Positions 1 to 64,000 are shown, counted from the first letter of the stretch. The stretch: 64,000 nt of DNA from Methanobacteriota archaeon (GCA_021372315.1 JAJFUT010000109.1:3759-67758), one strand, 5' to 3'. Made by a program: numbers and translations. Notes: generated from the letters alone by a model not told the origin.

Positions 1-547
1 TTGTCTCGATGACGCCTGCCTTCGTCGCCCCTATGCCCTTCGCGAGGGCGAGCGCGATGCTCTTGGCACTGCCGGAATGGTCCTGTTCGACCGCGACGAG
101 CGCCGGGGTGCCGAATCCCTGGACGTACATCTCCCTGACCATCGGGCCAGGTGCCTTCGGGGCCATCATTATGACGTCGTTCTCCTTCGGGACCTTGATC
201 TCCTTGAAGACGATGCTGAAACCGTGCGCGAACTCCAAGGCCGCGCCCTTCTTCAGGTTCGGCGCCACCTGGGACTTGAACACCTCTCCCTGGACCTCGT
301 CCGGGAGGAGGACCATGACGACATCGGCTCCCTTGACCGCTTCAGCGACCTCGGCGACCTTCATGCCGTTCTTCTTCGCGTCCACCCAGGACTTACCGTC
401 CTTCCTGAGCCCGACGATGACGTTCAAACCCGAGTCCTTCAGGCACATCGACTGTGCCTTGCCCTGGCTTCCGAATCCCAGGACGGCGATCTTCTTGCCC
501 TTGAGGACACCGAGGTCGGCGTCTGAATCATGATACAGTTTTGCCAT
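1..547 (-). CDS. ilvC: ketol-acid reductoisomerase, N-terminal ~182 codons (3' end lies outside the window)
   Basis: Reverse translation from ATG 547..545 reads MAKLYHDSDADLGVLKGKKIAVLGFGSQGKAQSMCLKDSGLNVIVGLRKDGKSW..., a class-I KARI N-terminal Rossmann domain. A GGTGA motif lies 5 nt upstream. It is absent from the ORF track only because it has no stop inside the window. Confidence 0.9.
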   Translation of the reverse strand, partial: MAKLYHDSDADLGVLKGKKIAVLGFGSQGKAQSMCLKDSGLNVIVGLRKDGKSWVDAKKNGMKVAEVAEAVKGADVVMVLLPDEVQGEVFKSQVAPNLKKGAALEFAHGFSIVFKEIKVPKENDVIMMAPKAPGPMVREMYVQGFGTPALVAVEQDHSGSAKSIALALAKGIGATKAGVIET

Positions 548-617
548 TTTTCTCACCTTTTCGTATGTCGATCCCTTCTCCGAATTATACACCAGATATT
601 TGGATATGTTGAGCTCT

Positions 618-2342
618 TCACGCCCCGGATATGGTTGGCGTGAAATCGACGTCCCTCGCGCAAACGCCGTTCTCCTGCCAGCGGCACCTTCCGCGGATGA
701 CCTCCTTGGACGATTTTCCGCCGGGCTGCATCGGGAGTATGTCCTCCTCCGGGTCCGTGTGGATGTCAACCAGGAACGGCACGTCGGACTTGAACGCCTT
801 CAAGAACGCCTCCCTTATCTCGGAGGGCCTCTCCACCTTGATCGAGTCCGCCCCATATGCCTTGGCCAGCATGACGAAATCGGGGTTCCTCTGAAGGTCC
901 GTTCCGGAGTAGCGCCTGTCGCTGAACAGCTTCTGCCACTGCCTGACCATTCCAAGCCAGTTGTTGTTGAACAGCGCCACCACGACTGGAAGGTCCTCGT
1001 TGACCGCCGTAGCGAACTCCTGCACGACCATCTGGAGCGATCCGTCGCCGGCGATGTCGACCACCTGCTTGTCGCGGTGGGCGTACTTGACGCCGAGCGA
1101 TGCCGGGAATCCGAAGCCCATCGTCCCCATCCCGCCCGAGGTTATGAAATGGTTCGGCATCTTCATCCTGAGCAGGTGAGCCGCCCACATCTGGTTCTGA
1201 CCCACCTCCGTGCACACGTAAGCGTCGTCCTTCAGGATCTTGCTCAGTTCGTAGATGATCTTCTGCGGCTTGATCGGTGGATCGCTGATGTTCATGTCGC
1301 AGTCGCACATCTCGCGAAGCTTCTTCATCCTGAGCGACCACTCGCTCTCGCCCTTGGCCTTCCCGAGCCCCTTGATGAGCTGCTGGAGCGCCTTCTTCGC
1401 GTCCGCTATGATCTTCACCTTCGTTCTCGGGTTCTTTCCGGCCTCCATCGGGTCTATGTCGATATGGATGATCTTGGTGGACTCCGGCATCTCGGACGGG
1501 ATCCCGGACGACCTGTCGCTGAACCTGGCCCCGATGACCACCATGACGTCGCATTCAAGGAACGCCTTTCTGGCGATCTCCCTACCATGCATCCCTATCA
1601 TGCCCAACGCCAGGGGATGCGTCTCGGGGATGATCCCCTTGCCCATGAGCGATGTCGCCACGGGGGCCATGAGCATCTCGGAGAGCTTCAGCACCTCCTT
1701 GCTGGCATTGGCCCACATGGCCCCGCCCCCGACCATCAGCATCGGTCTCTCGGCAGCCTTCAGAAGCTTCACGGCCTCAAGCACGCCTGAGAGGTCCTCG
1801 TACGGGGCCGGTACTGGGAACTCCTCATCCATCCAGCTCTCCTGCACCTCTCCCTTGATGATATCCACGGGGAGGTCGACATGAACTGGCCCCATCCTTC
1901 CGTTGATCGCGATGTTCCATCCCTTCTTGATCGCCTCAGGAAGGTTCCTGGTGTTCATCACGCGGAAGTTGTGCTTTGTGATAGGCATCATCAATGAGAA
2001 GATGTCCGCCTCCTGGAACGCGTTGTTGCCGATCATGCCGGTCGATACCTGGCCGGTCAGCACCATCATCGGCGAGGAGTCCGCATATGCGGTAGCCACT
2101 CCCGTCACGAGGTTGGTCGCTCCAGGACCCGAGGTGGCCAGGCACACGCCCGGTTTCCCCGTCGCTCTGGCATATCCGTCGGCCATGTGAGCCGCGCACT
2201 GTTCGTGCCTGACCAAGACGTGGTGGATATCGGAACCTATCAGGTCATCGTATATCTGGAGGGTAACGCCTCCTGGATATCCGAACATCACGTCCACGCC
2301 CTGTCTTTCGAGCAGATCCAGAACAGCCTTTGAGCCTTTCAT
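618..2342 (-). CDS. ilvB: acetolactate synthase (AHAS) large catalytic subunit
   Basis: 574-aa ORF. N-terminus MKGSKAVLDLLERQGVDVMFGYPGG; TPP motif IAGDGSLQM...NNNWLGMVRQWQ. A GGTGA motif lies 7 nt upstream of the ATG. Confidence 0.93.
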   Translation of the reverse strand: MKGSKAVLDLLERQGVDVMFGYPGGVTLQIYDDLIGSDIHHVLVRHEQCAAHMADGYARATGKPGVCLATSGPGATNLVTGVATAYADSSPMMVLTGQVSTGMIGNNAFQEADIFSLMMPITKHNFRVMNTRNLPEAIKKGWNIAINGRMGPVHVDLPVDIIKGEVQESWMDEEFPVPAPYEDLSGVLEAVKLLKAAERPMLMVGGGAMWANASKEVLKLSEMLMAPVATSLMGKGIIPETHPLALGMIGMHGREIARKAFLECDVMVVIGARFSDRSSGIPSEMPESTKIIHIDIDPMEAGKNPRTKVKIIADAKKALQQLIKGLGKAKGESEWSLRMKKLREMCDCDMNISDPPIKPQKIIYELSKILKDDAYVCTEVGQNQMWAAHLLRMKMPNHFITSGGMGTMGFGFPASLGVKYAHRDKQVVDIAGDGSLQMVVQEFATAVNEDLPVVVALFNNNWLGMVRQWQKLFSDRRYSGTDLQRNPDFVMLAKAYGADSIKVERPSEIREAFLKAFKSDVPFLVDIHTDPEEDILPMQPGGKSSKEVIRGRCRWQENGVCARDVDFTPTISGA

Positions 2343-2400
2343 CTCTCATTCACCTTTTTCAACGATGATGGAGGCACTCTTAACAGAAGGGTGCCTCATT

Positions 2401-2484
2401 TCAAATAACGACGACCACGCCCAAACGAAGAACAGCTGAGACGTTCGTGCTGTTATTTGACACGGTTATTGGGATAACCGGCAT
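2401..2484 (-). promoter_or_regulatory. candidate ilvB leader mini-ORF (27 codons, 13 of them Val/Ile/Leu) embedded in a hairpin-rich 5' region
   Basis: Reverse strand reads ATG CCG GTT ATC CCA ATA ACC GTG TCA AAT AAC AGC ACG AAC GTC TCA GCT GTT CTT CGT TTG GGC GTG GTC GTC GTT ATT TGA = MPVIPITVSNNSTNVSAVLRLGVVVVI*. Inverted repeats lie at 2463-2480 (CGGTTAT/ATAACCG), 2430-2455 (AACAGC/GCTGTT) and 2371-2397 (GAGGCAC/GTGCCTC). Expression has not been shown. Confidence 0.3.
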
Positions 2485-2486
2485 CG

Positions 2487-2498
2487 TATAAATATATT
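2487..2498. promoter_or_regulatory. TATA-like element (TATAAATATATT / AATATATTTATA); could serve ilvB (minus) or the grpB-like gene (plus)
   Basis: This is the only strongly AT-rich TATA-like block in the 310-bp ilvB upstream region. On the minus strand, 23 nt separate it from an in-frame GTG of the mini-ORF at 2463. Confidence 0.3.
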
Positions 2499-2652
2499 CC
2501 TTGATGCCCTGACGCCAGTCCGAACGAGCGATTCCAATCGAAAATCAATTTATCACTTGTTTCTGTACTGGATACAATTTCATTCACCTTTCTTATGAAG
2601 TGAAGTATTGAAAGACGGTTGATGCGTCATGAGCGGTTCATAACATGACGAG

Positions 2653-3149
2653 ATGTTGATCGTCGATTATGACCCCAAATGGTCTGAGATGTACCAGACC
2701 GAAGCAGCAATCATTCGAACGGCGCTCGAAGGCAGATGTACATCGATCGAGCATATAGGCAGCACTGCAGTGCCTGGGCTCTGCGCGAAGCATGTTATCG
2801 AATCATGGTCAGCGTCATGGACATCGACGAATTCAGGGAGCGCAATCAGGAGCTCGCCGATATGGGATATTTACACATGCCATTCGACGATGATGAGGGC
2901 CGATCGTTCTTCAGGAAAGGGATGCCGCGCACCCATCATCTACACGTCGTCGTCGAAGGCAGCGAGGCCTGGGAACCACACATCAGGTTCCGGGACCTTC
3001 TCCGCGGAGACCACGTCCTCAGGGAAAGGTACTCTCAGTTGGAACGGGGGAGCGCGGCACGTCAAAGGAACGACAGGCAGGCGTATCTCGATTCCAATCA
3101 TCAGCTCATAGACGAAGCGCTCCAGCGTCCACTGGTCGACCCACGGTGA
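2653..3149 (+). pseudogene. GrpB-family (UPF0157) protein, disrupted by a 1-nt frameshift near 2799-2803
   Basis: Frame 1 (2653..) gives MLIVDYDPKWSEMYQTEAAIIRTALEGRCTSIEHIGSTAVPGLCAKHVIE. The homology continues in the ORF that starts at 2736: IMVSVMDIDEF...GMPRTHHLHVVVEGSEAWEPHIRFRDLLRGDHVLRERYSQLE. Adding one base in GTTATCGA-ATCATGG would join the two frames. Confidence 0.7.
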
Positions 3150-3205
3150 TCTAATCGTACTCGCCCGTTCGGAACTGAACGTCTTCTAGGGAGGTACGGT
3201 TTTAG

Positions 3206-3517
3206 ACACAAGGGCGATCGTACACCTACAGCGAGGTCTACGGCATGCTCGGAGAGATCACCGGCATACCTCCTCAGAAGGTCCATGCACTTCCTTCCGT
3301 CGCGAAGGTGATGATCGCACCGGTCCAGTTCGTCAATTGACTGGCGAAAAGGGACGATCTCATATACCGGCTGTCGACCGTAGGCTCGGTCCCCTCGGAC
3401 AGGTCTCCAAGCACGGAGAGGGCGAGGAAAGAGATAGGTTACATGTCTATGCATGATCTCCGAAGAGGCCTCGAGAAGACGTATGGCTGGTATAAGGAGA
3501 ACGGATATCTGCGGTGA
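3206..3517 (+). pseudogene. 3' fragment of an NAD-dependent epimerase/dehydratase gene with an internal stop
   Basis: The open frame after TAG 3203-3205 reads TQGRSYTYSEVYGMLGEITGIPPQKVHALPSVAKVMIAPVQFVN*LAKRDDLIYRL...STERARKEIGYMSMHDLRRGLEKTYGWYKENGYLR*. The tail matches the usual SDR-epimerase C-terminus. An in-frame TGA lies at 3338-3340, and there is no N-terminal Rossmann part. Confidence 0.45.
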
Positions 3518-3571
3518 CTTGGCATAACATTTTGAAAAAGAGTTAAATCATCGCCTTCGAATCCCGGCCTC

Positions 3572-4564
3572 ATGGAGAGCGGCGAGGTACAGTACGGTGA
3601 TGTCAATGGCCTTTGGGACAAGGTCCGTAACGTGTTCCGCATCAGCTACACGTTGAACTTCGTCTTCGCTGCGCTCGTAGGCGTTGCGTTCGCATGGACC
3701 GTCGTTCCTGAATGGACCATCGGGACGCTCATCGTCCTCGACGTTTTCTTCCTCGCGCTGTTCGTCAACATCTCCAACGATTATTTCGATCACAAGAGCG
3801 GTGCGGACGAGAACCGCTGGAAGAAGTACAGCGTCGCGAATGATAAGGACCTTAGGGAGATGTTCAACGAGAAGATCTACTGGAGCGGGAACGCGTTCGA
3901 CAGGGGCATCGTCAGCGACAGGACGGGCAAGGTCATCATCGCATCCCTCGCTTTGATAGCTGTCTTGCTGGCCATACCCATCCTGCAGTTCGGCGGATGG
4001 ATGGTGCTGCTCATGGGCGGCATCGCGTTCTTCCTCAGTTATTTCTATACCGCCCCCCCGCTCAACCTCGGTGCGCGAGGGCTCGGTGAGGTCGACGTCC
4101 TGCTTTCGTTCACATTCCTCTCGCTATTCCCTTATGTCGTCCTCGTCAACGACATCAACCTAGAGATCGTCCTCATCTCCATAACGGTAGGTCTTAGCGT
4201 AATGCTGTTGAGGTCCGTCGACCAGATGTCCGGCTACGAGGCGCACAAGGCGGCCGGGGAGAAGGATTTCAGCGTGAGGTTCGGTCTTGATGGCGCGGCC
4301 AACGTCGTCATCTACTTCCTCACGATAATGTATGCCATCGACATCTGCCTGGTCCTCCTTTACGGGGTCGGCTTCGCCCTTCTATTGCTGACCATACCGG
4401 TCACGAAGGAGCTTATCAAGATGTTCAGGGACAAGGACGACAAATACAGATGGATACGTCCCGTCCCGACGATGCTGAAGATCGCGATGGGTCAGATGCT
4501 GCTGCTCGTGATATCGTTCCTGCTCATGCAGTTCATGTCCGAGCTCTCATGGCATCCCTTCTGA
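3572..4564 (+). CDS. UbiA/MenA-family aromatic prenyltransferase (polytopic membrane protein)
   Basis: 330 aa with many TM segments. First Asp-rich motif NISNDYFDHKSGADE is MenA-like (NDYFDxxxGxD). Second acidic region SVDQMSGYEAHKAAGEKD. Confidence 0.8.
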   Translation: MESGEVQYGDVNGLWDKVRNVFRISYTLNFVFAALVGVAFAWTVVPEWTIGTLIVLDVFFLALFVNISNDYFDHKSGADENRWKKYSVANDKDLREMFNEKIYWSGNAFDRGIVSDRTGKVIIASLALIAVLLAIPILQFGGWMVLLMGGIAFFLSYFYTAPPLNLGARGLGEVDVLLSFTFLSLFPYVVLVNDINLEIVLISITVGLSVMLLRSVDQMSGYEAHKAAGEKDFSVRFGLDGAANVVIYFLTIMYAIDICLVLLYGVGFALLLLTIPVTKELIKMFRDKDDKYRWIRPVPTMLKIAMGQMLLLVISFLLMQFMSELSWHPF

Positions 4565-5497
4565 TCAATCGGAGGAGAACGCGAAGCGCTTCGACATCTG
4601 CATGATCGCCTGGACGTTCCCCCTGGTGATGAGGGAGTATTCCCTGACGGCATCGAAACCGCATTTCTTGCAGGACTCCGTGCCCCTCATAGGGCATCCG
4701 TAATGATGCGAACGGTCAGGAAGGACGAACATCGAGACCCAGTCCGCGCACGTCTCCCCGTAGTCCTCGATGAGCATCTCCTTCAGGGCCTTTCCCGAGT
4801 TCAATATAGGCGCCCCCTCCTTCTTCAGGGCGATCGCCTGCCGGACGATCTCCTTCTTCTCGTCGAGCGTAAGCATGCTCTCGAACGGTGGGGGCGTCAG
4901 GAAGTTGAGCATGATCCCGTGTATCTTGTCGCTCTTCGAGACGATGTCCACGGTCTCCCTGAGGAGGTCCTTGTTCTCCTTCATGATGGTCATGTTGGCA
5001 AAGATGTTGGGATGATCGACCTTCTCGAGGTTCGCCATCAACATGTCGTAGACGCCATCGGAGCAGCGTATCTTGTCATGGACCTCCTTCGGTCCATCGA
5101 GCGAGACGGAGATGACGTCGCTGTTGGTGAAGATGACGTTCGTGCCATTGGTCGTATAGCCGGTAACGAAGTACCCGATGCCCTTTCCAGCCTCGACGAG
5201 GTCGCTTACGGTCCTATCGCCATCCTTCCACATCGTCGGCTCGCCGCCCTCGAAGAACAATATCCTGGCGCCCTTCTCGAACCCGAGCTTCATCTCCTCG
5301 ACGGCATCGGCGTAGCTCAGTCTCTTGACGTCAGGGAGGTTGGAAGCGTTCCCATGGATGCTGCAGTGCTTGCACTTGAGGTTGCACTCGAAGTTGATTA
5401 TCATCGTGTTAACGAGCGGCCTCTTCTTTCCGAAGACGCTCGCGATGAACCATCTGGCATAGTAGGTGTACTGACCCAAGGATATCAGTTTTGCCAT
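4565..5497 (-). CDS. radical SAM protein with a Cys-rich C-terminal (twitch/SPASM-like) region
   Basis: 310 aa. CNLKCKHC (CxxxCxxC) lies near residue 38. GGEPTMW is present. C-terminal region YGCPMRGTESCKKCGF. Confidence 0.8.
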   Translation of the reverse strand: MAKLISLGQYTYYARWFIASVFGKKRPLVNTMIINFECNLKCKHCSIHGNASNLPDVKRLSYADAVEEMKLGFEKGARILFFEGGEPTMWKDGDRTVSDLVEAGKGIGYFVTGYTTNGTNVIFTNSDVISVSLDGPKEVHDKIRCSDGVYDMLMANLEKVDHPNIFANMTIMKENKDLLRETVDIVSKSDKIHGIMLNFLTPPPFESMLTLDEKKEIVRQAIALKKEGAPILNSGKALKEMLIEDYGETCADWVSMFVLPDRSHHYGCPMRGTESCKKCGFDAVREYSLITRGNVQAIMQMSKRFAFSSD

Positions 5498-5705
5498 CGA
5501 CCATCGGGATGGGGGTCGGTATATTAATAATTGAGATGGGACGCTCCGATCGTGACGGTCCGAACTCTTATTGGCGATGGTTAATACCAGCTACGAGAAA
5601 TCATTGCATCACCACATTGAAACGATCACGATGCAACGATTAAATACTCATCAGGTCTTTTTTTATAATTGAAGGGGGGATCAAATAGCAAGTCTACGAA
5701 CTCAA

Positions 5706-5936
5706 GTGATCGAACAGATAGCGACTTTGATGACCGCAGCTTTCGCATTCGTGGCAGCATTGTCATGGAACCAGGCGATACTGGCGCTGATACGGGAATT
5801 TATCAGCCAGGAGGAAGACTGGGTATCCCTCATGGTAGTGGCAATAGTCATCACGATAATTGCGGTCATAGCAAGCTTGATGATCGCACGCGCCGCCTCA
5901 AAGGCCAAGGGAGCCGACGCAAAGGCGGGCAAGTAA
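5706..5936 (+). CDS. small two-TM membrane protein
   Basis: 76 aa with a GTG start preceded by GAAGGGGGGA. Two hydrophobic helices and a Lys/Ala-rich tail. Function unknown. Confidence 0.55.
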   Translation: MIEQIATLMTAAFAFVAALSWNQAILALIREFISQEEDWVSLMVVAIVITIIAVIASLMIARAASKAKGADAKAGK

Positions 5937-5946
5937 GCGCTATCCC

Positions 5947-5993
5947 GGCCGCTGTTGGCGGCCACACAATCCTTTTATCGTCCCTATTTTTTA
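5947..5993 (+). terminator. hairpin (GGCCGC-tgttg-GCGGCC) followed by T-tracts
   Basis: A perfect 6-bp stem at 5947-5963 lies directly after the stop at 5936. It is followed by CTTTTAT and ATTTTTTATT. Oligo-T is the usual archaeal termination signal. Confidence 0.3.
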
Positions 5994-6011
5994 TTCCCCT
6001 TGGAATTGCAC

Positions 6012-6323
6012 ATGCCGATACTAGCATACATCCTGATGTTCATCTCGATCGCACTGATAGCCTACGGTTTCACGGTCAGAGGTGGAGGGATCAAAGCCGT
6101 CCCCGGATACAAGCCTGACCCAAACGTGGAGGTCAGGGAGGAAGATCTCGTCAAGTTCGCGAGCAAGAACCTCGTGCTGATAGGCATCGTCGATCTCATC
6201 ATCGCCGCGGCTCTCATCCTGATCGGCGACGACGTTCTGGTATTCGCCGCCACCATACTGTTCACGCTGTTCATCTTCGTGGCGATCAGATATGCGTCGA
6301 AGGTGCTGGTCATCCCGAAATGA
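6012..6323 (+). CDS. hypothetical membrane protein
   Basis: An ATG at 6012 inside the 5955..6323 ORF gives MPILAYILMFISIALIAYGF... with three predicted TM helices. No recognisable domain. Confidence 0.5.
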   Translation: MPILAYILMFISIALIAYGFTVRGGGIKAVPGYKPDPNVEVREEDLVKFASKNLVLIGIVDLIIAAALILIGDDVLVFAATILFTLFIFVAIRYASKVLVIPK

Positions 6324-6393
6324 AAACGATATAACCAGTCGCACCGCAAGTCAAATATCGAATGAGAATATAACATATAACGGAGGGAGCGTT

Positions 6394-7410
6394 TTGAAGA
6401 TCAAGGTAGGGATCAACGGATTCGGCACTATCGGCAAGAGGGCCGCATGGGCGGTCTCAAAGCAGGACGACATGGAACTGGTCGGGGTAACGAAGACCAG
6501 GCCGAGCTTCGAGGCGCTGATGGCCATCGATCAAGGCTTCCCTCTTTACGCGGCATGCCAGGACGACGTCGCCGGTTTCGAGAAGGCCGGGATGAAGACC
6601 GCCGGCACGCTCGATGACCTGCTGACGAAGGTCGACATCATCGTCGACACGACGCCTGGAGGCGTGGCCGAGGGATACAAGTCCAAGTACGAGGCCGCGG
6701 GCGTCAAGGGAATATTCCAGGGTGGGGAGGACCACAGCCTCACTGGCATATCCTTCAACGCCATGGCCAACTATCACGAATCATGGGGGGCGAAGTTCTC
6801 CCGAGTGGTGTCCTGCAACACGACCGGACTTTGCCGCACCCTCTACCCGATCGACAAGGAGATAGGCGTCTCAAGGGTCATCGCGTCCCTCATCAGGAGA
6901 GGCGCCGACCCCGGTGACAGGAAGGGCTCGATGCTCAACGCCATCGAACCGTCGCTGAAGCTCCCGACACATCATGGACCTGACGTGCAGACGATCATGC
7001 CTTGGATGAACATCCAGACGATGGCCGTCGTCACTCCGACGACGCTCATGCACGTCCACTGCATCGCCGTAGACCTCAAGAGGAAGACGACCGAGGACGA
7101 GGTCGTCAGCATATGGCAGCTCACCCCGCGTGTCCGTCTGGTCCGCGGAAAGGACGGCATCAAGTCCACCGGCCAGGTCATGGAGCTCTCGAGGGACATG
7201 GGCAACCCGCGCGGCGACATGATGGAGATTGTTGTCTGGAAGGACGGAATCAAGGTCGTCGACGACCATCTGTACTACTATCAGGCGATACACCAGGAGA
7301 GCGATGTCGTGCCAGAGATAGTCGACTGCATAAGGTCGATGACAAAGCTCGAGCAGGACCCGCTCAGGTCGATCGCCAAAACGAATAAGGCGCTGGGCCT
7401 GTCAAAATAA
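6394..7410 (+). CDS. gap: archaeal type II glyceraldehyde-3-phosphate dehydrogenase
   Basis: TTG at 6394 is preceded by GGAGGGAG. (M)KIKVGINGFGTIGKR, SCNTTGL catalytic Cys, and a 338-aa length typical of archaeal GAPDH. The longer 6292 start would add non-homologous residues. Confidence 0.9.
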   Translation: MKIKVGINGFGTIGKRAAWAVSKQDDMELVGVTKTRPSFEALMAIDQGFPLYAACQDDVAGFEKAGMKTAGTLDDLLTKVDIIVDTTPGGVAEGYKSKYEAAGVKGIFQGGEDHSLTGISFNAMANYHESWGAKFSRVVSCNTTGLCRTLYPIDKEIGVSRVIASLIRRGADPGDRKGSMLNAIEPSLKLPTHHGPDVQTIMPWMNIQTMAVVTPTTLMHVHCIAVDLKRKTTEDEVVSIWQLTPRVRLVRGKDGIKSTGQVMELSRDMGNPRGDMMEIVVWKDGIKVVDDHLYYYQAIHQESDVVPEIVDCIRSMTKLEQDPLRSIAKTNKALGLSK

Positions 7411-7429
7411 CACTAGGGAAGGACGGCCT

Positions 7430-8452
7430 TCAGATTTCGAACTTGTTCGCAGGGATCGTGATGACGAACCGGGCGCCCTTTCCAGGCTCGCCGATCTCCT
7501 TTATCGTCATCCCGGTGATCTCGAGGACCTCTCTGACAAGGTATAGCCCCAGCCCCGTGTTCCTGCCATACCCCCTGGCGAATATGATGTCCTTCTCGTC
7601 GGCAGGTATCCCTGTTCCGTCGTCCTCGAAAACAAGCTGACCATGCTCGTCCTCGGTCGTGAACGTGATCTTGAGGACATTGGCGCCCGCATGCCGCTGC
7701 ACGTTGTCCATCAGATTGAAGAAGACCTTGTCAAGCATCGGGTCCGCAAGGATGCGGAGCCTTCCGACGCTCATCTCCATAGGAACTCGGGGCTCGTTCA
7801 GCGAGGAATAGGCAACCTTCAGACTTTCTTCCACGTTGATCCAGGCCGGTCTCTTCAACCCCAGCTCCTGATAGTATCTGGTGAACTCCATCTGGACCTT
7901 GATCGTCTCCGCTGACAGCTTCGCCTTCTGTATGTACTTCTTCACCGCGTCATCCTTGCACCTGATCTCAGCGAGCTCCAGGTATCCGAAGAGGCCGGTC
8001 AGGGAATTCAGTACGTCGTGCCTCGTCGCGGACCCGAGGATCGACAGCTTCTTGTTCATGATCTCGATCGAGCGCTCGTCCTCGATCTTCTTGGTGATGT
8101 CCCAGCCGCGCAGGCAGAACTCATGCCTGTCCCCTTCCAGCAGGAAGACCTCTATCTGGAACGTCCTGGGCTGGCCATCCTTCGACAGAAGCCCCAGCTC
8201 TATCGTCATGGTCCGCGTCTCGCCTCCATCTACGGCATCGATGGCCTTGTTCAGGCCATCCAGCTGCATGCACACCAGGTCATCGAAGCGCAACCCCTCG
8301 ATATCGCTGTGCGAATACCCCAAGGAGTTCACCACTCCAGGCGCGGCCAGGACGACGACCCGTTCCCGGCTGAGGATCAGTAACAGACCGACGGACCTTT
8401 CCCACAGTTGCGGGGCATATTTGTTGACCCTATCATAATTCGGAGCGCTCAT
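7430..8452 (-). CDS. cytoplasmic PAS-domain sensor histidine kinase (no adjacent response regulator)
   Basis: 340 aa. H-box region SILGSATRHDVLNSL. HATPase_c motifs NLMDNVQRH, DDGTGIP, GLGLYLVREV, GKGARFVITIP. Confidence 0.85.
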   Translation of the reverse strand: MSAPNYDRVNKYAPQLWERSVGLLLILSRERVVVLAAPGVVNSLGYSHSDIEGLRFDDLVCMQLDGLNKAIDAVDGGETRTMTIELGLLSKDGQPRTFQIEVFLLEGDRHEFCLRGWDITKKIEDERSIEIMNKKLSILGSATRHDVLNSLTGLFGYLELAEIRCKDDAVKKYIQKAKLSAETIKVQMEFTRYYQELGLKRPAWINVEESLKVAYSSLNEPRVPMEMSVGRLRILADPMLDKVFFNLMDNVQRHAGANVLKITFTTEDEHGQLVFEDDGTGIPADEKDIIFARGYGRNTGLGLYLVREVLEITGMTIKEIGEPGKGARFVITIPANKFEI

Positions 8453-8616
8453 CGGTGTATCGATGGCTTATTGGGGTTGGATGATAAAAATATGATTGCC
8501 CATAATTTCATAATTCATCAGTATGTCGCGTGTTCCAGACCGAAACCGTAATTTAACCCCATAGCTTAGGGTGGGTCGGTCACTGTCGGTCCCAAGACAG
8601 CTCCAAGGGTGAATCG

Positions 8617-9849
8617 ATGAAAGAGTTCAACACGTTGGATGATTTCGAACTGAACGGAAAGACCGTCATTCTTAGGGTGGACATCAACTGTCCATTGAAC
8701 CAGCGCACCCTGGAGATAGAGGACGACAACAGGATCAAGCAGATCATGCCAACGCTGCACGAGCTCGTCGACAAGGGCGCGAAGGTCGTCATCATCGCCC
8801 ACCAGGGAAGGCAGGGCGACTGGGACTTCTGTTCGCTCGACCAGCACGCGAAGGTCCTGTCCAAGCATCTCGGCAAGGAGGTCAGGTACGTCGACGACCT
8901 CCAGGGGGATATGGCGATAGACGCGATCAAACGCATGGCGCCGAGCGAGGTCATCGTCCTGAAGAACGTCAGGGAGCTCTCCTGCGAACAGGAGAGGAAG
9001 CCGATGGAGGAGCATGCCAAGGAGGACATCGTTCAGAGGCTGGCCTCCGTCGCCGATCTGTACGTCTCCGACGCCTTCGGGGCGGCGCATCGGGCGCACT
9101 GCTCGTTGATCGGATTTCAGGCGGTCATGCCCTCGGCCGCCGGAAGGCTCATGGAGAAGGAGCTGACCGCGCTCGGCACGGTCTTCAACGATCCCAAGAG
9201 GCCTTGCGTTTTCGTCCTCGGAGGGGCGAAGTTCTCCGATTCCATCAAGGTCATCGACAGGGTCCTGACGAAATGCATCGCGGACAGGGTCATATTGGTA
9301 GGCCTGAGCGCGAACGCCCTCCTGAAGGCGAGCGGCGTCGATCTCGGCCGCGAGAGCGAGGAGATACTGATGAAGGAGTTCACCCCGGAGAACCTCGAGG
9401 CGGCGAAGAAGCTGCTCAGGGAGAAAGGGGACAGGATAATGCTGCCGATCGACGTCGGCGTGGACGCGAATGGGAAAAGGATGGACGTCCCGGTCGCCGA
9501 CCTGCCGAACGAAAATCCCATAATGGACGTGGGACCGAGGTCCATCGAGATGTTCACGAAGGTCATCTCGGGAGCTGGTACCGTCTTCATGTCAGGACCT
9601 GCCGGCGTGTACGAAAGGGACGAGTTCGCCCTCGGGACAAGAGAGCTCATGAGGGCCGCCGTCGAATCAGGTGCGTACACCGTCATAGGAGGAGGCCATA
9701 CCGTCTCGGCGGCGGAGAGGTTCGGCTTCTACGACCGTTTCTCCTATGTCAGCACAGGCGGCGGGGCGCTGGAGACATATCTTTTAGGGAAGACGATGCC
9801 GGTCGTCGAAGCGCTCAGGACAGCCTATCGCAGAGAAAAAATGAAATGA
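8617..9849 (+). CDS. pgk: phosphoglycerate kinase
   Basis: 410 aa. VILRVDINCPL, IIAHQGRQGD, DAFGAAHRAH, GGGHTVSA. Confidence 0.95.
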   Translation: MKEFNTLDDFELNGKTVILRVDINCPLNQRTLEIEDDNRIKQIMPTLHELVDKGAKVVIIAHQGRQGDWDFCSLDQHAKVLSKHLGKEVRYVDDLQGDMAIDAIKRMAPSEVIVLKNVRELSCEQERKPMEEHAKEDIVQRLASVADLYVSDAFGAAHRAHCSLIGFQAVMPSAAGRLMEKELTALGTVFNDPKRPCVFVLGGAKFSDSIKVIDRVLTKCIADRVILVGLSANALLKASGVDLGRESEEILMKEFTPENLEAAKKLLREKGDRIMLPIDVGVDANGKRMDVPVADLPNENPIMDVGPRSIEMFTKVISGAGTVFMSGPAGVYERDEFALGTRELMRAAVESGAYTVIGGGHTVSAAERFGFYDRFSYVSTGGGALETYLLGKTMPVVEALRTAYRREKMK

Positions 9850-9896
9850 CCTCGGCCCTCCCTCGGTCCTGTTCTTTAGAAGATCGAAACAGGGTT

Positions 9897-11063
9897 TCAG
9901 AGGACCTTTCTCATCCTCTCGATCGCTTCCTCTATGCGCTCTACAGGCTGTGTCGTGGCGAACCTGACGTAACCGTCGCCGAACTCGCCGAAACCGAGGC
10001 CTGGCGTGCAAACCACTCCGACGCTGAGCATTCTGTCCGCGAACTCCATCGATGAGCCGTCGACCTTGAGCCAGAGATAGAACGTTCCCTTCGGAGGGTC
10101 GATCTTGAACCCGAGCCCCCTCAGGCCCTTGACGAGGACGTCGCGTCTGTCCTGGTACACCTTGATGTTCTGCTTCACCAGGTCGGGCTTCTCAGCGCCC
10201 TTGTACATGCCGAGCGCCTTGATGAGGGCCCTCTGGACGAACATGGACGTCCCGGAGTCGATCTGAGATTTGACCTTCCTGAGCCCGGAGATGAGGTTCG
10301 CGTCCCCGACCGCATACCCGATGCGGTACCCGGTCATGTTGAAAGTCTTCGATAGCGATCCGAACTCGATCGCGCCCGTGCCCTGGCAGCATTCCAATAT
10401 GCTCGGGGCGGTGTAGTCGTCGAATGTCATCTCCGAGTAGGCGTTGTCGTAGCAAAGTATGGTGTCGGTCTCGACGCACCACGTGGACGCCTTCCAGAGA
10501 AAGTCCTTCGGTGCGATGGCGCCGGTCGGGTTGTTCGGATAGTTCAGATAGAGCATCTTCGCATCCGAGGGAAGCGCGTCCAGGTCGGGCAGGAAGCCCT
10601 TGTCCGGATGCAGCGGCACCTTGACTGGAATGGCGTCGCACAGCAACGTCCCCCCCTGCGAATAGACTGGATACCCTGGGTCGGGACAGAGGACCTTCTC
10701 GCCTGGGTTGACGAACGCCCTGCAGATGTTCGCGATACCTTCCTTGCTGCCGATCAATATCGCGACCTCTCCGTCGGGGTCGACCTCGACGTTGAATCGC
10801 CTATGGTACCATTCCGCGACCGCCCTCCTCACGTCTGGCTCCCCTCCGCTGGAAGGGTACCTGTGGTTCGCCGGGTCGTCCAGCTGTCTCTTGACCTCTT
10901 CGACTATCGGGGATGGGGTCGGTATGTCCGGGTCGCCGATCCCGAAATCGATGATATCTATCCCTTCCTGCCGCTTCTTCCTGACCTTATCATCGATCTC
11001 TACGAACAAGTATGGCGGTATCTTCTTCAGCCGCGTCGCGTAATCAAATGGCATATGGTTCAC
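9897..11063 (-). CDS. dapL: LL-diaminopimelate aminotransferase-type class I/II aminotransferase
   Basis: 388 aa. RLKKIPPYLFVEIDDKVRKKRQEGIDIIDFGIGDPDIPTP, NYPNNPTG, SLSKTFNMTGYRIGY (PLP lysine). It is the last gene of the dap/lys operon. No dapD/dapE-type gene is present here. Confidence 0.8.
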   Translation of the reverse strand: MNHMPFDYATRLKKIPPYLFVEIDDKVRKKRQEGIDIIDFGIGDPDIPTPSPIVEEVKRQLDDPANHRYPSSGGEPDVRRAVAEWYHRRFNVEVDPDGEVAILIGSKEGIANICRAFVNPGEKVLCPDPGYPVYSQGGTLLCDAIPVKVPLHPDKGFLPDLDALPSDAKMLYLNYPNNPTGAIAPKDFLWKASTWCVETDTILCYDNAYSEMTFDDYTAPSILECCQGTGAIEFGSLSKTFNMTGYRIGYAVGDANLISGLRKVKSQIDSGTSMFVQRALIKALGMYKGAEKPDLVKQNIKVYQDRRDVLVKGLRGLGFKIDPPKGTFYLWLKVDGSSMEFADRMLSVGVVCTPGLGFGEFGDGYVRFATTQPVERIEEAIERMRKVL

Positions 11064-11064
11064 C

Positions 11065-11892
11065 TCAAACGGTCTCGCCCTGGTATACGAGCTTGGCGGG
11101 TCCGCGCATGCGGGCGGAGCTCATGTCGGCCTTGACGGTTATCCACAGGCTCCCTCCGGGCAACGCGACCTCGATCTCTTTGTCGAAGGCCACCTTCCCC
11201 AGCATCGCCGCAACGGCGACCGTCGCGCATGCTCCGGTCCCGCAGGCCATGGTCCACGCCGCCCCGCGCTCGTACACCCTCACATTCAATATCCCGTCCA
11301 TCAATTTAACGAATTCTACGTTCGTCTTCCTGGGGAACATCGGATGCCTCTCGAGCTTTGGGGCGAGGGCGTCCATCATCTCGTCGGTAAATTGCTGGAA
11401 TGTGATGAAATGGGGGTTGCCCATCGACACGCCCGTGCCCTTCACTTGCACGCCGTCGACATCGACCGTCCCTTCTATGAAACGCCCGCTGCATTTCATC
11501 GGTATGTCCTCGCACTCCAGGTTCGGAGCGCCCATCTCCACGATGACCGAGTCGACCTTGCCGTCCTTCACGATGCACTCGATGGACTTGGTGCCAGCCA
11601 TCGTCCCGATCGTCATGGTCGTCCTCTTGACGATGCCACGGTCGTAGAGGTGCTTGGCGACGCAGCGAATGCCGTTGCCGCACATCTCCGCCTCGCTCCC
11701 GTCCGCGTTCATGACGACCATCTTCGCGTCCGCGGAGCGGTCCAGCTCGATGTAGAGTATGCCGTCGGCACCGACGCCGAAGCGCCTGTCGCAGATGGCC
11801 TTGACGAAATCGGGGGCCTTCGATATGGAACCGTCGAAGTTCTCGACGATCGCGAAGTCGTTCCCTATGCCGTGGTACTTCCAGAACCTCAA
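11065..11892 (-). CDS. dapF: diaminopimelate epimerase
   Basis: 275 aa. FWKYHGIGNDFAIV, EMCGNGIRC, TMACGTGACA (the two catalytic Cys). Confidence 0.92.
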   Translation of the reverse strand: MRFWKYHGIGNDFAIVENFDGSISKAPDFVKAICDRRFGVGADGILYIELDRSADAKMVVMNADGSEAEMCGNGIRCVAKHLYDRGIVKRTTMTIGTMAGTKSIECIVKDGKVDSVIVEMGAPNLECEDIPMKCSGRFIEGTVDVDGVQVKGTGVSMGNPHFITFQQFTDEMMDALAPKLERHPMFPRKTNVEFVKLMDGILNVRVYERGAAWTMACGTGACATVAVAAMLGKVAFDKEIEVALPGGSLWITVKADMSSARMRGPAKLVYQGETV

Positions 11893-13160
11893 ATCATCAG
11901 CCTCGACGGTATCTTCTGGTGCGCTATCAGGTCGTCGACCGTCTCCGCCTCCCGGATCAGGTAGGTCTCGCCCTCGTTGACCAGCACCTCCGCCGGCTTG
12001 CCGCGCGCGTTGTAGTTGGAACTCATGGAGAACCCGTAGGCGCCCGTATCATAGACGACGATCAGGTCGCCCTCGGCGACCCTCGGCAGCTTCCTTTCCT
12101 TGGCCAGAAAGTCCCCGGACTCGCAGATAGGACCGACGACGTCGTACACGAGGTCGGCAGGATGGTCGAACTTGTTCGCGACGGCGACGTGATGGTAAGA
12201 GCCGTAGAACGCGGGTCTGATGAGCGTGTTGAACCCCGCATCGACGCCGACGAACCTCTTCTCGGGGGTCTCCTTGATGTCGTTCACTGTCGTCAGGAGC
12301 ACGGTCGAATCGCATACGATGTACCTTCCGGGCTCGAGAGCGAGCGTCTGGACGTCCGTTGCGTCCCTGACCCTGGATTCGATCGCCTCGGCCAATGCCC
12401 AAACGTCCATCTCGTTCTCACCGGGCACGTATGGTATTCCTATGCCGCCTCCGAGGTCGAGCACCTCCAGGTGGAGGCCCAGGACGTCCCTGATCTCGTT
12501 CACCATGTCGATCATGACGTCCGTCACGTGCAGGAACGGCTCGACGTCCTGAACGCCGGCCCCGATGTGGCAGTGGATGCCGAACGGCTTGAAGCCGAGC
12601 GACAGGGCTTCGGAATAGGCGTTGATGATCGCTCCCTTCGGAACGCCGAACTTCGTCGTCTTTGCGCCTGTTACGACATGCGAATGATGTCCTGCCCCGA
12701 CGTCGGGATTCACCCTTATCGATATCGGATAGCCTTCCGGAGCGACCTCCGCCAGCCTCCTCATCTCCGAGATCGAGTCGATGTTGATCGGAACCTTGCG
12801 CTTGACCAGTCCCTTGAGCTCGGTCGTGCTGACGCTGGTGCCCGTGTACAGGATCTTCTCCGGCGCGAACCCGGCCCTGAGGCAGAGGTCGACCTCGCCT
12901 ATCGACACTGCGTCGATGTGCGCCCCCTCCTTCTGAAGGATCTTCAGTATCGAGAGGTTGTTGTTCGCCTTCAGGGCGTAATGGATGCGGGTCGGCATCC
13001 TCTCGTTGAACGCGATATCGATGCGCCTGAAGTTGCTTCTAAGGCGCTCCTCGTCCGTGACGTAGACCGGCGTTCCGTACCTCTTCGCGATGTCCGAGGC
13101 CTTCACGCCTCCTATCATCATCTCTCCGTCGACACTCTGGAATTCCCTCATTTCAATCAC
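11889..13160 (-). CDS. lysA: diaminopimelate decarboxylase
   Basis: 423 aa. YGTPVYV, HYALKANNN (PLP Lys), LDLGGGIGIPY, GPICESGD, TGAYGFSMSSNYN. Confidence 0.93.
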   Translation of the reverse strand: MIEMREFQSVDGEMMIGGVKASDIAKRYGTPVYVTDEERLRSNFRRIDIAFNERMPTRIHYALKANNNLSILKILQKEGAHIDAVSIGEVDLCLRAGFAPEKILYTGTSVSTTELKGLVKRKVPINIDSISEMRRLAEVAPEGYPISIRVNPDVGAGHHSHVVTGAKTTKFGVPKGAIINAYSEALSLGFKPFGIHCHIGAGVQDVEPFLHVTDVMIDMVNEIRDVLGLHLEVLDLGGGIGIPYVPGENEMDVWALAEAIESRVRDATDVQTLALEPGRYIVCDSTVLLTTVNDIKETPEKRFVGVDAGFNTLIRPAFYGSYHHVAVANKFDHPADLVYDVVGPICESGDFLAKERKLPRVAEGDLIVVYDTGAYGFSMSSNYNARGKPAEVLVNEGETYLIREAETVDDLIAHQKIPSRLMI

Positions 13161-14514
13161 CGATGTACATATCGTGCAACTTCTTGACGACCTCGACCGC
13201 CCTTTCGTTCCCCACGACGAAGTTCAAGGCCACGTCCGAGGCGCCCTCTGATATCATTTCCACGTTAGCCCCTGTCTCCGACACGGCGGAGAATATCTTA
13301 GCGGAGACGCCGCATGTCTGCAGCATCCCATCGCCTACCGCGCATATCAACGATACGCCCTCCTTGACATGGACCTTCTCCACATCGTCCTTCAATGCCT
13401 TAACCCTCTCGCAGATATCATAGACCTGGTCGGTCGGGACCAGGACCGCCATCGTCGATAGGGACGTCGACACCGCGTACGTGGTGACGCCGCCCGAGCA
13501 GACGGCGTCCAGTATCTTGTTTATCAGTCCCGGCTGATAGACGATCTCCCCGGAATAGACCTTGATGATAGAGAGGTCCTTCTTCATCGCCACGCTCCTG
13601 AGCATGGTCTCTCCGGGCCTTCGTATCTTAAATATCCTCGTCCCCTTCCCGTCCGGGTTGAAGGAGTTCTTGACCCACACCTCCAGGTCCTTCTTGCGCG
13701 CCGGTTCTATCGTCCTCGGATGCAGGACCTTGGCGCCGAAGTAGGCGAGCTCTGCTGCCTCGTTATAATCCATCTCGGTCAGCGTCTTGGCGTCCTTTAC
13801 GACCCTGGGGTCGGCGGTCATGAAACCGTCCACGTCGGTCCAGATCTCGACCGCGTCAGCATCCAGCCCGTTCGCCACGACCGAACCGACATAGTCGGAG
13901 CCGCCTCTTCCGAACGTTAGCGGGCGACCGTCAGGACCTATGCCGTAGAACCCGGTGATGATGGGCACCTGCCCCATCTCGATGAGCGGGAGCACGCGGG
14001 CCTTTAGGTTCGCGCCGGTGGCGAACAGGTCGGCCGAACCGTTGCCTGGAGTCCCTGTGGCGACGATGCCGGCCTCCTCGCCGGTCATGGCCACGGCATC
14101 GCATCCCAGCGATCTGAGGACGTAGGCGACGGTCAGCGACGACAGCCTTTCGCCCCAGCTCGACAGCGCATCGTACGCCACGTCCCTTTCATCATCCTTT
14201 GAAACATGATATGATCTGAGCGCATCCCTGAGGCCGGTCATCCTCGCTTCGAGCAGGGGCTCGAACTCCCTCTGCAGCTCGACGGTCATCTCCCCCCTCG
14301 CGACGGTCAGATGCATTTCCCGAAGCCATGCCAGCGTCTCTCCGGCCTTTCCCTCTGGTTCCTTCGGGAGCGCGATCAGGGCGTTGGTGACGCCCGACAT
14401 CGCCGAGACGACGACGGCCTTGGGCCCCGGGTCCCTGATGATGATCTCCGCGGTCCTGCGGATTGCCTCTGCCGACCCTACGCTGGTGCCACCGAACTTC
14501 ATGACCTTGATCAT
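13153..14514 (-). CDS. lysC: aspartate kinase
   Basis: An internal ATG at 14514 gives MIKVMKFGGTSVGS and forms an ATGA overlap with the dapB stop. Two C-terminal ACT-like regions. The 14589 start of the full ORF would add 25 non-homologous residues. Confidence 0.9.
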   Translation of the reverse strand: MIKVMKFGGTSVGSAEAIRRTAEIIIRDPGPKAVVVSAMSGVTNALIALPKEPEGKAGETLAWLREMHLTVARGEMTVELQREFEPLLEARMTGLRDALRSYHVSKDDERDVAYDALSSWGERLSSLTVAYVLRSLGCDAVAMTGEEAGIVATGTPGNGSADLFATGANLKARVLPLIEMGQVPIITGFYGIGPDGRPLTFGRGGSDYVGSVVANGLDADAVEIWTDVDGFMTADPRVVKDAKTLTEMDYNEAAELAYFGAKVLHPRTIEPARKKDLEVWVKNSFNPDGKGTRIFKIRRPGETMLRSVAMKKDLSIIKVYSGEIVYQPGLINKILDAVCSGGVTTYAVSTSLSTMAVLVPTDQVYDICERVKALKDDVEKVHVKEGVSLICAVGDGMLQTCGVSAKIFSAVSETGANVEMISEGASDVALNFVVGNERAVEVVKKLHDMYIGD

Positions 14515-15299
14515 AGTCCCAGGACCTCCGCCATGCTGTGCGAGGACCCGTCCTTCCTGTTCGCGACCCAGCGTATGGCGGTGATGCACCCCTCTGCGAA
14601 CGCCTCCCTGGAATGGGCCTTGTGGGTTAGCTCGATGCGTTCCATGTTGCCACCGAAGATCACCGTATGTTCACCAACGACGTCGCCGACCCTGATGGAA
14701 TGGATGCCGATCTCCCTGCCTCTGGCGCCGACCATGCCTTCCCTTCCGCAGACGATGCTCTCGATGCCCGTGGCCTCGGCGACGATCTTCGCCGCCTTCA
14801 TGGCGGTGCCCGAGGGCGCGTCCCTCTTCTTATCGTGATGGACCTCGACGATCTCGACGTCGTAATCCTTGAGCGTCATCGCCAGCTGTTCGCAGGCCTT
14901 CCAGAAGACGTTGACGCCGATGCTGAAGTTGGCCGTTATGACGGCCGACGAACCCTTGGCCAAGAACGTCCTGTCCAGCTCGCTGACGAACTCGTCCTTC
15001 AGTCCGGTCGTCCCAATGACGCAGTTGATCCCGGACGGAACGGCCAACCTCAGGTTGACCTCGGCGGCCGATGCGGGCGTGACGTCGACGAAGACGTCAG
15101 CCTCGCGCACCAGGTCACGGATAGAGTCGGGCCCCGAAGCCTTGACCCCCGGGGCGATGTCCTTTCCGACATGGCCTCCGCTGGCCGAGACGACCGCCCC
15201 CACAAGTTCCATATCTGGCTGCCTGGCTATCAATCCGCAGACAAGTGAACCTAGCTTTCCCGTGGCGCCCGCCACGACCACCCGTATCATCGATGTCAC
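14511..15299 (-). CDS. dapB: 4-hydroxy-tetrahydrodipicolinate reductase
   Basis: 262 aa. RVVVAGATGKLG, EVHHDKKRDAPSGTA. Confidence 0.92.
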   Translation of the reverse strand: MTSMIRVVVAGATGKLGSLVCGLIARQPDMELVGAVVSASGGHVGKDIAPGVKASGPDSIRDLVREADVFVDVTPASAAEVNLRLAVPSGINCVIGTTGLKDEFVSELDRTFLAKGSSAVITANFSIGVNVFWKACEQLAMTLKDYDVEIVEVHHDKKRDAPSGTAMKAAKIVAEATGIESIVCGREGMVGARGREIGIHSIRVGDVVGEHTVIFGGNMERIELTHKAHSREAFAEGCITAIRWVANRKDGSSHSMAEVLGL

Positions 15300-15300
15300 C

Positions 15301-16173
15301 TCACAGCAGCTTCAATTCGGCCAAGGTGGCGCGGACGATCTCGGCGTTCGACGGTTCCATATCGCAGAGCGGCAGGCGGAACACGCCGGAAGGGCGCTTC
15401 ATCATGCGCATAGCGGTCTTCACAGGTATCGGGTTCGTCTCGACGAACAGGTTCTTGAACAGGGGGAGAAGCCTGTAATGGAGCTCCCTCGCCTCCAGCA
15501 GCTCGCCCCTGAGCATGTGGTGCGTCATGTCAGAGACCATCTTCGGCGCGACGTTGGACGCGACCGATATGACGCCCTTGGCGCCTGCGGCCATGAGCGG
15601 GAACGTCAGCCCGTCGTCCCCCGAGATCACGTCGAAGTCCGACGGGACCTCCCTTATGACCTGCATGATCTGGTCCATGTTCCCAGATGCCTCCTTTATG
15701 CCCGCGATGTTAGGTATCTCGGCCATCTTCTTCACCGTGCTCGGAAGTATGTTGCATCCGGTCCTGCTCGGGACGTTGTAGACTATGATCGGTATGTCCA
15801 CGGCGTTCGCTATCGCCTCGTAGTGGCGGAACAGCCCTCTCTGCGTTGGTTTGTTATAATACGGCGAAATGGAAAGAACCGCATCGACGCCGAGGTCCTT
15901 CGCCCCCTTCGTCAGATGGATGGCCTCGTGGGTGGCGTTGCTGCCAGCTCCCGCTATGACCTTGACCCTCTTCTTGGTGTCCATGACTATCTGGATCACC
16001 CTCAGGTGCTCTTTGTGCGAGAGGGTCGCCGATTCGCCGGTCGTTCCGCATGGGACGATCGCATCGACCCCGTTCTTCTCCTGGATCTCCACAAGCTCGC
16101 GAATGCCATCTTCGTCGAGCTCGCCATTCTCCTTGAAAGGCGTGATCATCGCCGTCGCGCATCCTGAGAACAT
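15301..16173 (-). CDS. dapA: 4-hydroxy-tetrahydrodipicolinate synthase
   Basis: 290 aa. TAMITPF, GTTGESATLS, YNVPSRTG, GIKEASG (Schiff-base Lys). Confidence 0.93.
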   Translation of the reverse strand: MFSGCATAMITPFKENGELDEDGIRELVEIQEKNGVDAIVPCGTTGESATLSHKEHLRVIQIVMDTKKRVKVIAGAGSNATHEAIHLTKGAKDLGVDAVLSISPYYNKPTQRGLFRHYEAIANAVDIPIIVYNVPSRTGCNILPSTVKKMAEIPNIAGIKEASGNMDQIMQVIREVPSDFDVISGDDGLTFPLMAAGAKGVISVASNVAPKMVSDMTHHMLRGELLEARELHYRLLPLFKNLFVETNPIPVKTAMRMMKRPSGVFRLPLCDMEPSNAEIVRATLAELKLL

Positions 16174-16596
16174 TCACTTCCCCCCGAAATGCTCCTTGAG
16201 GATCAGTCTCGTCCTCGTAGACTGGACGTTGTCAAAGCGTCTGATCCTTTCGATGATCTCGTTCAGCTGGGGGGACGACGTGACGTCGATGATGGCGACG
16301 ATGTCCTCCTCGCCAGTGACCTCATAGACCTCGGCGACCCCTTCGAACTTCGAGATGTTCGCGGCCACCTCGGACGTGTTCACGTTGACGTCGATCTTCA
16401 CCTCGATGATCGCCTTCACGTTCTTGCTGCTCGTCTTGATCGTGAAGCTCTGGATGACCCCATCCTCGAACAGCTTCTTGACCCTGCTGCGTATCGTGCC
16501 TTCCGACACGTTCAGTTCGTTCGCGATTTCGACAAAGGGCTTTCTCGAGTCCTTCTTTAGGATGTCTATGATCCTGTCATCAAGATGGTCGATCAT
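16174..16596 (-). CDS. lrp: Lrp/AsnC-family transcriptional regulator, first gene of the lysine operon
   Basis: 140 aa. LDDRIIDILKKDSRKPFVEIANELNVSEGTIRSRVKKL HTH plus a C-terminal RAM-like domain. Its stop abuts the dapA start with no gap. Confidence 0.85.
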   Translation of the reverse strand: MIDHLDDRIIDILKKDSRKPFVEIANELNVSEGTIRSRVKKLFEDGVIQSFTIKTSSKNVKAIIEVKIDVNVNTSEVAANISKFEGVAEVYEVTGEEDIVAIIDVTSSPQLNEIIERIRRFDNVQSTRTRLILKEHFGGK

Positions 16597-16737
16597 TATT
16601 ATTCGCTCCCCGCTGTATATTTACGGCAAGTTCTCATTATTCGTATAATTCTTTAGTCAATTCGAATGATGTTATTTAATATTTCCGAAAAATAAAGATT
16701 TAACTGTTCAAATACACATTTTTACCACGAAATTCGT

Positions 16738-17214
16738 TCAATGATTGAACTTGTCCAAGAACTTGAGCCAGATCTTTTCGTCGTCCACCTTCTTCATCAT
16801 CGCCGCCTTCTTCAGCTCCCTCCCCTCCTTGTCGAGACCCCGTAGCTCATCGACCCCTCTCAGTAGGCCGAGCACAAGGTCCAGCAGGACACGGGCATCC
16901 TTGCGGGTGATGGAATCATCATCCTTCAGCTCTCTCTCGAGCCGCCTCGCCTCCGGCTCCAGGGCCGCGGCGAGCTTCCTCGCGTCCGCGATGTCCTCAT
17001 CGGTCACGTCCTCGTCCGAGATGATCCTGAAGATCGTATCCTTGAGCGGCAGGACCTTGCCGTCCACCTCATAGCTGTCGGGAATGAGCTCCCCGACCCA
17101 GAACAGGGCGCTGTGTATCCTGGAAATGATCCGCTCCCTCTCCGTCTTCGTCAGGCAATGCTCTCCCTCGTCCAGGGCCGCGTCGTCGCACGGCGTCAGT
17201 AGATCATCCCCCAT
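16738..17214 (-). CDS. acidic hypothetical protein
   Basis: 158 aa with a coding-like composition. It overlaps the panE stop by 11 nt. No motif recognised. Confidence 0.55.
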   Translation of the reverse strand: MGDDLLTPCDDAALDEGEHCLTKTERERIISRIHSALFWVGELIPDSYEVDGKVLPLKDTIFRIISDEDVTDEDIADARKLAAALEPEARRLERELKDDDSITRKDARVLLDLVLGLLRGVDELRGLDKEGRELKKAAMMKKVDDEKIWLKFLDKFNH

Positions 17215-18109
17215 CTCTCGCCCTCCATGTCTCCAGGGCCTTTACGAGCTCGACCATGCGGGAATTGACCCTGACCATCTTCGGGTCAGGGGACCTATCG
17301 CATATGGCTCCGTTTATGGCGTCGATCTCCGTCCTCTTCCCGTTCTCCAGGTCCTGCAGCATGCTCGATCTGTTGTCAGCGGTCGCTCGTATGACCTTCT
17401 CGACATCATCGTAGCTCATCTCTCCCTCGTTCAGGATGTTCCAGTGCCTAGCGACGGCCATCGCCTCCTCGAAGAGCTTCTCCGAGATCGCAAGGGCTCT
17501 CGGGTCCTTCAGTATCGCGCCGTTGGGCGCCATCAGTATGGCCGTGACCGGATTCACCGCGGCGTTCACGAGGGTCTTCCTCCAAACATCGCCGATGATG
17601 TCGTCCGTCACTTCCGAGTGCAGTCCCGAGCCGTTGAGGACATGGGTCAGCAAGGTCGGCTGCGCCGTACGCCCGTCGACGCATCCTACCACGATCTTCG
17701 TCCTGCTCACCGACCTGACCTTGCCCGGTCCGATCATCGTCGCTCCCATGTACGCAACGCCGATGCAGGTCCTGGCGAAGCTCACCCTCGTCGGGGCGGC
17801 GAGCACCGAGAGACCGTTCTGGACGACGAGGAGGAGCGTACCGGGACCGATGAGCCGTTTCGAGTCCTGCACCGCGCGGTCCAGGTCATGCGCCTTCACG
17901 GTGATGACCACAAGGTCCTGGACCGGTACGGCGCCCGTGTCGGTCTCCGCCTTCACGCGGAAGACGCCCTCTCCCTCTATGATCAGGCCGTTCTTCCTGA
18001 TGGCCTTCACATGGTCGACCCTGCCGACAAGCGTAACATCATGGTCCCTCGACAGCATCCCGCCGATGACACTTCCGACGGCCCCCGCGCCGATGATGGT
18101 GACCTTCAT
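17204..18109 (-). CDS. panE: 2-dehydropantoate 2-reductase (ketopantoate reductase family)
   Basis: 301 aa. MKVTIIGAGAVGSVIGG Rossmann, VKAHD, SSMLQDLENGKRTEID. Confidence 0.8.
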   Translation of the reverse strand: MKVTIIGAGAVGSVIGGMLSRDHDVTLVGRVDHVKAIRKNGLIIEGEGVFRVKAETDTGAVPVQDLVVITVKAHDLDRAVQDSKRLIGPGTLLLVVQNGLSVLAAPTRVSFARTCIGVAYMGATMIGPGKVRSVSRTKIVVGCVDGRTAQPTLLTHVLNGSGLHSEVTDDIIGDVWRKTLVNAAVNPVTAILMAPNGAILKDPRALAISEKLFEEAMAVARHWNILNEGEMSYDDVEKVIRATADNRSSMLQDLENGKRTEIDAINGAICDRSPDPKMVRVNSRMVELVKALETWRARDGG

Positions 18110-19056
18110 TTCGGAACACCTTTCCTCGCTTCAGTAGCGGCGACATGCGCCATCCTCAGCACGTCCGTCCTTGTGTTCGACAGGTATGAGAGGACGATCG
18201 ATTCGGCCGTGCCTAGCGATATCCTGTGGCCTACGGACACATAGTATCTCCTCCGTCCCGCCACGATTGCCCTGCCCATCAGCTCCCCGTCGAGCAGGAT
18301 ATCTCCGTTCTCCTGCACCTGGCCCGTCAGAATGGATTTCGCCACGCCAACTGTCGGCAGCCCCGTCCTTACGCCCAGATGGGAGGCGATGCCGAACCTT
18401 CGCGGGTGCAGACGCCCCTGTCCGTCGACGAGGACGACGGTGCCATTTTCCTTATCCAGCAGTTTGATCAATGAAGGCATCTCCCTGAAGCTGAGATAGC
18501 CCGGGACATAGGGGAACTCGACCTTCGTCCGGGAGATCCTGGTCGAGATATCTCCGCTCTTCACGTCGAGCGTGACGGCGGCTGCGAAGGCATCGTCCCC
18601 TTCGTAGGATACGTCCAGGCCGACGATCCTCTCGACGGGGTCGAAATCGTCTTTCGTCGCGACCTCGGCGGCGGAGAGGGATTGCAATTCCCTCATCTCC
18701 CTGAGCACTGGTCTCAGATCGAACCTGTCGAATCGGAGGGCCTCCAGGTTCTGGACCACCCCGTCGACTATCTCAAGGCCCTCTTCCCTGAGGAGTCTGG
18801 TCTTGGTGTCGTTTCCCTTCCCGAGACCGCGGTACCAGCCGACACGGCCATCCCTGTAGACGACCCTGTGGCAGGGGACGACGATCGGTCTGGGGTTCGA
18901 TGAAAGGGTCGTTCCAACGGCCCGCGACGCGGCCTTGTCCCCGAGCGCCTCGGCGATGTCGCCGTATGTGCTGACCATCCCCCGCGGTATCTGAGAGGTG
19001 GCATCGTAGATGTGCCTGTACAGATCGCAATCCTCGAGGTCGCTGTATTCTTTCAT
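18106..19056 (-). CDS. fusion protein: O6-alkylguanine-DNA alkyltransferase domain + endonuclease V
   Basis: The N-terminal ~110 aa carry YGDIAEALG...NPRPIVVPCHRVV (PCHR active site). The C-terminal ~200 aa carry GLDVSY, YVPGYLSFREMP, VLVDGQGRLHPRRFGIASHLGV, PTVGVAKS (EndoV). Confidence 0.85.
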   Translation of the reverse strand: MKEYSDLEDCDLYRHIYDATSQIPRGMVSTYGDIAEALGDKAASRAVGTTLSSNPRPIVVPCHRVVYRDGRVGWYRGLGKGNDTKTRLLREEGLEIVDGVVQNLEALRFDRFDLRPVLREMRELQSLSAAEVATKDDFDPVERIVGLDVSYEGDDAFAAAVTLDVKSGDISTRISRTKVEFPYVPGYLSFREMPSLIKLLDKENGTVVLVDGQGRLHPRRFGIASHLGVRTGLPTVGVAKSILTGQVQENGDILLDGELMGRAIVAGRRRYYVSVGHRISLGTAESIVLSYLSNTRTDVLRMAHVAATEARKGVPK

Positions 19057-19109
19057 GCGTCCGCTAATTGTGCTTCAGTGATAATATAACGATTCGTCCG
19101 CCGGCAGCA

Positions 19110-20525
19110 TCACGACCGGGGGACCCTCACGAAGGCCACGAGCACAAGGCTGGTGAGGAGCAGGGCCGATGTGAGCAGTGTCGGAGCGAACCAGCTTCCG
19201 GTCCAATCCCTCAGTGCGCCGGACAGTACGGGCGACATCAGCGCCCCCATCTCAGCGACGAGGTTCCACATCCCGAACGCCTGACCCATCATGCCCTTGG
19301 GGGCCAGGTCCGATGTGATCGTCATGTGGACCGTCTGCATCGCCGAGAACAGGACGCCGATCGCGAAAAGGACGGCGGCAAGTCCGAGAACGTCTATCTC
19401 TCCAGACGATATGATCCATGCCATTATCAGCACCAAGATCGCCACCGATCCGCACAGCACCAGGTACGGGACCTTCCTCCCTCTTCCCTTCTCGAGAGCC
19501 CTGTCGTACATTCTGCCGCCCAGCGGATACCCGATGATGCTGGCGATCCCGAACAGGCCGGCGTACATTGCCGAGCCCGTCAGCCCCATCTCGGTGGACT
19601 CTGACACCACCAGCATTGCCCAGTAACCGAAGAACCATAGGGTGTACAGGATCGGGATGGCCGAGATGTACATCAGCACCAGCCCCCTGTCCCTGAGCAC
19701 GGGCGCGCTCTCCTTGCCCATCTTCACATAGATGATGTAAACGAGGACCAGTGCCAGCAGGACGATCGCCGCGCTCTGTTCGATCCCGCCCCACCCCAGC
19801 CAAAGCGTCATCTGGAAGACGCTCATGATCGAAGCCAGGAAGACGAAGGCGATAAGGAGGAGCGAGAAGAGCGGCCTCCATCCCGAGACGCCCTTCTCGG
19901 CCTTTGGTTTGAAGGCCCTCCTCATGCCCAGGGACACGAGCAGAGTTATCGGGGAGAACAGGAGGAACGGAACGGTCCAGGCCGCCTCATCGCCTACGTA
20001 GGCCGCTGCCGTATCCATGATCCAGGGCGCGGATACGGTCGCTATCGTTAGGCCGAGCGCAAGTCCGACGAAGACCACCCCCATGGCCAGCCCCTTCTTC
20101 TCCCTGGGCGTCACCTCATCGATGATCGCCCTGTCGTTCGAGTAATAAGCTCCCTCCCCAAGTCCGGTCAGGACCCTCAAGGCCACGAACGCCGTGAGGG
20201 ACCTGGCGAAGGTGCTGGCGAAGGTCATGACCGCTGCCCATGCCGTGCTGATCACGACCATCCATCTTCGCCCGTATCTGTCGCCAAGATAGCCTGCGGG
20301 GTATTGCGTGAGCATGTACCCCGCGAAGAACATCGAACCGATGATGCCACCGAGGGCATGCTCCATCGGCGCCTCTGCGAAGAACCCGACCTGGTTCTGT
20401 ATCATCCACGAGACGACCGGCCCCGTAAGACTTCTGTCGATGTAGCACACGGTCCATGCAAGGAACAGCCATGCCCATACCCCGTGATAGCTCTCGAATC
20501 TTTTTGACGGCCTCAAGGAACGCAT
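19110..20525 (-). CDS. MFS transporter
   Basis: 471 aa with about 12 TM segments. The loop motif GYLGDRYGRR is the MFS signature. Confidence 0.85.
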   Translation of the reverse strand: MRSLRPSKRFESYHGVWAWLFLAWTVCYIDRSLTGPVVSWMIQNQVGFFAEAPMEHALGGIIGSMFFAGYMLTQYPAGYLGDRYGRRWMVVISTAWAAVMTFASTFARSLTAFVALRVLTGLGEGAYYSNDRAIIDEVTPREKKGLAMGVVFVGLALGLTIATVSAPWIMDTAAAYVGDEAAWTVPFLLFSPITLLVSLGMRRAFKPKAEKGVSGWRPLFSLLLIAFVFLASIMSVFQMTLWLGWGGIEQSAAIVLLALVLVYIIYVKMGKESAPVLRDRGLVLMYISAIPILYTLWFFGYWAMLVVSESTEMGLTGSAMYAGLFGIASIIGYPLGGRMYDRALEKGRGRKVPYLVLCGSVAILVLIMAWIISSGEIDVLGLAAVLFAIGVLFSAMQTVHMTITSDLAPKGMMGQAFGMWNLVAEMGALMSPVLSGALRDWTGSWFAPTLLTSALLLTSLVLVAFVRVPRS

Positions 20526-20621
20526 TCCCCCGAAGCCATTTCCTGGATTCAGGCTGGAAATGGTAAAACAATGCCTGATGATCTGAACGTTCCAACGCCT
20601 TTGTATTATTTATGGCGGGGC

Positions 20622-21119
20622 TCATTCCCCGCCATATCTCTGAAAGAAGAACAGGTCGTCGCGGGCCTTCCTGTTCCTCGGTTCGGGGCTCTCGGCCGGA
20701 TACCCGACCGCAAGGCAGACGGTGATGGACTTGTTCTTCGGGATGCCCAGGTAATCCCCGAGCCTTTCGGGGTCGAACGCTCCGATCCAGCAGCTTCCCA
20801 GTCCCTTCTCGACCGCTGCGAGGCTCACGTGGTCCAAAGCGATCGCGATATCGACCTTCGCCCATTTCTGCTGGGGGTCGTCGATGCCGATGAAGAACGC
20901 CCCGCAATCTTCAATGAACGTCTGGTTCTTGCACAACGGGACAAGGTCGGCGATCCTCTTCCTGTCCGTGACGACGATCATCTCCCAAGGCTGCCTGTTC
21001 GCACCCGATGGCGCCAATCTCGCAGCCTCTAGGAGGTCCTCGAGGTCGTCCATTGGAATCTCCTTCCTCACATACTTCCTGATGCTGCGCCTGGACCGGA
21101 TCGCTTCCCTGGTGTCCAT
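20622..21119 (-). CDS. nitroreductase-family protein
   Basis: 165 aa. AIRSRRSIRKY, APSGANRQPW. Confidence 0.85.
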   Translation of the reverse strand: MDTREAIRSRRSIRKYVRKEIPMDDLEDLLEAARLAPSGANRQPWEMIVVTDRKRIADLVPLCKNQTFIEDCGAFFIGIDDPQQKWAKVDIAIALDHVSLAAVEKGLGSCWIGAFDPERLGDYLGIPKNKSITVCLAVGYPAESPEPRNRKARDDLFFFQRYGGE

Positions 21120-21203
21120 TGATTTTCCCCGTTTAGATATTGCATTACATGGTATGTAAAGTATTGATATCGATAAAGGGAATGATGAAAGAGGTTTGGC
21201 GGA

Positions 21204-22781
21204 TCATTGCTTCGCTTGTTCCGTCTTCACGTAGACGACGCTCTGCGGGTAGGGGATCTCGATACCGTTCTCTTTGAACTTCTTGTAAAGTATCTCCCTG
21301 AACTCCGAAGCCGCCTTCCACTTGTTCACGGCGTTGTCGATCCCGATGAATATCTTCATATTGATCGACGAATCCGCGAATTCGCTCAGCCTGATCGAAG
21401 GGACCTTGTCCTTCTTGGAATTGGACATCTCTAGGTATGAATCAACCATGAGCCTTTTCACCAGCTCCAGGTCAGAGTTGTAAGCAACACCGACGGAAAC
21501 GGCGATCGTCAGCTCCTTGTCCGGCATGACCACGTTGATGATCTTGTTGTTAGCTATCGTTGCGTTGGGTATGATCACGAGCTGATTGCTCGTCGTATCC
21601 AGCATCTCGGTCGCTCTGAGCCCGATGTGCTTGATCTCACCGTAGTCGCCTGAGTCCATGAGGAGAAGGTCCCCGACCTTGAACGGACGGTCTATGAGCA
21701 GTTGTATGCCAGCGAAGAAGTTCGCCAAAGTTGTCTGGGCTGCCAGACCGACGACTATGCCCAGGAACCCGGCGCCCGCAAGGAACACGGTCAGGTCATA
21801 TCCCAATATGCCGCAGACCAGCATGACCGCGATGAACGGGAACAGGATCATCCCGATCTTTTCGAGCACCGGTATGAGGACATCATCCAGTTCGGTGTCC
21901 GTCTTGTTCGCGAACTTCTTCGCGTAGTGCAGAACGACCTCGACGTAGATCTTGTATGCCAGCCAGGACCCGATGAGGACAAGGGAGATGGCATAGATCG
22001 TCTCGATGTTGGCGAGCATCTTCTGCGATATGTCCAGGATCTCGATCGAACCAACAGCGCCGATCAGGACGATCAGCGAGAACACCGGCATCCTCAGGAT
22101 GCCGAGGACGATATCGTCCAGGTCCGTCTTCGTCTTCTTCGTCATCATATGGACGGCCGGGTCGACAACGAAATAGAACAGAAGGCCTATCAATATCCAG
22201 CCGAGCAATGTCACGAGGAAGGCGCCATCATTCGTATCGAGGGGCGAGGGCAGGTCATTCTCCCAGATGTTGAATATCTTGTTCTCACCGGCGTTCACAC
22301 CGAATATGGAGACGGTACCTAGGTCGACAGACCTGCTGGTGACCGTTACATCGGTGAGATCGTTCATCGCGGTGGCGGTGAAATTGACCAGGAACACCTT
22401 TTGAAGGTCCTCCACGTCCCTGTCGGCGGTGAACGTCACGATCATCGACACGGACTCGCCAGGCTCTAAGGTCACGAAGTCGTCCTCGAAGGACGCGGTG
22501 ATCCCATGGTAGCTGTCCGGGAACACGGTACCTTTGACCACGAGCGGCTCGGTGCCATTGTTATAGATGACATATTCGAAGACCACGCTCTCTTCCGCCC
22601 TAAGCTCCCTGGAAGGACCGGACTGGTCCAATACATTTATCTCCCCCGCGGACGCCGTAGGGAACATCGTCAACAGCAGAAGGACGGCGAACAACGATGC
22701 GACCATCGCCATCGACGCCTTTCCATACCTGATCTGGGCATTCATGCTGCACCGCACCTCGAATTTCATAGGCTCCATCAC
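21204..22781 (-). CDS. MscS-family mechanosensitive channel with a large N-terminal extracellular domain
   Basis: 525 aa. Signal/TM, then a ~170-aa external domain, TM helices, then ANFFAGIQLLIDRPFKVGD (MscS pore-helix/beta-domain signature). The start could instead be the internal Met (MNAQIRY...). Confidence 0.85.
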   Translation of the reverse strand: MMEPMKFEVRCSMNAQIRYGKASMAMVASLFAVLLLLTMFPTASAGEINVLDQSGPSRELRAEESVVFEYVIYNNGTEPLVVKGTVFPDSYHGITASFEDDFVTLEPGESVSMIVTFTADRDVEDLQKVFLVNFTATAMNDLTDVTVTSRSVDLGTVSIFGVNAGENKIFNIWENDLPSPLDTNDGAFLVTLLGWILIGLLFYFVVDPAVHMMTKKTKTDLDDIVLGILRMPVFSLIVLIGAVGSIEILDISQKMLANIETIYAISLVLIGSWLAYKIYVEVVLHYAKKFANKTDTELDDVLIPVLEKIGMILFPFIAVMLVCGILGYDLTVFLAGAGFLGIVVGLAAQTTLANFFAGIQLLIDRPFKVGDLLLMDSGDYGEIKHIGLRATEMLDTTSNQLVIIPNATIANNKIINVVMPDKELTIAVSVGVAYNSDLELVKRLMVDSYLEMSNSKKDKVPSIRLSEFADSSINMKIFIGIDNAVNKWKAASEFREILYKKFKENGIEIPYPQSVVYVKTEQAKQ

Positions 22782-22873
22782 GTCCCCCTATTATAAGGGA
22801 ATCGAAGTGACCAGCGTGAGTGATTTGTCACAATCGAAGATGGCCTGAAAACATTATATCCGTTCTTGATGTT

Positions 22874-23764
22874 ATGGCCAACATGGATTGGATGCCCATC
22901 GCCCGTCTCGCGATCGCCGTCGCGGTGCTGATCTACGGGTCATACACCGACTGGAAGACGAGGACGGCCTCAGATACCTGTTGGATCGTCATGGGGATCG
23001 CCGGCCTGGCGTTCCTCGCTGTGGACATCCTCGACAGAGGGGAGGACCTCACCTATCTGCTGATGCTCATCCCTATCGGCTGGCTGTTCTTCGATCTGCT
23101 CATAGACAGGAAAGGGCTGTTCGAACCGGGCACCAACTACCTGCCGCTCGGCCTCTATGTGGTCAGCTTTGCCATTCTCGGGTATATGGTGTACTCGTTC
23201 AACGGGGAAGCGTACCTATGGGCCCTGATATCCATACCGATCATGTTCCTGCTCTACTACATCCTCTACATATTCGATATCATAAAGGGGGGCGCCGATG
23301 CGAAGGCATTGATCGCCCTATCTCTTCTGATGCCGGTCTATCCGATCATCGGCTCGTTGCCCATCATCGCCCTTCCCAGCGACGTGGCGCAGTACGTGAT
23401 GCCGTTCTCGCTTCTCTCGTTGTTCTACGGGGCGCTGCTGACCATCGTCGTTCCGTTGTACTATCTCGTCGTCAACACCATCCGCGGAGACCGGAAGTTC
23501 CCGTCGATGCTCTTCGGTGTGCGCATGGACATGGCCGAGGCAAAAAGGAAGTTCGTCTGGCCGATGGAGTACGTCGACGGAGAGGAGATCAAGATATCCT
23601 CCTTCCCCAAAGGCCCAGAATCGATCGAGGAGCATTTCGCCACCCTCGAGGCCAAAGGACTGACGAGGATATGGGTGACACCGAAGATCCCGATGCTCAT
23701 CCCGATAACGGCTGGTGTGATCATAGCCGCGACCGTCGGGAACGCGCTCTTCCTGCTCTTCTGA
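22874..23764 (+). CDS. A24-family aspartic peptidase (archaeal prepilin/preflagellin peptidase-like) with a C-terminal soluble domain
   Basis: ATG at 22874 (MANMDWMPIARL...). The two catalytic Asp contexts are YTDWKTR and GGADAKAL. Polytopic membrane protein. Confidence 0.75.
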   Translation: MANMDWMPIARLAIAVAVLIYGSYTDWKTRTASDTCWIVMGIAGLAFLAVDILDRGEDLTYLLMLIPIGWLFFDLLIDRKGLFEPGTNYLPLGLYVVSFAILGYMVYSFNGEAYLWALISIPIMFLLYYILYIFDIIKGGADAKALIALSLLMPVYPIIGSLPIIALPSDVAQYVMPFSLLSLFYGALLTIVVPLYYLVVNTIRGDRKFPSMLFGVRMDMAEAKRKFVWPMEYVDGEEIKISSFPKGPESIEEHFATLEAKGLTRIWVTPKIPMLIPITAGVIIAATVGNALFLLF

Positions 23765-24398
23765 GCGGATATGGACAATGGTCCGACAGCGGGCATTCGT
23801 CGCATCCAGGGACCGTACGGCAGACGCTCTTGCAGTGTTGGACGCACAAGGCGTAGAACTCCCTGTACGCGCCAGGCGACCGGGGGAGCTTCGATTCCAC
23901 GAAACGTTGGACATCGTCATAGGCCAACGAACTGAACGTCCCGGTCCTGGACAGTACTCTGGACACGTATGAGGCGGCCACGAACTTCGGTCTGCCGCCC
24001 GCGAACAGCAAGATCGAATCGGCGGTCTCCTTTCCGATGCCCCCGAGGGAAAGCAGCTCCCACCTGGCGGCGTCCGTGTCCTGCATCAGCATGGCCATCG
24101 CGTCCCCTTCGTAGCGGTCCAGGATGTGTCGGGACATGCCGCGCAGGTGCTTCGCCTTCTGATTGTAGAACCCCGTCGGCCTGATGACCCTCTCCAGGTC
24201 CCCGTCGGCGTTGGCCAACGCGCCTACGTCCATCAATCCCCTTTCTCGCATTTCGTCGAGCACCTTCGACACGGTCTCCCAGACGGTCTGCTGCGTCAGC
24301 ACCGCCCCGACCATCACTTCGAAGGGAGACCCCGAAGGCCACCAATCCTCGACATCATATTCTTCTGACAACCGGAGCCGCAGCTCGCCGATCTTCAA
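23721..24398 (-). CDS. endonuclease III-related HhH-GPD protein with an Fe-S cluster loop
   Basis: 225 aa. VGAVLTQQTVWE, LLSLGGIGKETADSILLFA (HhH), C-terminal CKSVCRTVPGCDECPLSDHC. Its 3' end overlaps the convergent peptidase gene by 44 nt. Confidence 0.8.
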   Translation of the reverse strand: MKIGELRLRLSEEYDVEDWWPSGSPFEVMVGAVLTQQTVWETVSKVLDEMRERGLMDVGALANADGDLERVIRPTGFYNQKAKHLRGMSRHILDRYEGDAMAMLMQDTDAARWELLSLGGIGKETADSILLFAGGRPKFVAASYVSRVLSRTGTFSSLAYDDVQRFVESKLPRSPGAYREFYALCVQHCKSVCRTVPGCDECPLSDHCPYPLRRAGRARSRRSRL

Positions 24399-24411
24399 GA
24401 TCGATCCCCCT

Positions 24412-25416
24412 TCAAAGAACGAGCGCGAGCGACGCTCCGCACTTGCCGCACCTTCCGTCCTTCACGTTGACCATCCTCATCGAGAAACCGCTCCTCTTAA
24501 TGGCGAGGCTTCCGCACTCGGGGCAGTATGTGCTCTCCTGGTCCGAGGTCATGTTGCCTACGTACGCGAACCTGACACCTTTCTCCTTCGCGATCTTGCA
24601 CGCCCTTTCCATCGTGCTCGCCGGGGTCGGCGGAACGTCCTTCATCTTGTAGTCGGGGTGGAACCTCGAGAAATGCACGGGCATGTTCACATCGATGCCT
24701 GCGGACCATTCGGAGAACCGCTCCAGCTCACCTACGGGATCGTTCTTGCCGGGTATGATCAGGTATGTAAGTTCGACATGGACACCGATCTCCTTTGCGA
24801 CACTGACCGCATCAAGTACAGGCGCTAGCTTCGCCTTGCAGACGTTCTTGTAGAACTCCTCGGTGAACCCCTTGACGTCGATGTTCATCGCGTCCACGAT
24901 GCCCTTCATCCTCCTGAGCGGCTCCTCGCTGATGTAGCCGTTGGTCACGAACGTGGTGAAGATCCCGCGCTCCTTGCATATCCTTCCTGAATCGATGACG
25001 AACTCCGTCCACATCGTCGGTTCGTTGTAGGTCCACGAGATGCCCTTGCACCCCGAGGACCTGACGAGCTCGGGAACGCCTTCTGGCGGGACATCTCTGA
25101 GGAAGAACGAGTCCGGTCCCGCCTGGGAGATGCTGAAGTTCTGGCAGTGCAGGCACCCCAGATTGCATCCGACGCTGCCCAAGGAGAGAACGTTCTCGCC
25201 CGGTTTGAAATGGTACAGCGGCTTCTTCTCGATCGGATCGATGTTGAGCGAGGAGACCTTGCCATAGGTCATCGCCATCAGCTTCCCGGCGACATTCGTT
25301 CTGACACCGCATATGCCGCTCTTCCCCTTGGCGATAAGGCAGAGATGGGGGCACAGGCCGCACCTTACCTTGTCGCCCTCCTCCTTCCAGAAATCCGCCT
25401 CGTGCATATATCTCAC
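24412..25416 (-). CDS. AmmeMemoRadiSam-system-type radical SAM enzyme (PFL-activase-like)
   Basis: 334 aa. N-terminal VRCGLCPHLCLIAKGKSGICGVR plus the radical-SAM motif CNLGCLHCQN. Confidence 0.8.
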   Translation of the reverse strand: MRYMHEADFWKEEGDKVRCGLCPHLCLIAKGKSGICGVRTNVAGKLMAMTYGKVSSLNIDPIEKKPLYHFKPGENVLSLGSVGCNLGCLHCQNFSISQAGPDSFFLRDVPPEGVPELVRSSGCKGISWTYNEPTMWTEFVIDSGRICKERGIFTTFVTNGYISEEPLRRMKGIVDAMNIDVKGFTEEFYKNVCKAKLAPVLDAVSVAKEIGVHVELTYLIIPGKNDPVGELERFSEWSAGIDVNMPVHFSRFHPDYKMKDVPPTPASTMERACKIAKEKGVRFAYVGNMTSDQESTYCPECGSLAIKRSGFSMRMVNVKDGRCGKCGASLALVL

Positions 25417-26375
25417 CCTTTGAAATGCTCGTATCCCTTGTATGGCAACGGACCTTTTCCGCCCTCGCCGATCAACACGACGTCCCTTTCCAGCGTCGCC
25501 CTTCCGATCACTGAGACATCGTCCTTCATCATGCTCATGAGCCTTCCGAGCCCGGAAGGGTCTATCGTGAACAGAAGCTGATAGTCCCCTCCGCTGTAGA
25601 GGGCCGCGTCATCGACCAGCTTGCCGTACTTCTCGCATATGGCCACGGCCGCCGGGTCAACGGGAACCTTGTCTCGCATCACCTCGAAGCCAACCCCGCT
25701 CGCGTTCGAGAGCTCATGTACGGACATGGCGAGCCCGTCCGAGGTGTCCATGCAGGAAGTGACGCAACCGGACGCGGAGAGCAGAACGCCCTCCCTGATC
25801 CTCGGCCTCGGCTCCAACGCAGCTTTCCTGGCCCTTCGGTCATGATCGTCAAGGTCCATCTCATGGAATGCCGCGCCGGCAAGTCCGACCGTGCCCGTTA
25901 CCGCCAGGAGGTCCCCTTCCTTCGCACCGGACCTCTTCAAAAGTCCGTCGGTCCTGACCAATCCGAGGGAGGTCCCGGCGATGGTGAGCTCTGGGCACTC
26001 CTTCGTGTCGCCGCCAAGATATTTTGCGCTCACAGATTCGCAGCAGTCCGTGACGCCCTCGACCATGTCCATTAGCGTGTCCGAGCCCGTGCTTCGAGGA
26101 AGTCCCATGGCCATCACGACGCCGATCGGCTCCGCCCCCATAGCGGCGATGTCGCTTAGGTTGACCGCCGCGGCCATCCATCCGACCTGATACGCGCTCA
26201 TGCGATCGGGGATGTGGGTCCTCTTCGAGATGAGGTCCGTGCTGACGACGAGATATCGGCTTCCGATACGCACGCAAGCAGCATCGTCCCCCATGCCTAC
26301 GACCCCGCGGGGCAGGAGTCTCGAAAGGACGGCCCTGACGGCCTCCTTCTCGCCTAGCTCGTTCAGCGTGGACAT
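25413..26375 (-). CDS. thiL: thiamine-monophosphate kinase
   Basis: 320 aa. GDDAACV, VSTDLISKRTH, NLSDIAAMGAEP, and an AIR-synthase-related C-terminal domain. 4-nt overlap with the downstream gene. Confidence 0.85.
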   Translation of the reverse strand: MSTLNELGEKEAVRAVLSRLLPRGVVGMGDDAACVRIGSRYLVVSTDLISKRTHIPDRMSAYQVGWMAAAVNLSDIAAMGAEPIGVVMAMGLPRSTGSDTLMDMVEGVTDCCESVSAKYLGGDTKECPELTIAGTSLGLVRTDGLLKRSGAKEGDLLAVTGTVGLAGAAFHEMDLDDHDRRARKAALEPRPRIREGVLLSASGCVTSCMDTSDGLAMSVHELSNASGVGFEVMRDKVPVDPAAVAICEKYGKLVDDAALYSGGDYQLLFTIDPSGLGRLMSMMKDDVSVIGRATLERDVVLIGEGGKGPLPYKGYEHFKG

Positions 26376-26477
26376 CGTGAAATCATATGCGACGCCCCCA
26401 ATTAAAGATTTATCTGGCCGCTTCCGGTGAGGTCATCGGCAACCGTTTAATATGCCAGCATCATTAATCTCACCTGC

Positions 26478-27722
26478 ATGGTCGAGATCAAGCTCCCTTA
26501 TGGCAAGGACGCATCGAGGACGGTCGAGGTCCCGGACAGGAACTTCCTGGGGAACCTTTCGCCCAAGGACGTCATGCTCGGCGACAGGGACGATGTCATC
26601 AACCGCTCGCTCGACCGCCCCATCGGTTCGGCCGGGATAGAGCAGTTCCTGGAAGGCGGGAAGGACGTCGTTTTCATCGTCAACGACGGGACGAGGCCTA
26701 CGCCAACGGCCTCGGTGCTTGAGGCGCTGTCAAAGAGGGTCGATCTCTCGAAGTTCAGGTTCCTCGTGGCCACAGGCGCTCACCGCGGTCCGAACGAGGA
26801 GGAGCTCGGTTTCATCTTCGGGGGCGTATTGGAGAAGGTACGGGCCAACATCCATTCTCACGATTCAAGGAATGATAGGTGCGTCCATCTAGGCCGCTCC
26901 AAGAACGGCACCGACATGGAGGTGAACGAGATCGCCGTCAACGCGGACAGGCTCATCATCATCACCAGCGTCGAGCCCCATTACTTCGCCGGATACACTG
27001 GCGGAAGGAAATCGTTCCTTCCTGGCGTGGCGTCGTTCCGGTGCATCGAGCAGAACCACCGTCTCGCCATGAGGAAGGAGGCCGAGGTGCTCAGGCTCGA
27101 AGGCAATCCCGTCCACGAGGATATGATCGACGCCCTCCAGGTCGTCAAAGGGAAGAGCATATTCTCCATCCAGATCGTCATGGACCGGCATCAGAACGTT
27201 TACAAGGTGGCCAGCGGCGACCTGTTCTCGGCGTTCTACAAGGCCGTTTCCTGGGCCGATGAGGTGTTCTCCGCCGAGCTGAAGGAGAGGGCAGACATGG
27301 TCATTTCGGTGGCACCCTATCCCATGGACGTCGACCTGTACCAGTCGCAGAAGGCGATAGACAATGCCAAGCACGCTCTGAAGGACGGCGGGGTCGCTCT
27401 GCTCGTCTCCAAGTGCAGAGAGGGATTCGGCGACGACACTTTCTGTAAACAGCTCTCGTCATCGAATGACCCCGAGGCGATACTCAGGAACATGGAGTGC
27501 GAATATAGGCTCGGTTATCACAAGGCGGCAAAGGTCGCCGAGATGATGTGCCGCTCCAGGATATGGGCCGTCACGGACCTTGATCCAGATGAGCTCGCTG
27601 GCATGAACATCACGCCGTTCAAGGACGTTCAGGAGGCGGTCGACACGTTCCTATCGGAACGTCCCGACGCAAAGATATTAGTGATGATGGACGGTAGCGT
27701 CACCGTCCCGAGGGTCGTTTAG
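26478..27722 (+). CDS. LarA-family (DUF2088) nickel-pincer lactate-racemase-like protein
   Basis: 414 aa. VNDGTRPTPTA, EPHYFAGYTGGRKS, GNPVHEDM. Confidence 0.8.
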   Translation: MVEIKLPYGKDASRTVEVPDRNFLGNLSPKDVMLGDRDDVINRSLDRPIGSAGIEQFLEGGKDVVFIVNDGTRPTPTASVLEALSKRVDLSKFRFLVATGAHRGPNEEELGFIFGGVLEKVRANIHSHDSRNDRCVHLGRSKNGTDMEVNEIAVNADRLIIITSVEPHYFAGYTGGRKSFLPGVASFRCIEQNHRLAMRKEAEVLRLEGNPVHEDMIDALQVVKGKSIFSIQIVMDRHQNVYKVASGDLFSAFYKAVSWADEVFSAELKERADMVISVAPYPMDVDLYQSQKAIDNAKHALKDGGVALLVSKCREGFGDDTFCKQLSSSNDPEAILRNMECEYRLGYHKAAKVAEMMCRSRIWAVTDLDPDELAGMNITPFKDVQEAVDTFLSERPDAKILVMMDGSVTVPRVV

Positions 27723-28826
27723 ATGCCCGAATATATCGATGCCAAGAATCTGAGGGAGGTCCGCAAGGAGCTCATGACCTGCACGTACTGCGGGTTCTGC
27801 AAGAGCGTATGCCCCGCCTTCGAGGGCGTCGGATGGGACAGAAGCGTCGCCAGGGGAAGGATGGTCCTCTCATACGGGCTTTTGCAGAAGGACATCCCGG
27901 CGGACGATTCCGTCGTGGAGGCGTTGTACCAGTGCACGACCTGCAAGGACTGCGAGAGGAGATGCCCCTCGAAGGTCAAGGTCGTCGACGTCGTCGAGAG
28001 GGCAAGGAAGGACCTCGTGTCGGCTGGCAAGATCCTGCCGAGGCACAAAGGGGTCGTCGATAACGTCCTGAGCTCTGGCAATCCTTACGGCGAGAAGAGG
28101 AATGTGAGGGACGCCCTTGGCCAGAATGACAGGAAGGCCGAGATCGGCTATTTCGCCGGATGCACCGCGGCGTACCGCAATCCCAAGATCGCCAAGGCGA
28201 CGATCTCCATATTGGACAAGCTGGGCGTTGATTTCGCCGTCGTTGACGAGATGTGCTGCGGGTCGGTCCTCCAGAGGATTGGATGGAACGAAGAGGACGT
28301 CACGAAGATCATGCAGACGAACATCGACGCGATGAAGGAGCGCGGCGTCAAGGAGGTGCTGTTCTCCTGCGCTGGATGCTACAGGATGTTCAAGGAGGAA
28401 TATCCCCGCCACGTCGATGTGCCGTTCAAGGTCAGGCACATCTCGGAGTTCCTGGCTGAGAGGGACCTGCCCCTGAAGGAGGGCAAGGGGGTCATCACAT
28501 ATCACGATCCATGCCACCTCGGCAGGCACTCGCACGTCTACGAGGCCCCGAGGAAGGTCATATCGAAGGTGCCCGGCGCAACTTTCAAGGAGATGCCTAG
28601 GTCGGGCGAGACCTCCAGATGCTGCGGCGGAGGGGGCGGCGTGAGGTCCGCGTATCCGGAGCTGTCATCGAACATAGCGGCCAAGAGGGTCGACGAGGCC
28701 GCGTTCGCCGACACGCTCGTCACTGCCTGCCCGTTCTGCGTCAACAATCTGAACATGGGGAAGGAAGGGTCGTCCTCGAAAGTGAGGATCGTCGACCTTG
28801 TGGAGCTGATCGATGAGTTACTGTGA
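27723..28826 (+). CDS. HdrD/GlcF-like Fe-S oxidoreductase (2x[4Fe-4S] + two CCG domains)
   Basis: 367 aa. CTYCGFCKSVCP and CTTCKDCERRCP, then the cysteine-rich CCG-type regions EMCCGS and SRCCGGGGG...ACPFC. Its ATG directly follows the larA-like stop. Confidence 0.8.
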   Translation: MPEYIDAKNLREVRKELMTCTYCGFCKSVCPAFEGVGWDRSVARGRMVLSYGLLQKDIPADDSVVEALYQCTTCKDCERRCPSKVKVVDVVERARKDLVSAGKILPRHKGVVDNVLSSGNPYGEKRNVRDALGQNDRKAEIGYFAGCTAAYRNPKIAKATISILDKLGVDFAVVDEMCCGSVLQRIGWNEEDVTKIMQTNIDAMKERGVKEVLFSCAGCYRMFKEEYPRHVDVPFKVRHISEFLAERDLPLKEGKGVITYHDPCHLGRHSHVYEAPRKVISKVPGATFKEMPRSGETSRCCGGGGGVRSAYPELSSNIAAKRVDEAAFADTLVTACPFCVNNLNMGKEGSSSKVRIVDLVELIDELL

Positions 28827-28835
28827 GGTGTTCTG

Positions 28836-30005
28836 ATGGCAAGGGTGAGGCGCTACCATTCATGGGACGATGCTTTGGCCGAGTGGAGGAGATACGGACT
28901 TCCGGAGACGTTCATCGACAGGAAGAGGATGGCAGGGACCGTCACCGTCATTGAGGACGACATCTCCCAGGACGAGGCGGCCGGGCTCGTGTCCTCGATC
29001 AATGCGAAGGGCGGGGAAGCATACCTTTGCAGGAAGTCCAAGAGGCCGAAGGTGCTGATCAACGCCCAGCCTCATTTCTACGAAAGGCTGTCGATGATGG
29101 GCGACCAGAACGAGTTCACCATCAGGATCGTCGAGGCGATCGGGAACTACAACTCCGAGCACACGCCGTCACTGCCGCTCGGGCAGGGCGAGCTGAGGTT
29201 CGACAGACCGCTCGTCATGGGCATACTCAACGTCACCCCGGACTCTTTCTCTGACGGAGGGGAGGATCTCGACGCGGACAAGGCGGTCGAAAGGTTCCGA
29301 GAGATGGTCGCCGAAGGCGCCGACATCATAGACATCGGGGCCGAATCGACAAGGCCAGGCTCTCATCCGGTGACCGAGGAAGAGGAGCTGTCGAGGCTCA
29401 GGCCGGTGCTCCAGAAGGTGGCGTCGTCGAAGATACCGATCTCGATAGACACGAGGCACGCGTCGGTCGCCGAATCCGCCCTGCACATGGGCGGCTCGAT
29501 CATCAACGACGTCTCGGGGCTGAGGGACGATGCGATGATAGAGGTCATCGCACGGCATCAATGCCCTGTCGTCGCCATGCACATGAAGGGTGAGCCGAGG
29601 ACGATGCAGGAAGACCTTCATTACGATGATCTGATCGGCGATATCTACTCAGATCTCTCGATCATGCTGGCCCGGGCGGAGTCGAAGGGGATACGAAAGG
29701 AGATGGTCGTCCTGGACCCGGGCATAGGCTTCGGAAAGGGGACGGAGCAGAACCTGGAGATCATTCGGCGATTCAGGGAGTTCAGGGGGCTCGGGAGGCC
29801 GTTGCTCCTAGGGACCTCTAGAAAGGCATTCATCGGGGCCATCGCAGGAGGTGGTCCGAAAGAGAGGACGTCCGGGTCGATCGCCTCTGCCGTCGTAGGG
29901 GTCATGAACGGTGCGAACATCGTCAGGGTGCACGACGTGGCCGAGACAGTGAGGGCGCTGAAGGTGGCCGAAGCGATAATGACGCCCAATCTGCGGCCGT
30001 ACTAA
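28836..30005 (+). CDS. folP: dihydropteroate synthase with a ~120-aa N-terminal extension
   Basis: LVMGILNVTPDSFSDGG starts at residue ~125. Also IIDIGAESTRPG, DTRHA, INDVSG, LLGTSRKAFIG. Residues 1-120 have no recognisable motif. Confidence 0.85.
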   Translation: MARVRRYHSWDDALAEWRRYGLPETFIDRKRMAGTVTVIEDDISQDEAAGLVSSINAKGGEAYLCRKSKRPKVLINAQPHFYERLSMMGDQNEFTIRIVEAIGNYNSEHTPSLPLGQGELRFDRPLVMGILNVTPDSFSDGGEDLDADKAVERFREMVAEGADIIDIGAESTRPGSHPVTEEEELSRLRPVLQKVASSKIPISIDTRHASVAESALHMGGSIINDVSGLRDDAMIEVIARHQCPVVAMHMKGEPRTMQEDLHYDDLIGDIYSDLSIMLARAESKGIRKEMVVLDPGIGFGKGTEQNLEIIRRFREFRGLGRPLLLGTSRKAFIGAIAGGGPKERTSGSIASAVVGVMNGANIVRVHDVAETVRALKVAEAIMTPNLRPY

Positions 30006-30202
30006 CCTAAGAAGTAATATCCTGCGGCGATGGCGGCGAACAGGCCGAGAACGACCACCATGAACAATGTGTTCTTGTTGCGTTCCTTCCTCAGCTCCTT
30101 CTCGTGCTCCAACCTGCACTTGTCAGAGCAGAACCTCTCACCGACCTCGATCGGATCGTCACACACGGCGCAATGATCGTGCAGGGGTAGGACCTCGGCC
30201 AT
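30002..30202 (-). CDS. small Zn-ribbon + C-terminal TM protein (DUF2116-like)
   Basis: 66 aa. HCAVCDDPI...FCSDKC, then a hydrophobic tail. Confidence 0.55.
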   Translation of the reverse strand: MAEVLPLHDHCAVCDDPIEVGERFCSDKCRLEHEKELRKERNKNTLFMVVVLGLFAAIAAGYYFLG

Positions 30203-30208
30203 GCCCGT

Positions 30209-30799
30209 TCACTTCCTTCCTGGTACTAGGACCGAGCTTATCGCGATCGCCATGGCGATCTTGATCCCGTCGACCGCGGCGAACGGCACCGCGCCGATGA
30301 CGAAAGCGCTCATGAGGTCCATGTCGAGGACGGTCGCCATCTGGACGACCCCGCAGGCGTATATCACGCCGACGGCGGCGACCATCGCCATCGAGAGCGA
30401 TCCGACGCTCCAGGACCTCTTCCTCTCGACGATCTCGCCGAGGATGACGGACGCGAGCACGAATCCGATCAGATAGCCTCCGGTGACGCCCATGAAGGCG
30501 GCGGAACCGACAAGTCCGCTGAACCACCCGAAGGACGCGCCCATTCCCAGGTACATGCACTGGCTCAAAGCACCGAACCTGCCGAGGCAGACCGCCCCGA
30601 CCAGGACGACAAGGACCTGGCCCGTGAAAGGGACCGGGGTGAACGGGAGAACGAACCGCATCTGCGCCGCGAGAGCCATCAGTACGGCGAAGAACACCGA
30701 TGCCATGACCTTCTCGGCCAGGTTCGCTTCGTTCCTCCACCTGAACAGACCTCCAGACGCACTGTCGCGGATGCGCTCGTAGCCGTATGCTATGTTCAT
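30209..30799 (-). CDS. bioY: biotin transporter S-component
   Basis: FVLPFTPVPFTGQVLVVLLVGA..., GVTGGYLIGF. The internal ATG (MNIAYGY...) gives a typical ~196-aa length. The full ORF runs to 30892. Confidence 0.8.
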   Translation of the reverse strand: MNIAYGYERIRDSASGGLFRWRNEANLAEKVMASVFFAVLMALAAQMRFVLPFTPVPFTGQVLVVLVGAVCLGRFGALSQCMYLGMGASFGWFSGLVGSAAFMGVTGGYLIGFVLASVILGEIVERKRSWSVGSLSMAMVAAVGVIYACGVVQMATVLDMDLMSAFVIGAVPFAAVDGIKIAMAIAISSVLVPGRK

Positions 30800-30924
30800 C
30801 GAGGTCAGTGAACTGTGCTTGGCTTGATATAATTTATCACGGAGGCTCCTTCGAAGCGGAAGGGGCGCCTTAGCAGCCCCATCGGAGCGCAACCCTTATT
30901 TTTCACCTCCGCCATGCGCAGCCT

Positions 30925-31293
30925 ATGTTGGACTGGAAGGTACTAGGGAAACAGACATTGCCCGTCGGCATCCAGGTGAACTGGGAATCGAGGATAGAGG
31001 AGTTGGCGGGAAAGAAGGAGGACGGCAAGAGGTTCCTCGCGATGTTCCACGAGGCCGAAATAACCTACAAGTTCGACACGATCCGCGAGCTGCACATCTT
31101 CATGGTGGAGATGCCCCCCAAGACGAGCATGAAGGACCTGGAGTACATGAAGGAGTACATACAATCGCTCAGGAGGTCCGCCAGGTCCCCGATGGTCTCC
31201 CTCGAGGGGAAAGAGCAGAAGAGCACCGTGGTCATCTCCGCGAACGAGGACGTCAACGAGTACGCCCTCCGCCATCAGGAAAAGGGCGAGTAA
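30925..31293 (+). CDS. hypothetical protein
   Basis: 122-aa ORF with a coding-like composition. No motif recognised. Confidence 0.45.
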   Translation: MLDWKVLGKQTLPVGIQVNWESRIEELAGKKEDGKRFLAMFHEAEITYKFDTIRELHIFMVEMPPKTSMKDLEYMKEYIQSLRRSARSPMVSLEGKEQKSTVVISANEDVNEYALRHQEKGE

Positions 31294-31312
31294 ATATTTT
31301 GGATGGGGGGTC

Positions 31313-32428
31313 TCAAGCCGAGACCGTCCCGATGATCCTTTCCAGCTTTTCGACCTTCTCGCTGGCGTCGCCGGACTGTTGCTGCGCGACCCAGCCAGTC
31401 AGCTTCTTCAGGGCCTTGCCCGAGTCTATCAGGTCACAGGCCTTGTGATATCCCTCCTCCAGGCTGGACGCGTGCCCCGTGATGTACATGATCGGAGCGG
31501 CGTTGAAGCATACGATGTCCCTTCTCGAGCCATGGTCCTCGCCCGATAGCACGCGCACCTGCTCGATCGCCTCCGCTTCCCTGTTCAGCTTGCACATGAT
31601 GACCTTCTCGTCGGCCTGATCTATGCCCAGTCCCTCGTACGAGATAGCGAACGTCTCGATATTTCCGTCCTCGGTCAGCTCGGCGACGTGCGTGGGGCCG
31701 AGCGTTGATAGCTCGTCAAGACCTCTCCTCTCCTGAGCGTCCATGCCATGCACTACGTAGGCTCTTCTGTAGCCGATCTCCTTCATCGTCTGGGCGACCG
31801 GCATGAGCATCTCTAGTGAATAGACGCCCCTGACGCCGTAGGTCGGCAGCGCCGGGTTCGCCAGCGAGCCGGCCATGTTGAGCACGGTGCCGAACCTGAT
31901 CTGCGACAGTATCCGCCCCAGCGCCTGAGGGTGGACCTTCCCGCTCGTTCCGTTGAACATGCCGATGCCGGCGTTCTCGATGCTCCTCTTCACGACGGAG
32001 ACATCGCACTCGACGTCCACCCCGAGAGCCTCGACCACGTCGACGGTCCCGCACTTGGACGTGATGGCCCTGGCGCCATGCTTCGCCATGAAGATCCCGT
32101 CGGCCGCTGCGACGATGGACGCGGCCGTCGATATGTTGAACGTCTTGATGGTGTCCATCCCCGTCCCGCAGTTGTCCACGAGAGGGCCGGACACCTCCGG
32201 CCTGACCTTGACCGTATCTATATCGTATATGGCCTCCCAGCTTCCCGCGAGCTCCTCGGGCGTTGCTCCCTTCGCGGTCATTGCCGCGAGGAACGCTCCC
32301 TGCTGCAGGTCCGGCTGTTTGTTCAGCAGCACCTCTAGGAACAGGTCCTTCGCCTCAGCCCTCGTCAGGTCATGCCCTTTGATCAGCGCATCGACCTTGC
32401 TTCCGAAATATTTCAGATTCTCCTCCAT
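31313..32428 (-). CDS. TrpD-family (glycosyltransferase family 3) phosphoribosyltransferase-like protein
   Basis: 371 aa. QQGAFLAAMTAKGATPEEL, DNCGTGMDTIKTFNISTAAS, AKHGARAITSKCGTVDVVEALG. No other trp genes are nearby, so the substrate is uncertain. Confidence 0.75.
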   Translation of the reverse strand: MEENLKYFGSKVDALIKGHDLTRAEAKDLFLEVLLNKQPDLQQGAFLAAMTAKGATPEELAGSWEAIYDIDTVKVRPEVSGPLVDNCGTGMDTIKTFNISTAASIVAAADGIFMAKHGARAITSKCGTVDVVEALGVDVECDVSVVKRSIENAGIGMFNGTSGKVHPQALGRILSQIRFGTVLNMAGSLANPALPTYGVRGVYSLEMLMPVAQTMKEIGYRRAYVVHGMDAQERRGLDELSTLGPTHVAELTEDGNIETFAISYEGLGIDQADEKVIMCKLNREAEAIEQVRVLSGEDHGSRRDIVCFNAAPIMYITGHASSLEEGYHKACDLIDSGKALKKLTGWVAQQQSGDASEKVEKLERIIGTVSA

Positions 32429-32437
32429 GATGACACC

Positions 32438-33472
32438 TCAGAACTTCGTCACGACCGTCTTCATCCCGACCCTCGATCCAGCCTTCTCGAAGGCTTGCGG
32501 GAGACCTTCGAGTGACACCTTGTCCGTCACTAGCCAATCGACATCGACAGTGCCTTTCAGGATCATCTCGACCGCGAGCCGGTCCTGGCGGCTGGAATTG
32601 CCGTAGGCTCCGACAAGGCATATCTCCTTGTAATGCAGCCCCCTGATGTCCAACGGCACCTCATAGTTGTCCTTCTTCGGTCCGCTAAAGACCGATATCC
32701 GCCCCTGCGGGGCCATAAGCCTCAATATCCAGTTGTCGACCCTGACCTCCGGTGTGCTCATCAGGACGACGTCAGCTCCGTTCCCGCCGGTCTCGCTGGA
32801 GACGACCGCTTGGACGTCCTCCACGGACGGGTCTATCATCCGGTCGACCAGACCTTTAGGGATGATCTCCCTGCGGTTCCGAAGGTGCTCCGTCATGATC
32901 ACCTTGGCGGCCCCGTTCGCCCTGGCCAATATCGCATGCAGACAACCGATCGGCCCCCCGCCGAATATCAGAACGTCGTCTCCGGCGCCGACCCTTGCCA
33001 GTTCCTGCCCGTTGATGCAGCAGGCGAGAGGTTCGGACAGCGATATCGAAATGGGGTCGGCATCCTCCGGCAGCTTAACGATACCATTGGAACGGACCGA
33101 CTCCTCCGGGATGGCGATCCTCTGCGCGAATCCGCCATCGCGGTTGAATCCGAAAATGCCCTGCGTGGCGCACTGGTTGTCTATTCCTTTCAGACATGGG
33201 CGGCATCTACCACAGGGGATGCCGGGCCATATCTGTACGAGATCGCCCTCTTGTATCTGCGAGGAATTGGATGCGACGACCCTGCCGACCATCTCATGCC
33301 CGAGGATGCGCGGATAGACCAGGTCCTTGTGCCCGTTCTGCAGCATCTTCACATCGGTTCCGCAGACGGCGCAAGCGACGAGGTCGACCACCAGCCCTCC
33401 GACGGACAATACCGGGTCTGCGACCTCCTCAACGGAGAGATGCCCTGGACCGTGCATCACCGCTGCTCTCAT
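32438..33472 (-). CDS. zinc-dependent medium-chain alcohol/polyol dehydrogenase
   Basis: Internal ATG MRAAVMHGPG.... CAVCGTD, GHEMVG, a structural-Zn lobe CGRCRPC, and GGGPIG Rossmann. Confidence 0.85.
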   Translation of the reverse strand: MRAAVMHGPGHLSVEEVADPVLSVGGLVVDLVACAVCGTDVKMLQNGHKDLVYPRILGHEMVGRVVASNSSQIQEGDLVQIWPGIPCGRCRPCLKGIDNQCATQGIFGFNRDGGFAQRIAIPEESVRSNGIVKLPEDADPISISLSEPLACCINGQELARVGAGDDVLIFGGGPIGCLHAILARANGAAKVIMTEHLRNRREIIPKGLVDRMIDPSVEDVQAVVSSETGGNGADVVLMSTPEVRVDNWILRLMAPQGRISVFSGPKKDNYEVPLDIRGLHYKEICLVGAYGNSSRQDRLAVEMILKGTVDVDWLVTDKVSLEGLPQAFEKAGSRVGMKTVVTKF

Positions 33473-33564
33473 ATTGAGTTGGATATAACATCCAATTATA
33501 TAAATTGGATGATACATCCAATTAAAAAGGGGTCATCTGGACGATCGGGCCACTTCGTCCATTC

Positions 33565-34233
33565 TCATCTCAGGAACGGCCTGTCCATGAGGTTCGCCCG
33601 AGTGCCCTTCTCCTTGGCGCGCTTCTTCCAGGTCTTGTTGGTCCGGGATACATAGGACAGATCTCGCATCGGAAGGCGGGACATCAGGGCGTCGGCCTCC
33701 TCCGGGATCGTTTGGCCATCCGCAAGGGCCGCAGCAACGATGTCCAGGGCCATCGCGGCCCATCTCCCCCTCCCACCGGCCGAACTCAGGGATGCGCCGT
33801 CGATCGCGCAGCTCATCGGCATCCTCAATCCCCCGGCCCATCTCATGCGGTTTCCATCGGAGAAGTTGCGCATTATCATGATCGAGACGTCGAGCTTCCT
33901 TGGATCGGGGTCCTCGCAATTGCCAATGGCCAAAAACGTCTTCCCTTCCAGTTCGGCAAGACCGTCGTCCCTTACCATCTCCATCCATCTGATGACGTTC
34001 GAGGGCGGCGAATCGATGTACACAGGGTACGATAGCACGACGATGTCCGATGAAGAGACGTCATTCAACATTTCATCATAGGACGCCTTGGCGATCAGAG
34101 AACGCGATATGATGTGCGACCTCGTCTCGATCCCCTTAGCAGCCAGCAATGACATGAGATGCTCACCGAGCGCCCCCGACGTCGTCGCGCCATCTCTCGG
34201 GCTGCCGATGAGAAGGACGGCCTTCTTCATCAT
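33565..34233 (-). CDS. flavodoxin-like fold NAD(P)H-dependent oxidoreductase
   Basis: 222 aa. MMKKAVLLIGSPRDGATTS and a VVLSYPVY pattern. Confidence 0.65.
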   Translation of the reverse strand: MMKKAVLLIGSPRDGATTSGALGEHLMSLLAAKGIETRSHIISRSLIAKASYDEMLNDVSSSDIVVLSYPVYIDSPPSNVIRWMEMVRDDGLAELEGKTFLAIGNCEDPDPRKLDVSIMIMRNFSDGNRMRWAGGLRMPMSCAIDGASLSSAGGRGRWAAMALDIVAAALADGQTIPEEADALMSRLPMRDLSYVSRTNKTWKKRAKEKGTRANLMDRPFLR

Positions 34234-34814
34234 GCCCTCACCTTCATCGCCATCACAGCAGAGTCGATCATAGGTCTAAGGTCATCCGCTCTCTGCCCAG
34301 ACCAGATGATCATCGATTTCGAGTTGTAGCTGTTGATCGTCCCCCCGATCTGTTTCGCTAACATCTTGAACGTTTCGGATTCGGAGTGATTGAGCTCATC
34401 GCATACAGCAATGCTCAGGATGCTGGGGTTCCTCTCATACCTCGGTCCATGGCATACGGAGTCCTTTTTGATGCTCATATACGGGACCGATGATCCGATC
34501 CGCTTGTCCAGCAGGTCCTTGATGCGTGAGGAATAACATCCGTAGGTCATCCGGGTCAGAAGAACGACCATGTCGGCGTACATCCAGGAGCGGTTCAGCT
34601 CGTTCGAATCATCGCCTTCCACGCACAGACCCGGCGTCTCGACCCAGCAGCTTCCGCACCTCTTGCACGGGACGATCCTCCTCTCATCCAGGTGAACGGT
34701 CTCATGCGGAACGTTCCTTACAGTAAGAACGTCTTCGAGCATGTGGCATATCGCTTTGACGCTCTCGTCCGAGCTTGAAGACCCATCTACGACCAATACT
34801 CTCATGGCGAACAT
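34230..34814 (-). CDS. flavodoxin-like / iron-sulfur flavoprotein-like protein
   Basis: 194 aa. RVLVVDGSSSSD, CKRCGSCWVETPGLCV. 4-nt overlap with the downstream paralogue-like gene. Confidence 0.65.
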   Translation of the reverse strand: MFAMRVLVVDGSSSSDESVKAICHMLEDVLTVRNVPHETVHLDERRIVPCKRCGSCWVETPGLCVEGDDSNELNRSWMYADMVVLLTRMTYGCYSSRIKDLLDKRIGSSVPYMSIKKDSVCHGPRYERNPSILSIAVCDELNHSESETFKMLAKQIGGTINSYNSKSMIIWSGQRADDLRPMIDSAVMAMKVRA

Positions 34815-34920
34815 CCCTTAATGGCATGGACCCGCAGATAATCGTTCGCACGAAAGCGTTTCGCTTCAGCGACCGATGATGGCAAAGATTGATAATCCAC
34901 GCTGGCGGTGATGATTTGCG

Positions 34921-36768
34921 TTGACGTATTGGAAAAAGGTCCCGATCCTTCTATTGGCCTTGCTGTTCGCCATCTCGTTCATGCCCTTCCAGCCGATGGC
35001 ATGCACGAGCGGCGCGGATGAAGCCGCACATCGAAACATCATGCAGATGGAAATCGGCACCCTCTCCGACGAATCGGCCGATGTCATATCCTTCGATGAC
35101 GTCGACCTCTCAGTGAGTTCGGTCAGCACCGGGATGGAGGGGAACGTTCTGAAGATGAGCTTCGAATATCTGTCCGAGGACGGTCTGAGCTCATACCCCT
35201 GCGGCTCGGCCCGAGTCGACCTATGGATATCGGGGGATAGCTCATTCTCGCTCCATTCCACCAGTTATGCGGACGGCAATGGCATCGTTGCCATCGACCT
35301 CGACAACGGGACGTACTTCGCGATCATATGGGCCAGCGATTGGGACAATGTACGGGTGTTCGACCCGATCAACTCGAGCATCTATCACTGGACGACCGAT
35401 TATTTCCATGTCGATGGGAACACCACGTTCGAGATGGAGATATCGAGCGATGACAGGGCGGCGTGGTCAGCCTATTCCGCGGTCCTCAAGGGTGCCGCTT
35501 GGCTTGAGAACATCACGAGATGGGAGAGGGACCTCGTGACCATCGAATGGCCATTGGGCGACTGGCCCCAATGTGACGGGGATTCGATCGAGGTCCCGGG
35601 ATCGAGCGACGGCGAGTCACCGATATGGAACGAGAAGATCATCCTGCACGAATACGCCCACGCGATACATTACGCGGCGAGAGGGAACGACTTCCCAAGC
35701 CTGGACGGTCCGGACATTCACTACGTGGACAGCGAATCCAGCGGCGGTTTCGCGCTAGTGGAGGGGTGGGCCGAGTTCTTTGCCGCCGCCGTGTCCGGCG
35801 ACCCGTATAGGAACGACGGCACGAGCTTTGAGAGCACCGTCTACGCCGATGGACCGCACGGGAACAGCAACTTCGGGGACTGGGACGGCAACATCGTGGA
35901 AGGCGCGGTCGCGAACGTCCTTTGGGACATCCTCGACGGGACATCGTCCTCTGACAGGCCTATCTGGAACTACGACAGTTCGGGAGATCAGGTCGACAAC
36001 GAGTTCGACGCGTTCTGGCAGATCTTCATCGATGACGATCCGCCCGAGGAGATGGTGGACGTATGGACCTCCTGGGAGAACAGGACGGAGGGCCTGATGT
36101 GGATATTCAGGAACGCCCGGTTCGATCTCGACCTCACGCCGCCGCTGAACCCGACCGACCACGGCTCGAGCCATGACCTGAACGAGATGTCGGACGACTC
36201 GACGATAGACATGATCCTTCACGGCGCCGTCGACGGAGGCGGTTCGATAGCTGGATTCTCGATACTGTGGGACAACAACACATCGTCCGTTCCGGACGAT
36301 TCGATAGACATGGACTCCAACGAATTTTCCAGCCCGCCGTTATCGGGAGGTACATGGTACCTGCACGTGAGGGCCGTCGACAGCTCCGGCAACGTCGCGA
36401 ACGAGACGTACCACGTAGGCCCCTTCCTTATATCCGAGGAAGCCGTCGATGTTGCAACGGACGAGGGAGGTCACATCATATTCTCATTGACGGACGTTGC
36501 AGTCCTGGCGGCGATAATCGCCATGGCCATCATCATGGTGTTCGCGGTCTCCAGGGTGGTCCGCAGACCGACGAATGAGGACATAAGCCTCACTGAGAGG
36601 GAGAAGTACCACCAGATACTCTACCAAGGCTGGGGCATCGTTCCTCCCCAGCCAGGCTATCAGCAGATGGCTCAGCATCCATTTCATGGCGATAACTTCT
36701 GCCCCCACTGCGGCAAGAAGGACCTTCACGGGGCATTTTGCGCCTTCTGTGGGAAAAGGCTCCGATGA
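34921..36768 (+). CDS. cell-surface zincin-like protein (HExxH) with signal peptide, C-terminal TM anchor and cytoplasmic Zn-ribbon
   Basis: 615 aa with a TTG start. Hydrophobic leader ...LLLALLFAISFMPFQPMAC, HEYAHAIHY + EGWAEFF, many NxS/T sequons, TM VAVLAAIIAMAIIMVFAV, tail CPHCGKK...CAFCGKRL. Confidence 0.65.
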   Translation: MTYWKKVPILLLALLFAISFMPFQPMACTSGADEAAHRNIMQMEIGTLSDESADVISFDDVDLSVSSVSTGMEGNVLKMSFEYLSEDGLSSYPCGSARVDLWISGDSSFSLHSTSYADGNGIVAIDLDNGTYFAIIWASDWDNVRVFDPINSSIYHWTTDYFHVDGNTTFEMEISSDDRAAWSAYSAVLKGAAWLENITRWERDLVTIEWPLGDWPQCDGDSIEVPGSSDGESPIWNEKIILHEYAHAIHYAARGNDFPSLDGPDIHYVDSESSGGFALVEGWAEFFAAAVSGDPYRNDGTSFESTVYADGPHGNSNFGDWDGNIVEGAVANVLWDILDGTSSSDRPIWNYDSSGDQVDNEFDAFWQIFIDDDPPEEMVDVWTSWENRTEGLMWIFRNARFDLDLTPPLNPTDHGSSHDLNEMSDDSTIDMILHGAVDGGGSIAGFSILWDNNTSSVPDDSIDMDSNEFSSPPLSGGTWYLHVRAVDSSGNVANETYHVGPFLISEEAVDVATDEGGHIIFSLTDVAVLAAIIAMAIIMVFAVSRVVRRPTNEDISLTEREKYHQILYQGWGIVPPQPGYQQMAQHPFHGDNFCPHCGKKDLHGAFCAFCGKRLR

Positions 36769-36801
36769 AAACCTTATCTCGCCGATGAAGGTTATCGAAC
36801 C

Positions 36802-37257
36802 ATGCGCCGCGTGGACAGGGAGATAACGGACAGGAACGTCATCGACGAGCTGATAGCAAAAGCGAGCATCTGCAGGATCGGCCTGGTCGACGGCGACGAG
36901 GCGTACATCGTCCCCATGAACTTCGGGTATGGGGACGGCTGTCTCTGGTTCCATTCTGCGCTGGAGGGAAGGAAGGTCGATCTGGTCAAAAAGAACGGAA
37001 AGGCGTCCTTCGAGATGGACATCGACGACGGTCTGGTCATGGACAAGGTCGCCGACAAGTGCACGAATCGCTATTCATGCGTGATGGGCACGGGACCTAT
37101 CTCCATCGCCGAGGGCGAGGAGAAGATGAAGGGGATCGAGCTCCTGATGGAGCACTACTCCTCCGAGCCGTTCAAGATGACCGACAAGTGCGCCCCCATG
37201 GTCCACATCTTCAAACTGGAGATAAGGTCGCTGAGCTGCAAGAGGAACGGGCGATGA
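36802..37257 (+). CDS. pyridoxamine 5'-phosphate oxidase-family (NimA-like) FMN-binding protein
   Basis: 151 aa. MRRVDREITD...ICRIGLVDGDEAYIVPMNFGY. Confidence 0.8.
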   Translation: MRRVDREITDRNVIDELIAKASICRIGLVDGDEAYIVPMNFGYGDGCLWFHSALEGRKVDLVKKNGKASFEMDIDDGLVMDKVADKCTNRYSCVMGTGPISIAEGEEKMKGIELLMEHYSSEPFKMTDKCAPMVHIFKLEIRSLSCKRNGR

Positions 37258-37962
37258 TCAGTCCATGCTTACGACTGCGCCGCCCTCTGTCATGACCATG
37301 TAGGTGCGTAGCGGTATTTGCTTACCAGACAGTTCGATCGCCTTGCTCACGAGCTTCTTCGACACGCGACAGCAGGGCACTTCCATGTGCAGCAGCGAGA
37401 CGTCCTTGATGTCATTTGCCTTGAACATCGCCGCCAGCTTCTGAACGAACTCCCCGTTGTCGTCCAGCTTGGGGCAGCCGATCAGGACGATCCTGTCCTT
37501 GATGAAATCCCTTTGGATGTTCCCGCAGGCGAACGCCGTGCAATCTGCGGCGATGAGCAGGCTGGCGCCATTGAAGTACGGCGCCTTGACCGGCACGAGC
37601 CTTATCTGTATCGGCCAGGTGCTCAGCTGCGAGGCGTTCTCGCCCGAGGGGGCCGCGCTCATTGCCTTGAACTTCCTCGGGCCGGAGCCCGGACACGCAT
37701 GCATAGGTATGTCGTCGCAGCTCTTCTTCGACAGATGCTCCTTTGTGGCCATCTCATCGAACTCGTCCGCTTCCCTCTCAATGATCTTCAACGCATTGGT
37801 CGGGCATTCCCCGATGCATGCCCCGAGACCATCGCAGAACCTGTCGCTCACGACCCGAGCTTTGCCATCAACGAGCGCTATGGCCCCTTCGGCGCAGGCG
37901 GTCACGCAGTTGCCGCATCCCGTGCAAAGTGCTTCGTCGATCTGGATGATCTTCCTCTTCAT
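37258..37962 (-). CDS. 4Fe-4S dicluster-domain protein with a Cys-containing C-terminal domain
   Basis: CTGCGNCVTACAEGA and CDGLGACIGECPTNA, then a ~150-aa domain (LIGCPKLDD, EVPCC). Start chosen at MKRKIIQIDE; the ORF extends to 37983. Confidence 0.75.
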   Translation of the reverse strand: MKRKIIQIDEALCTGCGNCVTACAEGAIALVDGKARVVSDRFCDGLGACIGECPTNALKIIEREADEFDEMATKEHLSKKSCDDIPMHACPGSGPRKFKAMSAAPSGENASQLSTWPIQIRLVPVKAPYFNGASLLIAADCTAFACGNIQRDFIKDRIVLIGCPKLDDNGEFVQKLAAMFKANDIKDVSLLHMEVPCCRVSKKLVSKAIELSGKQIPLRTYMVMTEGGAVVSMD

Positions 37963-38053
37963 GATCATTCGACGAATCTGCATATATAAAATCCTTCTTT
38001 GACTAGATAGGTAAATATTCCGATAATTGCATCAATGACGGCCAGGTGCGCTT

Positions 38054-39154
38054 TTGACCGAAAGATTGCGGATCGTAGAGGTGAACGCCTTCCACTATCC
38101 TTACCGTGGTGGGATAGAGAATCGTGTCCACAACATCGGCAAACGATTGGCCGAAAAGCACGATGTTATCGTGCTGACGAGCCAGTTGCCGGATACGGAC
38201 CCCCGAGAGACGATCGATGGTTACGAAGTTTTGAGGCTCCCGTCGAAGTTCATAGGAAGATACAATCCTCCTTACGTGTCCACGTCTGGTCTGATGGAGG
38301 CTTTGAAAGCGTTGGATCCAGACATCGTTGACTTCCATTACCGCTGGGCGCCGACCTACAACAAGCTGGCGCGCGGATACCCCGGAAAGAAGGTGTTCAC
38401 GTTTCACAACACTTTCGGCGAGGGGGTCGGCATCACGAGACTGCCTTCCATGGTCAACGATCAGATGTGGAAACGCCATCTGAAACGGTTCGGCAAGGTC
38501 GTCTGCATCAGCGAGTTCATCAGGACAGACCTCATAAGGAGGGGACTCGACCCGTTAAAGCTGGTGACCGTGCCCAACGGCGTCGATATGCCTGACGTGC
38601 GCGCAGATATCGAGGAGAAGGACTTCATACTCTTCGTCGGCAGGCTGGTCGCCACGAAAGGTCTCCCATATCTGATAAGGGCCATGGCCCGAATCGACTC
38701 GAAACTGGTGATCTGCGGAGCTGGTCCCGAAGAGAGGCACCTCAGGAAACTGGCTTCAAAACTGGGCCTCGATCGCAAGGTCGAGTTCGCTGGAAAGGTC
38801 TCGGAGGAAAGGAAGTCCGAACTTCTGGCGTCCTGCAAGATATTCGTCATGCCTTCGCTTTACGAATCGTATGGGATAGCTGTCGCAGAGGCCATGTCGT
38901 TCGGCAGGCCGATCGTGGCCACGAGCGTCGGAGGTCTACCGGAGGTCGTCAAGGATGCTGGCCTGATCTCAGCCGCCAAGGACCCGTCCGACCTTGCATG
39001 CAAGATCAATGATCTTCTTCTCGATGATGGTAGGAGAGCGATCATGGGAGCGAGAGCGAGAACATATTCATTGAAGTACGATTGGGATTCCATCGCATCA
39101 AAAATGGAATCCCTGTACGTCCAATCCATTTACAACGGCCATGGTGACCATTAG
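38054..39154 (+). CDS. GT4-family glycosyltransferase
   Basis: 366 aa. FVGRLVATKGL, PSLYESYGIAVAEAMSFGRPIVATSVGGLPEVV (EX7E region). Confidence 0.85.
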   Translation: MTERLRIVEVNAFHYPYRGGIENRVHNIGKRLAEKHDVIVLTSQLPDTDPRETIDGYEVLRLPSKFIGRYNPPYVSTSGLMEALKALDPDIVDFHYRWAPTYNKLARGYPGKKVFTFHNTFGEGVGITRLPSMVNDQMWKRHLKRFGKVVCISEFIRTDLIRRGLDPLKLVTVPNGVDMPDVRADIEEKDFILFVGRLVATKGLPYLIRAMARIDSKLVICGAGPEERHLRKLASKLGLDRKVEFAGKVSEERKSELLASCKIFVMPSLYESYGIAVAEAMSFGRPIVATSVGGLPEVVKDAGLISAAKDPSDLACKINDLLLDDGRRAIMGARARTYSLKYDWDSIASKMESLYVQSIYNGHGDH

Positions 39155-39555
39155 GGTCCGTTCAGGTTCAAATATCGTCCGAATCCGAAGCTTTTTTGCG
39201 AATATGTCATTGTTTTCCCGTCCATGATCGGAAATGACGGTGCATCGGCCGAGAGAACGATCTCGATCCCTAAGACCGGTAGATGGTGTTCAATCAGATC
39301 GAAATCACGTGCTTCAAGTTGATGAACGAACATGCTGGACCATCTACGATATGGTTCTCGTAAACGCTAATGCATCGGTATCGATAGGCCGATTGTCGGC
39401 CCGATCGCCCATCCACCTCAGGCCACCATATGACGGTTTCCTCGGCGTCGCCGGCCGGTCCATCGGTGATGATACCATGCGGTCTCAAAACAGGATATCT
39501 AGCTACGGATAGCGGGAGGGGGCTATTTTATTCATATTAATACCCGTTTGAAGCA

Positions 39556-40149
39556 ATGCTGACTTATAATAGGCCGGATTTACACAATTGGGGTATTGCC
39601 ATCTCGAAATACAGTATCCAGAACGTGGTTGCATCCGCAAATTTGGGCACAGAGCTCGATCTAAACGTCCTCGCACTCAATCTGAATGGAGCCGAGTATG
39701 AGCCTCAGGCATTTCCTGGCCTCATCTTCAGGCTGAAGGAGCCTAAGACCGCGACCTTGCTTTTCCATAGTGGGAAGCTCGTCTGCACCGGCGCCAAGAC
39801 ATTGGAGCAGGTGAAGCTCGCGATCGAAACGGTCGTGAAGAGCGTCAAGGAGGCCGGGGTAACGATCACTGGCACACCTACCTACGAGGTCCAGAACATC
39901 GTCGCTTCGTCCGATCTCGGACAGCCGATCGATCTAACGTCCGTCGTCATATCATTGGGCCTGGAGAGGGTAGAGTACGAGCCGGAAGTGTTCCCTGGTC
40001 TCGTTTACCGCATGAGCGACCCGAAGGTCGTGTTCCTGCTCTTCGGTTCCGGAAGGCTCGTGTGCACCGGCGCACGCAAACCTCACGATGTCGAGGTGTC
40101 CGTCGACAAGCTGACGGAAGAACTGCGCGCGGCCGACCTGTTGCACTGA
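39556..40149 (+). CDS. tbp: TATA-box binding protein, paralogue 1
   Basis: 197 aa with two TBP repeats. IQNVVASANLG...EYEPQAFPGLIFRL...LLFHSGKLVCTGAK and VQNIVASSDLG...EYEPEVFPGLVYRM...LLFGSGRLVCTGAR. Confidence 0.9.
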   Translation: MLTYNRPDLHNWGIAISKYSIQNVVASANLGTELDLNVLALNLNGAEYEPQAFPGLIFRLKEPKTATLLFHSGKLVCTGAKTLEQVKLAIETVVKSVKEAGVTITGTPTYEVQNIVASSDLGQPIDLTSVVISLGLERVEYEPEVFPGLVYRMSDPKVVFLLFGSGRLVCTGARKPHDVEVSVDKLTEELRAADLLH

Positions 40150-40297
40150 ACGTGCACTGGCCGGTATCTCTCCGAAGACGCAGCCGCGATCCTTTCCGAA
40201 TTGGACGACCCGATCCGACCCGGGGCTTGATGATGAAGGTCACAACGTTCCTTGATCGGGCGACCGTCCCTTATTAAATCATTCGACGTCGGCTTCA

Positions 40298-40305
40298 TTT
40301 AAATA
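40298..40305 (+). promoter_or_regulatory. TATA box (TTTAAATA) upstream of TBP paralogue 2
   Basis: Matches the archaeal TTTAWATA consensus. 20 nt separate it from ATG 40326, consistent with a leaderless or near-leaderless transcript. The ATACCA and ATTTTAC blocks downstream of it recur upstream of TBP paralogue 3. Confidence 0.4.
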
Positions 40306-40380
40306 TACCATAAATTTTACTCTCCATGGGGCATCGTTATATCGAACTACAATATCCAGAACATCGTAACGTCCGCGAAC

Positions 40381-40887
40381 TTGGGCACAGAGCTCGATCT
40401 CAACTCCCTCGCCCTCAATCTGAAGGATGCTGAGTATGAGCCTCAGTCGTTCCCTGGCCTGATCCTTCGTTCGAAGGAATCCAAGACGACGGCGCTATTG
40501 TTCAGAAGCGGGAAGATCGTTTGCACCGGCGCCAAGAACCTCGAGCAGGTCAAGCGCTCGGTCGAATCCGTCGTGAAGAGCGTCAGGGAGGCAGGCATCC
40601 CCATCGCCGGAGTCCCAACATACGAGGTCCAGAACATAGTTGCCTCGTCGGACCTCGGGCAGCTCATCGATCTAACTTCGATCGTCCTGTCCCTCGGACT
40701 CGACAAGGTGGAGTACGAGCCTGAGGTTTTCCCAGGTCTCGTGTATCGCATGAAGGAACCGAAGGTCGTGTTCCTGCTCTTCGGGTCAGGGAGACTGGTC
40801 TGCGTCGGGGCTCGGGTGCCCGAGGACGTCGGGACGGCCATCGACAAACTGACGGAAGAGCTGCGCATGGCCGATCTGTTGCACTGA
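40381..40887 (+). CDS. tbp: TATA-box binding protein, paralogue 2 (canonical start displaced; homology extends upstream to 40327)
   Basis: The ORF-track ORF starts at TTG 40381. The same frame is open and TBP-homologous from 40327 (WGIVISNYNIQNIVTSAN). The only ATG (40326-40328) is one nt out of frame and sits next to a GGGG run. Confidence 0.7.
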   Translation: MGTELDLNSLALNLKDAEYEPQSFPGLILRSKESKTTALLFRSGKIVCTGAKNLEQVKRSVESVVKSVREAGIPIAGVPTYEVQNIVASSDLGQLIDLTSIVLSLGLDKVEYEPEVFPGLVYRMKEPKVVFLLFGSGRLVCVGARVPEDVGTAIDKLTEELRMADLLH

Positions 40888-41058
40888 GAGCCACATTTCT
40901 AAGAACAAAAAGGAATCCGGTTCGATCCAGGTATCGATCTGGAACGATCGCTCGTTTTCAGGAGTCGCACCTGATGTATTGGTCGTCCCGAGATCCTTTT
41001 CATCCTTCGGCCTGCGATCTACGAGCAACCTCTATAGCAAATACCAAGCTCATTTTAC

Positions 41059-41625
41059 ATGGTCTGTGGGATCCTCATATCAAAATATTGCGTTCAGAAC
41101 ATGGTAGCATCTGCAAGTCTGGGCAGAGAGCTTGACCTCACCACTCTTGCGCTCAATATGAACGGGGCCCAGTATGAACCGCAGACCTTCCCCGGATTGG
41201 TCTTCCGGTTAAAGGAGCCTAAGACAGCGACTCTGCTCTTCCACAGTGGAAAGCTCGTTTGTACTGGTGCCAAGACCCTTGCACAGGTCGAACTCGCCAT
41301 TGAAACAGTTGTCAAGAGCGTCACGGAAGCTGGCATTCCGATCACTGGCTCCCCCACCTTCCAGGTTCAGAACATCGTCGCTTCGGCGGATCTTGGGTGC
41401 CATTTAGATCTTACGTCGTTGGTCATATCATTGGGTCTGGACAAGGTGGAGTATGAACCAGAGGTGTTCCCAGGTCTGGTCTATCGTATGATCGAACCTA
41501 AGGTGGTATTCCTCATTTTCGGGTCTGGTAGATTGGTATGCACAGGGGCACGGACATCACAGGATGTCGGGATCGCAGTGGATAAGCTGACGGAAGAACT
41601 CCGCGCGGCCGATCTTCTGCAATGA
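41059..41625 (+). CDS. tbp: TATA-box binding protein, paralogue 3
   Basis: 188 aa, MVCGILISKYCVQNMVASASLG.... Both TBP repeats are intact. Confidence 0.9.
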   Translation: MVCGILISKYCVQNMVASASLGRELDLTTLALNMNGAQYEPQTFPGLVFRLKEPKTATLLFHSGKLVCTGAKTLAQVELAIETVVKSVTEAGIPITGSPTFQVQNIVASADLGCHLDLTSLVISLGLDKVEYEPEVFPGLVYRMIEPKVVFLIFGSGRLVCTGARTSQDVGIAVDKLTEELRAADLLQ

Positions 41626-41648
41626 ACCAATCTCCGATCTTAAGAATG

Positions 41649-41654
41649 AAAAAA
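41649..41654 (-). terminator. oligo-T tract downstream of tRNA-Pro
   Basis: The minus strand reads ...CATCATATCACTATTTTTTCATT beginning right after the tRNA 3' end. Oligo-T is the usual archaeal terminator. Confidence 0.35.
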
Positions 41655-41667
41655 TAGTGATATGATG

Positions 41668-41743
41668 TGGTGGGTCTGTCCGGATTTGAACCGGAGTCAC
41701 CAGCACCCCAAGCTGGAAGGATACCAAGCTACCCCACAGACCC
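41668..41743 (-). tRNA. tRNA-Pro (anticodon GGG), CCA encoded
   Basis: Hand-folded. Acceptor GGGTCTG/CAGACCC. D arm with G18G19. Anticodon stem CCAGC/GCTGG with loop TTGGGGT (GGG, G37). T arm TCCGG-TTCAAAT-CCGGA. Discriminator A + CCA. Confidence 0.9.
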
Positions 41744-41769
41744 TTAAAAAATTGGGGTTGATAAAGGGT

Positions 41770-41961
41770 TTAGCCTAGAGGGATCAGTTCCTCGAGCAGG
41801 TCCGAATGCGAAATGATCATGCGCCTGCAGCAGTAACGCGTCAGGCCCAGGTCGTCCAGCACTTCCTTCGGGTCCTCTCCCATCTGCACCCTCTTGACGA
41901 AGGTCTGATACGAGCTTCCGATGACCTTGCCGCACGTGAAACATCTCACCGGTATTATCAT
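41770..41961 (-). CDS. rpoN: DNA-directed RNA polymerase subunit N (Rpo10)
   Basis: 63 aa. [15 protein letters not shown]...[11 protein letters not shown]. Confidence 0.93.
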
Positions 41962-41967
41962 TCCTGC

Positions 41968-42372
41968 TCACCTGTAGGACTTCTGCCTCTTCTTCCTTGC
42001 ACCACGGCCCAGGGGCTTCTTCGGCAGCTTTCTCCTGATGTCGGAGATCAACAGTGACCTGTCGAACTGCTTGACAGCCTTTTCCAGTTCCTCATCGCCG
42101 TAATACTCTACGATCGACTTAGCGATTGCGGTCCTGGTCGCCTCGGCCTGACCCATGACACCGCCGCCAGCCACGCTGACGTCGATATCGACCTTCTTCG
42201 CCCTCTCACCTAGAAGGGCAAGGGGCTCCATGATCTTGAGCCTGGCGAGCTCTGGCTGCCATGCCTCGATCGGGACCGAGTTGATGCGTAGCTTGCCGGT
42301 TCCTTCCTGACAGACTGCGCGAGCTACTGCCGTCTTCCTCTTTCCGCTCGTGTTGATGACCTTTGCCGCCAT
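41968..42372 (-). CDS. rps9: 30S ribosomal protein uS9
   Basis: 134 aa. TSGKRKTAVARA...GGGVMGQAEA...RKKRQKSYR. Confidence 0.95.
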   Translation of the reverse strand: MAAKVINTSGKRKTAVARAVCQEGTGKLRINSVPIEAWQPELARLKIMEPLALLGERAKKVDIDVSVAGGGVMGQAEATRTAIAKSIVEYYGDEELEKAVKQFDRSLLISDIRRKLPKKPLGRGARKKRQKSYR

Positions 42373-42376
42373 GTAC

Positions 42377-42802
42377 TCACCTCACCTTGGAGCCTAGGAA
42401 CTCAGCGACCTCGCCGACGAAGATGTACTTCTCGGTGTTGAGCTTCGTTGCGCTAGCGATCTTCTCCATCTTCGCGTCGGCGAACTCCACAGGGACCCCG
42501 ACATAGATCTTGAGCTTCTTGTAAGCCGCCTTGCCTATTGGGTGGTCCCAAGGAAGCATTCCCCTGACCATGCGCTTTAGAATCAGATCAGCGCGCCTCG
42601 GGTAGAACGGCCCAGAGTGGGCGTAGCCCCTGTCGCGCTTTGACTTGTATTTCTCATATATTGCATAACGGTCACCTGTGATGACCGCCTTCTCGGCGTT
42701 GACGATGACTATCGTCTCGCCCTTGAGCAGCTGGTGAGCCACAGTGGTGGCGAGCCTTCCAGCGATGTGCTTCTCCGCATCGATTACGATCATCTGATTC
42801 AC
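42377..42802 (-). CDS. rpl13: 50S ribosomal protein uL13
   Basis: 141 aa. VIDAEKHIAGRLAT...AVITG...RMVRGMLP. Confidence 0.95.
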   Translation of the reverse strand: MNQMIVIDAEKHIAGRLATTVAHQLLKGETIVIVNAEKAVITGDRYAIYEKYKSKRDRGYAHSGPFYPRRADLILKRMVRGMLPWDHPIGKAAYKKLKIYVGVPVEFADAKMEKIASATKLNTEKYIFVGEVAEFLGSKVR

Positions 42803-43158
42803 CTCATGATCTTGATGCCGGTCCCGTTGGGCTTCATCTTCACAAGTTCCATTATGCTGATGCCCTTACCGCCGGCCTCCGCGATCTTCTTCTTCGCGGA
42901 TTCGGAGAAATCATACGCAGCTACGGTTACCTTCTTGTTGATGCTGCCAGCTCCCAACACCTTACCGGCTACGACGACGAAGTCGCCATCGGTGGTGTAT
43001 CGCTCTAACTTGCTCAGGTTGACTTCCGCCCTATTCGCATTGGACTTCTCAAGTCTCTGAGCAATGTCTCGCCAGATGTCCGCCCCGTTCTCCCTCGAGG
43101 ACTTCTTGAGGTCCGCGATGAGGAGCACCAGGTTCGGATCAGTCTTCTGTAGTCTCAT
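42799..43158 (-). CDS. rpl18e: 50S ribosomal protein eL18 (L18e)
   Basis: ATG at 43158 (MRLQKTDPNLVLLIADLKK...) is preceded by GGGAGAG and gives 119 aa, the usual L18e length. An upstream GTG at 43191 is the alternative start. Confidence 0.88.
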   Translation of the reverse strand: MRLQKTDPNLVLLIADLKKSSRENGADIWRDIAQRLEKSNANRAEVNLSKLERYTTDGDFVVVAGKVLGAGSINKKVTVAAYDFSESAKKKIAEAGGKGISIMELVKMKPNGTGIKIMR

Positions 43159-43263
43159 TTGTCTGACTCTCCCGACATTGGTAAGCGGCACTAATAGAGA
43201 GGGGGTTAAAATACCTTTCCAAGCGCCGCTAGAGTCAATGACACCAAGCCAGCAACCCCGTTC

Positions 43264-46200
43264 TCATTTATCAGCTTGTCGCTTGATCGCGACCTTGACA
43301 GCCTCTTCTATCCGGTCCAACGTCCTCTCCCTGTCAAGCGCCCAATCCCGGGACCACACACGGATGGTGTTCCAGCCGAGGTTCTTGAGAACGCCCTCGC
43401 GGACGATCTCCCTGTCCCGTGCGTTCCGACCGGCGGTGTACGACGTTCCGTCGCAGAGCACTCCGATGAGATACCTGCCCTTCTGGGCCGGGTCCATGAC
43501 CGCCACGTCGACCCTTATCGAGGACGAACCCACGTTCCTGGCGACCTGGTGCCCCCTCGCGGTGAGCGCCGACGCTATGGAACCTTCGAGCATAGACTTC
43601 GACAGAGCGATCTCCTGCGGCGTCATCGCCACCCTCCCGCCCTTGGACTCGGCATGGTCGAGGTAGTCCCTCAGAAGGACGACCCCTAGAGGTCCGTTCT
43701 GGCCTACCTGTATATCCCTGGACATGATCGAAGAGACGACCTTCACGGACCTTCTGGCCCTGGTGATCGCCACGTTCAGCCTCCGCGCGCCTCCTTCCTG
43801 GTTCAGCGGCCCGAAGTTGAGCGTCATCGTCCCGTTCCCGTCCTTGCCATACCCGACGGAGAAGATCATGACGTCCCTCTCATCGCCCTGCACGTTCTCC
43901 AGGTTCTTCACGAAGAACGGCTCCGAGCCTTCGTCGTCGAAGAGGTTCGCGAGCTCGGGCCGGTCCCGGCTCATGGCCTTCACCTTGTACTCAAGAACGT
44001 CCAGGACCGCGTCCTGTTGCGCCACGCTGAACGCCACGACGCCCAACGACATCTCGGGATAGGCAAGGTATTGATCGATCACGGTGTCAGCGACGATCGC
44101 CGCCTCGATCCTGTTATCTCTCCTTCCGCCCCTGTCGTACACTCCGTCCTTGACATGGATGAGCTCTATCCCCTCGCCCGGTCTCGACGGTTCGGCCGAA
44201 GGCGTCGTGATGAGCTTGCCGCCGTAGAGGTGGCGGTTGGAGAATGAGATGAGCGATTCCTGCCTCGACCTGTAATGCCATAAGAGCATCCTCTGCTTAA
44301 GCCCTATCGTCCCGCACTCGTCCAGAATGCTCTCGAGGTCCTCTAGCTCGTCCTCGTCGTCGGTCTCCGAGATGCGGTCGAAGAAACGCGTCGGGGGCAG
44401 CTGCCTGTTATCGCCCACGACCACGAGCTGTTTTCCTCTCAGTATGCAGCAGATCGCGTCCTCCGGGACGATCTGGGACGCCTCGTCGAAGATGACGACG
44501 TCGAACTGCACCTTCTCTGGCGGAGGGAGGAACTGGCTTACGGATATGGGGCTCATCATGAAGCAGGGCTTGGCGACGCCGAGCACCGTCGGGCTCCTAG
44601 CTATCATCTCCCTGACCGCAGGCCTCTTCTTGCTGCCCTTGAGCCCGATGAGATAGCCCTCCTCCTGCCTCCACCTCTCGTCGGCGTTCATCCTGTTGTT
44701 CTTGATCTTGTCGAAAAGGAGCTTCCTGAGCCTGGCCTTGGATATTTCCCTGGAGTCCTTGTCGAGCTGCTTGTACTTGGATATCCTGTCCATGTGCTCG
44801 GACGAGTTGAACCGGCCGAGCGCCTGCTCCTTCGCGTGCAGCTCCTGCAGCCACAGCTGGAAGAACCTCTTCCTGAACATCGGCTTCAGGTCCGATAGCG
44901 CGGGCTGACGCTTCAGCACCTCCTCGTAGAGCGAACCGAGGCCTTCGGCCCTGAGCATCGCCTCGGTCTCCCTGAACTCGACCCACTCAGCGAGCCTGGC
45001 CTTGGCATCGACGTGGCCCTTGGCGAACGTCCTCAATCTGATCATCTCGGACGACCCGTCGAACGCCCTGAGGTTGTCAACAAAGAGGTTCCGTGCCGAC
45101 CCGAGCGCGAGGTCCAGGTCCTTCATCGCCCTGAGCGCCGTCGGTCCGTTACCGACGACGTCCTCCCTGAGCTCAGTTCCCTCGGCGACTACCTTCACCC
45201 ATGAGCCATCGTATCCGGGCATGTCCATGAACGATTTCGTCCAGCGCAGGGCAGATATGACCGGTCCCACGTCCTTTCCCATGTCGCCGTTATATCGTCC
45301 GAACCATTCAACGCCGTTCTTCTCGACATCTGCCAGCAATGTTTTGGCGCGCTGGTATTTTCTTAGGGCGAGCACGTCCCTGCGCGCGTCCTTGAACCCG
45401 ACCTTGCCGGTCGTGGACAGCATGTTGATCGCCTTCATGTCGATCCTGTAGCTAGTTCTGAAGATCCTGAGAAAGCTGGTATATTGCTTCTCGAACCTGT
45501 CCGCATAGGCGGTGCCGTCGAAGTCGAGGAACTCCTTCTTGTATCTCGTCAGGATGTATGCCTCGTTCGTGTTCGATTCGTCCGTGGCCGTCAGGAGCTT
45601 CATCGCTATGTCTAGGAGCCTCTCGGCCTCCCCCTTGGCGAACCAGTTCCTTGGCGGGAGCGGCGACCCTCCTGCGACGGAGAGCAGCGCCGAGAACTTA
45701 CGCATGGAATCGAGGCTCTTCGGGACCTCCATTCCCGCCTTCGGGCAGAACGCCGAGGATATCGCCAGAAGCTTCTCGATCTCCTTGAACACATCCTCCA
45801 GCCTGACGATGAGCTCCGCCTGTTCGGCCGGTCCGAGGTTCTTCAGGTCGCAGTCCCTCCATGGGTGGATCTCCCTCTCGACGAGAACGGACCTCGATGA
45901 GATGAGCCTCTGTATCGCATGCTCGGCGCTGTCCATCCTCTCCCTCGTGAAAGTCAGCGTGCCAGGGAGGTCGAACACGATCTGAGGATAATCATGCAGC
46001 GAGGCCAGCTCGCCATAGGCATGATGGGCGCTCATCTCCATAGGGCCCTGGGGGGAATGGAGCATGGCGACGTAGGCGTTGAGCTCCTCCCTGACGGTCC
46101 GCAGATGATTGAGCTTGAACTCGTCCTGCCCCTCGGTCCTGTGATCGACCATCTCGAGCGGACGAAGCATGCTCTCCAGAACGTCCTGCTTCGTCGGGTT

Positions 46201-47316
46201 GCTGGAGTGCATCTCGAGGCAGAATTCGCCCAGGCCGCAGCTGTCGAGCCTTCTCTTCACGACCTCCAGGGCGGCCATCTTCTCCGCGACGAACAGGACG
46301 GACTTGCCCTTAGCTAAGGACTCCGCGATGATGTTCGCGATCGTCTGGCTCTTGCCAGTGCCCGGAGGCCCGATGAGCACGAGGTTCTCCCCGCGCTTGA
46401 CGGCCTCGACAGCCTCCTGCTGGCTCGAGTCCGCCTCCAATATCTGATAGGTAGTGATGGGATCGAGCTCCCCCCCGGCAGGAGCGGTCCCTTCCGGCGG
46501 GACCCGCGAGAGATCGCCGGCGAGCGCCCTGAGGAGAGGGTGCTGCCTGATGGCGTCGGTGTTGCTTCTCAGGTCCTTATAGATGACGACCTTGGAGAAC
46601 ATGAACAGTCCGAGCAGAGGCTTCCCGATCTGAACGACCCAGCCGTTCCTCTTCATCAAGATGGCGGCAAGCGAGTTCAGGTAATCCAGGATGCTGAACC
46701 CCTCCAGGTCATCGGGCAGGGGCGGCAGGTCGGTGTTCATCTCCTTCCTGACCTTGAGCGCGAGCGCAGGGTTGAGGACGATCTCCTCCCCTATCACCTC
46801 AATAGTGTAGGACGATATCATCCCTTTCCTCGAGAGCTTGACCGGGGCTAACAGCAGCGGGGCCATGTGGACCTCGTCCTTCTCGTCCTTCCAGTTCAGC
46901 GTTCCGAACGTGACGAAGAGGGCGTCGACGCCCCTTTCCCTCCTGATGAGATTGGACTTTGAACGGAGGTTCCTGAGCACCTTCTCGGTGTTGGGGTTGA
47001 GCGTCGACGGCACCTCTCTCCCGTTCAGCACCGTAACGTTGTTGGAGAGGTCGCATTCCCTTCCGCCTGAAGGGTCCTCCCTGAACTCGTCCCTGAACTT
47101 CTCGCAATGGAGGGAAAGTGTCTTCCGATCGAGAACGAGACCGTTGAAGATGTCCTTCATTTCGGAACCGTTGATGATTATCGTCGCGGACTTCGTCATC
47201 CTGTAGTTCAGGAGCTTGTTGCTCATGCTGAGGTCGATCAGCTTCGACCCCCAGTCCGCGATCTTCTCGTCCAAGGTCATCTTCGTCTGCGTCACTTTAT
47301 TCCCCCTGCTGGTCAT
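43264..47316 (-). CDS. DUF4011-type N-terminal domain + Upf1-like SF1 helicase + C-terminal Vsr/DUF559-like (REase-fold) domain
   Basis: 1350 aa. N-terminus LIDLSMSNKLLNYR and GVDALFVTFGTLNW...APLLLAPVKL. Walker A GPPGTGKSQT, Walker B VIFDEASQI, GDNRQLPPT, WHYRSRQESLISFSN, GDERDVMIFSVGYG, RRLNVAITRARR. Tail IRVDVAVMD...YLIGVLCDGTSY...ARDREIVREGVLKNLGWNTIRVWSRDW. Confidence 0.85.
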   Translation of the reverse strand: MTSRGNKVTQTKMTLDEKIADWGSKLIDLSMSNKLLNYRMTKSATIIINGSEMKDIFNGLVLDRKTLSLHCEKFRDEFREDPSGGRECDLSNNVTVLNGREVPSTLNPNTEKVLRNLRSKSNLIRRERGVDALFVTFGTLNWKDEKDEVHMAPLLLAPVKLSRKGMISSYTIEVIGEEIVLNPALALKVRKEMNTDLPPLPDDLEGFSILDYLNSLAAILMKRNGWVVQIGKPLLGLFMFSKVVIYKDLRSNTDAIRQHPLLRALAGDLSRVPPEGTAPAGGELDPITTYQILEADSSQQEAVEAVKRGENLVLIGPPGTGKSQTIANIIAESLAKGKSVLFVAEKMAALEVVKRRLDSCGLGEFCLEMHSSNPTKQDVLESMLRPLEMVDHRTEGQDEFKLNHLRTVREELNAYVAMLHSPQGPMEMSAHHAYGELASLHDYPQIVFDLPGTLTFTRERMDSAEHAIQRLISSRSVLVEREIHPWRDCDLKNLGPAEQAELIVRLEDVFKEIEKLLAISSAFCPKAGMEVPKSLDSMRKFSALLSVAGGSPLPPRNWFAKGEAERLLDIAMKLLTATDESNTNEAYILTRYKKEFLDFDGTAYADRFEKQYTSFLRIFRTSYRIDMKAINMLSTTGKVGFKDARRDVLALRKYQRAKTLLADVEKNGVEWFGRYNGDMGKDVGPVISALRWTKSFMDMPGYDGSWVKVVAEGTELREDVVGNGPTALRAMKDLDLALGSARNLFVDNLRAFDGSSEMIRLRTFAKGHVDAKARLAEWVEFRETEAMLRAEGLGSLYEEVLKRQPALSDLKPMFRKRFFQLWLQELHAKEQALGRFNSSEHMDRISKYKQLDKDSREISKARLRKLLFDKIKNNRMNADERWRQEEGYLIGLKGSKKRPAVREMIARSPTVLGVAKPCFMMSPISVSQFLPPPEKVQFDVVIFDEASQIVPEDAICCILRGKQLVVVGDNRQLPPTRFFDRISETDDEDELEDLESILDECGTIGLKQRMLLWHYRSRQESLISFSNRHLYGGKLITTPSAEPSRPGEGIELIHVKDGVYDRGGRRDNRIEAAIVADTVIDQYLAYPEMSLGVVAFSVAQQDAVLDVLEYKVKAMSRDRPELANLFDDEGSEPFFVKNLENVQGDERDVMIFSVGYGKDGNGTMTLNFGPLNQEGGARRLNVAITRARRSVKVVSSIMSRDIQVGQNGPLGVVLLRDYLDHAESKGGRVAMTPQEIALSKSMLEGSIASALTARGHQVARNVGSSSIRVDVAVMDPAQKGRYLIGVLCDGTSYTAGRNARDREIVREGVLKNLGWNTIRVWSRDWALDRERTLDRIEEAVKVAIKRQADK

Positions 47317-47548
47317 TCATCGCATGGGTAATAATGGATTTGCTCCAAGAACCCTTTAAAGGAATCATTGGGAATGGCAGGCCGTCCGATCGGAACGGCG
47401 CCGCAGGGGTTAGTTCGTTGACCCAGATTCGACGTCGGATGCGCCATGCCGTCTTTTTATAATAAAAAAAATATTAATAACCTATTTAAACATGGACGTA
47501 TTAAATAATACGTTTGTCATAGTGTAAAGCTCACCCCGAGGTTGTTTA

Positions 47549-48640
47549 ATGATTCGTTTTGGTCCAGCTGGTATTCCTCTCTCTTGTAAGGGGAGGACGT
47601 TAAAAGACGGAATCGAGGACGTCCACAATCTAGGCCTTAACGCCATGGAGGTCCAGATGGTCAGGGTCAATGTAGTCGAAAGGGTGCCTGACGAAGAGGA
47701 GGTGGGCCTGACCCCGATGGACGTGGAGAGCGACCTCATCATAGAGATGCTCCGCCAGGTCAAGAAGAAGAATACCATCATCACGAACGTCAACGATAAG
47801 ATCAAGGCGGACGACACCCTCATCACGCTGGCCTCCGGTCTCGTTCAGAACTTCAAGGAGCTGAAGGGATTGGGGACGATGGGGAAGGAGCTCGACGTGG
47901 AGCTCACCATGCACACTCCGTATTATATGGACCTCACCTCCGGCAACGAGCTCACTAAGAAGAGCATCGACAGCATCAGGTGGGCCGGCCTGCTCACGAA
48001 CCACATGGAAGGGTCCATGGTCGTCTCTCACATCGGTCTCTATGGCGACCCCCAGAAGATGAGCAAGAAGCAGGCTTACAAGGTCATCAAGGAGAACATC
48101 GAAGGCGTGATGGCGTTCTGGAGCAAGAACAAGATCAAGGCGAAGCTCGGCTTCGAGACGTCCGGAAGGCAGGAGGTGTTCGGCAGCCTGGAGGAGCTGA
48201 TACAGCTCAGCGACGAGATAGACGGCATCGTGCCGGTGCTCAACTTCGCTCACCTCCATGCCAGGCAGAACGGGACCCTCAGGGAGCCGCAGGACTTCGG
48301 CGAGCTCTTCGACAGGCTTAAAACCTATGTCGGCGGGCACTATTACACTCATTTCGCAGGCGTCGAGCATGAGGGAGGGAACGAGAAGAGGGTCACTCCC
48401 ATCAAGAAGGGAGACCTTCGCTTCGAGCCCTTGGCCGAGTACCTGGCCGACGAGAATCCCGAATGCACGATAATCTCCAGCTCGCCGCTGCTCGAGCACG
48501 ACGCGATGTACATGAAGGTCATCTACGAGCGCGTCATGACGAAGAAGGTCTGCAAGGACACGAAGGCGGGCAAGAAGGACAAGTCTAAGTCAAGGGACGA
48601 CGACGATGACTATTATGACGACGACAAGGACGTTGATTGA
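47549..48640 (+). CDS. endonuclease IV-like TIM-barrel (xylose-isomerase-like) protein with an internal insertion and a charged tail
   Basis: 363 aa. MIRFGPAGIP...LNAMEVQMV, ...LTMHTPYYMDL, VVSHIG, GFETSG, NFAHLHA, THFAGVEH. C-terminal KAGKKDKSKSRDDDDDYYDDDKDVD. Confidence 0.7.
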   Translation: MIRFGPAGIPLSCKGRTLKDGIEDVHNLGLNAMEVQMVRVNVVERVPDEEEVGLTPMDVESDLIIEMLRQVKKKNTIITNVNDKIKADDTLITLASGLVQNFKELKGLGTMGKELDVELTMHTPYYMDLTSGNELTKKSIDSIRWAGLLTNHMEGSMVVSHIGLYGDPQKMSKKQAYKVIKENIEGVMAFWSKNKIKAKLGFETSGRQEVFGSLEELIQLSDEIDGIVPVLNFAHLHARQNGTLREPQDFGELFDRLKTYVGGHYYTHFAGVEHEGGNEKRVTPIKKGDLRFEPLAEYLADENPECTIISSSPLLEHDAMYMKVIYERVMTKKVCKDTKAGKKDKSKSRDDDDDYYDDDKDVD

Positions 48641-48645
48641 GAGTG

Positions 48646-49182
48646 ATGGGTAGCTCGGCGTACATCCTCAGCGAGGTCGAGGCCGCGATCGAGAAGGTCG
48701 GCGACTCGAAGGTCGAAGAGATCGTCTCGGCGATCGTCTCGGCAAAGAAGATATTCATCTTCGGTGTCGGTCGTTCGGGGCTGGTCGGGCAATCCTTCGC
48801 CGTGCGCCTTGTCCAGATGGGGCTTGACGTCCATTTCGTCGGAGATATGACCACGCCGATAGTCGAAAAGGACGATCTTGTCATCATCATCTCGAACACT
48901 GGTGAGACCATGTCGGCCGTTCAGACGGCCAACATCGTCCGCCGCATAGGGGCGACGGTCCTGACGATCACATCATCAGTTCATTCAAAGCTTGCGATCG
49001 CTTCGACGATAGTCCTGGTCATCCCTCCGTTCAAGGACGAGAAGAGGAAACAGCTAGCACCGCTGGGAACTCTCTTCGAGGTCTCGACAGGGATAATATT
49101 GGACTCGCTGGTCCCGGTCATAATGCAGAAGCTGAACCTCACCGAGGCTTCCCTCAGAAAGAGGCACGCGATCTGGGTGTGA
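48646..49182 (+). CDS. hxlB: 6-phospho-3-hexuloisomerase (SIS domain)
   Basis: KIFIFGVGRSGLVGQSFAVRLVQMGLDVHFVGDMTTP, DLVIIISNTGET. ATG at 48646; an in-frame TTG at 48637 is the alternative start. Confidence 0.8.
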   Translation: MGSSAYILSEVEAAIEKVGDSKVEEIVSAIVSAKKIFIFGVGRSGLVGQSFAVRLVQMGLDVHFVGDMTTPIVEKDDLVIIISNTGETMSAVQTANIVRRIGATVLTITSSVHSKLAIASTIVLVIPPFKDEKRKQLAPLGTLFEVSTGIILDSLVPVIMQKLNLTEASLRKRHAIWV

Positions 49183-49195
49183 CTGTCAAATTAAA

Positions 49196-50007
49196 TCATC
49201 GGTCATCCAGCTCTTCAATGAACTTTTTGATCGTCACATAGCTCTCTGCTTGGTCCCTCTTTCTCTGTTCCTCATCATTTCCAGATAAGAACCTTCCAAC
49301 CCAAGAAGGGCCCTCGGCATCGATCGATCTGAATTTCTTCCTAATCTTTCACATGCCCAATTGCATGCTATGCTCATTTAGGAACGGTTTTACCTTCCGG
49401 CCTATTGCACCAGGATTCTCGAGACACTGCGAAACTACGGAGTAAATGTAATAATCATCTTTCTCCTTGTATCGTTCACTCAGCACTACTCCTTTCATTC
49501 CAATGCACCCCGTGATATCCAACACTTTTATTGTAGAGCTCGACACTCCATTACCTGGAAGAAACCATCGAAAATTCTTATCAAGATTATGTTGAAATGC
49601 AATATCGCATCCGTTTGCGGTCCTTGCAGGAGGTGTTCTTTGTATCACCCTATGTCTATGTTTCCCCGAATCAATTGACGGGCTTGTCAAAAATCTATAG
49701 AGATGGGATATACCACACCGTTTGATCTTGATACCACTTTCTTTTCGAAACTGAATGAGATCGTTTGTCCATCTTTCCCTCTACTCTCAGTATATCCTCG
49801 TTCCTGGACAAGATCGATAATTGTTGAATATTCATCGTCCCTCATCAGTTCTGGATTGACGGCTAGGTCAATATCGACGGATCCGACGTGGGTGATCCCT
49901 CCCCTGCCGAACTCCTCTATGAGGAAGAATGGTGCCCAACCCCCAACAAGCACCAGCGCTTCTCGATACGAACTCGGGGTCAATGACAATTCCAACAGGG
50001 CCGACAA
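49196..50007 (-). pseudogene. AbiEii/AbiGii-like nucleotidyltransferase toxin gene, broken by a frameshift and an in-frame stop
   Basis: ORF 49687..50007 carries LVLVGGWAPFF...HVGSVDIDLAV (NTase GG/GS...DxD) and ends ISIDF*. The +1 frame continues LTSPSIDSGKHRH...IKVLDITGCIGMKGVVLSERYKEKDDYYIY. The switch lies in an A5 run at 49689-49693. A TGA at 49346-49348 is followed by 49 more open in-frame codons, to 49199. Confidence 0.6.
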
Positions 50008-50060
50008 TGATGTCTCAGAAACACCAGTACCATAATCGGACGACGATCTTGGCTGCCCAA

Positions 50061-51101
50061 CTAAACTCCCAATATCTTCTCTCTGATGGCTTCAGCCTGC
50101 TCCCTTCCACGTTGAGGATAGTTGTTGAGGTCTAAGTAGAGCTGAATGTTGGACACTACTCTCACTCCATCTATCGATCGGGCGCTTCTCAGTATCCCAT
50201 CGTCCTTTGGTTCCATCAGATAGACATTGCCGCCAAATTCAACAGGCTCTAAACCCAGATTGTTTATTACAGCGGAAAAATCATTGCAGTACAAGTACAC
50301 ATCAACTGACCTCACAACTGGAAGGACCAACTGGGCAGCAGCTCCTAGGGTAAGAGCATAATCGTCCTCGATCTCCCTCAGCTTTGAAAATATTTGTTCA
50401 TAGCCTTTAAGAGGCGAATAATACCCGACGATCTTCTGATCATCATAGCTATATCTATCGGCCATCAGATCAAGTAAACCAGAAGGGTCTGAGATCCTTA
50501 TCGCGCCTCTCTTTTTATCAATGTACTTTTCAGCTTCGAGGCTATCCAGCACCTTATACACTTGAGCCAGGCTTACCGAGCAGTAGTTCGATAATTCCTG
50601 CATCGTCCATCTCTTCTCCGGATTCTCGAGCATGCTCCTGATGATCAAAGAACTCTTCAGAGAGAGCAGGTTCTTTTGTTTCCTCTCGATTTTATATTTG
50701 TTACTGCTACCCCACTGATTAATATATACATTATCATATTTTAAATAGATATTCCCTGACAGGTCAATGCACCCGATATTGGACCTTTCGCACAATCGTC
50801 TTCCTCGTTCGCTGATGAAAGGCGCAACCAGGACAGGATAATGGTCTGCCCTGGATCGATCGCCAATTCGACCCGCGAACTCAGCGATGGATCTAGGTTC
50901 CCCATTTGAGCGGAACTCGAGCAACAATTTCTTTTTCTGATTTCCGATCATGAAATTGGCGATTAGATAGGTCCTGCCATCCTTGCTCACATTATCTGGA
51001 TCTCTTTCCCATTTGATTATCCCTAAGTGGGACAGCAATGTTTCTACCTTTTTTTCATATTCCGTCTCTTTCATAATTTTCACTATATTACTAATATTCA
51101 C
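50061..51101 (-). CDS. AbiEi-like antitoxin/transcriptional regulator (central wHTH) with an extra N-terminal domain
   Basis: 346 aa. wHTH WTMQELSNYCSVSLAQVYKVLDSLEAEKYI. C-terminal part with VSNIQLYLDL, as in AbiEi-type proteins. It lies directly upstream of the NTase gene. The family assignment is from memory of the architecture, not a search. Confidence 0.5.
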   Translation of the reverse strand: MNISNIVKIMKETEYEKKVETLLSHLGIIKWERDPDNVSKDGRTYLIANFMIGNQKKKLLLEFRSNGEPRSIAEFAGRIGDRSRADHYPVLVAPFISERGRRLCERSNIGCIDLSGNIYLKYDNVYINQWGSSNKYKIERKQKNLLSLKSSLIIRSMLENPEKRWTMQELSNYCSVSLAQVYKVLDSLEAEKYIDKKRGAIRISDPSGLLDLMADRYSYDDQKIVGYYSPLKGYEQIFSKLREIEDDYALTLGAAAQLVLPVVRSVDVYLYCNDFSAVINNLGLEPVEFGGNVYLMEPKDDGILRSARSIDGVRVVSNIQLYLDLNNYPQRGREQAEAIREKILGV

Positions 51102-51167
51102 CGAGTGGTGAAAATAATATGGATGGTGAAAGTAAAAACTATTATCCCAACACTGTCTAGAAATAAT

Positions 51168-51812
51168 TCACTGTTCCGAGCGCTTCTTGCGCGCCATGAC
51201 GGTCTCCCCGTAATAGGGGTTCTGGTACTCGTCCCAATATATGGCGAAGGGCCTTTCTTCGACCGATCCTTCCTTCAATCTGAAGACGGCGATCTCGACG
51301 TTAACGGGGTCGATGACAAGGGCCGAATGGTATGGGCCGCTGAACATCTTCGTCTGAGTGTCAACATCGACCTGCGAAAGGAAGCAGCCATGCCCCGGGT
51401 GGGAATGGTACCATCCGACAATGACGTAGTTGAAGCAGGAGTCATCCATCGATTCGAAAAGCCTCTCGAATCCTTCACGATCGAACTTCACGCTGACAGA
51501 GGTGGCATCCAGGTCCGTCGTGGCCACGTCCCTTACCAGAGCGTAGGTCTTGCCGCCATCCTCATAGATGGAGCCGAGCAGAAAGCCCATGACCTCGACC
51601 ACATCGTCCTTCTTGCTAAGCGCATGATTGCGGATCCTCTCTTCGGCCGTCTTGGAGATGTAGAGCTCGAATGCGCCATCGCTCTCGGCGTAGGATCTCA
51701 TGGATTCTTCGGACAGCCACTTATGGGGCCTGCATCTTTCCTTTGGTGGTCTAGGCCTCTTCTCGACGGCGAGGTCCGTCGATGCAGTGATGATGGGCTT
51801 CCTCCTGATCAT
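51168..51812 (-). CDS. JAMM/MPN+ metalloprotease (Rpn11/JAB-like deubiquitylase candidate)
   Basis: An internal ATG at 51812 forms an ATGA overlap with the E2 stop. Glu in VVEVMGFLLG. JAMM motif HSHPGHGCFLSQVD (HxHx7SxxD). Confidence 0.85.
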   Translation of the reverse strand: MIRRKPIITASTDLAVEKRPRPPKERCRPHKWLSEESMRSYAESDGAFELYISKTAEERIRNHALSKKDDVVEVMGFLLGSIYEDGGKTYALVRDVATTDLDATSVSVKFDREGFERLFESMDDSCFNYVIVGWYHSHPGHGCFLSQVDVDTQTKMFSGPYHSALVIDPVNVEIAVFRLKEGSVEERPFAIYWDEYQNPYYGETVMARKKRSEQ

Positions 51813-52312
51813 CTTATCACCCTTGGCTGAACGGTCTTCGCCACAGGGGCCGCCTTCAGGCCCTCCTTGTTGAAATGTTCCGCGGCCATGGTGCAAGAAT
51901 CTGTGCCGAACGGACTGGAGCCGTTCGGAGATAGTAGGAGCGATTCGATACCTTTCAGGAAGCTGAGCAGCGAGGAGTTGAAGTTCCATTCGCTAAGAAG
52001 CCTCGTGCAGACGTGGCCTCCATCATCGGGCTGCATGATGTTGGGGTGGAAGATCGGCGTCTTCCAGATGACGAGAGGTTTTTCGAACGGATATTCTCGC
52101 CCGATGATCATCCTGAAGCTATGGGTGTATCGATAGGTCACCCTCCCGCCTTCGTATACCGGGCCAGGCAGATGATTGAACGTGATGTCGAGATCGAGCG
52201 GGAAGCTGTCCAGCCCTTCATCCGATATCTCGATGGTCGCCTTCGTGGCCAGCCGGCAGGCCGAGATCTCGTTCTTCAACCTTGACTTTAGGATCTCCTC
52301 CGGGAGCGTCAT
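51809..52312 (-). CDS. UBC-fold E2 ubiquitin-conjugating enzyme homologue
   Basis: 167 aa. YPFEKPLVIWKTPIFHPNIMQPDDGGHVCTRLLSEWNFNSSLLSFLKGIESLLLSPNGSSP. It has the HPN motif, a catalytic-position Cys, and the LLxxPNxxxP helix of eukaryotic E2s. Confidence 0.85.
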   Translation of the reverse strand: MTLPEEILKSRLKNEISACRLATKATIEISDEGLDSFPLDLDITFNHLPGPVYEGGRVTYRYTHSFRMIIGREYPFEKPLVIWKTPIFHPNIMQPDDGGHVCTRLLSEWNFNSSLLSFLKGIESLLLSPNGSSPFGTDSCTMAAEHFNKEGLKAAPVAKTVQPRVIR

Positions 52313-52545
52313 GCACCGCCCTCGGGGTCGGGGATGAGCTCAAGTTCATCATTATCGGATATCCCGGCCTCGGTCACGGTCTGCTGTCCTCTCAACAGCT
52401 TCTTCCCCTTCCTGATGACGTAAGCTCCCTCTTCCTTGTTCCAGAAAGAAGCCGCGCCTTCGATGATCTCCTGGACCGTGTTATCGGCCTCAAGTTCCAT
52501 GTCGACCGTTCCACCGGTCTCAGCGTTCCTGATCTTCAACTTCAT
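52309..52545 (-). CDS. ubiquitin-like beta-grasp protein ending -Gly-Gly-Ala
   Basis: 78 aa, MKLKIRNAETGGTVDMELEADNTVQEIIEG...ELELIPDPEGGA*. The length and hydrophobic pattern resemble ubiquitin. A diglycine lies one residue from the C-terminus. Confidence 0.8.
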   Translation of the reverse strand: MKLKIRNAETGGTVDMELEADNTVQEIIEGAASFWNKEEGAYVIRKGKKLLRGQQTVTEAGISDNDELELIPDPEGGA

Positions 52546-52617
52546 CGACCCACATCTGAGGGGAAAAAACAGCTGCCCATTCTTAATCGTTTTCGATTAG
52601 AATCATATTATTGATAA

Positions 52618-53418
52618 TCATGACCGGTCGGGGTGGTTAGGGCAGGACGGGTCGATGGCCAGTTCATATTCCTCGCTGGTGCCGAGCAGGCCGTTGTAGA
52701 ACATGACGTTCTTGATGCATCTTTCCTTCTGTCCGGACAGGACCTTCAACCCTTCCCTGACCTGAACGGCAGCGATGATGCTGGTGGTAGTGATCTCCGC
52801 GGCCAATTTCCTCTCATGGAACACAACATCCGCGCCCGTGCAGCTGTACCGTTTCTCCAGGACCTTGAAATGGCTGCGGTTCATCGAGCATTGGATGCAC
52901 GGCGTTGATGGAGGAAGGACGACATGGACCTTTCCAGAGAACCCGTCGGTGCCTCCGTCGATGAATGGGACGCCAGCGTAATAGGAATGGGAGTTCACAT
53001 GCAGCCTCGCCGATACGTTGTCCAGGCATCCGAAGACAAGGTCGTATTCCTTGAACGTCTTCCAGTCAAGCTCCTCGACCCTTCCCACATGCGATCCGAA
53101 CCTCGCTTCGGGGTTCAGCTCCGCAGCCCTCTTCGCGACCACCTCGGCCTTCATGGCCTTAACGTCAGCGTCCTCATCGCGAAAGAACACGCATCTGTTC
53201 AGGTTCGATCGGACCACGTGGTCCATGTCTATCAGGAGGATATCCCTGAAACCCGATAGCACAAGGTTCTTTACAAGCTCATTTCCGAGCGCCCCTGCCC
53301 CCACCACCACGCATCTGGACCTTTCTATCTTGTCGACGTCGAGCCAGCCGATCCTTCTGGACCTCTCTAGCCGGTCCTCTTCCAGATCCCCAGGTCTGAT
53401 GCTGTCCTTCTGGTCCAT
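52618..53418 (-). CDS. ThiF/MoeB/UBA-type E1-like adenylyltransferase
   Basis: 266 aa. VVVGAGALGNELVKNL, DMDHVVRSNLNRC, CLDNVSARL, PPSTPCIQC, candidate catalytic Cys in RYSCTGAD. Confidence 0.85.
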   Translation of the reverse strand: MDQKDSIRPGDLEEDRLERSRRIGWLDVDKIERSRCVVVGAGALGNELVKNLVLSGFRDILLIDMDHVVRSNLNRCVFFRDEDADVKAMKAEVVAKRAAELNPEARFGSHVGRVEELDWKTFKEYDLVFGCLDNVSARLHVNSHSYYAGVPFIDGGTDGFSGKVHVVLPPSTPCIQCSMNRSHFKVLEKRYSCTGADVVFHERKLAAEITTTSIIAAVQVREGLKVLSGQKERCIKNVMFYNGLLGTSEEYELAIDPSCPNHPDRS

Positions 53419-53524
53419 CCGCTCGTCCCCGTCATGTCAACAGCGGCAGGAGGTATGAAAGCTTCGCGCAGAATATCTCGGGAGAGAATCTGATCGAATT
53501 CCACCGCGAAAACCATCATCCCTT

Positions 53525-54076
53525 CTACATCGTGTGATCGATCAGTATCCTGATGCCGATCAGGATGAGGACAAGGCCACCCACGATCTTGACCCTCTCG
53601 CCGAACATCGTTCCAAGCCTTGTTCCGAACATGAACCCCGCCAGGCAGAACGCGAAGGTCACCGATCCGATGACCAGGACCGGAACGAAGATCGAGGTAT
53701 CCAGGAACGCGAAGCTGAGACCGACCATCAGCGCATCTATGCTCGTGGCGACGGCCAGTAGCAGTGCCGCGGTCAGCGTGACATCCCCATCGTCATCATC
53801 ATCGCCCCTGATCGAATCGTAGATCATCTTGCCACCGATGATCCCCAGGAGGATGAACGCGACCCAATGGTCTATCCCCATGATGAGGTCCTTGAACCCT
53901 TGACCGGCGAGCCAGCCGAGAACCGGCATCAATGCCTGGAATCCCCCGAACAGAGCTGCCAGCATGATCCCGGTCCTTCGCCTGTTCTTCTTTACGGTGA
54001 TCCCTTTGGCGATCGAAACAGCGAACGCATCCATGGCCAACCCGATCGCGATAAGAAGAATCGTCAATATGTCCAT
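53525..54076 (-). CDS. mntP: manganese efflux pump
   Basis: 183 aa. Internal repeat with GLAMDAFAVSIAKG and TSIDALMVGLSF. Confidence 0.9.
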   Translation of the reverse strand: MDILTILLIAIGLAMDAFAVSIAKGITVKKNRRRTGIMLAALFGGFQALMPVLGWLAGQGFKDLIMGIDHWVAFILLGIIGGKMIYDSIRGDDDDDGDVTLTAALLLAVATSIDALMVGLSFAFLDTSIFVPVLVIGSVTFAFCLAGFMFGTRLGTMFGERVKIVGGLVLILIGIRILIDHTM

Positions 54077-54212
54077 GGGCGCATCGATCCAATCTCCCCG
54101 AGCGATGGAACAGATATTTGACAGTTTTCATATCGAGGCTGGCATCGTCAATCGGCAGGAACTGCGATTCACGGTGGGTTGATCCTCTCGTCTAAGAAAT
54201 AACGGTTAGACC

Positions 54213-54635
54213 TCATCTCCAGATATCCGGAGGAATGTACAACGTCTGGTAGTAGGGATAGATCACCAGAGCGTCCAATAGCACCATGATCGCCAACGCC
54301 CAGAGAAATATCCAGCTGCCGAGAGCGACAAATACGCCCATAAGAACCGTCACGAACGTGATGAGGACGATCGCGAACTCGTTCGCGACAACCCAGCCAG
54401 ACCTGTCATGCGTCTGGGTCCTTTTTCCATATTGATTAATTCCAGTGCTGTGGAGGAACTCGTCGTCCTTATGGTTGTCCACATGGTAGGTCGAAAACAA
54501 AAAGTTAAAATTCTTTTTCCAGGGCAGGCGAGCTAACCCAGACCGATATTCTTTGTCAAGGAACTCGCCGCATTCGTTGCACCGGTCTTCCTCATCGAAC
54601 GAGGTCGAACCGCAACGCGTGCATTGCTTGTCCAT
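54213..54635 (-). CDS. hypothetical Zn-ribbon + two-TM protein
   Basis: 140 aa. CTRCGS...CNECGE, then C-terminal TM helices. Confidence 0.5.
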   Translation of the reverse strand: MDKQCTRCGSTSFDEEDRCNECGEFLDKEYRSGLARLPWKKNFNFLFSTYHVDNHKDDEFLHSTGINQYGKRTQTHDRSGWVVANEFAIVLITFVTVLMGVFVALGSWIFLWALAIMVLLDALVIYPYYQTLYIPPDIWR

Positions 54636-54858
54636 TCTCTTTCTTCCCCAATATCGTGCAATTACTTGCGAACAGCATAATTATCATTTCCCTTGGCGCA
54701 AGGTCAAGCGAGAATCCACCGTGATCCGGTCCTTCATCACGTCAAAGGCATGGATCGCACAAGGGTTCCATCTCACCAGAGCGAATGAGGATCGGCGATC
54801 CCAAACGGTAAAAAGCTTTTATTAAAGCCATAGCGTTCCACACCCCATCGGTATTCGC

Positions 54859-55977
54859 ATGAACGATTTCAAGGTCACTCCATGGGAGGTCACGGGCGAC
54901 ATCGATTATGACGAGCTAATCGTCCGTTTCGGTACGAAGAGGATCGACGAGGAGCTGCTCCAGCGTTTCGCTTCCTATGGCCCTATACACCCCCTTCTCA
55001 GGCGCGGGATCGTTTATTCGCAGAGGGACATGGAGTTCATACTTGACCAGTACGAGAAGGGCAACAAGTTCTTCCTGTACACTGGCCGAGGGCCGTCGGG
55101 ACACATACACTTAGGCCATCTGATGCCATGGATATTCACCAAGTACATCCAGGACACCTTCGGCGCGAACCTGTACTTCCAGATGACCGACGACGAGAAG
55201 TTCCTGTTCAACGACGACCTATCGCTGAAACAGACCAAGGACATGGCCTACGAGAACGCGCTCGACGTCATCGCCCTAGGGTTCGATCAGAGGAGGACGA
55301 AGATCATCGTGGACACGGAGCTCATCAAAACGCTGTACCCGATGGCACTCGAAGTGGCCAAGAGGGTGACGTTCAGCACGGCCAAGGCCGTGTTCGGATT
55401 CGGCAACGACAACAACATCGGCGAGATATTCTACACCAGCGTCCAGGCGGCCCCCTGCTTCATCGAGAAATCATTGTATGGCAAGTGCACGCCGTGCCTC
55501 ATTCCCTGCGGCATCGATCAGGACGCGCACTTCCGGGTCGCAAGGGACGTCGCCCCGGCCCTCGGGTGCCCGAAACCAGCTCTCCTTCACACCAAGATGT
55601 TCCCCGGACTGACAGGAGGCGACAAGATGTCGTCGTCCGTGCCTGGAAGCACGATCTATACGACCGACTCGCCCAAGGAAGTCAGGAAGAAGATCGGCAA
55701 CGCGTTCACTGGCGGGGCGGTCACGGTCGAGGAACAGCGCAAGGACGGCGGCAAGCCAGAGGTCTGCGCGGTGTTCAAGTACAATTTCTACCTCTTCGAG
55801 CCGAACGACAAGGCGGTCGATGATCTGGCCGAGAGATGCAGGAAGGGAGAGGTCCTATGCGGGGAATGCAAGAAATTGCTGAGCGAGAGGATAGTACAGT
55901 TCCTCGAAGTGCATCAGCAGAAGAGGGAAGAGGCGAAGGACAAGGTGCACGACTTCATGCTGAAGGAAGAATGCTGA
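54859..55977 (+). CDS. trpS: tryptophan--tRNA ligase (archaeal/eukaryotic type)
   Basis: 372 aa. GRGPSGHIHLGHL (HIGH), KMSSS (KMSKS). A TATA-like CTTTTATTAAAG lies ~30 nt upstream. Confidence 0.9.
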   Translation: MNDFKVTPWEVTGDIDYDELIVRFGTKRIDEELLQRFASYGPIHPLLRRGIVYSQRDMEFILDQYEKGNKFFLYTGRGPSGHIHLGHLMPWIFTKYIQDTFGANLYFQMTDDEKFLFNDDLSLKQTKDMAYENALDVIALGFDQRRTKIIVDTELIKTLYPMALEVAKRVTFSTAKAVFGFGNDNNIGEIFYTSVQAAPCFIEKSLYGKCTPCLIPCGIDQDAHFRVARDVAPALGCPKPALLHTKMFPGLTGGDKMSSSVPGSTIYTTDSPKEVRKKIGNAFTGGAVTVEEQRKDGGKPEVCAVFKYNFYLFEPNDKAVDDLAERCRKGEVLCGECKKLLSERIVQFLEVHQQKREEAKDKVHDFMLKEEC

Positions 55978-56366
55978 ACGTTATCGTCCCGATAGGGGTC
56001 GTCCGCAACGGGATCAGCGTTTCGCAGGATTTCAGCGAGGTCATCTCAGAGATCGAGATATTCGAAGAGTTCAAGGAAGGGCTCTTCCGCCTTGACGAAT
56101 CGAAGGAGATCGTCGTTCTCTTCGTATTCGACCGGAACATAGGCAAGGGGCACAAGAAGGTCCTCCATCCGAAGGGGGACGAGTCCATACCCGTCGTCGG
56201 CGTGTTCGCCTCCCGCTCGCCGTTCAGGCCGAACCCGATCGGCGTGACGACGGTCGAGCTCATCTCCGTCAGGGACAATGTGCTTACGGTGAAAGGACTG
56301 GACGCGTTCGACGGGACCCCGGTCATCGACATCAAGCCAGCAGAACGCAGGGACGGCGGTAGGTAG
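55971..56366 (+). CDS. trmO: TrmO/TsaA-family tRNA methyltransferase
   Basis: MLNVIVPIGVVRN..., RSPFRPNPIG, LDAFDGTPVIDIKP. Its ATG overlaps the trpS stop (ATGCTGA). Confidence 0.85.
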   Translation: MLNVIVPIGVVRNGISVSQDFSEVISEIEIFEEFKEGLFRLDESKEIVVLFVFDRNIGKGHKKVLHPKGDESIPVVGVFASRSPFRPNPIGVTTVELISVRDNVLTVKGLDAFDGTPVIDIKPAERRDGGR

Positions 56367-56394
56367 ATATATCGAGCAGTTTTTTCCCTGACAC

Positions 56395-57915
56395 ATGAAA
56401 GCCTCGCAGCTGTTGGAAGGGCTCAGCTATCCCGAGCGGAAGGTCCTCCTCACCCTGAACCAGTTGAACGGATCTGCAACCCCGGAGCAGATATTCGTCA
56501 CTGGAGGGTTCCAGCAGCAGGTAGAGGTCATGAACGCCTCCTCGTGGCTCCAATCCAAGGAACTGATCGAGGTCAGGGAGAGCGCGAAGAGGTGGTACTC
56601 CCTCAGGTCGAAGGCGGCGCTCGAGTCCGGGCTGCCTGAGCGGAAGGCGCTGGACTTCCTCGGCAAGAACGGCAACAGAGCCACGATCCCGCAGCTGGAG
56701 GAAGGGATCGGCAAGGCGGATTCGTCATTGGCCATCGGCTGGCTCAAGAGGAAGAACCTGGTCAGTTTCGAAAAGTCCGGTGGCCCGGCGTCCCTCGTGC
56801 TCAATGAGGCGGGGCTCAAGGCGCTAGACGGGGACATGCCGGACGAGGCCGTGTTAAAAACATTGGTCGAGAAGGACATCTGCGAGACCGACCTCGACAT
56901 GGCCATCATATCACAGCTCAAGACAAGGCAGGACCTCATCGTCGAGAAGCTGGTCATATCGCGGTCGTTCACCATCAGCGACCTAGGGAAGGAGGTCATC
57001 TCGCTCGGCATCGAGCTCAAGGAGGAGGTCGCGCAGCTCACTCCCGAGCTGATACAGACGGGGAAGTGGAAGGACGTCGCGCTCAGGAAGTACGACATTC
57101 AGACATTCGCCCCGGCCGAGTACGCGTCAAAGAAGCATCCGATAACAAGGATAGGCGATGAGATAAGGCGCATTTTCGTCCAGATGGGCTTCACCGAGAT
57201 CGAGGACGAGTACGTCCAGGCCGCGTTCTGGAACATGGACGCGCTTTTCACGCCTCAGGACCACCCGGCCCGAGACCAGCAGGACACCTTCTACGTGAAG
57301 GACCCGGCAAAGATGACGCTCGACGACGAGGCCGTCGTCGAAAGGGTAAAGGCCGTGCACGAGAACGGCGGCGAAACAGGCTCGCTCGGATGGCGCTGCA
57401 AGTGGTCCAGGGAGGAGGCCGAGAGGACCCTTCTCAGGACTCACACGACCGTCAACACGATCAGATACCTCGCGAAACATCCGGACCCCCCGGCGAAGAT
57501 CTTCAGCATCGGAAGGGTGTTCAGGAACGAATCGATCGACGCGACGCACCTGCCCGAGTTCACGCAGGTCGAGGGCATCATCACGGAGGAGGGGGCGAGC
57601 TTTGACATGCTCGTCAAGATCCTCAGGGACTTCTACAGCAAGATAGGGTTCGACATCATACGGTTCAGGCCAGGTCCGTTCCCTTACACCGAGCCCTCCC
57701 TTGAGATCGAAGTTTACTACAACGGAAAATGGATGGAGCTCGGCGGCGCAGGCGTGTTCAGGCCGGAGGTCGTCGGGCCGCTCGGAGTGAAGTACCCCGT
57801 GCTCGCGTGGGGCCTCGGATTCGAACGCCTTGCCATGCTCAGGTGGAACCTGAAGGACATCAGGGAACTTTACGCCACGGACATGGACACCCTCAGGTCG
57901 AGCCCGATATTCTGA
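56395..57915 (+). CDS. pheS: phenylalanine--tRNA ligase alpha subunit (archaeal long form)
   Basis: 506 aa. N-terminal wHTH repeats, then class II motifs FRNESIDATHLPEF, RFRPGPFPYTEPS, GAGVFRPEV, GLGFERLAM. Confidence 0.93.
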   Translation: MKASQLLEGLSYPERKVLLTLNQLNGSATPEQIFVTGGFQQQVEVMNASSWLQSKELIEVRESAKRWYSLRSKAALESGLPERKALDFLGKNGNRATIPQLEEGIGKADSSLAIGWLKRKNLVSFEKSGGPASLVLNEAGLKALDGDMPDEAVLKTLVEKDICETDLDMAIISQLKTRQDLIVEKLVISRSFTISDLGKEVISLGIELKEEVAQLTPELIQTGKWKDVALRKYDIQTFAPAEYASKKHPITRIGDEIRRIFVQMGFTEIEDEYVQAAFWNMDALFTPQDHPARDQQDTFYVKDPAKMTLDDEAVVERVKAVHENGGETGSLGWRCKWSREEAERTLLRTHTTVNTIRYLAKHPDPPAKIFSIGRVFRNESIDATHLPEFTQVEGIITEEGASFDMLVKILRDFYSKIGFDIIRFRPGPFPYTEPSLEIEVYYNGKWMELGGAGVFRPEVVGPLGVKYPVLAWGLGFERLAMLRWNLKDIRELYATDMDTLRSSPIF

Positions 57916-59176
57916 TCCCTGCCTTCGATGCGTGCTCCTTCGCCTTGTCGTTCATGCCTAGGGCGAGGTATGCCTTGCACATCGTCTCGTGAATGCATTT
58001 CTTGTCGCCCGAGCGGGCCATGCCGAGCGCCTTGCTCAGATACTTGACCGACTCGTTGGCGGACCCTTCGGCAAGGAGCGCCTTCCCCATGCGGTGGTAG
58101 ATCATCTCGATCGCGTCGGGGTCCTGCCTCACGAGCTCGTTCTGCATGAGCAGTTCGAGCCTGTTCCGCGCCTCCTTGTGCTGCCCGTTCATGCTCTCCG
58201 CCTCGGACATCGAGCATTCGAGGTCGATATCCAGCAGGTCGCCGCGCAGATCCGCTGCCCCTTTCAGGACCGTCAACGCCTCGACGGGTTTCCCGCCGTC
58301 CATGAGAACAGCCGCCTTCAGCCTGCAACCATCGATCTTCAGGTCGAGCTGGGGTGAAGATATCATCTCCTCGGAGACGTCCATGGCGACCTTGAGGTCG
58401 CCCACGCTCCTGGCGGTCTTTCCCCTGCAGGTCAGGACCTTCGGCCCGTACCTCTCCGAGGTCGTCGGGACCTTGAGCAAAAGGGACAGGAGGTCCGCGT
58501 CCTGGGCGCGGAGCAGTACGTGGTCCTTGTTCGCCACGAGCATCTCGGCCTCCTTCATCCTTCCGGCGTTGATCAGATGGTAGAGCCTCTCCCTATAATC
58601 GCCCTCTTTGAGCCAATAGTCGGCGGCGGAGGAATGGTATTCCCTCAGCGCGGACGGGTCGACCATCTTCTGTATCGAACTTTGGAGGTCGACGGGAATG
58701 TCTACCATCCCGATCTTATCCTCCGGAAGGAGAGAGATGGTGGTATCGGGCAGGTACGAGCGCTTGAACCTCTTCCTATAGACCGAGGCCATTCCCAGAA
58801 CTGGCCTGAACTCCTCGGCGGTCGCCTCCCACAGCTCCGGCCCTTTGCATCTCTTGAGGTCGAGGAGCGGGGCGATCTCGATGCCCTGGCTCTCGACGTA
58901 GTCCTTGAGGTTCTTCGCCCTCTTCTCACCTGATTCTGTCAGGTAGTAGACCTTCCTCTTCGTCGGACCCCGCTTTATGTGGGACATCCGTTCCACGACA
59001 TCCTCATGCTCCTTCAGCTTCTTCAGCTCTATCGCCGCATGCGCCCTGGAGATGCGTATCGCTTCCGCGATGCCGTCCTGGCTTACCTCTGGAGGCGCAT
59101 CGAAGCTGTCCAGGTATTTCGAGAACTGAGCCAGATGCAATACGATCCTTTCCCCGACCGTTACCGCGCTCACCAT
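57893..59176 (-). CDS. wHTH + TPR-repeat protein (putative regulator)
   Basis: 427 aa. N-terminal SQDGIAEAIRISRAHAAIELKKL...KRKVYYLTESG (wHTH-like), and a helical-repeat C-terminal half. It overlaps the pheS 3' end by 23 nt. Confidence 0.6.
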   Translation of the reverse strand: MVSAVTVGERIVLHLAQFSKYLDSFDAPPEVSQDGIAEAIRISRAHAAIELKKLKEHEDVVERMSHIKRGPTKRKVYYLTESGEKRAKNLKDYVESQGIEIAPLLDLKRCKGPELWEATAEEFRPVLGMASVYRKRFKRSYLPDTTISLLPEDKIGMVDIPVDLQSSIQKMVDPSALREYHSSAADYWLKEGDYRERLYHLINAGRMKEAEMLVANKDHVLLRAQDADLLSLLLKVPTTSERYGPKVLTCRGKTARSVGDLKVAMDVSEEMISSPQLDLKIDGCRLKAAVLMDGGKPVEALTVLKGAADLRGDLLDIDLECSMSEAESMNGQHKEARNRLELLMQNELVRQDPDAIEMIYHRMGKALLAEGSANESVKYLSKALGMARSGDKKCIHETMCKAYLALGMNDKAKEHASKAGIRISGST

Positions 59177-59298
59177 GTGAATCGCTTCTCCACCGCTCTT
59201 GCGATTAAATCGTAGATTGATTACACTTACGCTACCTTTCCCTTCTTTGATAATCGTCCGGCGAAAGGATTAACCCGTCCCATTCGATTCCCAGGGGT

Positions 59299-60129
59299 AT
59301 GAGATTGCTTCTGGCCAGCCTCCCTGATGCCGCTAGCGTGAACATCATGGAAAGGCTGCAGGAGGCTGCGGACTGGGAGGAGGTGGGGGACTTCCATGCC
59401 AAGCCCGTCCTCAGGAACGGGAGTTCCGTCATGACCAGCATGGACCTCCTTCATCTTTCCGCCGATGACGTCGACAAGGATCTCACATCGTCGACCGGGA
59501 TCGAGATCGAGGAGATCGTTTTCCTGTCCAAGCACAAGGCCGCGTCCGGAATCAGGACGCTGACCGTTCATCCGATAGGCAATTACGGCAAGGCCGAGTT
59601 CGGCGGTAGGGAGGGCGAGCTAGTCAAAAGCTCACCTTCGACCATGACGGGGCTGTTGAGGGGCCTGGCAACGAACTCGGCCGGTCTTCCGTTCAAAGTG
59701 TCCTACGAGGTCACGCACCACGGGCCTTGGCTGTCCACACCGTCCGTTTTCATCGAGATCGGCAGCGGGGAAGGGGATTGGGGGCATGAAGGGGCCGCGG
59801 CGGCGATCGCCAAGAGCATCTTGGAATTGCAAAGGGCCGAAGGTCCCGTCGTCGTCGGGATAGGCGGCGGCCATTACGCCCCACGGTTCACGGAGATCAG
59901 TTTCTCCAGGAAGGTGGCGTTCGGGCACATGATCCCAATTTATGCGATCGAGGAGGCGAGCGACGCATCGGCGACAGCGATGATGCTCAAGGCGACCAAG
60001 GCCAGCGGCACCGACATGATCTACGTCCATCGCAAGTCAATGTCCGGCGCAAAGGCGAAACGCTTGAAGGAGCTTGCCACATCGGCGGGGCTCCGAACGG
60101 TCGAGAGCGAGGACCTCGAGCCCCTTTGA
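59299..60129 (+). CDS. dtdA: D-aminoacyl-tRNA deacylase, archaeal DTD2 type
   Basis: 276 aa. FLSKHKAASG, TVHPIGNY, YEVTHHGP, VFIEIGS. Confidence 0.8.
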   Translation: MRLLLASLPDAASVNIMERLQEAADWEEVGDFHAKPVLRNGSSVMTSMDLLHLSADDVDKDLTSSTGIEIEEIVFLSKHKAASGIRTLTVHPIGNYGKAEFGGREGELVKSSPSTMTGLLRGLATNSAGLPFKVSYEVTHHGPWLSTPSVFIEIGSGEGDWGHEGAAAAIAKSILELQRAEGPVVVGIGGGHYAPRFTEISFSRKVAFGHMIPIYAIEEASDASATAMMLKATKASGTDMIYVHRKSMSGAKAKRLKELATSAGLRTVESEDLEPL

Positions 60130-60131
60130 GC

Positions 60132-60839
60132 TCAGCGTACCTCTTCCAGGTCTTCCTCTTCCTGATATCCGTCCTGCCCCTCGCCGGTGATGACCGCGCG
60201 GCATCTCGGGCATATCGGCGAATCGTCCGGTACGTCCTCGCCGCAGTTGTGGCATTCCACATAGGTAGGCTCGACGAAAACTCTTCTTCCGGGCCTTTCT
60301 GGCTTCGGGTATCTCTGTCTGCCTTCGGTCCTTGATGAATGGTGATCGCCCGCATGCTCCCTAGCGTCCAGGACGAACATCAATGCACCGACCCAGGAGA
60401 ACATCAGGCCGAACACGGCCAGGAACGGACCTGGACCGTAGGATGACGTTTCGTCGACGCTTAGATAATCGCCTTCCATGAGGACGAACGCCACTGCGAT
60501 GAAGACGATCATCACGATGTTGAAGGCGACGAGGGGCATAGCCCAAGGAATCTTCCTTTCCCTCGACCAGTTAGAACTTCTCAGCATTATCGCCGAGATC
60601 ATAGCGCAAACGAGGGCCAAAAGCTGAGCGATAAGGATCAGGAGGTACAGCCTGTCGGCGTCCACCATATCGAAGACGGAAAGCTCCCTGCCACCCACGT
60701 GGACCCACGCGGTCAGCGCCGAGGAGCCGATGACCGTGCCGCCTACCGCCCCTAAAAGCGTTCCCGCTTCCGTCAGGTCGTCGACGCCGCTCTTCTTCCT
60801 AAGTTCCTTCGGAAGCTTCCTCTTCCTCTTCCCATCCAT
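60132..60839 (-). CDS. hypothetical multi-TM protein with a C-terminal Zn-ribbon
   Basis: 235 aa with four or five TM helices. The tail is CHNCGEDVPDDSPICPRC. Confidence 0.5.
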   Translation of the reverse strand: MDGKRKRKLPKELRKKSGVDDLTEAGTLLGAVGGTVIGSSALTAWVHVGGRELSVFDMVDADRLYLLILIAQLLALVCAMISAIMLRSSNWSRERKIPWAMPLVAFNIVMIVFIAVAFVLMEGDYLSVDETSSYGPGPFLAVFGLMFSWVGALMFVLDAREHAGDHHSSRTEGRQRYPKPERPGRRVFVEPTYVECHNCGEDVPDDSPICPRCRAVITGEGQDGYQEEEDLEEVR

Positions 60840-60881
60840 CGTTACGAAGCATACGGGTGGGATGAATTAATGTTATCGGGC

Positions 60882-61565
60882 TCATTCGCCGACGAGGGTC
60901 CCTTCCACTTCCTGCCCGAGTATCGCCCTTTTCATCTCGGCTAGGTTCCTTCCGTTGATGATGTAGATCGGGATGCGCTTCCTCATTGCGATCTCCGCGC
61001 CGAGCTTGTCGAACACGTTCGACGGTCCTGCTCCATGCACGCCTACGTTGACGAGGGTGTGCAGCTCTTCGAACGTGATCCTCTTCAAGCGTTTCGCGTC
61101 CTTGAACTTCCTCGGGTCGGCCGAGTAGGCCGCGTCGACGGAGGTGGCATTGACGATCCTGGAGGCCTTGGCCTCCTCTGCGACCATCGCCGAAACGGCA
61201 TCGGTGGTGTGACCAGGCGCAGTGCCTCCCATAACGACGACCTTTCCCTTCGACGACACCTCTACAGCTTCCTTCGCAGTGGTCGGTATGTGGTCGACCG
61301 CAACGTCCCCGAGGGCCATCTGCAGCAGCCTCGCGTTGAGCCTCGTCGCCCCGATGCCAAGCTCATCCAGTTCCCAGACGGGCCTGCCCAGGTCCCTCGC
61401 GGTCGAGATGTAGTATCGCGCGACCTTGCCGCCTCCGCAGACGATGAAAATCCTCTTATCCCCGCACTGTTCCCTGATGAGGTCCGAGATCTCCCTCAGG
61501 AAGATGTGATCGTTATCGCCTGGAATGAGGATAGAACCTCCCAATGAAATGACAACTGTCTCCAT
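60882..61565 (-). CDS. pyrH: UMP kinase (archaeal type)
   Basis: METVVISLGGSIL, FIVCGGG, GGTAPGHTTDAVSA. The ATG at 61565 fits the spacing from the shared TATA-like CTTTAATAG. The ORF extends to 61577. Confidence 0.9.
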   Translation of the reverse strand: METVVISLGGSILIPGDNDHIFLREISDLIREQCGDKRIFIVCGGGKVARYYISTARDLGRPVWELDELGIGATRLNARLLQMALGDVAVDHIPTTAKEAVEVSSKGKVVVMGGTAPGHTTDAVSAMVAEEAKASRIVNATSVDAAYSADPRKFKDAKRLKRITFEELHTLVNVGVHGAGPSNVFDKLGAEIAMRKRIPIYIINGRNLAEMKRAILGQEVEGTLVGE

Positions 61566-61629
61566 GTGCCTCACCAATAGCTTTAATAGGGTAATCCTTA
61601 CTCCCTAAAAAACCATAAGGTTGAAAGAA

Positions 61630-62874
61630 ATGCCAGAGAAGGTACAGGGCGAGACGCTTACGGATCGCCAAAAATATGATTTCAAGAGGGACCTGGAGGA
61701 GATCAGAACTCTGAAGGGGAGGGGCACAGAGCTCATCTCAGTGTATGTGCCGCCCAGCAAGATGATCTCCGACGTCGCAGCCTACCTGCGCGACGAGTTC
61801 TCACAGGCTTCGAACATCAAATCGCAGGGCACCCGCAAGAACGTGCAGGGGGCCATCCAGTCGATACTCGCTCGACTGAAGTACTTCAAGGCGCCGCCAC
61901 CGAACGGGGTCGTCTTCTTCGTAGGCGAGATCGCGACGACCGGCGACCAGACGAGGATGGTGCAGTACACGCTCATCCCTCCAGACCCGATCACGACCTT
62001 CCTTTACCGATGCGATTCCGACTTCTTCCTTGAGCCGCTCGAGGGCATGCTCGAGGACAAGAAGGTCTACGGGCTCATCGTCATCGACAGGTCCGAGGCG
62101 ACGCTCGGCGTTCTGCGAGGAAAGCGCATCAACGTCATACGCAACTTCGATTCCCTCGTCCCGAGCAAGCACAGGATGGGCGGACAGTCAGCACAGCGAT
62201 TCGAACGTCTGATCGAGATCGCGGCCAACGAGTTCTACAAGAGGGTCGCGGACATGGCGACGGACTCCTTCCTCAACCTTCCCGGACTTCAGGGAATACT
62301 CATCGGAGGCCCTGGCCCGACGAAGAACTACTTCGCAGATTCATCCTATCTCCACCATGAGCTTCAGAAGAAGGTCATCGACACGTACGATATCGGCTAC
62401 ACCGACGAGTACGGGCTCAAGGAGCTAGTGGACAAGGCCAAGGAATCGCTCTACGACCTCGACCTCATGAGGGAGAAGCGTCTGATCCTCAGGCTTCTCG
62501 AGGAGATCAGGAAGAACGAGGGGAGCCTCGCAACTTATGGAGAGGACGAGGTCCGGCATATGCTGACGGTCGGTCAGGTGGACACCCTGCTCCTGTCGGA
62601 AGGCCTCAGGAAGAGGAGGCTCGCATTGAAGTGCTCCTCCTGCGGCTTCGAGGGCAGCATCACCGTCCCGAAGACACCCGAGGTCGTGCGATGCCCGAAA
62701 TGCGACCAGGTCGCAGAGGTCGTTTCGGACGTGGACATCGTTGACGAGCTTTTCGAGCTCGCCGCCGGCATGGGCTCGAAGGTGGAGCTCATCTCGACCG
62801 AGTCCGAGGAAGGGGACATGCTCCTGAAGGCCTTCGGCGGCATCGCGGCAATACTCCGTTTCACAACGAGTTGA
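61630..62874 (+). CDS. prf1: peptide chain release factor aRF1
   Basis: NIKS motif (QASNIKSQGTRKN), GGQ (HRMGGQSAQRF), C-terminal Zn-ribbon insert CSSCG...CPKC. ATG at 61630 is preceded by AAGGT. An in-frame TTG at 61621 is the alternative start. Confidence 0.92.
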   Translation: MPEKVQGETLTDRQKYDFKRDLEEIRTLKGRGTELISVYVPPSKMISDVAAYLRDEFSQASNIKSQGTRKNVQGAIQSILARLKYFKAPPPNGVVFFVGEIATTGDQTRMVQYTLIPPDPITTFLYRCDSDFFLEPLEGMLEDKKVYGLIVIDRSEATLGVLRGKRINVIRNFDSLVPSKHRMGGQSAQRFERLIEIAANEFYKRVADMATDSFLNLPGLQGILIGGPGPTKNYFADSSYLHHELQKKVIDTYDIGYTDEYGLKELVDKAKESLYDLDLMREKRLILRLLEEIRKNEGSLATYGEDEVRHMLTVGQVDTLLLSEGLRKRRLALKCSSCGFEGSITVPKTPEVVRCPKCDQVAEVVSDVDIVDELFELAAGMGSKVELISTESEEGDMLLKAFGGIAAILRFTTS

Positions 62875-62878
62875 TCCA

Positions 62879-64000
62879 ATGGACCCAATGGAATCGTTCG
62901 GCGAAGAAGTGCGAAGGTTGACGAACGAGGCGCTGGCGAAGCTCGGCGTCGAGGCGCAGCTCGAAATCGACGTCGGACCTGCGGACATGGCCGATTTCGC
63001 CATCCCCTGCTTCCCGCTCGCGAAGAAGCTCCGCAAGGCCCCGGCGGCCATCGCGGAGGACATCGCCGCGGCGGTAGTCCCTTCTGACAGGATATCCAAG
63101 GTCTGGGCCGCGAACGGTTATCTCAACTTCAAGATAAACGAGGCGTTGCTGGCGTCCCTGACGATGAAGGCGGTCCTGTCCGAGAAGGAGCTGTACGGCA
63201 CGGGTGAAAGGAAACCGCAGAAGGTCCTGCTAGAGCACACGTCCGTCAATCCGACAGGGCCGATCCACGTCGGAAGGGCCAGGAACCCACTCATCGGCGA
63301 CACTCTGTGCCGCTGCCTGAGGCGCGCCGGATACGATGTCACGACCGAGTACTATGTCAACGACGTCGGCAAGCAGGTGGTCCTGCTCGCATGGGGCATA
63401 ATGAACGTCCCCGAGTCCGAGGTGCCTCCGGCCGACCGCGACAAGACGGACCATATGCTCGTCGGATACTATCGCAAGGCCAACGAGCGCATGGAGAGCG
63501 ACCCGGCGGTCGTCAAGCAGATATCCGACATGCTCGTCAAGTTCGAGGCCGGCGACCCGGCCACGGCCGAACAGGTCGGGGAGACGGCCGAGAGGATGCT
63601 CCAGGGCATCCGCTCCAGCCTGGAGAGGGTCTCGGTCAACGTCGACCAGTACACGTGGGAATCCAAGTTCATCATCAACGGAGCGGCCAAGGAGGTCGTC
63701 TCCAAGCTGAAGGCATCCCCCAGATGCTCTGAGGAGAACGGCGCAAGCTACCTCGAGCTGGACGAGCTCAGCAGGCAGGGAAAGAGCACCAAGTTCTTCT
63801 TCACCAGGAGCGACGGCACGACGCTCTACACGACGAGGGACCTGGCCTACCATCTCGACAAGTTCAAGCGCGCCGACGTGTGCATCAACGTCCTGGGCGA
63901 GGACCAGAAGCTCGGCATGCTGCACCTCGTCGCCGCATTGAAGATCATGGGGGAGACGAAGGCTCCCGAGTGCGTCTACTACGCGTTCGTCTCACTTCCC
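62879..64000 (+). CDS. argS: arginine--tRNA ligase, N-terminal ~374 codons (continues beyond the window)
   Basis: ATG at 62879, MDPMESFGEEVRRL.... The HIGH region is HTSVNPTGPIHVGRARN. The frame stays open to the window end, so it is absent from the ORF track. Confidence 0.9.
   Translation, partial: MDPMESFGEEVRRLTNEALAKLGVEAQLEIDVGPADMADFAIPCFPLAKKLRKAPAAIAEDIAAAVVPSDRISKVWAANGYLNFKINEALLASLTMKAVLSEKELYGTGERKPQKVLLEHTSVNPTGPIHVGRARNPLIGDTLCRCLRRAGYDVTTEYYVNDVGKQVVLLAWGIMNVPESEVPPADRDKTDHMLVGYYRKANERMESDPAVVKQISDMLVKFEAGDPATAEQVGETAERMLQGIRSSLERVSVNVDQYTWESKFIINGAAKEVVSKLKASPRCSEENGASYLELDELSRQGKSTKFFFTRSDGTTLYTTRDLAYHLDKFKRADVCINVLGEDQKLGMLHLVAALKIMGETKAPECVYYAFVSLP

Follow-up and report, generated by a model that had tools for sequence, protein, structure and literature searches.

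A conserved E1-Ubl-E2-JAMM gene cassette on Thermoplasmatota chromosomes probably encodes a minimal ubiquitin-type conjugation system

A 64,000-nt stretch of DNA, here called the window, carries four co-directional minus-strand genes at positions 51168-53418 that encode an E1-like activating enzyme, a ubiquitin-fold modifier (Ubl), a UBC-fold E2 and an Rpn11-like JAMM/MPN+ metalloprotease. The host belongs to the Methanomassiliicoccales lineage of the Thermoplasmatota and is a relative of the methanogen Methanomassiliicoccus. The cassette is chromosomal and not a mobile or defence element, and we consider it probable that it represents a vertically inherited, minimal ubiquitin-type conjugation system of this phylum. 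Most likely it would serve housekeeping conjugation and deconjugation, either without any E3 or with one whose gene lies elsewhere. A first-pass annotation had described the locus as a eukaryote-style ubiquitylation cassette, and profile searches supported all four family assignments, with the Ubl scoring below the Pfam gathering score.

The open reading frames were recovered in the close packing that had been described: E1 at 52618..53418 (266 aa), Ubl at 52309..52545 (78 aa), E2 at 51809..52312 (167 aa) and JAMM at 51168..51812 (214 aa). The start of the JAMM gene was set at the ATG at 51812, which overlaps the E2 stop codon, while the mechanical reading frame extends back to 51989. The ATGA overlaps reported for the locus were read directly at the Ubl stop/E2 start (gcATGAcg) and the E2 stop/JAMM start (agATGAtc), and they indicate that Ubl, E2 and JAMM are translationally coupled. 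The E1-Ubl gap is 72 nt as claimed (52546-52617) and contains a BRE/TATA-like element, CGAAAACGATTAAGA, at 52581..52595 on the minus strand, some 36-50 nt before the Ubl ATG. A spacer of about 30-125 nt is kept in nearly all orthologous loci, and these spacers align on the element. Of 78 orthologous loci, 37 have a GAAA-N(1-6)-TATA-like element 28-44 nt before the Ubl start and 39 have one anywhere within 90 nt, where shuffles gave an expectation of about 6. Ubl, E2 and JAMM are probably transcribed from a separate BRE/TATA promoter in this spacer.

To place the cassette in context, we used a set of 80 related loci from species-level Thermoplasmatota genomes. The gene order E1-Ubl-E2-JAMM was found in at least 68 of the related loci, the E2 was coupled to the Ubl in at least 78 of the 80, and the E2 is encoded in at least 563 species genomes. 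Most of the 80 loci have this order within one shared housekeeping neighbourhood, flanked by TrpRS, TrmO and PheRS on one side and by a SIS isomerase and AP_endonuc_2 (AP-endonuclease-like) gene on the other; contigs of the Methanomassiliicoccus luminyensis type carry the cassette with matching flanking genes. The median identity of the four proteins was 50-65% across 66-80 other species-level genomes, a conservation far beyond chance, and they diverge in step with the flanking genes (rho 0.37-0.87). In some relatives, Ubl-E2 or E2-JAMM fusions occur naturally, which supports a functional connection among the components. Variable gaps beside the cassettes hold conserved families that are predicted to comprise membrane proteins and MttB-like methyltransferase, aminopeptidase-like and thioesterase-like proteins.

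The catalytic motifs quoted in the first-pass annotation were each present in the E1, E2 and JAMM translations. Those of the E1 are GAGALGNE, SNLNR, PCIQC and YSCTG. In a Pfam profile search the protein matched ThiF (PF00899) at E=2.9e-49, and it consists of a lone adenylation domain: a separate Cys domain, an inactive adenylation domain and a C-terminal ubiquitin-fold domain (UFD) are all missing. Invariant in 28 orthologues were G42, A43, G45, N46 and E47 of GxGALGNE, D64, R75, K90 and D133, the Zn site C174-x2-C177 plus C259-x2-H262, and C193 in RxSCTG. These positions include the ATP, Mg, Arg and Zn sites of the enzyme. The best PDB matches to the single sequence were eukaryotic UBA2, UBA1 and UBA3 (about 1e-27), with MoeB at 3e-15. 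Among the best 60 of 81 matches to the family profile, UBA6/7/1/3/2 scored 1e-38 to 1e-35, MoeB 9e-30, ThiF 1e-27 and UBA5 1e-22, and the sole bacterial conjugation E1 was Citrobacter BubCD at 5e-10. Bil and Cap2 chains were absent both from these 60 and from all 58 single-sequence matches (E<=1e-5). Judged by these searches, the E1 is nearest to the adenylation domains of eukaryotic UBA1/2/3/6/7. Canonical E1s recruit E2s through the ubiquitin-fold domain. The window E1 stops 4 residues past its last Zn ligand (H262 of 266), and no conserved C-terminal domain was found in its orthologues, which are 254-281 aa in length. Since the UFD is missing, the canonical route does not explain how this E1 would hand its cargo to the E2.

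The modifier matched the Pfam ubiquitin family (PF00240) at E=3.8e-4 with 20.6 bits, which is under the gathering score of 25.4, and public records list it as a hypothetical protein without a Pfam domain. The predicted structure (AF2, pLDDT 92.5) has a beta-grasp topology, and its top Foldseek matches in the PDB were ubiquitin, Caldiarchaeum ubiquitin, SUMO and NEDD8, with a TMq of 0.87 and 24% identity to Caldiarchaeum ubiquitin (6fnn_C). All PDB chains matched by a family profile were of the ubiquitin type, with weak scores for any single domain. A ubiquitin fold is thus suggested mainly by the predicted structure. As had been noted, the 78-aa reading frame ends in GG-A (...ELIPDPEGG-A). The ELIPDPEGG segment is nearly invariant across orthologues, with I71 replaced by V in a few, and PDPEGG is fully so. 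The encoded protein ends exactly at GG in about 45 of 78 orthologues, and the others have 1-6 further residues.

The E2, which NCBI records already annotate as such, matched UQ_con (PF00179) at E=1.2e-14 (54.6 bits, gathering score 27), and 246 E2 chains in the PDB at E<0.01. It contains YPFEKPLVIWKTPIFHPNI...GGHVC...LLLSPN. Aligned to E2-C/UbcH10 (2e2c, 8tar), the HPN motif (H89-P90-N91) and C102 fall on its HPN and active-site Cys, with a 3-residue insertion between the two. Its AF2 model (pLDDT 87, pTM 0.79) gave eukaryotic E2s as all of the top 50 Foldseek matches in the PDB (probability 1.00, TM 0.54-0.74). Both profile and structure searches thus place the product of 51809..52312 inside the UBC superfamily, in agreement with the earlier view of a bona fide E2. 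Among 19 diverse homologues, F88, H89, P90, N91, C102, W109, P129 and N130 were invariant, as was Y74 of the loop-4 YPF motif, of which P75 is nearly so.

The protease contains HSHPGHGCFLSQVD and an upstream Glu (EVMG), and the zinc-site motif E-x(n)-H-x-H-x7-S-x2-D is intact (E73, H136, H138, S146, D149). At least 97% of 68 orthologues share these residues and S137, along with P22, H30 and W32 of a PP...HxW element in an N-terminal extension of about 45 aa. JAB (PF01398) was matched at E=2.1e-14 (53.7 bits, gathering score 22.5), and Prok-JAB more weakly at 7.6e-5. The best PDB matches were Rpn11 (1e-14), the Caldiarchaeum Rpn11 homologue (1.5e-12), CSN5 (4e-11) and AMSH (about 1e-5), and none of all 39 matches was a Bil or Cap2 chain. 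Because more than half of the Ubl orthologues are encoded with a terminal GG, yet the JAMM is universally kept, the enzyme must do more than trim precursors, and this pattern points to deconjugation.

We propose the following cycle. The JAMM would cut the terminal Ala off the 78-aa Ubl to expose PDPEGG, after which the 266-aa E1, as a MoeB-like homodimer, would adenylate the terminal Gly with ATP and take the Ubl onto Cys193 of the crossover loop as a thioester. The Ubl would then be passed to Cys102 of the E2, which as an HPN-type enzyme may place it on target lysines, either directly or with an E3 encoded elsewhere, and the JAMM would also take it off again. There is precedent for such a cycle, since the E1/E2 pair of Caldiarchaeum carries out auto-ubiquitylation in the absence of an E3 and the Rpn11 homologue of that organism both matures and deconjugates ubiquitin (PMC5654768).

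The loop-4 YPF motif of UBC enzymes contributes to RING and HECT binding, and its retention in the E2 would suit a complete E1-E2-E3 system of the Caldiarchaeum/Asgard kind, in which a RING or other E3 encoded at an unlinked site picks the targets and the chemistry is unchanged. RING-containing proteins have been reported in one marine group II euryarchaeote genome (PMC4327156), and Zn-ribbon domains are fused to the E2 or to E2-JAMM in some relatives of the cassette (P0203, P0202); these ribbons have four ligands, whereas RINGs have eight. The RING consensus pattern was absent from all six frames of the window and of the 80 related loci (about 16 kb around each), a search that divergent RINGs, U-boxes and non-RING ligases would escape, and no Cys-rich conserved family was found in the variable gaps beside the cassettes. 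The statement that the flanks hold no RING or Zn-finger E3 candidate therefore stands for the RING part, by pattern search, and is to be slightly corrected for the Zn-finger part: a 140-aa protein with a four-Cys Zn ribbon and a transmembrane segment is encoded at 54213-54635, two genes from the cassette, and is the only small Cys-rich protein near it. We rejected this protein as a RING E3, as it has a four-Cys ribbon and is not syntenic, with no counterpart beside any of the 80 cassettes; its Pfam matches were all far below threshold. On balance, an unlinked E3 of this kind seems unlikely. That the locus instead belongs to a sulfur-carrier pathway of the MoaD/ThiS plus MoeB/ThiF type, possibly with SAMP/UbaA-like tagging and with the E2 and JAMM as accessories, is scarcely credible. 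The size and Zn-site layout of the E1 are those of MoeB/ThiF, its matches to the MoeB/ThiF NCBIfam models reach E=1e-32 to 1e-22, and in archaeal UbaA/SAMP one E1 can act in sulfur transfer as well as in conjugation (see the discussion in PMC5654768 and PMC4571572). Yet the NCBIfam scores are all far under the curated cut-offs (ThiF 111.5 bits against 275, MoeB 92.9 against 266, UbaA 80.6 against 450), and the E1 profile favours the E1s of ubiquitin, NEDD8 and SUMO. MoaD and ThiS were not found among the top 50 Foldseek PDB matches of the Ubl model, and by profile and structure matches the E1/Ubl pair did not group with MoaD/MoeB or ThiS/ThiF. The neighbourhood contains no rhodanese, MoaE or ThiG partner, and the tight coupling of the Ubl to a catalytically intact E2 has no role in sulfur transfer.

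The first-pass annotation had also held that a Bil-like conflict role was as plausible as a housekeeping one. Under an antiviral reading, the cassette would be part of a defence island and the Ubl would be put on virus proteins during infection, as in bacterial BilABCD. The E3-less set of Ubl, E2, JAB and E1 does resemble Bil (PMC10557695). An AT-rich, AbiE-like islet does abut the cassette, as had been observed: the GC content falls from 0.53-0.57 in the cassette to 0.45-0.47 over 49000-51500, and an open reading frame at 50061-51101 matches AbiEi_2 (23.1 bits, gathering score 21) and contains HTH domains. About 4 kb from the cassette, a gene encodes a 1350-aa helicase with matches to the anti-phage families PDC-S37, ProA and Hhe; a ProA/Hhe-like helicase occurs within the conserved neighbourhood in 13 of the 80 loci, and conserved synteny alone is no proof of a housekeeping role. 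Nevertheless, the islet is a low-GC insertion that has no counterpart in any of the 80 related loci; among 67 of these, 43 have the JAMM gene immediately next to the SIS gene. The cassette is fixed in, and co-diverges with, a housekeeping neighbourhood, whereas defence genes are patchy, and no relatives were found on IMG/VR viral contigs or PLSDB plasmids. With the PADLOC models, the E1 matched BilD at 7e-5 over 112 residues only and the best CBASS E1-E2 model at 3e-12, and the JAMM matched BilC at 1.7e-5 and the best JAB model at 9e-7. Neither the Ubl nor the E2 had a PADLOC match, BilB and Cap2 included, against 1e-14 for the E2 to UQ_con and a canonical HPN. The PDB matches of the E1 to eukaryotic E1s (1e-27) and of the JAMM to Rpn11 (1e-14) far exceed those to the Bil and CBASS models, a rough comparison as the databases differ. 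The gene order differs from the Ubl-E2-DUB-E1 of Bil, and the single-domain E1 of 266 aa contrasts with the roughly 450-aa IAD+AAD+CYS protein there. The claim of equal plausibility was accordingly dropped, and we regard an antiviral role as highly improbable.

Beyond the proposed housekeeping conjugation cycle, a more tentative and rather doubtful extension is that the cassette preserves an ancestral, E3-independent form of ubiquitylation, in which a homodimeric, MoeB-sized and UFD-less E1 with a crossover-loop Cys passes the modifier to an HPN-type E2, as an intermediate between sulfur-carrier E1s and the eukaryotic cascade. The PP...HxW extension of the JAMM might in that case couple the system to an unfoldase or the proteasome. 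If true, archaeal ubiquitylation could be followed in vivo for the first time beyond the Aigarchaeota and Asgard archaea, which are uncultured or hardly tractable, since the cassette is present in the cultured M. luminyensis lineage.

Databases already list this gene family, and papers have briefly touched on parts of the system: the Rpn11-like JAMM of M. luminyensis in 2015 (PMC4453063) and a Thermoplasmatota E2 clade in 2023 (bioRxiv 10.1101/2023.07.25.550441). A single sentence in Fuchs 2018 (PMC6043591) describes prokaryotic Ub/E1/E2 operons without an E3 that carry a "JAMM-3"-type, Rpn11/CSN5-like protease. In that description, as in the window, Ub, E1 and E2 accompany a JAMM that is nearer to Rpn11/CSN5 than other prokaryotic JAMMs are and is poorly linked to other eukaryotic JAMMs; the sentence names no taxa, and the JAMM-3 group is likely to be the Thermoplasmatota cassette. 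The SAMP/UbaA/HvJAMM1 pathway shares with the cassette a small diglycine-ended beta-grasp protein, a MoeB-sized single-domain E1, a tag-removing JAMM and chromosomal housekeeping genes. Sampylation, however, proceeds without an E2, whereas the UBC E2 of the window appears translationally coupled to the Ubl, and the E1, JAMM and Ubl are far under the UbaA and desampylase family cut-offs (28 bits against 130 for the JAMM with the NCBIfam desampylase model) and nearer to eukaryotic proteins. The BilABCD systems of types I and II (PMC10557695) likewise combine a Ubl, an E2, a JAB deubiquitinase and an E1 and lack a dedicated E3. Their E1 has no UFD, and the conserved Gly of the Ubl is often followed by a few residues that the JAB removes. 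Unlike the window proteins, BilD has two adenylation domains and a CYS insertion, and BilB uses Cys/His instead of the canonical HPN; Bil is sporadic in defence islands, often with CapH/CapP (PMC10557695).

The cassette is also close to the operons of Caldiarchaeum subterraneum and Asgard archaea, which encode Ub, E1, E2 and a small RING finger E3 next to an Rpn11-like JAMM (Nunoura 2011, PMC3082918; Hennell James 2017, PMC5654768; Fuchs 2018, PMC6043591). Both have a diglycine ubiquitin-fold modifier, often with a short propeptide, a UBC E2 with HPN and Cys, an E1 adenylation domain nearest to eukaryotic E1s and an adjacent JAMM nearest to Rpn11/CSN5, in an operon-like arrangement. They differ in that the pattern search detected no gene for a small RING finger protein within the window cassette or close to it, and that its E1, of only 266 aa, has no counterpart to the C-terminal ubiquitin-like domain typical of the "Cluster I/II" E1s (PMC5654768). 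The Thermoplasmatota cassette is further distinguished by the common direction of all four genes, with the JAMM last, and by a euryarchaeal host group in which it is widespread, syntenically conserved and present in a cultured lineage.

The cassette consists of four co-directional minus-strand ORFs, which encode E1 (52618-53418, 266 aa), a ubiquitin-fold modifier (Ubl; 52309-52545, 78 aa, with the C-terminus PDPEGGA), E2 (51809-52312, 167 aa) and JAMM (51168-51812, 214 aa, starting at an ATG at 51812 that overlaps the E2 stop). The ORF listing placed them exactly where the first-pass annotation had, and all motifs quoted there are present in the window proteins. As read from the window sequence, the Ubl/E2 and E2/JAMM junctions are gcATGAcg and agATGAtc, respectively, and the spacer between E1 and Ubl is 72 nt (52546-52617). 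Pfam searches matched E1 to ThiF (2.9e-49), E2 to UQ_con (1.2e-14) and JAMM to JAB (2.1e-14), the latter two exceeding the gathering scores and JAB outscoring Prok-JAB, and the matches of Ubl to ubiquitin, YukD and Rad60-SLD were weak and sub-threshold. Along with the PDB matches and the Foldseek searches with models of E2 and Ubl, these results show that the composition proposed in the first-pass annotation, E1, Ubl, UBC E2 and JAMM, was correct.

A phmmer search with E2 against PDB sequences retrieved 246 E2 chains, and in the alignments H89-P90-N91 and C102 correspond to the HPN motif and the catalytic cysteine of E2-C. Across 19 diverse homologues there is no variation in the HPN motif, C102, W109 and P129-N130. 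For the AlphaFold2 model built on the alignment of these homologues (pLDDT 87), the top 50 Foldseek matches were solely eukaryotic UBC enzymes, all with a probability of 1.00 and including UBE2S, Cdc34, Ubc12, Ubc1, E2-C and Ubc9. Since the HPN motif and the cysteine align to those of E2-C and the top structural matches are all eukaryotic UBC enzymes, the protein falls inside the UBC superfamily with its catalytic positions in register. Judged by these alignments and the predicted structure, the gene encodes a UBC enzyme. An NCBI MAG protein that is 100% identical to it (P0001), from a 96-kb 'Euryarchaeota archaeon' contig, is already named ubiquitin-conjugating enzyme E2.

In a search of the PDB with a profile of 40 Ubl orthologues, the matches were confined to ubiquitin-type chains. 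Single ubiquitin domains scored E values of about 0.015-0.1; very low E values were obtained for polyubiquitin chains alone and were rejected as support, being an artefact of summed repeats. Because the single-domain scores are weak, the assignment of Ubl rests on structure prediction. The AlphaFold2 model (pLDDT 92.5) has a beta-beta-alpha-beta-beta-beta topology, and its top Foldseek matches were ubiquitin, Caldiarchaeum ubiquitin (rank 2, TMq 0.87, 24% identity), SUMO, NEDD8 and Hub1. The first-pass annotation had considered that E1 and Ubl might instead be a sulfur-carrier pair; none of MoaD, ThiS and SAMP occurred among the top 50 matches, which argues against this. At the C-terminus, ELIPDPEGG shows little or no variation, with I71 replaced by V in a few orthologues. 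About 45 of the 78 orthologues end exactly at GG, and the others carry 1-6 extra variable residues. In public records Ubl is a 'hypothetical protein' with no Pfam family, so that automated annotation misses the system as a whole.

The best PDB matches of E1 were the active adenylation domains of SAE2/UBA2, UBA1 and UBA3 (~1e-27), as compared to 3e-15 for MoeB and 2e-14 for ThiF in the same search. A profile of 28 orthologues ranked UBA6, UBA7, UBA1, UBA3 and UBA2 first, at 1e-38 to 1e-35, followed by MoeB (9e-30), ThiF (1e-27), UBA5 (1e-22) and MccB (5e-17), and bacterial BubCD was matched at 5e-10. The scores against the NCBIfam models for ThiF, MoeB and the SAMP-activating UbaA were all far under the curated cut-offs. 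The architecture is minimal: the 266-aa protein ends four residues past the last zinc ligand and lacks a second (inactive) adenylation domain, an inserted Cys domain and, at the C-terminus, a ubiquitin-fold domain (UFD). All aligned orthologues share the nucleotide-binding GxGALGNE, D64, R75, K90 and D133, the zinc site formed by C174-x2-C177 and C259-x2-H262, and C193 in RxSCTG, located 16 residues past the first CxxC. In the alignment to SAE2, residues 178-207 stand in place of the Cys domain of about 220 residues, which identifies C193 as a crossover-loop cysteine, in a position that we take to be like that in ThiF, UBA5 and ATG7. The N-terminal R19 is also invariant and aligns approximately, in the profile match, to position 14 of MoeB, which in that enzyme is the arginine contributed by the partner subunit, and this alignment would fit a homodimeric E1.

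JAMM was most similar in the PDB to yeast and human Rpn11 (1e-14 to 4e-13), followed by the Caldiarchaeum Rpn11 homologue (1.5e-12) and CSN5 (4e-11), whereas AMSH was matched only at ~1e-5 and no archaeal JAMM1-type or Bil/Cap chains were found in this search at E<0.001. Of 68 orthologues, at least 97% keep E73, H136-S-H138, S146 and D149, and the same holds for an N-terminal P22...H30-x-W32 that is specific to the cassette JAMM family.

All 95 close database relatives of E2 are labelled Methanomassiliicoccales, Thermoplasmata or 'Euryarchaeota archaeon', and the E2 of Methanomassiliicoccus luminyensis is 54% identical to that of the window. When one genome per GTDB species was scanned, at least 563 encoded an E2 relative, and the best 80 of these are all Thermoplasmatota, several of them complete chromosomes. 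We counted neighbours at these 80 loci by tblastn with the window proteins. Ubl was found in 78, JAMM in 77 and E1 in 68 of the 80 loci, always in the order E1-Ubl-E2-JAMM. On the JAMM side follow SIS (HxlB-like; 67/80) and an AP_endonuc_2-like gene (64/80), and on the E1 side TrpRS (51/80), PheRS-alpha (39/80) and TrmO (32/80). SIS follows JAMM with a gap of about 0 in 43 of the 67 loci; in 23 others the gap measures about 1.3 kb and holds a membrane protein. The gap between TrpRS and E1 ranges from 70 bp to 6.8 kb and contains clade-specific metabolic and membrane genes; in six loci TrpRS directly abuts E1 (70-152 bp). Contigs with the M. luminyensis E2 have the same order, tRNA-synt_1b followed by ThiF, an 85-aa protein with no Pfam family, UQ_con and JAB, and past JAB the precomputed Pfam labels give SIS, AP_endonuc_2, an IS605 insertion and the DUF4011 helicase.

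E1 is missing nearby in 12 of the 80 loci. A locus from a divergent Thermoplasmata lineage (L083, 7740-9077, +) has Ubl, E2 and JAMM together with no E1 within 8 kb, in a different neighbourhood with flavodoxin upstream and AdoHcy hydrolase downstream. Another, from an 'uncultured archaeon' MAG (L045, 7405-8510, +), contains two tandem E2 paralogues (170 aa and 172 aa) that each have HPN and Cys, adjoined by a glutamine synthetase-like gene and with no Ubl, JAMM or E1 within ~7 kb.

Loci with higher identity to the window in E1, Ubl, E2 and JAMM also tend to have higher identity in the TrpRS, SIS and AP-endonuclease-like proteins encoded beside the cassette (Spearman rho 0.37-0.87, p<=3e-3 throughout, with the range of E2 identities compressed by the choice of loci on E2 similarity), which is the pattern expected under co-divergence. 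Relatives were found neither on 72,556 plasmids nor, in a pattern-limited search, on 2.9 million viral contigs. The conserved neighbourhood, the apparent co-divergence and the lack of relatives on these plasmids and viral contigs identify the cassette, at the level of sequence comparison, as a core chromosomal feature.

The Ubl-E2 and E2-JAMM junctions are overlapping or almost abutting in essentially all loci, and a spacer of ~30-125 nt between E1 and Ubl is retained. The spacers have a common GAAA-N-TTAA/TATA element, whose centre mostly lies 36-42 nt ahead of the Ubl ATG. Of 78 loci, 37 have the element 28-44 nt upstream, as compared to about 6 in shuffles, and 39 have it anywhere within 90 nt. 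We infer that it is an archaeal BRE/TATA promoter for Ubl-E2-JAMM, acting apart from or besides read-through from E1; a separate promoter fits with the occasional separation of E1 in genomes. In many loci the element is preceded by a conserved box, CTAAYTCTAAT or CTACAGGTAT, that might be a regulator binding site. In the window spacer (52546-52617, -) a T6 run follows the TATA-like element, ahead of the Ubl start.

The AT-rich AbiE-like islet reported beside the cassette is real. It spans 49349-51101 (-), between JAMM and the SIS/HxlB-like gene, with a GC content of 0.45-0.47 vs 0.53-0.57 in the cassette. It contains a 346-aa AbiEi_2/HTH protein (50061-51101, -) together with a pair of short, abutting ORFs at 49687-50007 and 49349-49690 (-). 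The former short ORF holds a nucleotidyltransferase-like GG...GSVDIDL motif, and Pfam gave no match to either even at E<=1. The AbiEi-like gene, the two short ORFs, and the MntP manganese exporter (53525-54076, -) and a 140-aa Zn-ribbon/TM protein (54213-54635, -), both located between TrpRS and E1, were not found by tblastn at any of the 80 loci. Because of this absence the islet is regarded as inserted locally, and it may be a decayed AbiE toxin-antitoxin pair; the MntP/Zn-ribbon pair on the other side of the cassette is likewise a local insertion. Further away, a 1350-aa DUF4011/AAA_11/AAA_12 helicase (43264-47316, -) matches the anti-phage families PDC-S37 (PADLOC, 1187 bits), ProA (NCBIfam, 1154 bits, under the cut-off of 1500) and Hhe. 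It occurs in the conserved neighbourhood at 13 of the 80 loci and on the M. luminyensis-type contigs, an unusual placement for a defence gene. A TrmO/TsaA-like tRNA methyltransferase ORF (55836-56366, +; TIGR00104, 115 bits), as mechanically called, overlaps the TrpRS 3' end by ~140 nt; its real start is probably downstream, since the family match starts only at residue 50.

When 1.84 billion cluster representatives were searched exhaustively with HMMER, just 722 relatives of E2 were retrieved at E<=1e-3, and 57 of these reached E<=1e-10, which makes the family a compact one. Among these relatives are an in-frame Ubl(PDPTGG)-E2 fusion (P0207), an E2-JAMM fusion with a beta-propeller (P0217), an E2-JAMM fusion with a degenerate JAMM and a C-terminal Zn ribbon (P0202) and an E2 carrying a Zn ribbon at its C-terminus (P0203). 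A group of proteins of 223-232 aa (P0228, P0231, P0234 and P0245) combine an N-terminal Ubl-like domain without GG with an E2-like domain that has kept HPN and lost the catalytic Cys (UEV-like). The fusion relatives are all singletons from metagenomes. The Ubl-E2 and E2-JAMM fusions support a physical and functional link of Ubl, E2 and JAMM.

The first-pass annotation had also noted that no RING E3 is linked to the cassette. The pattern C-x2-C-x9-39-C-x1-3-[HC]-x2-3-[CH]-x2-C-x4-48-C-x2-C had no match in any frame of the window and the 80 loci, and by this consensus the absence of a linked RING was confirmed. The Zn-ribbon/TM protein, with an N-terminal C-x2-C-x11-C-x2-C and C-terminal transmembrane helices, is the only small Cys-rich ORF near the cassette; it was rejected as an E3, having four Cys ligands only, no significant family match and no counterpart at the 80 loci. 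The literature has precedents for transfer that needs no E3: E1 and E2 of Caldiarchaeum auto-ubiquitylate in the absence of the RING protein of that archaeon (PMC5654768), and the bacterial Bil systems function without an E3 (PMC10557695).

The best-supported reading of the predicted proteins is a ubiquitin-type cycle of conjugation and deconjugation. JAMM would trim Ubl where a tail is present; E1 would adenylate Ubl and then form a thioester on C193, from which Ubl would be passed by transthiolation to C102 of E2; an HPN-assisted aminolysis by E2 would attach it to lysines, and JAMM would take it off again. As most Ubl orthologues are encoded in the mature (GG) form and JAMM is kept in 77 of the 80 loci, the main role of JAMM is probably deconjugation rather than maturation. 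Most likely, the cassette is a conserved housekeeping-type ubiquitin system of the Thermoplasmatota without a linked E3.

To our knowledge, the biochemically characterised eukaryote-like ubiquitin cascades of archaea are limited to the uncultured Caldiarchaeum, and the discussion has been mainly on Asgard archaea. The cassette extends such machinery, as a conserved core-genome feature, to a large lineage of euryarchaea, among them a human-associated methanogen that has been cultured. The machinery is reduced here: the E1 has a single domain, and no E3 is linked. This provides a tractable organism in which to study the purpose of archaeal ubiquitylation, a natural system for testing if a UFD-less E1 can charge a UBC E2, and a data point on the order in which E2, E3 and the accessory domains of E1 were added during the evolution of the ubiquitin system.

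The value of the cassette lies mainly in being widespread, minimal and present in a cultured archaeon. It is uncharacterised, with parts already in databases and in the literature. Fort et al. 2015 found the M. luminyensis MPN protein WP_019177758 and that of Caldiarchaeum as the only archaeal Rpn11-like orthologues and did not describe the neighbours of the former (PMC4453063). Fuchs et al. 2018 placed a prokaryotic 'JAMM-3' close to Rpn11/CSN5 and mentioned operons of Ub, E1 and E2 homologues without E3 (PMC6043591), and a 2023 preprint has a 'Ca. Thermoplasmatota E2' clade deep in the archaeal E2/UEV tree (10.1101/2023.07.25.550441). The cassette was not reported by Grau-Bove et al. 2015, and the supplements of PMC5654768 and PMC6043591 do not list Thermoplasmata, Euryarchaeota or Methanomassiliicoccus. 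Our literature search, which reached a minority of the papers in subscription journals, found no paper that describes or tests the operon as a system.

With regard to known systems, sampylation was rejected since an E2 is present and the scores stay under the family cut-offs. BilABCD also has four components and no E3, but the cassette departs from it in gene order, E1 architecture, family-model matches and distribution, and the Bil-like conflict role considered in the first-pass annotation is not supported. The housekeeping-type system proposed here would work like those of Caldiarchaeum and Asgard archaea: although it is missing their linked small RING E3 and the C-terminal ubiquitin-like domain of their E1, it shares with them a eukaryote-like E1 core, a UBC E2, a ubiquitin fold and an Rpn11-like JAMM.
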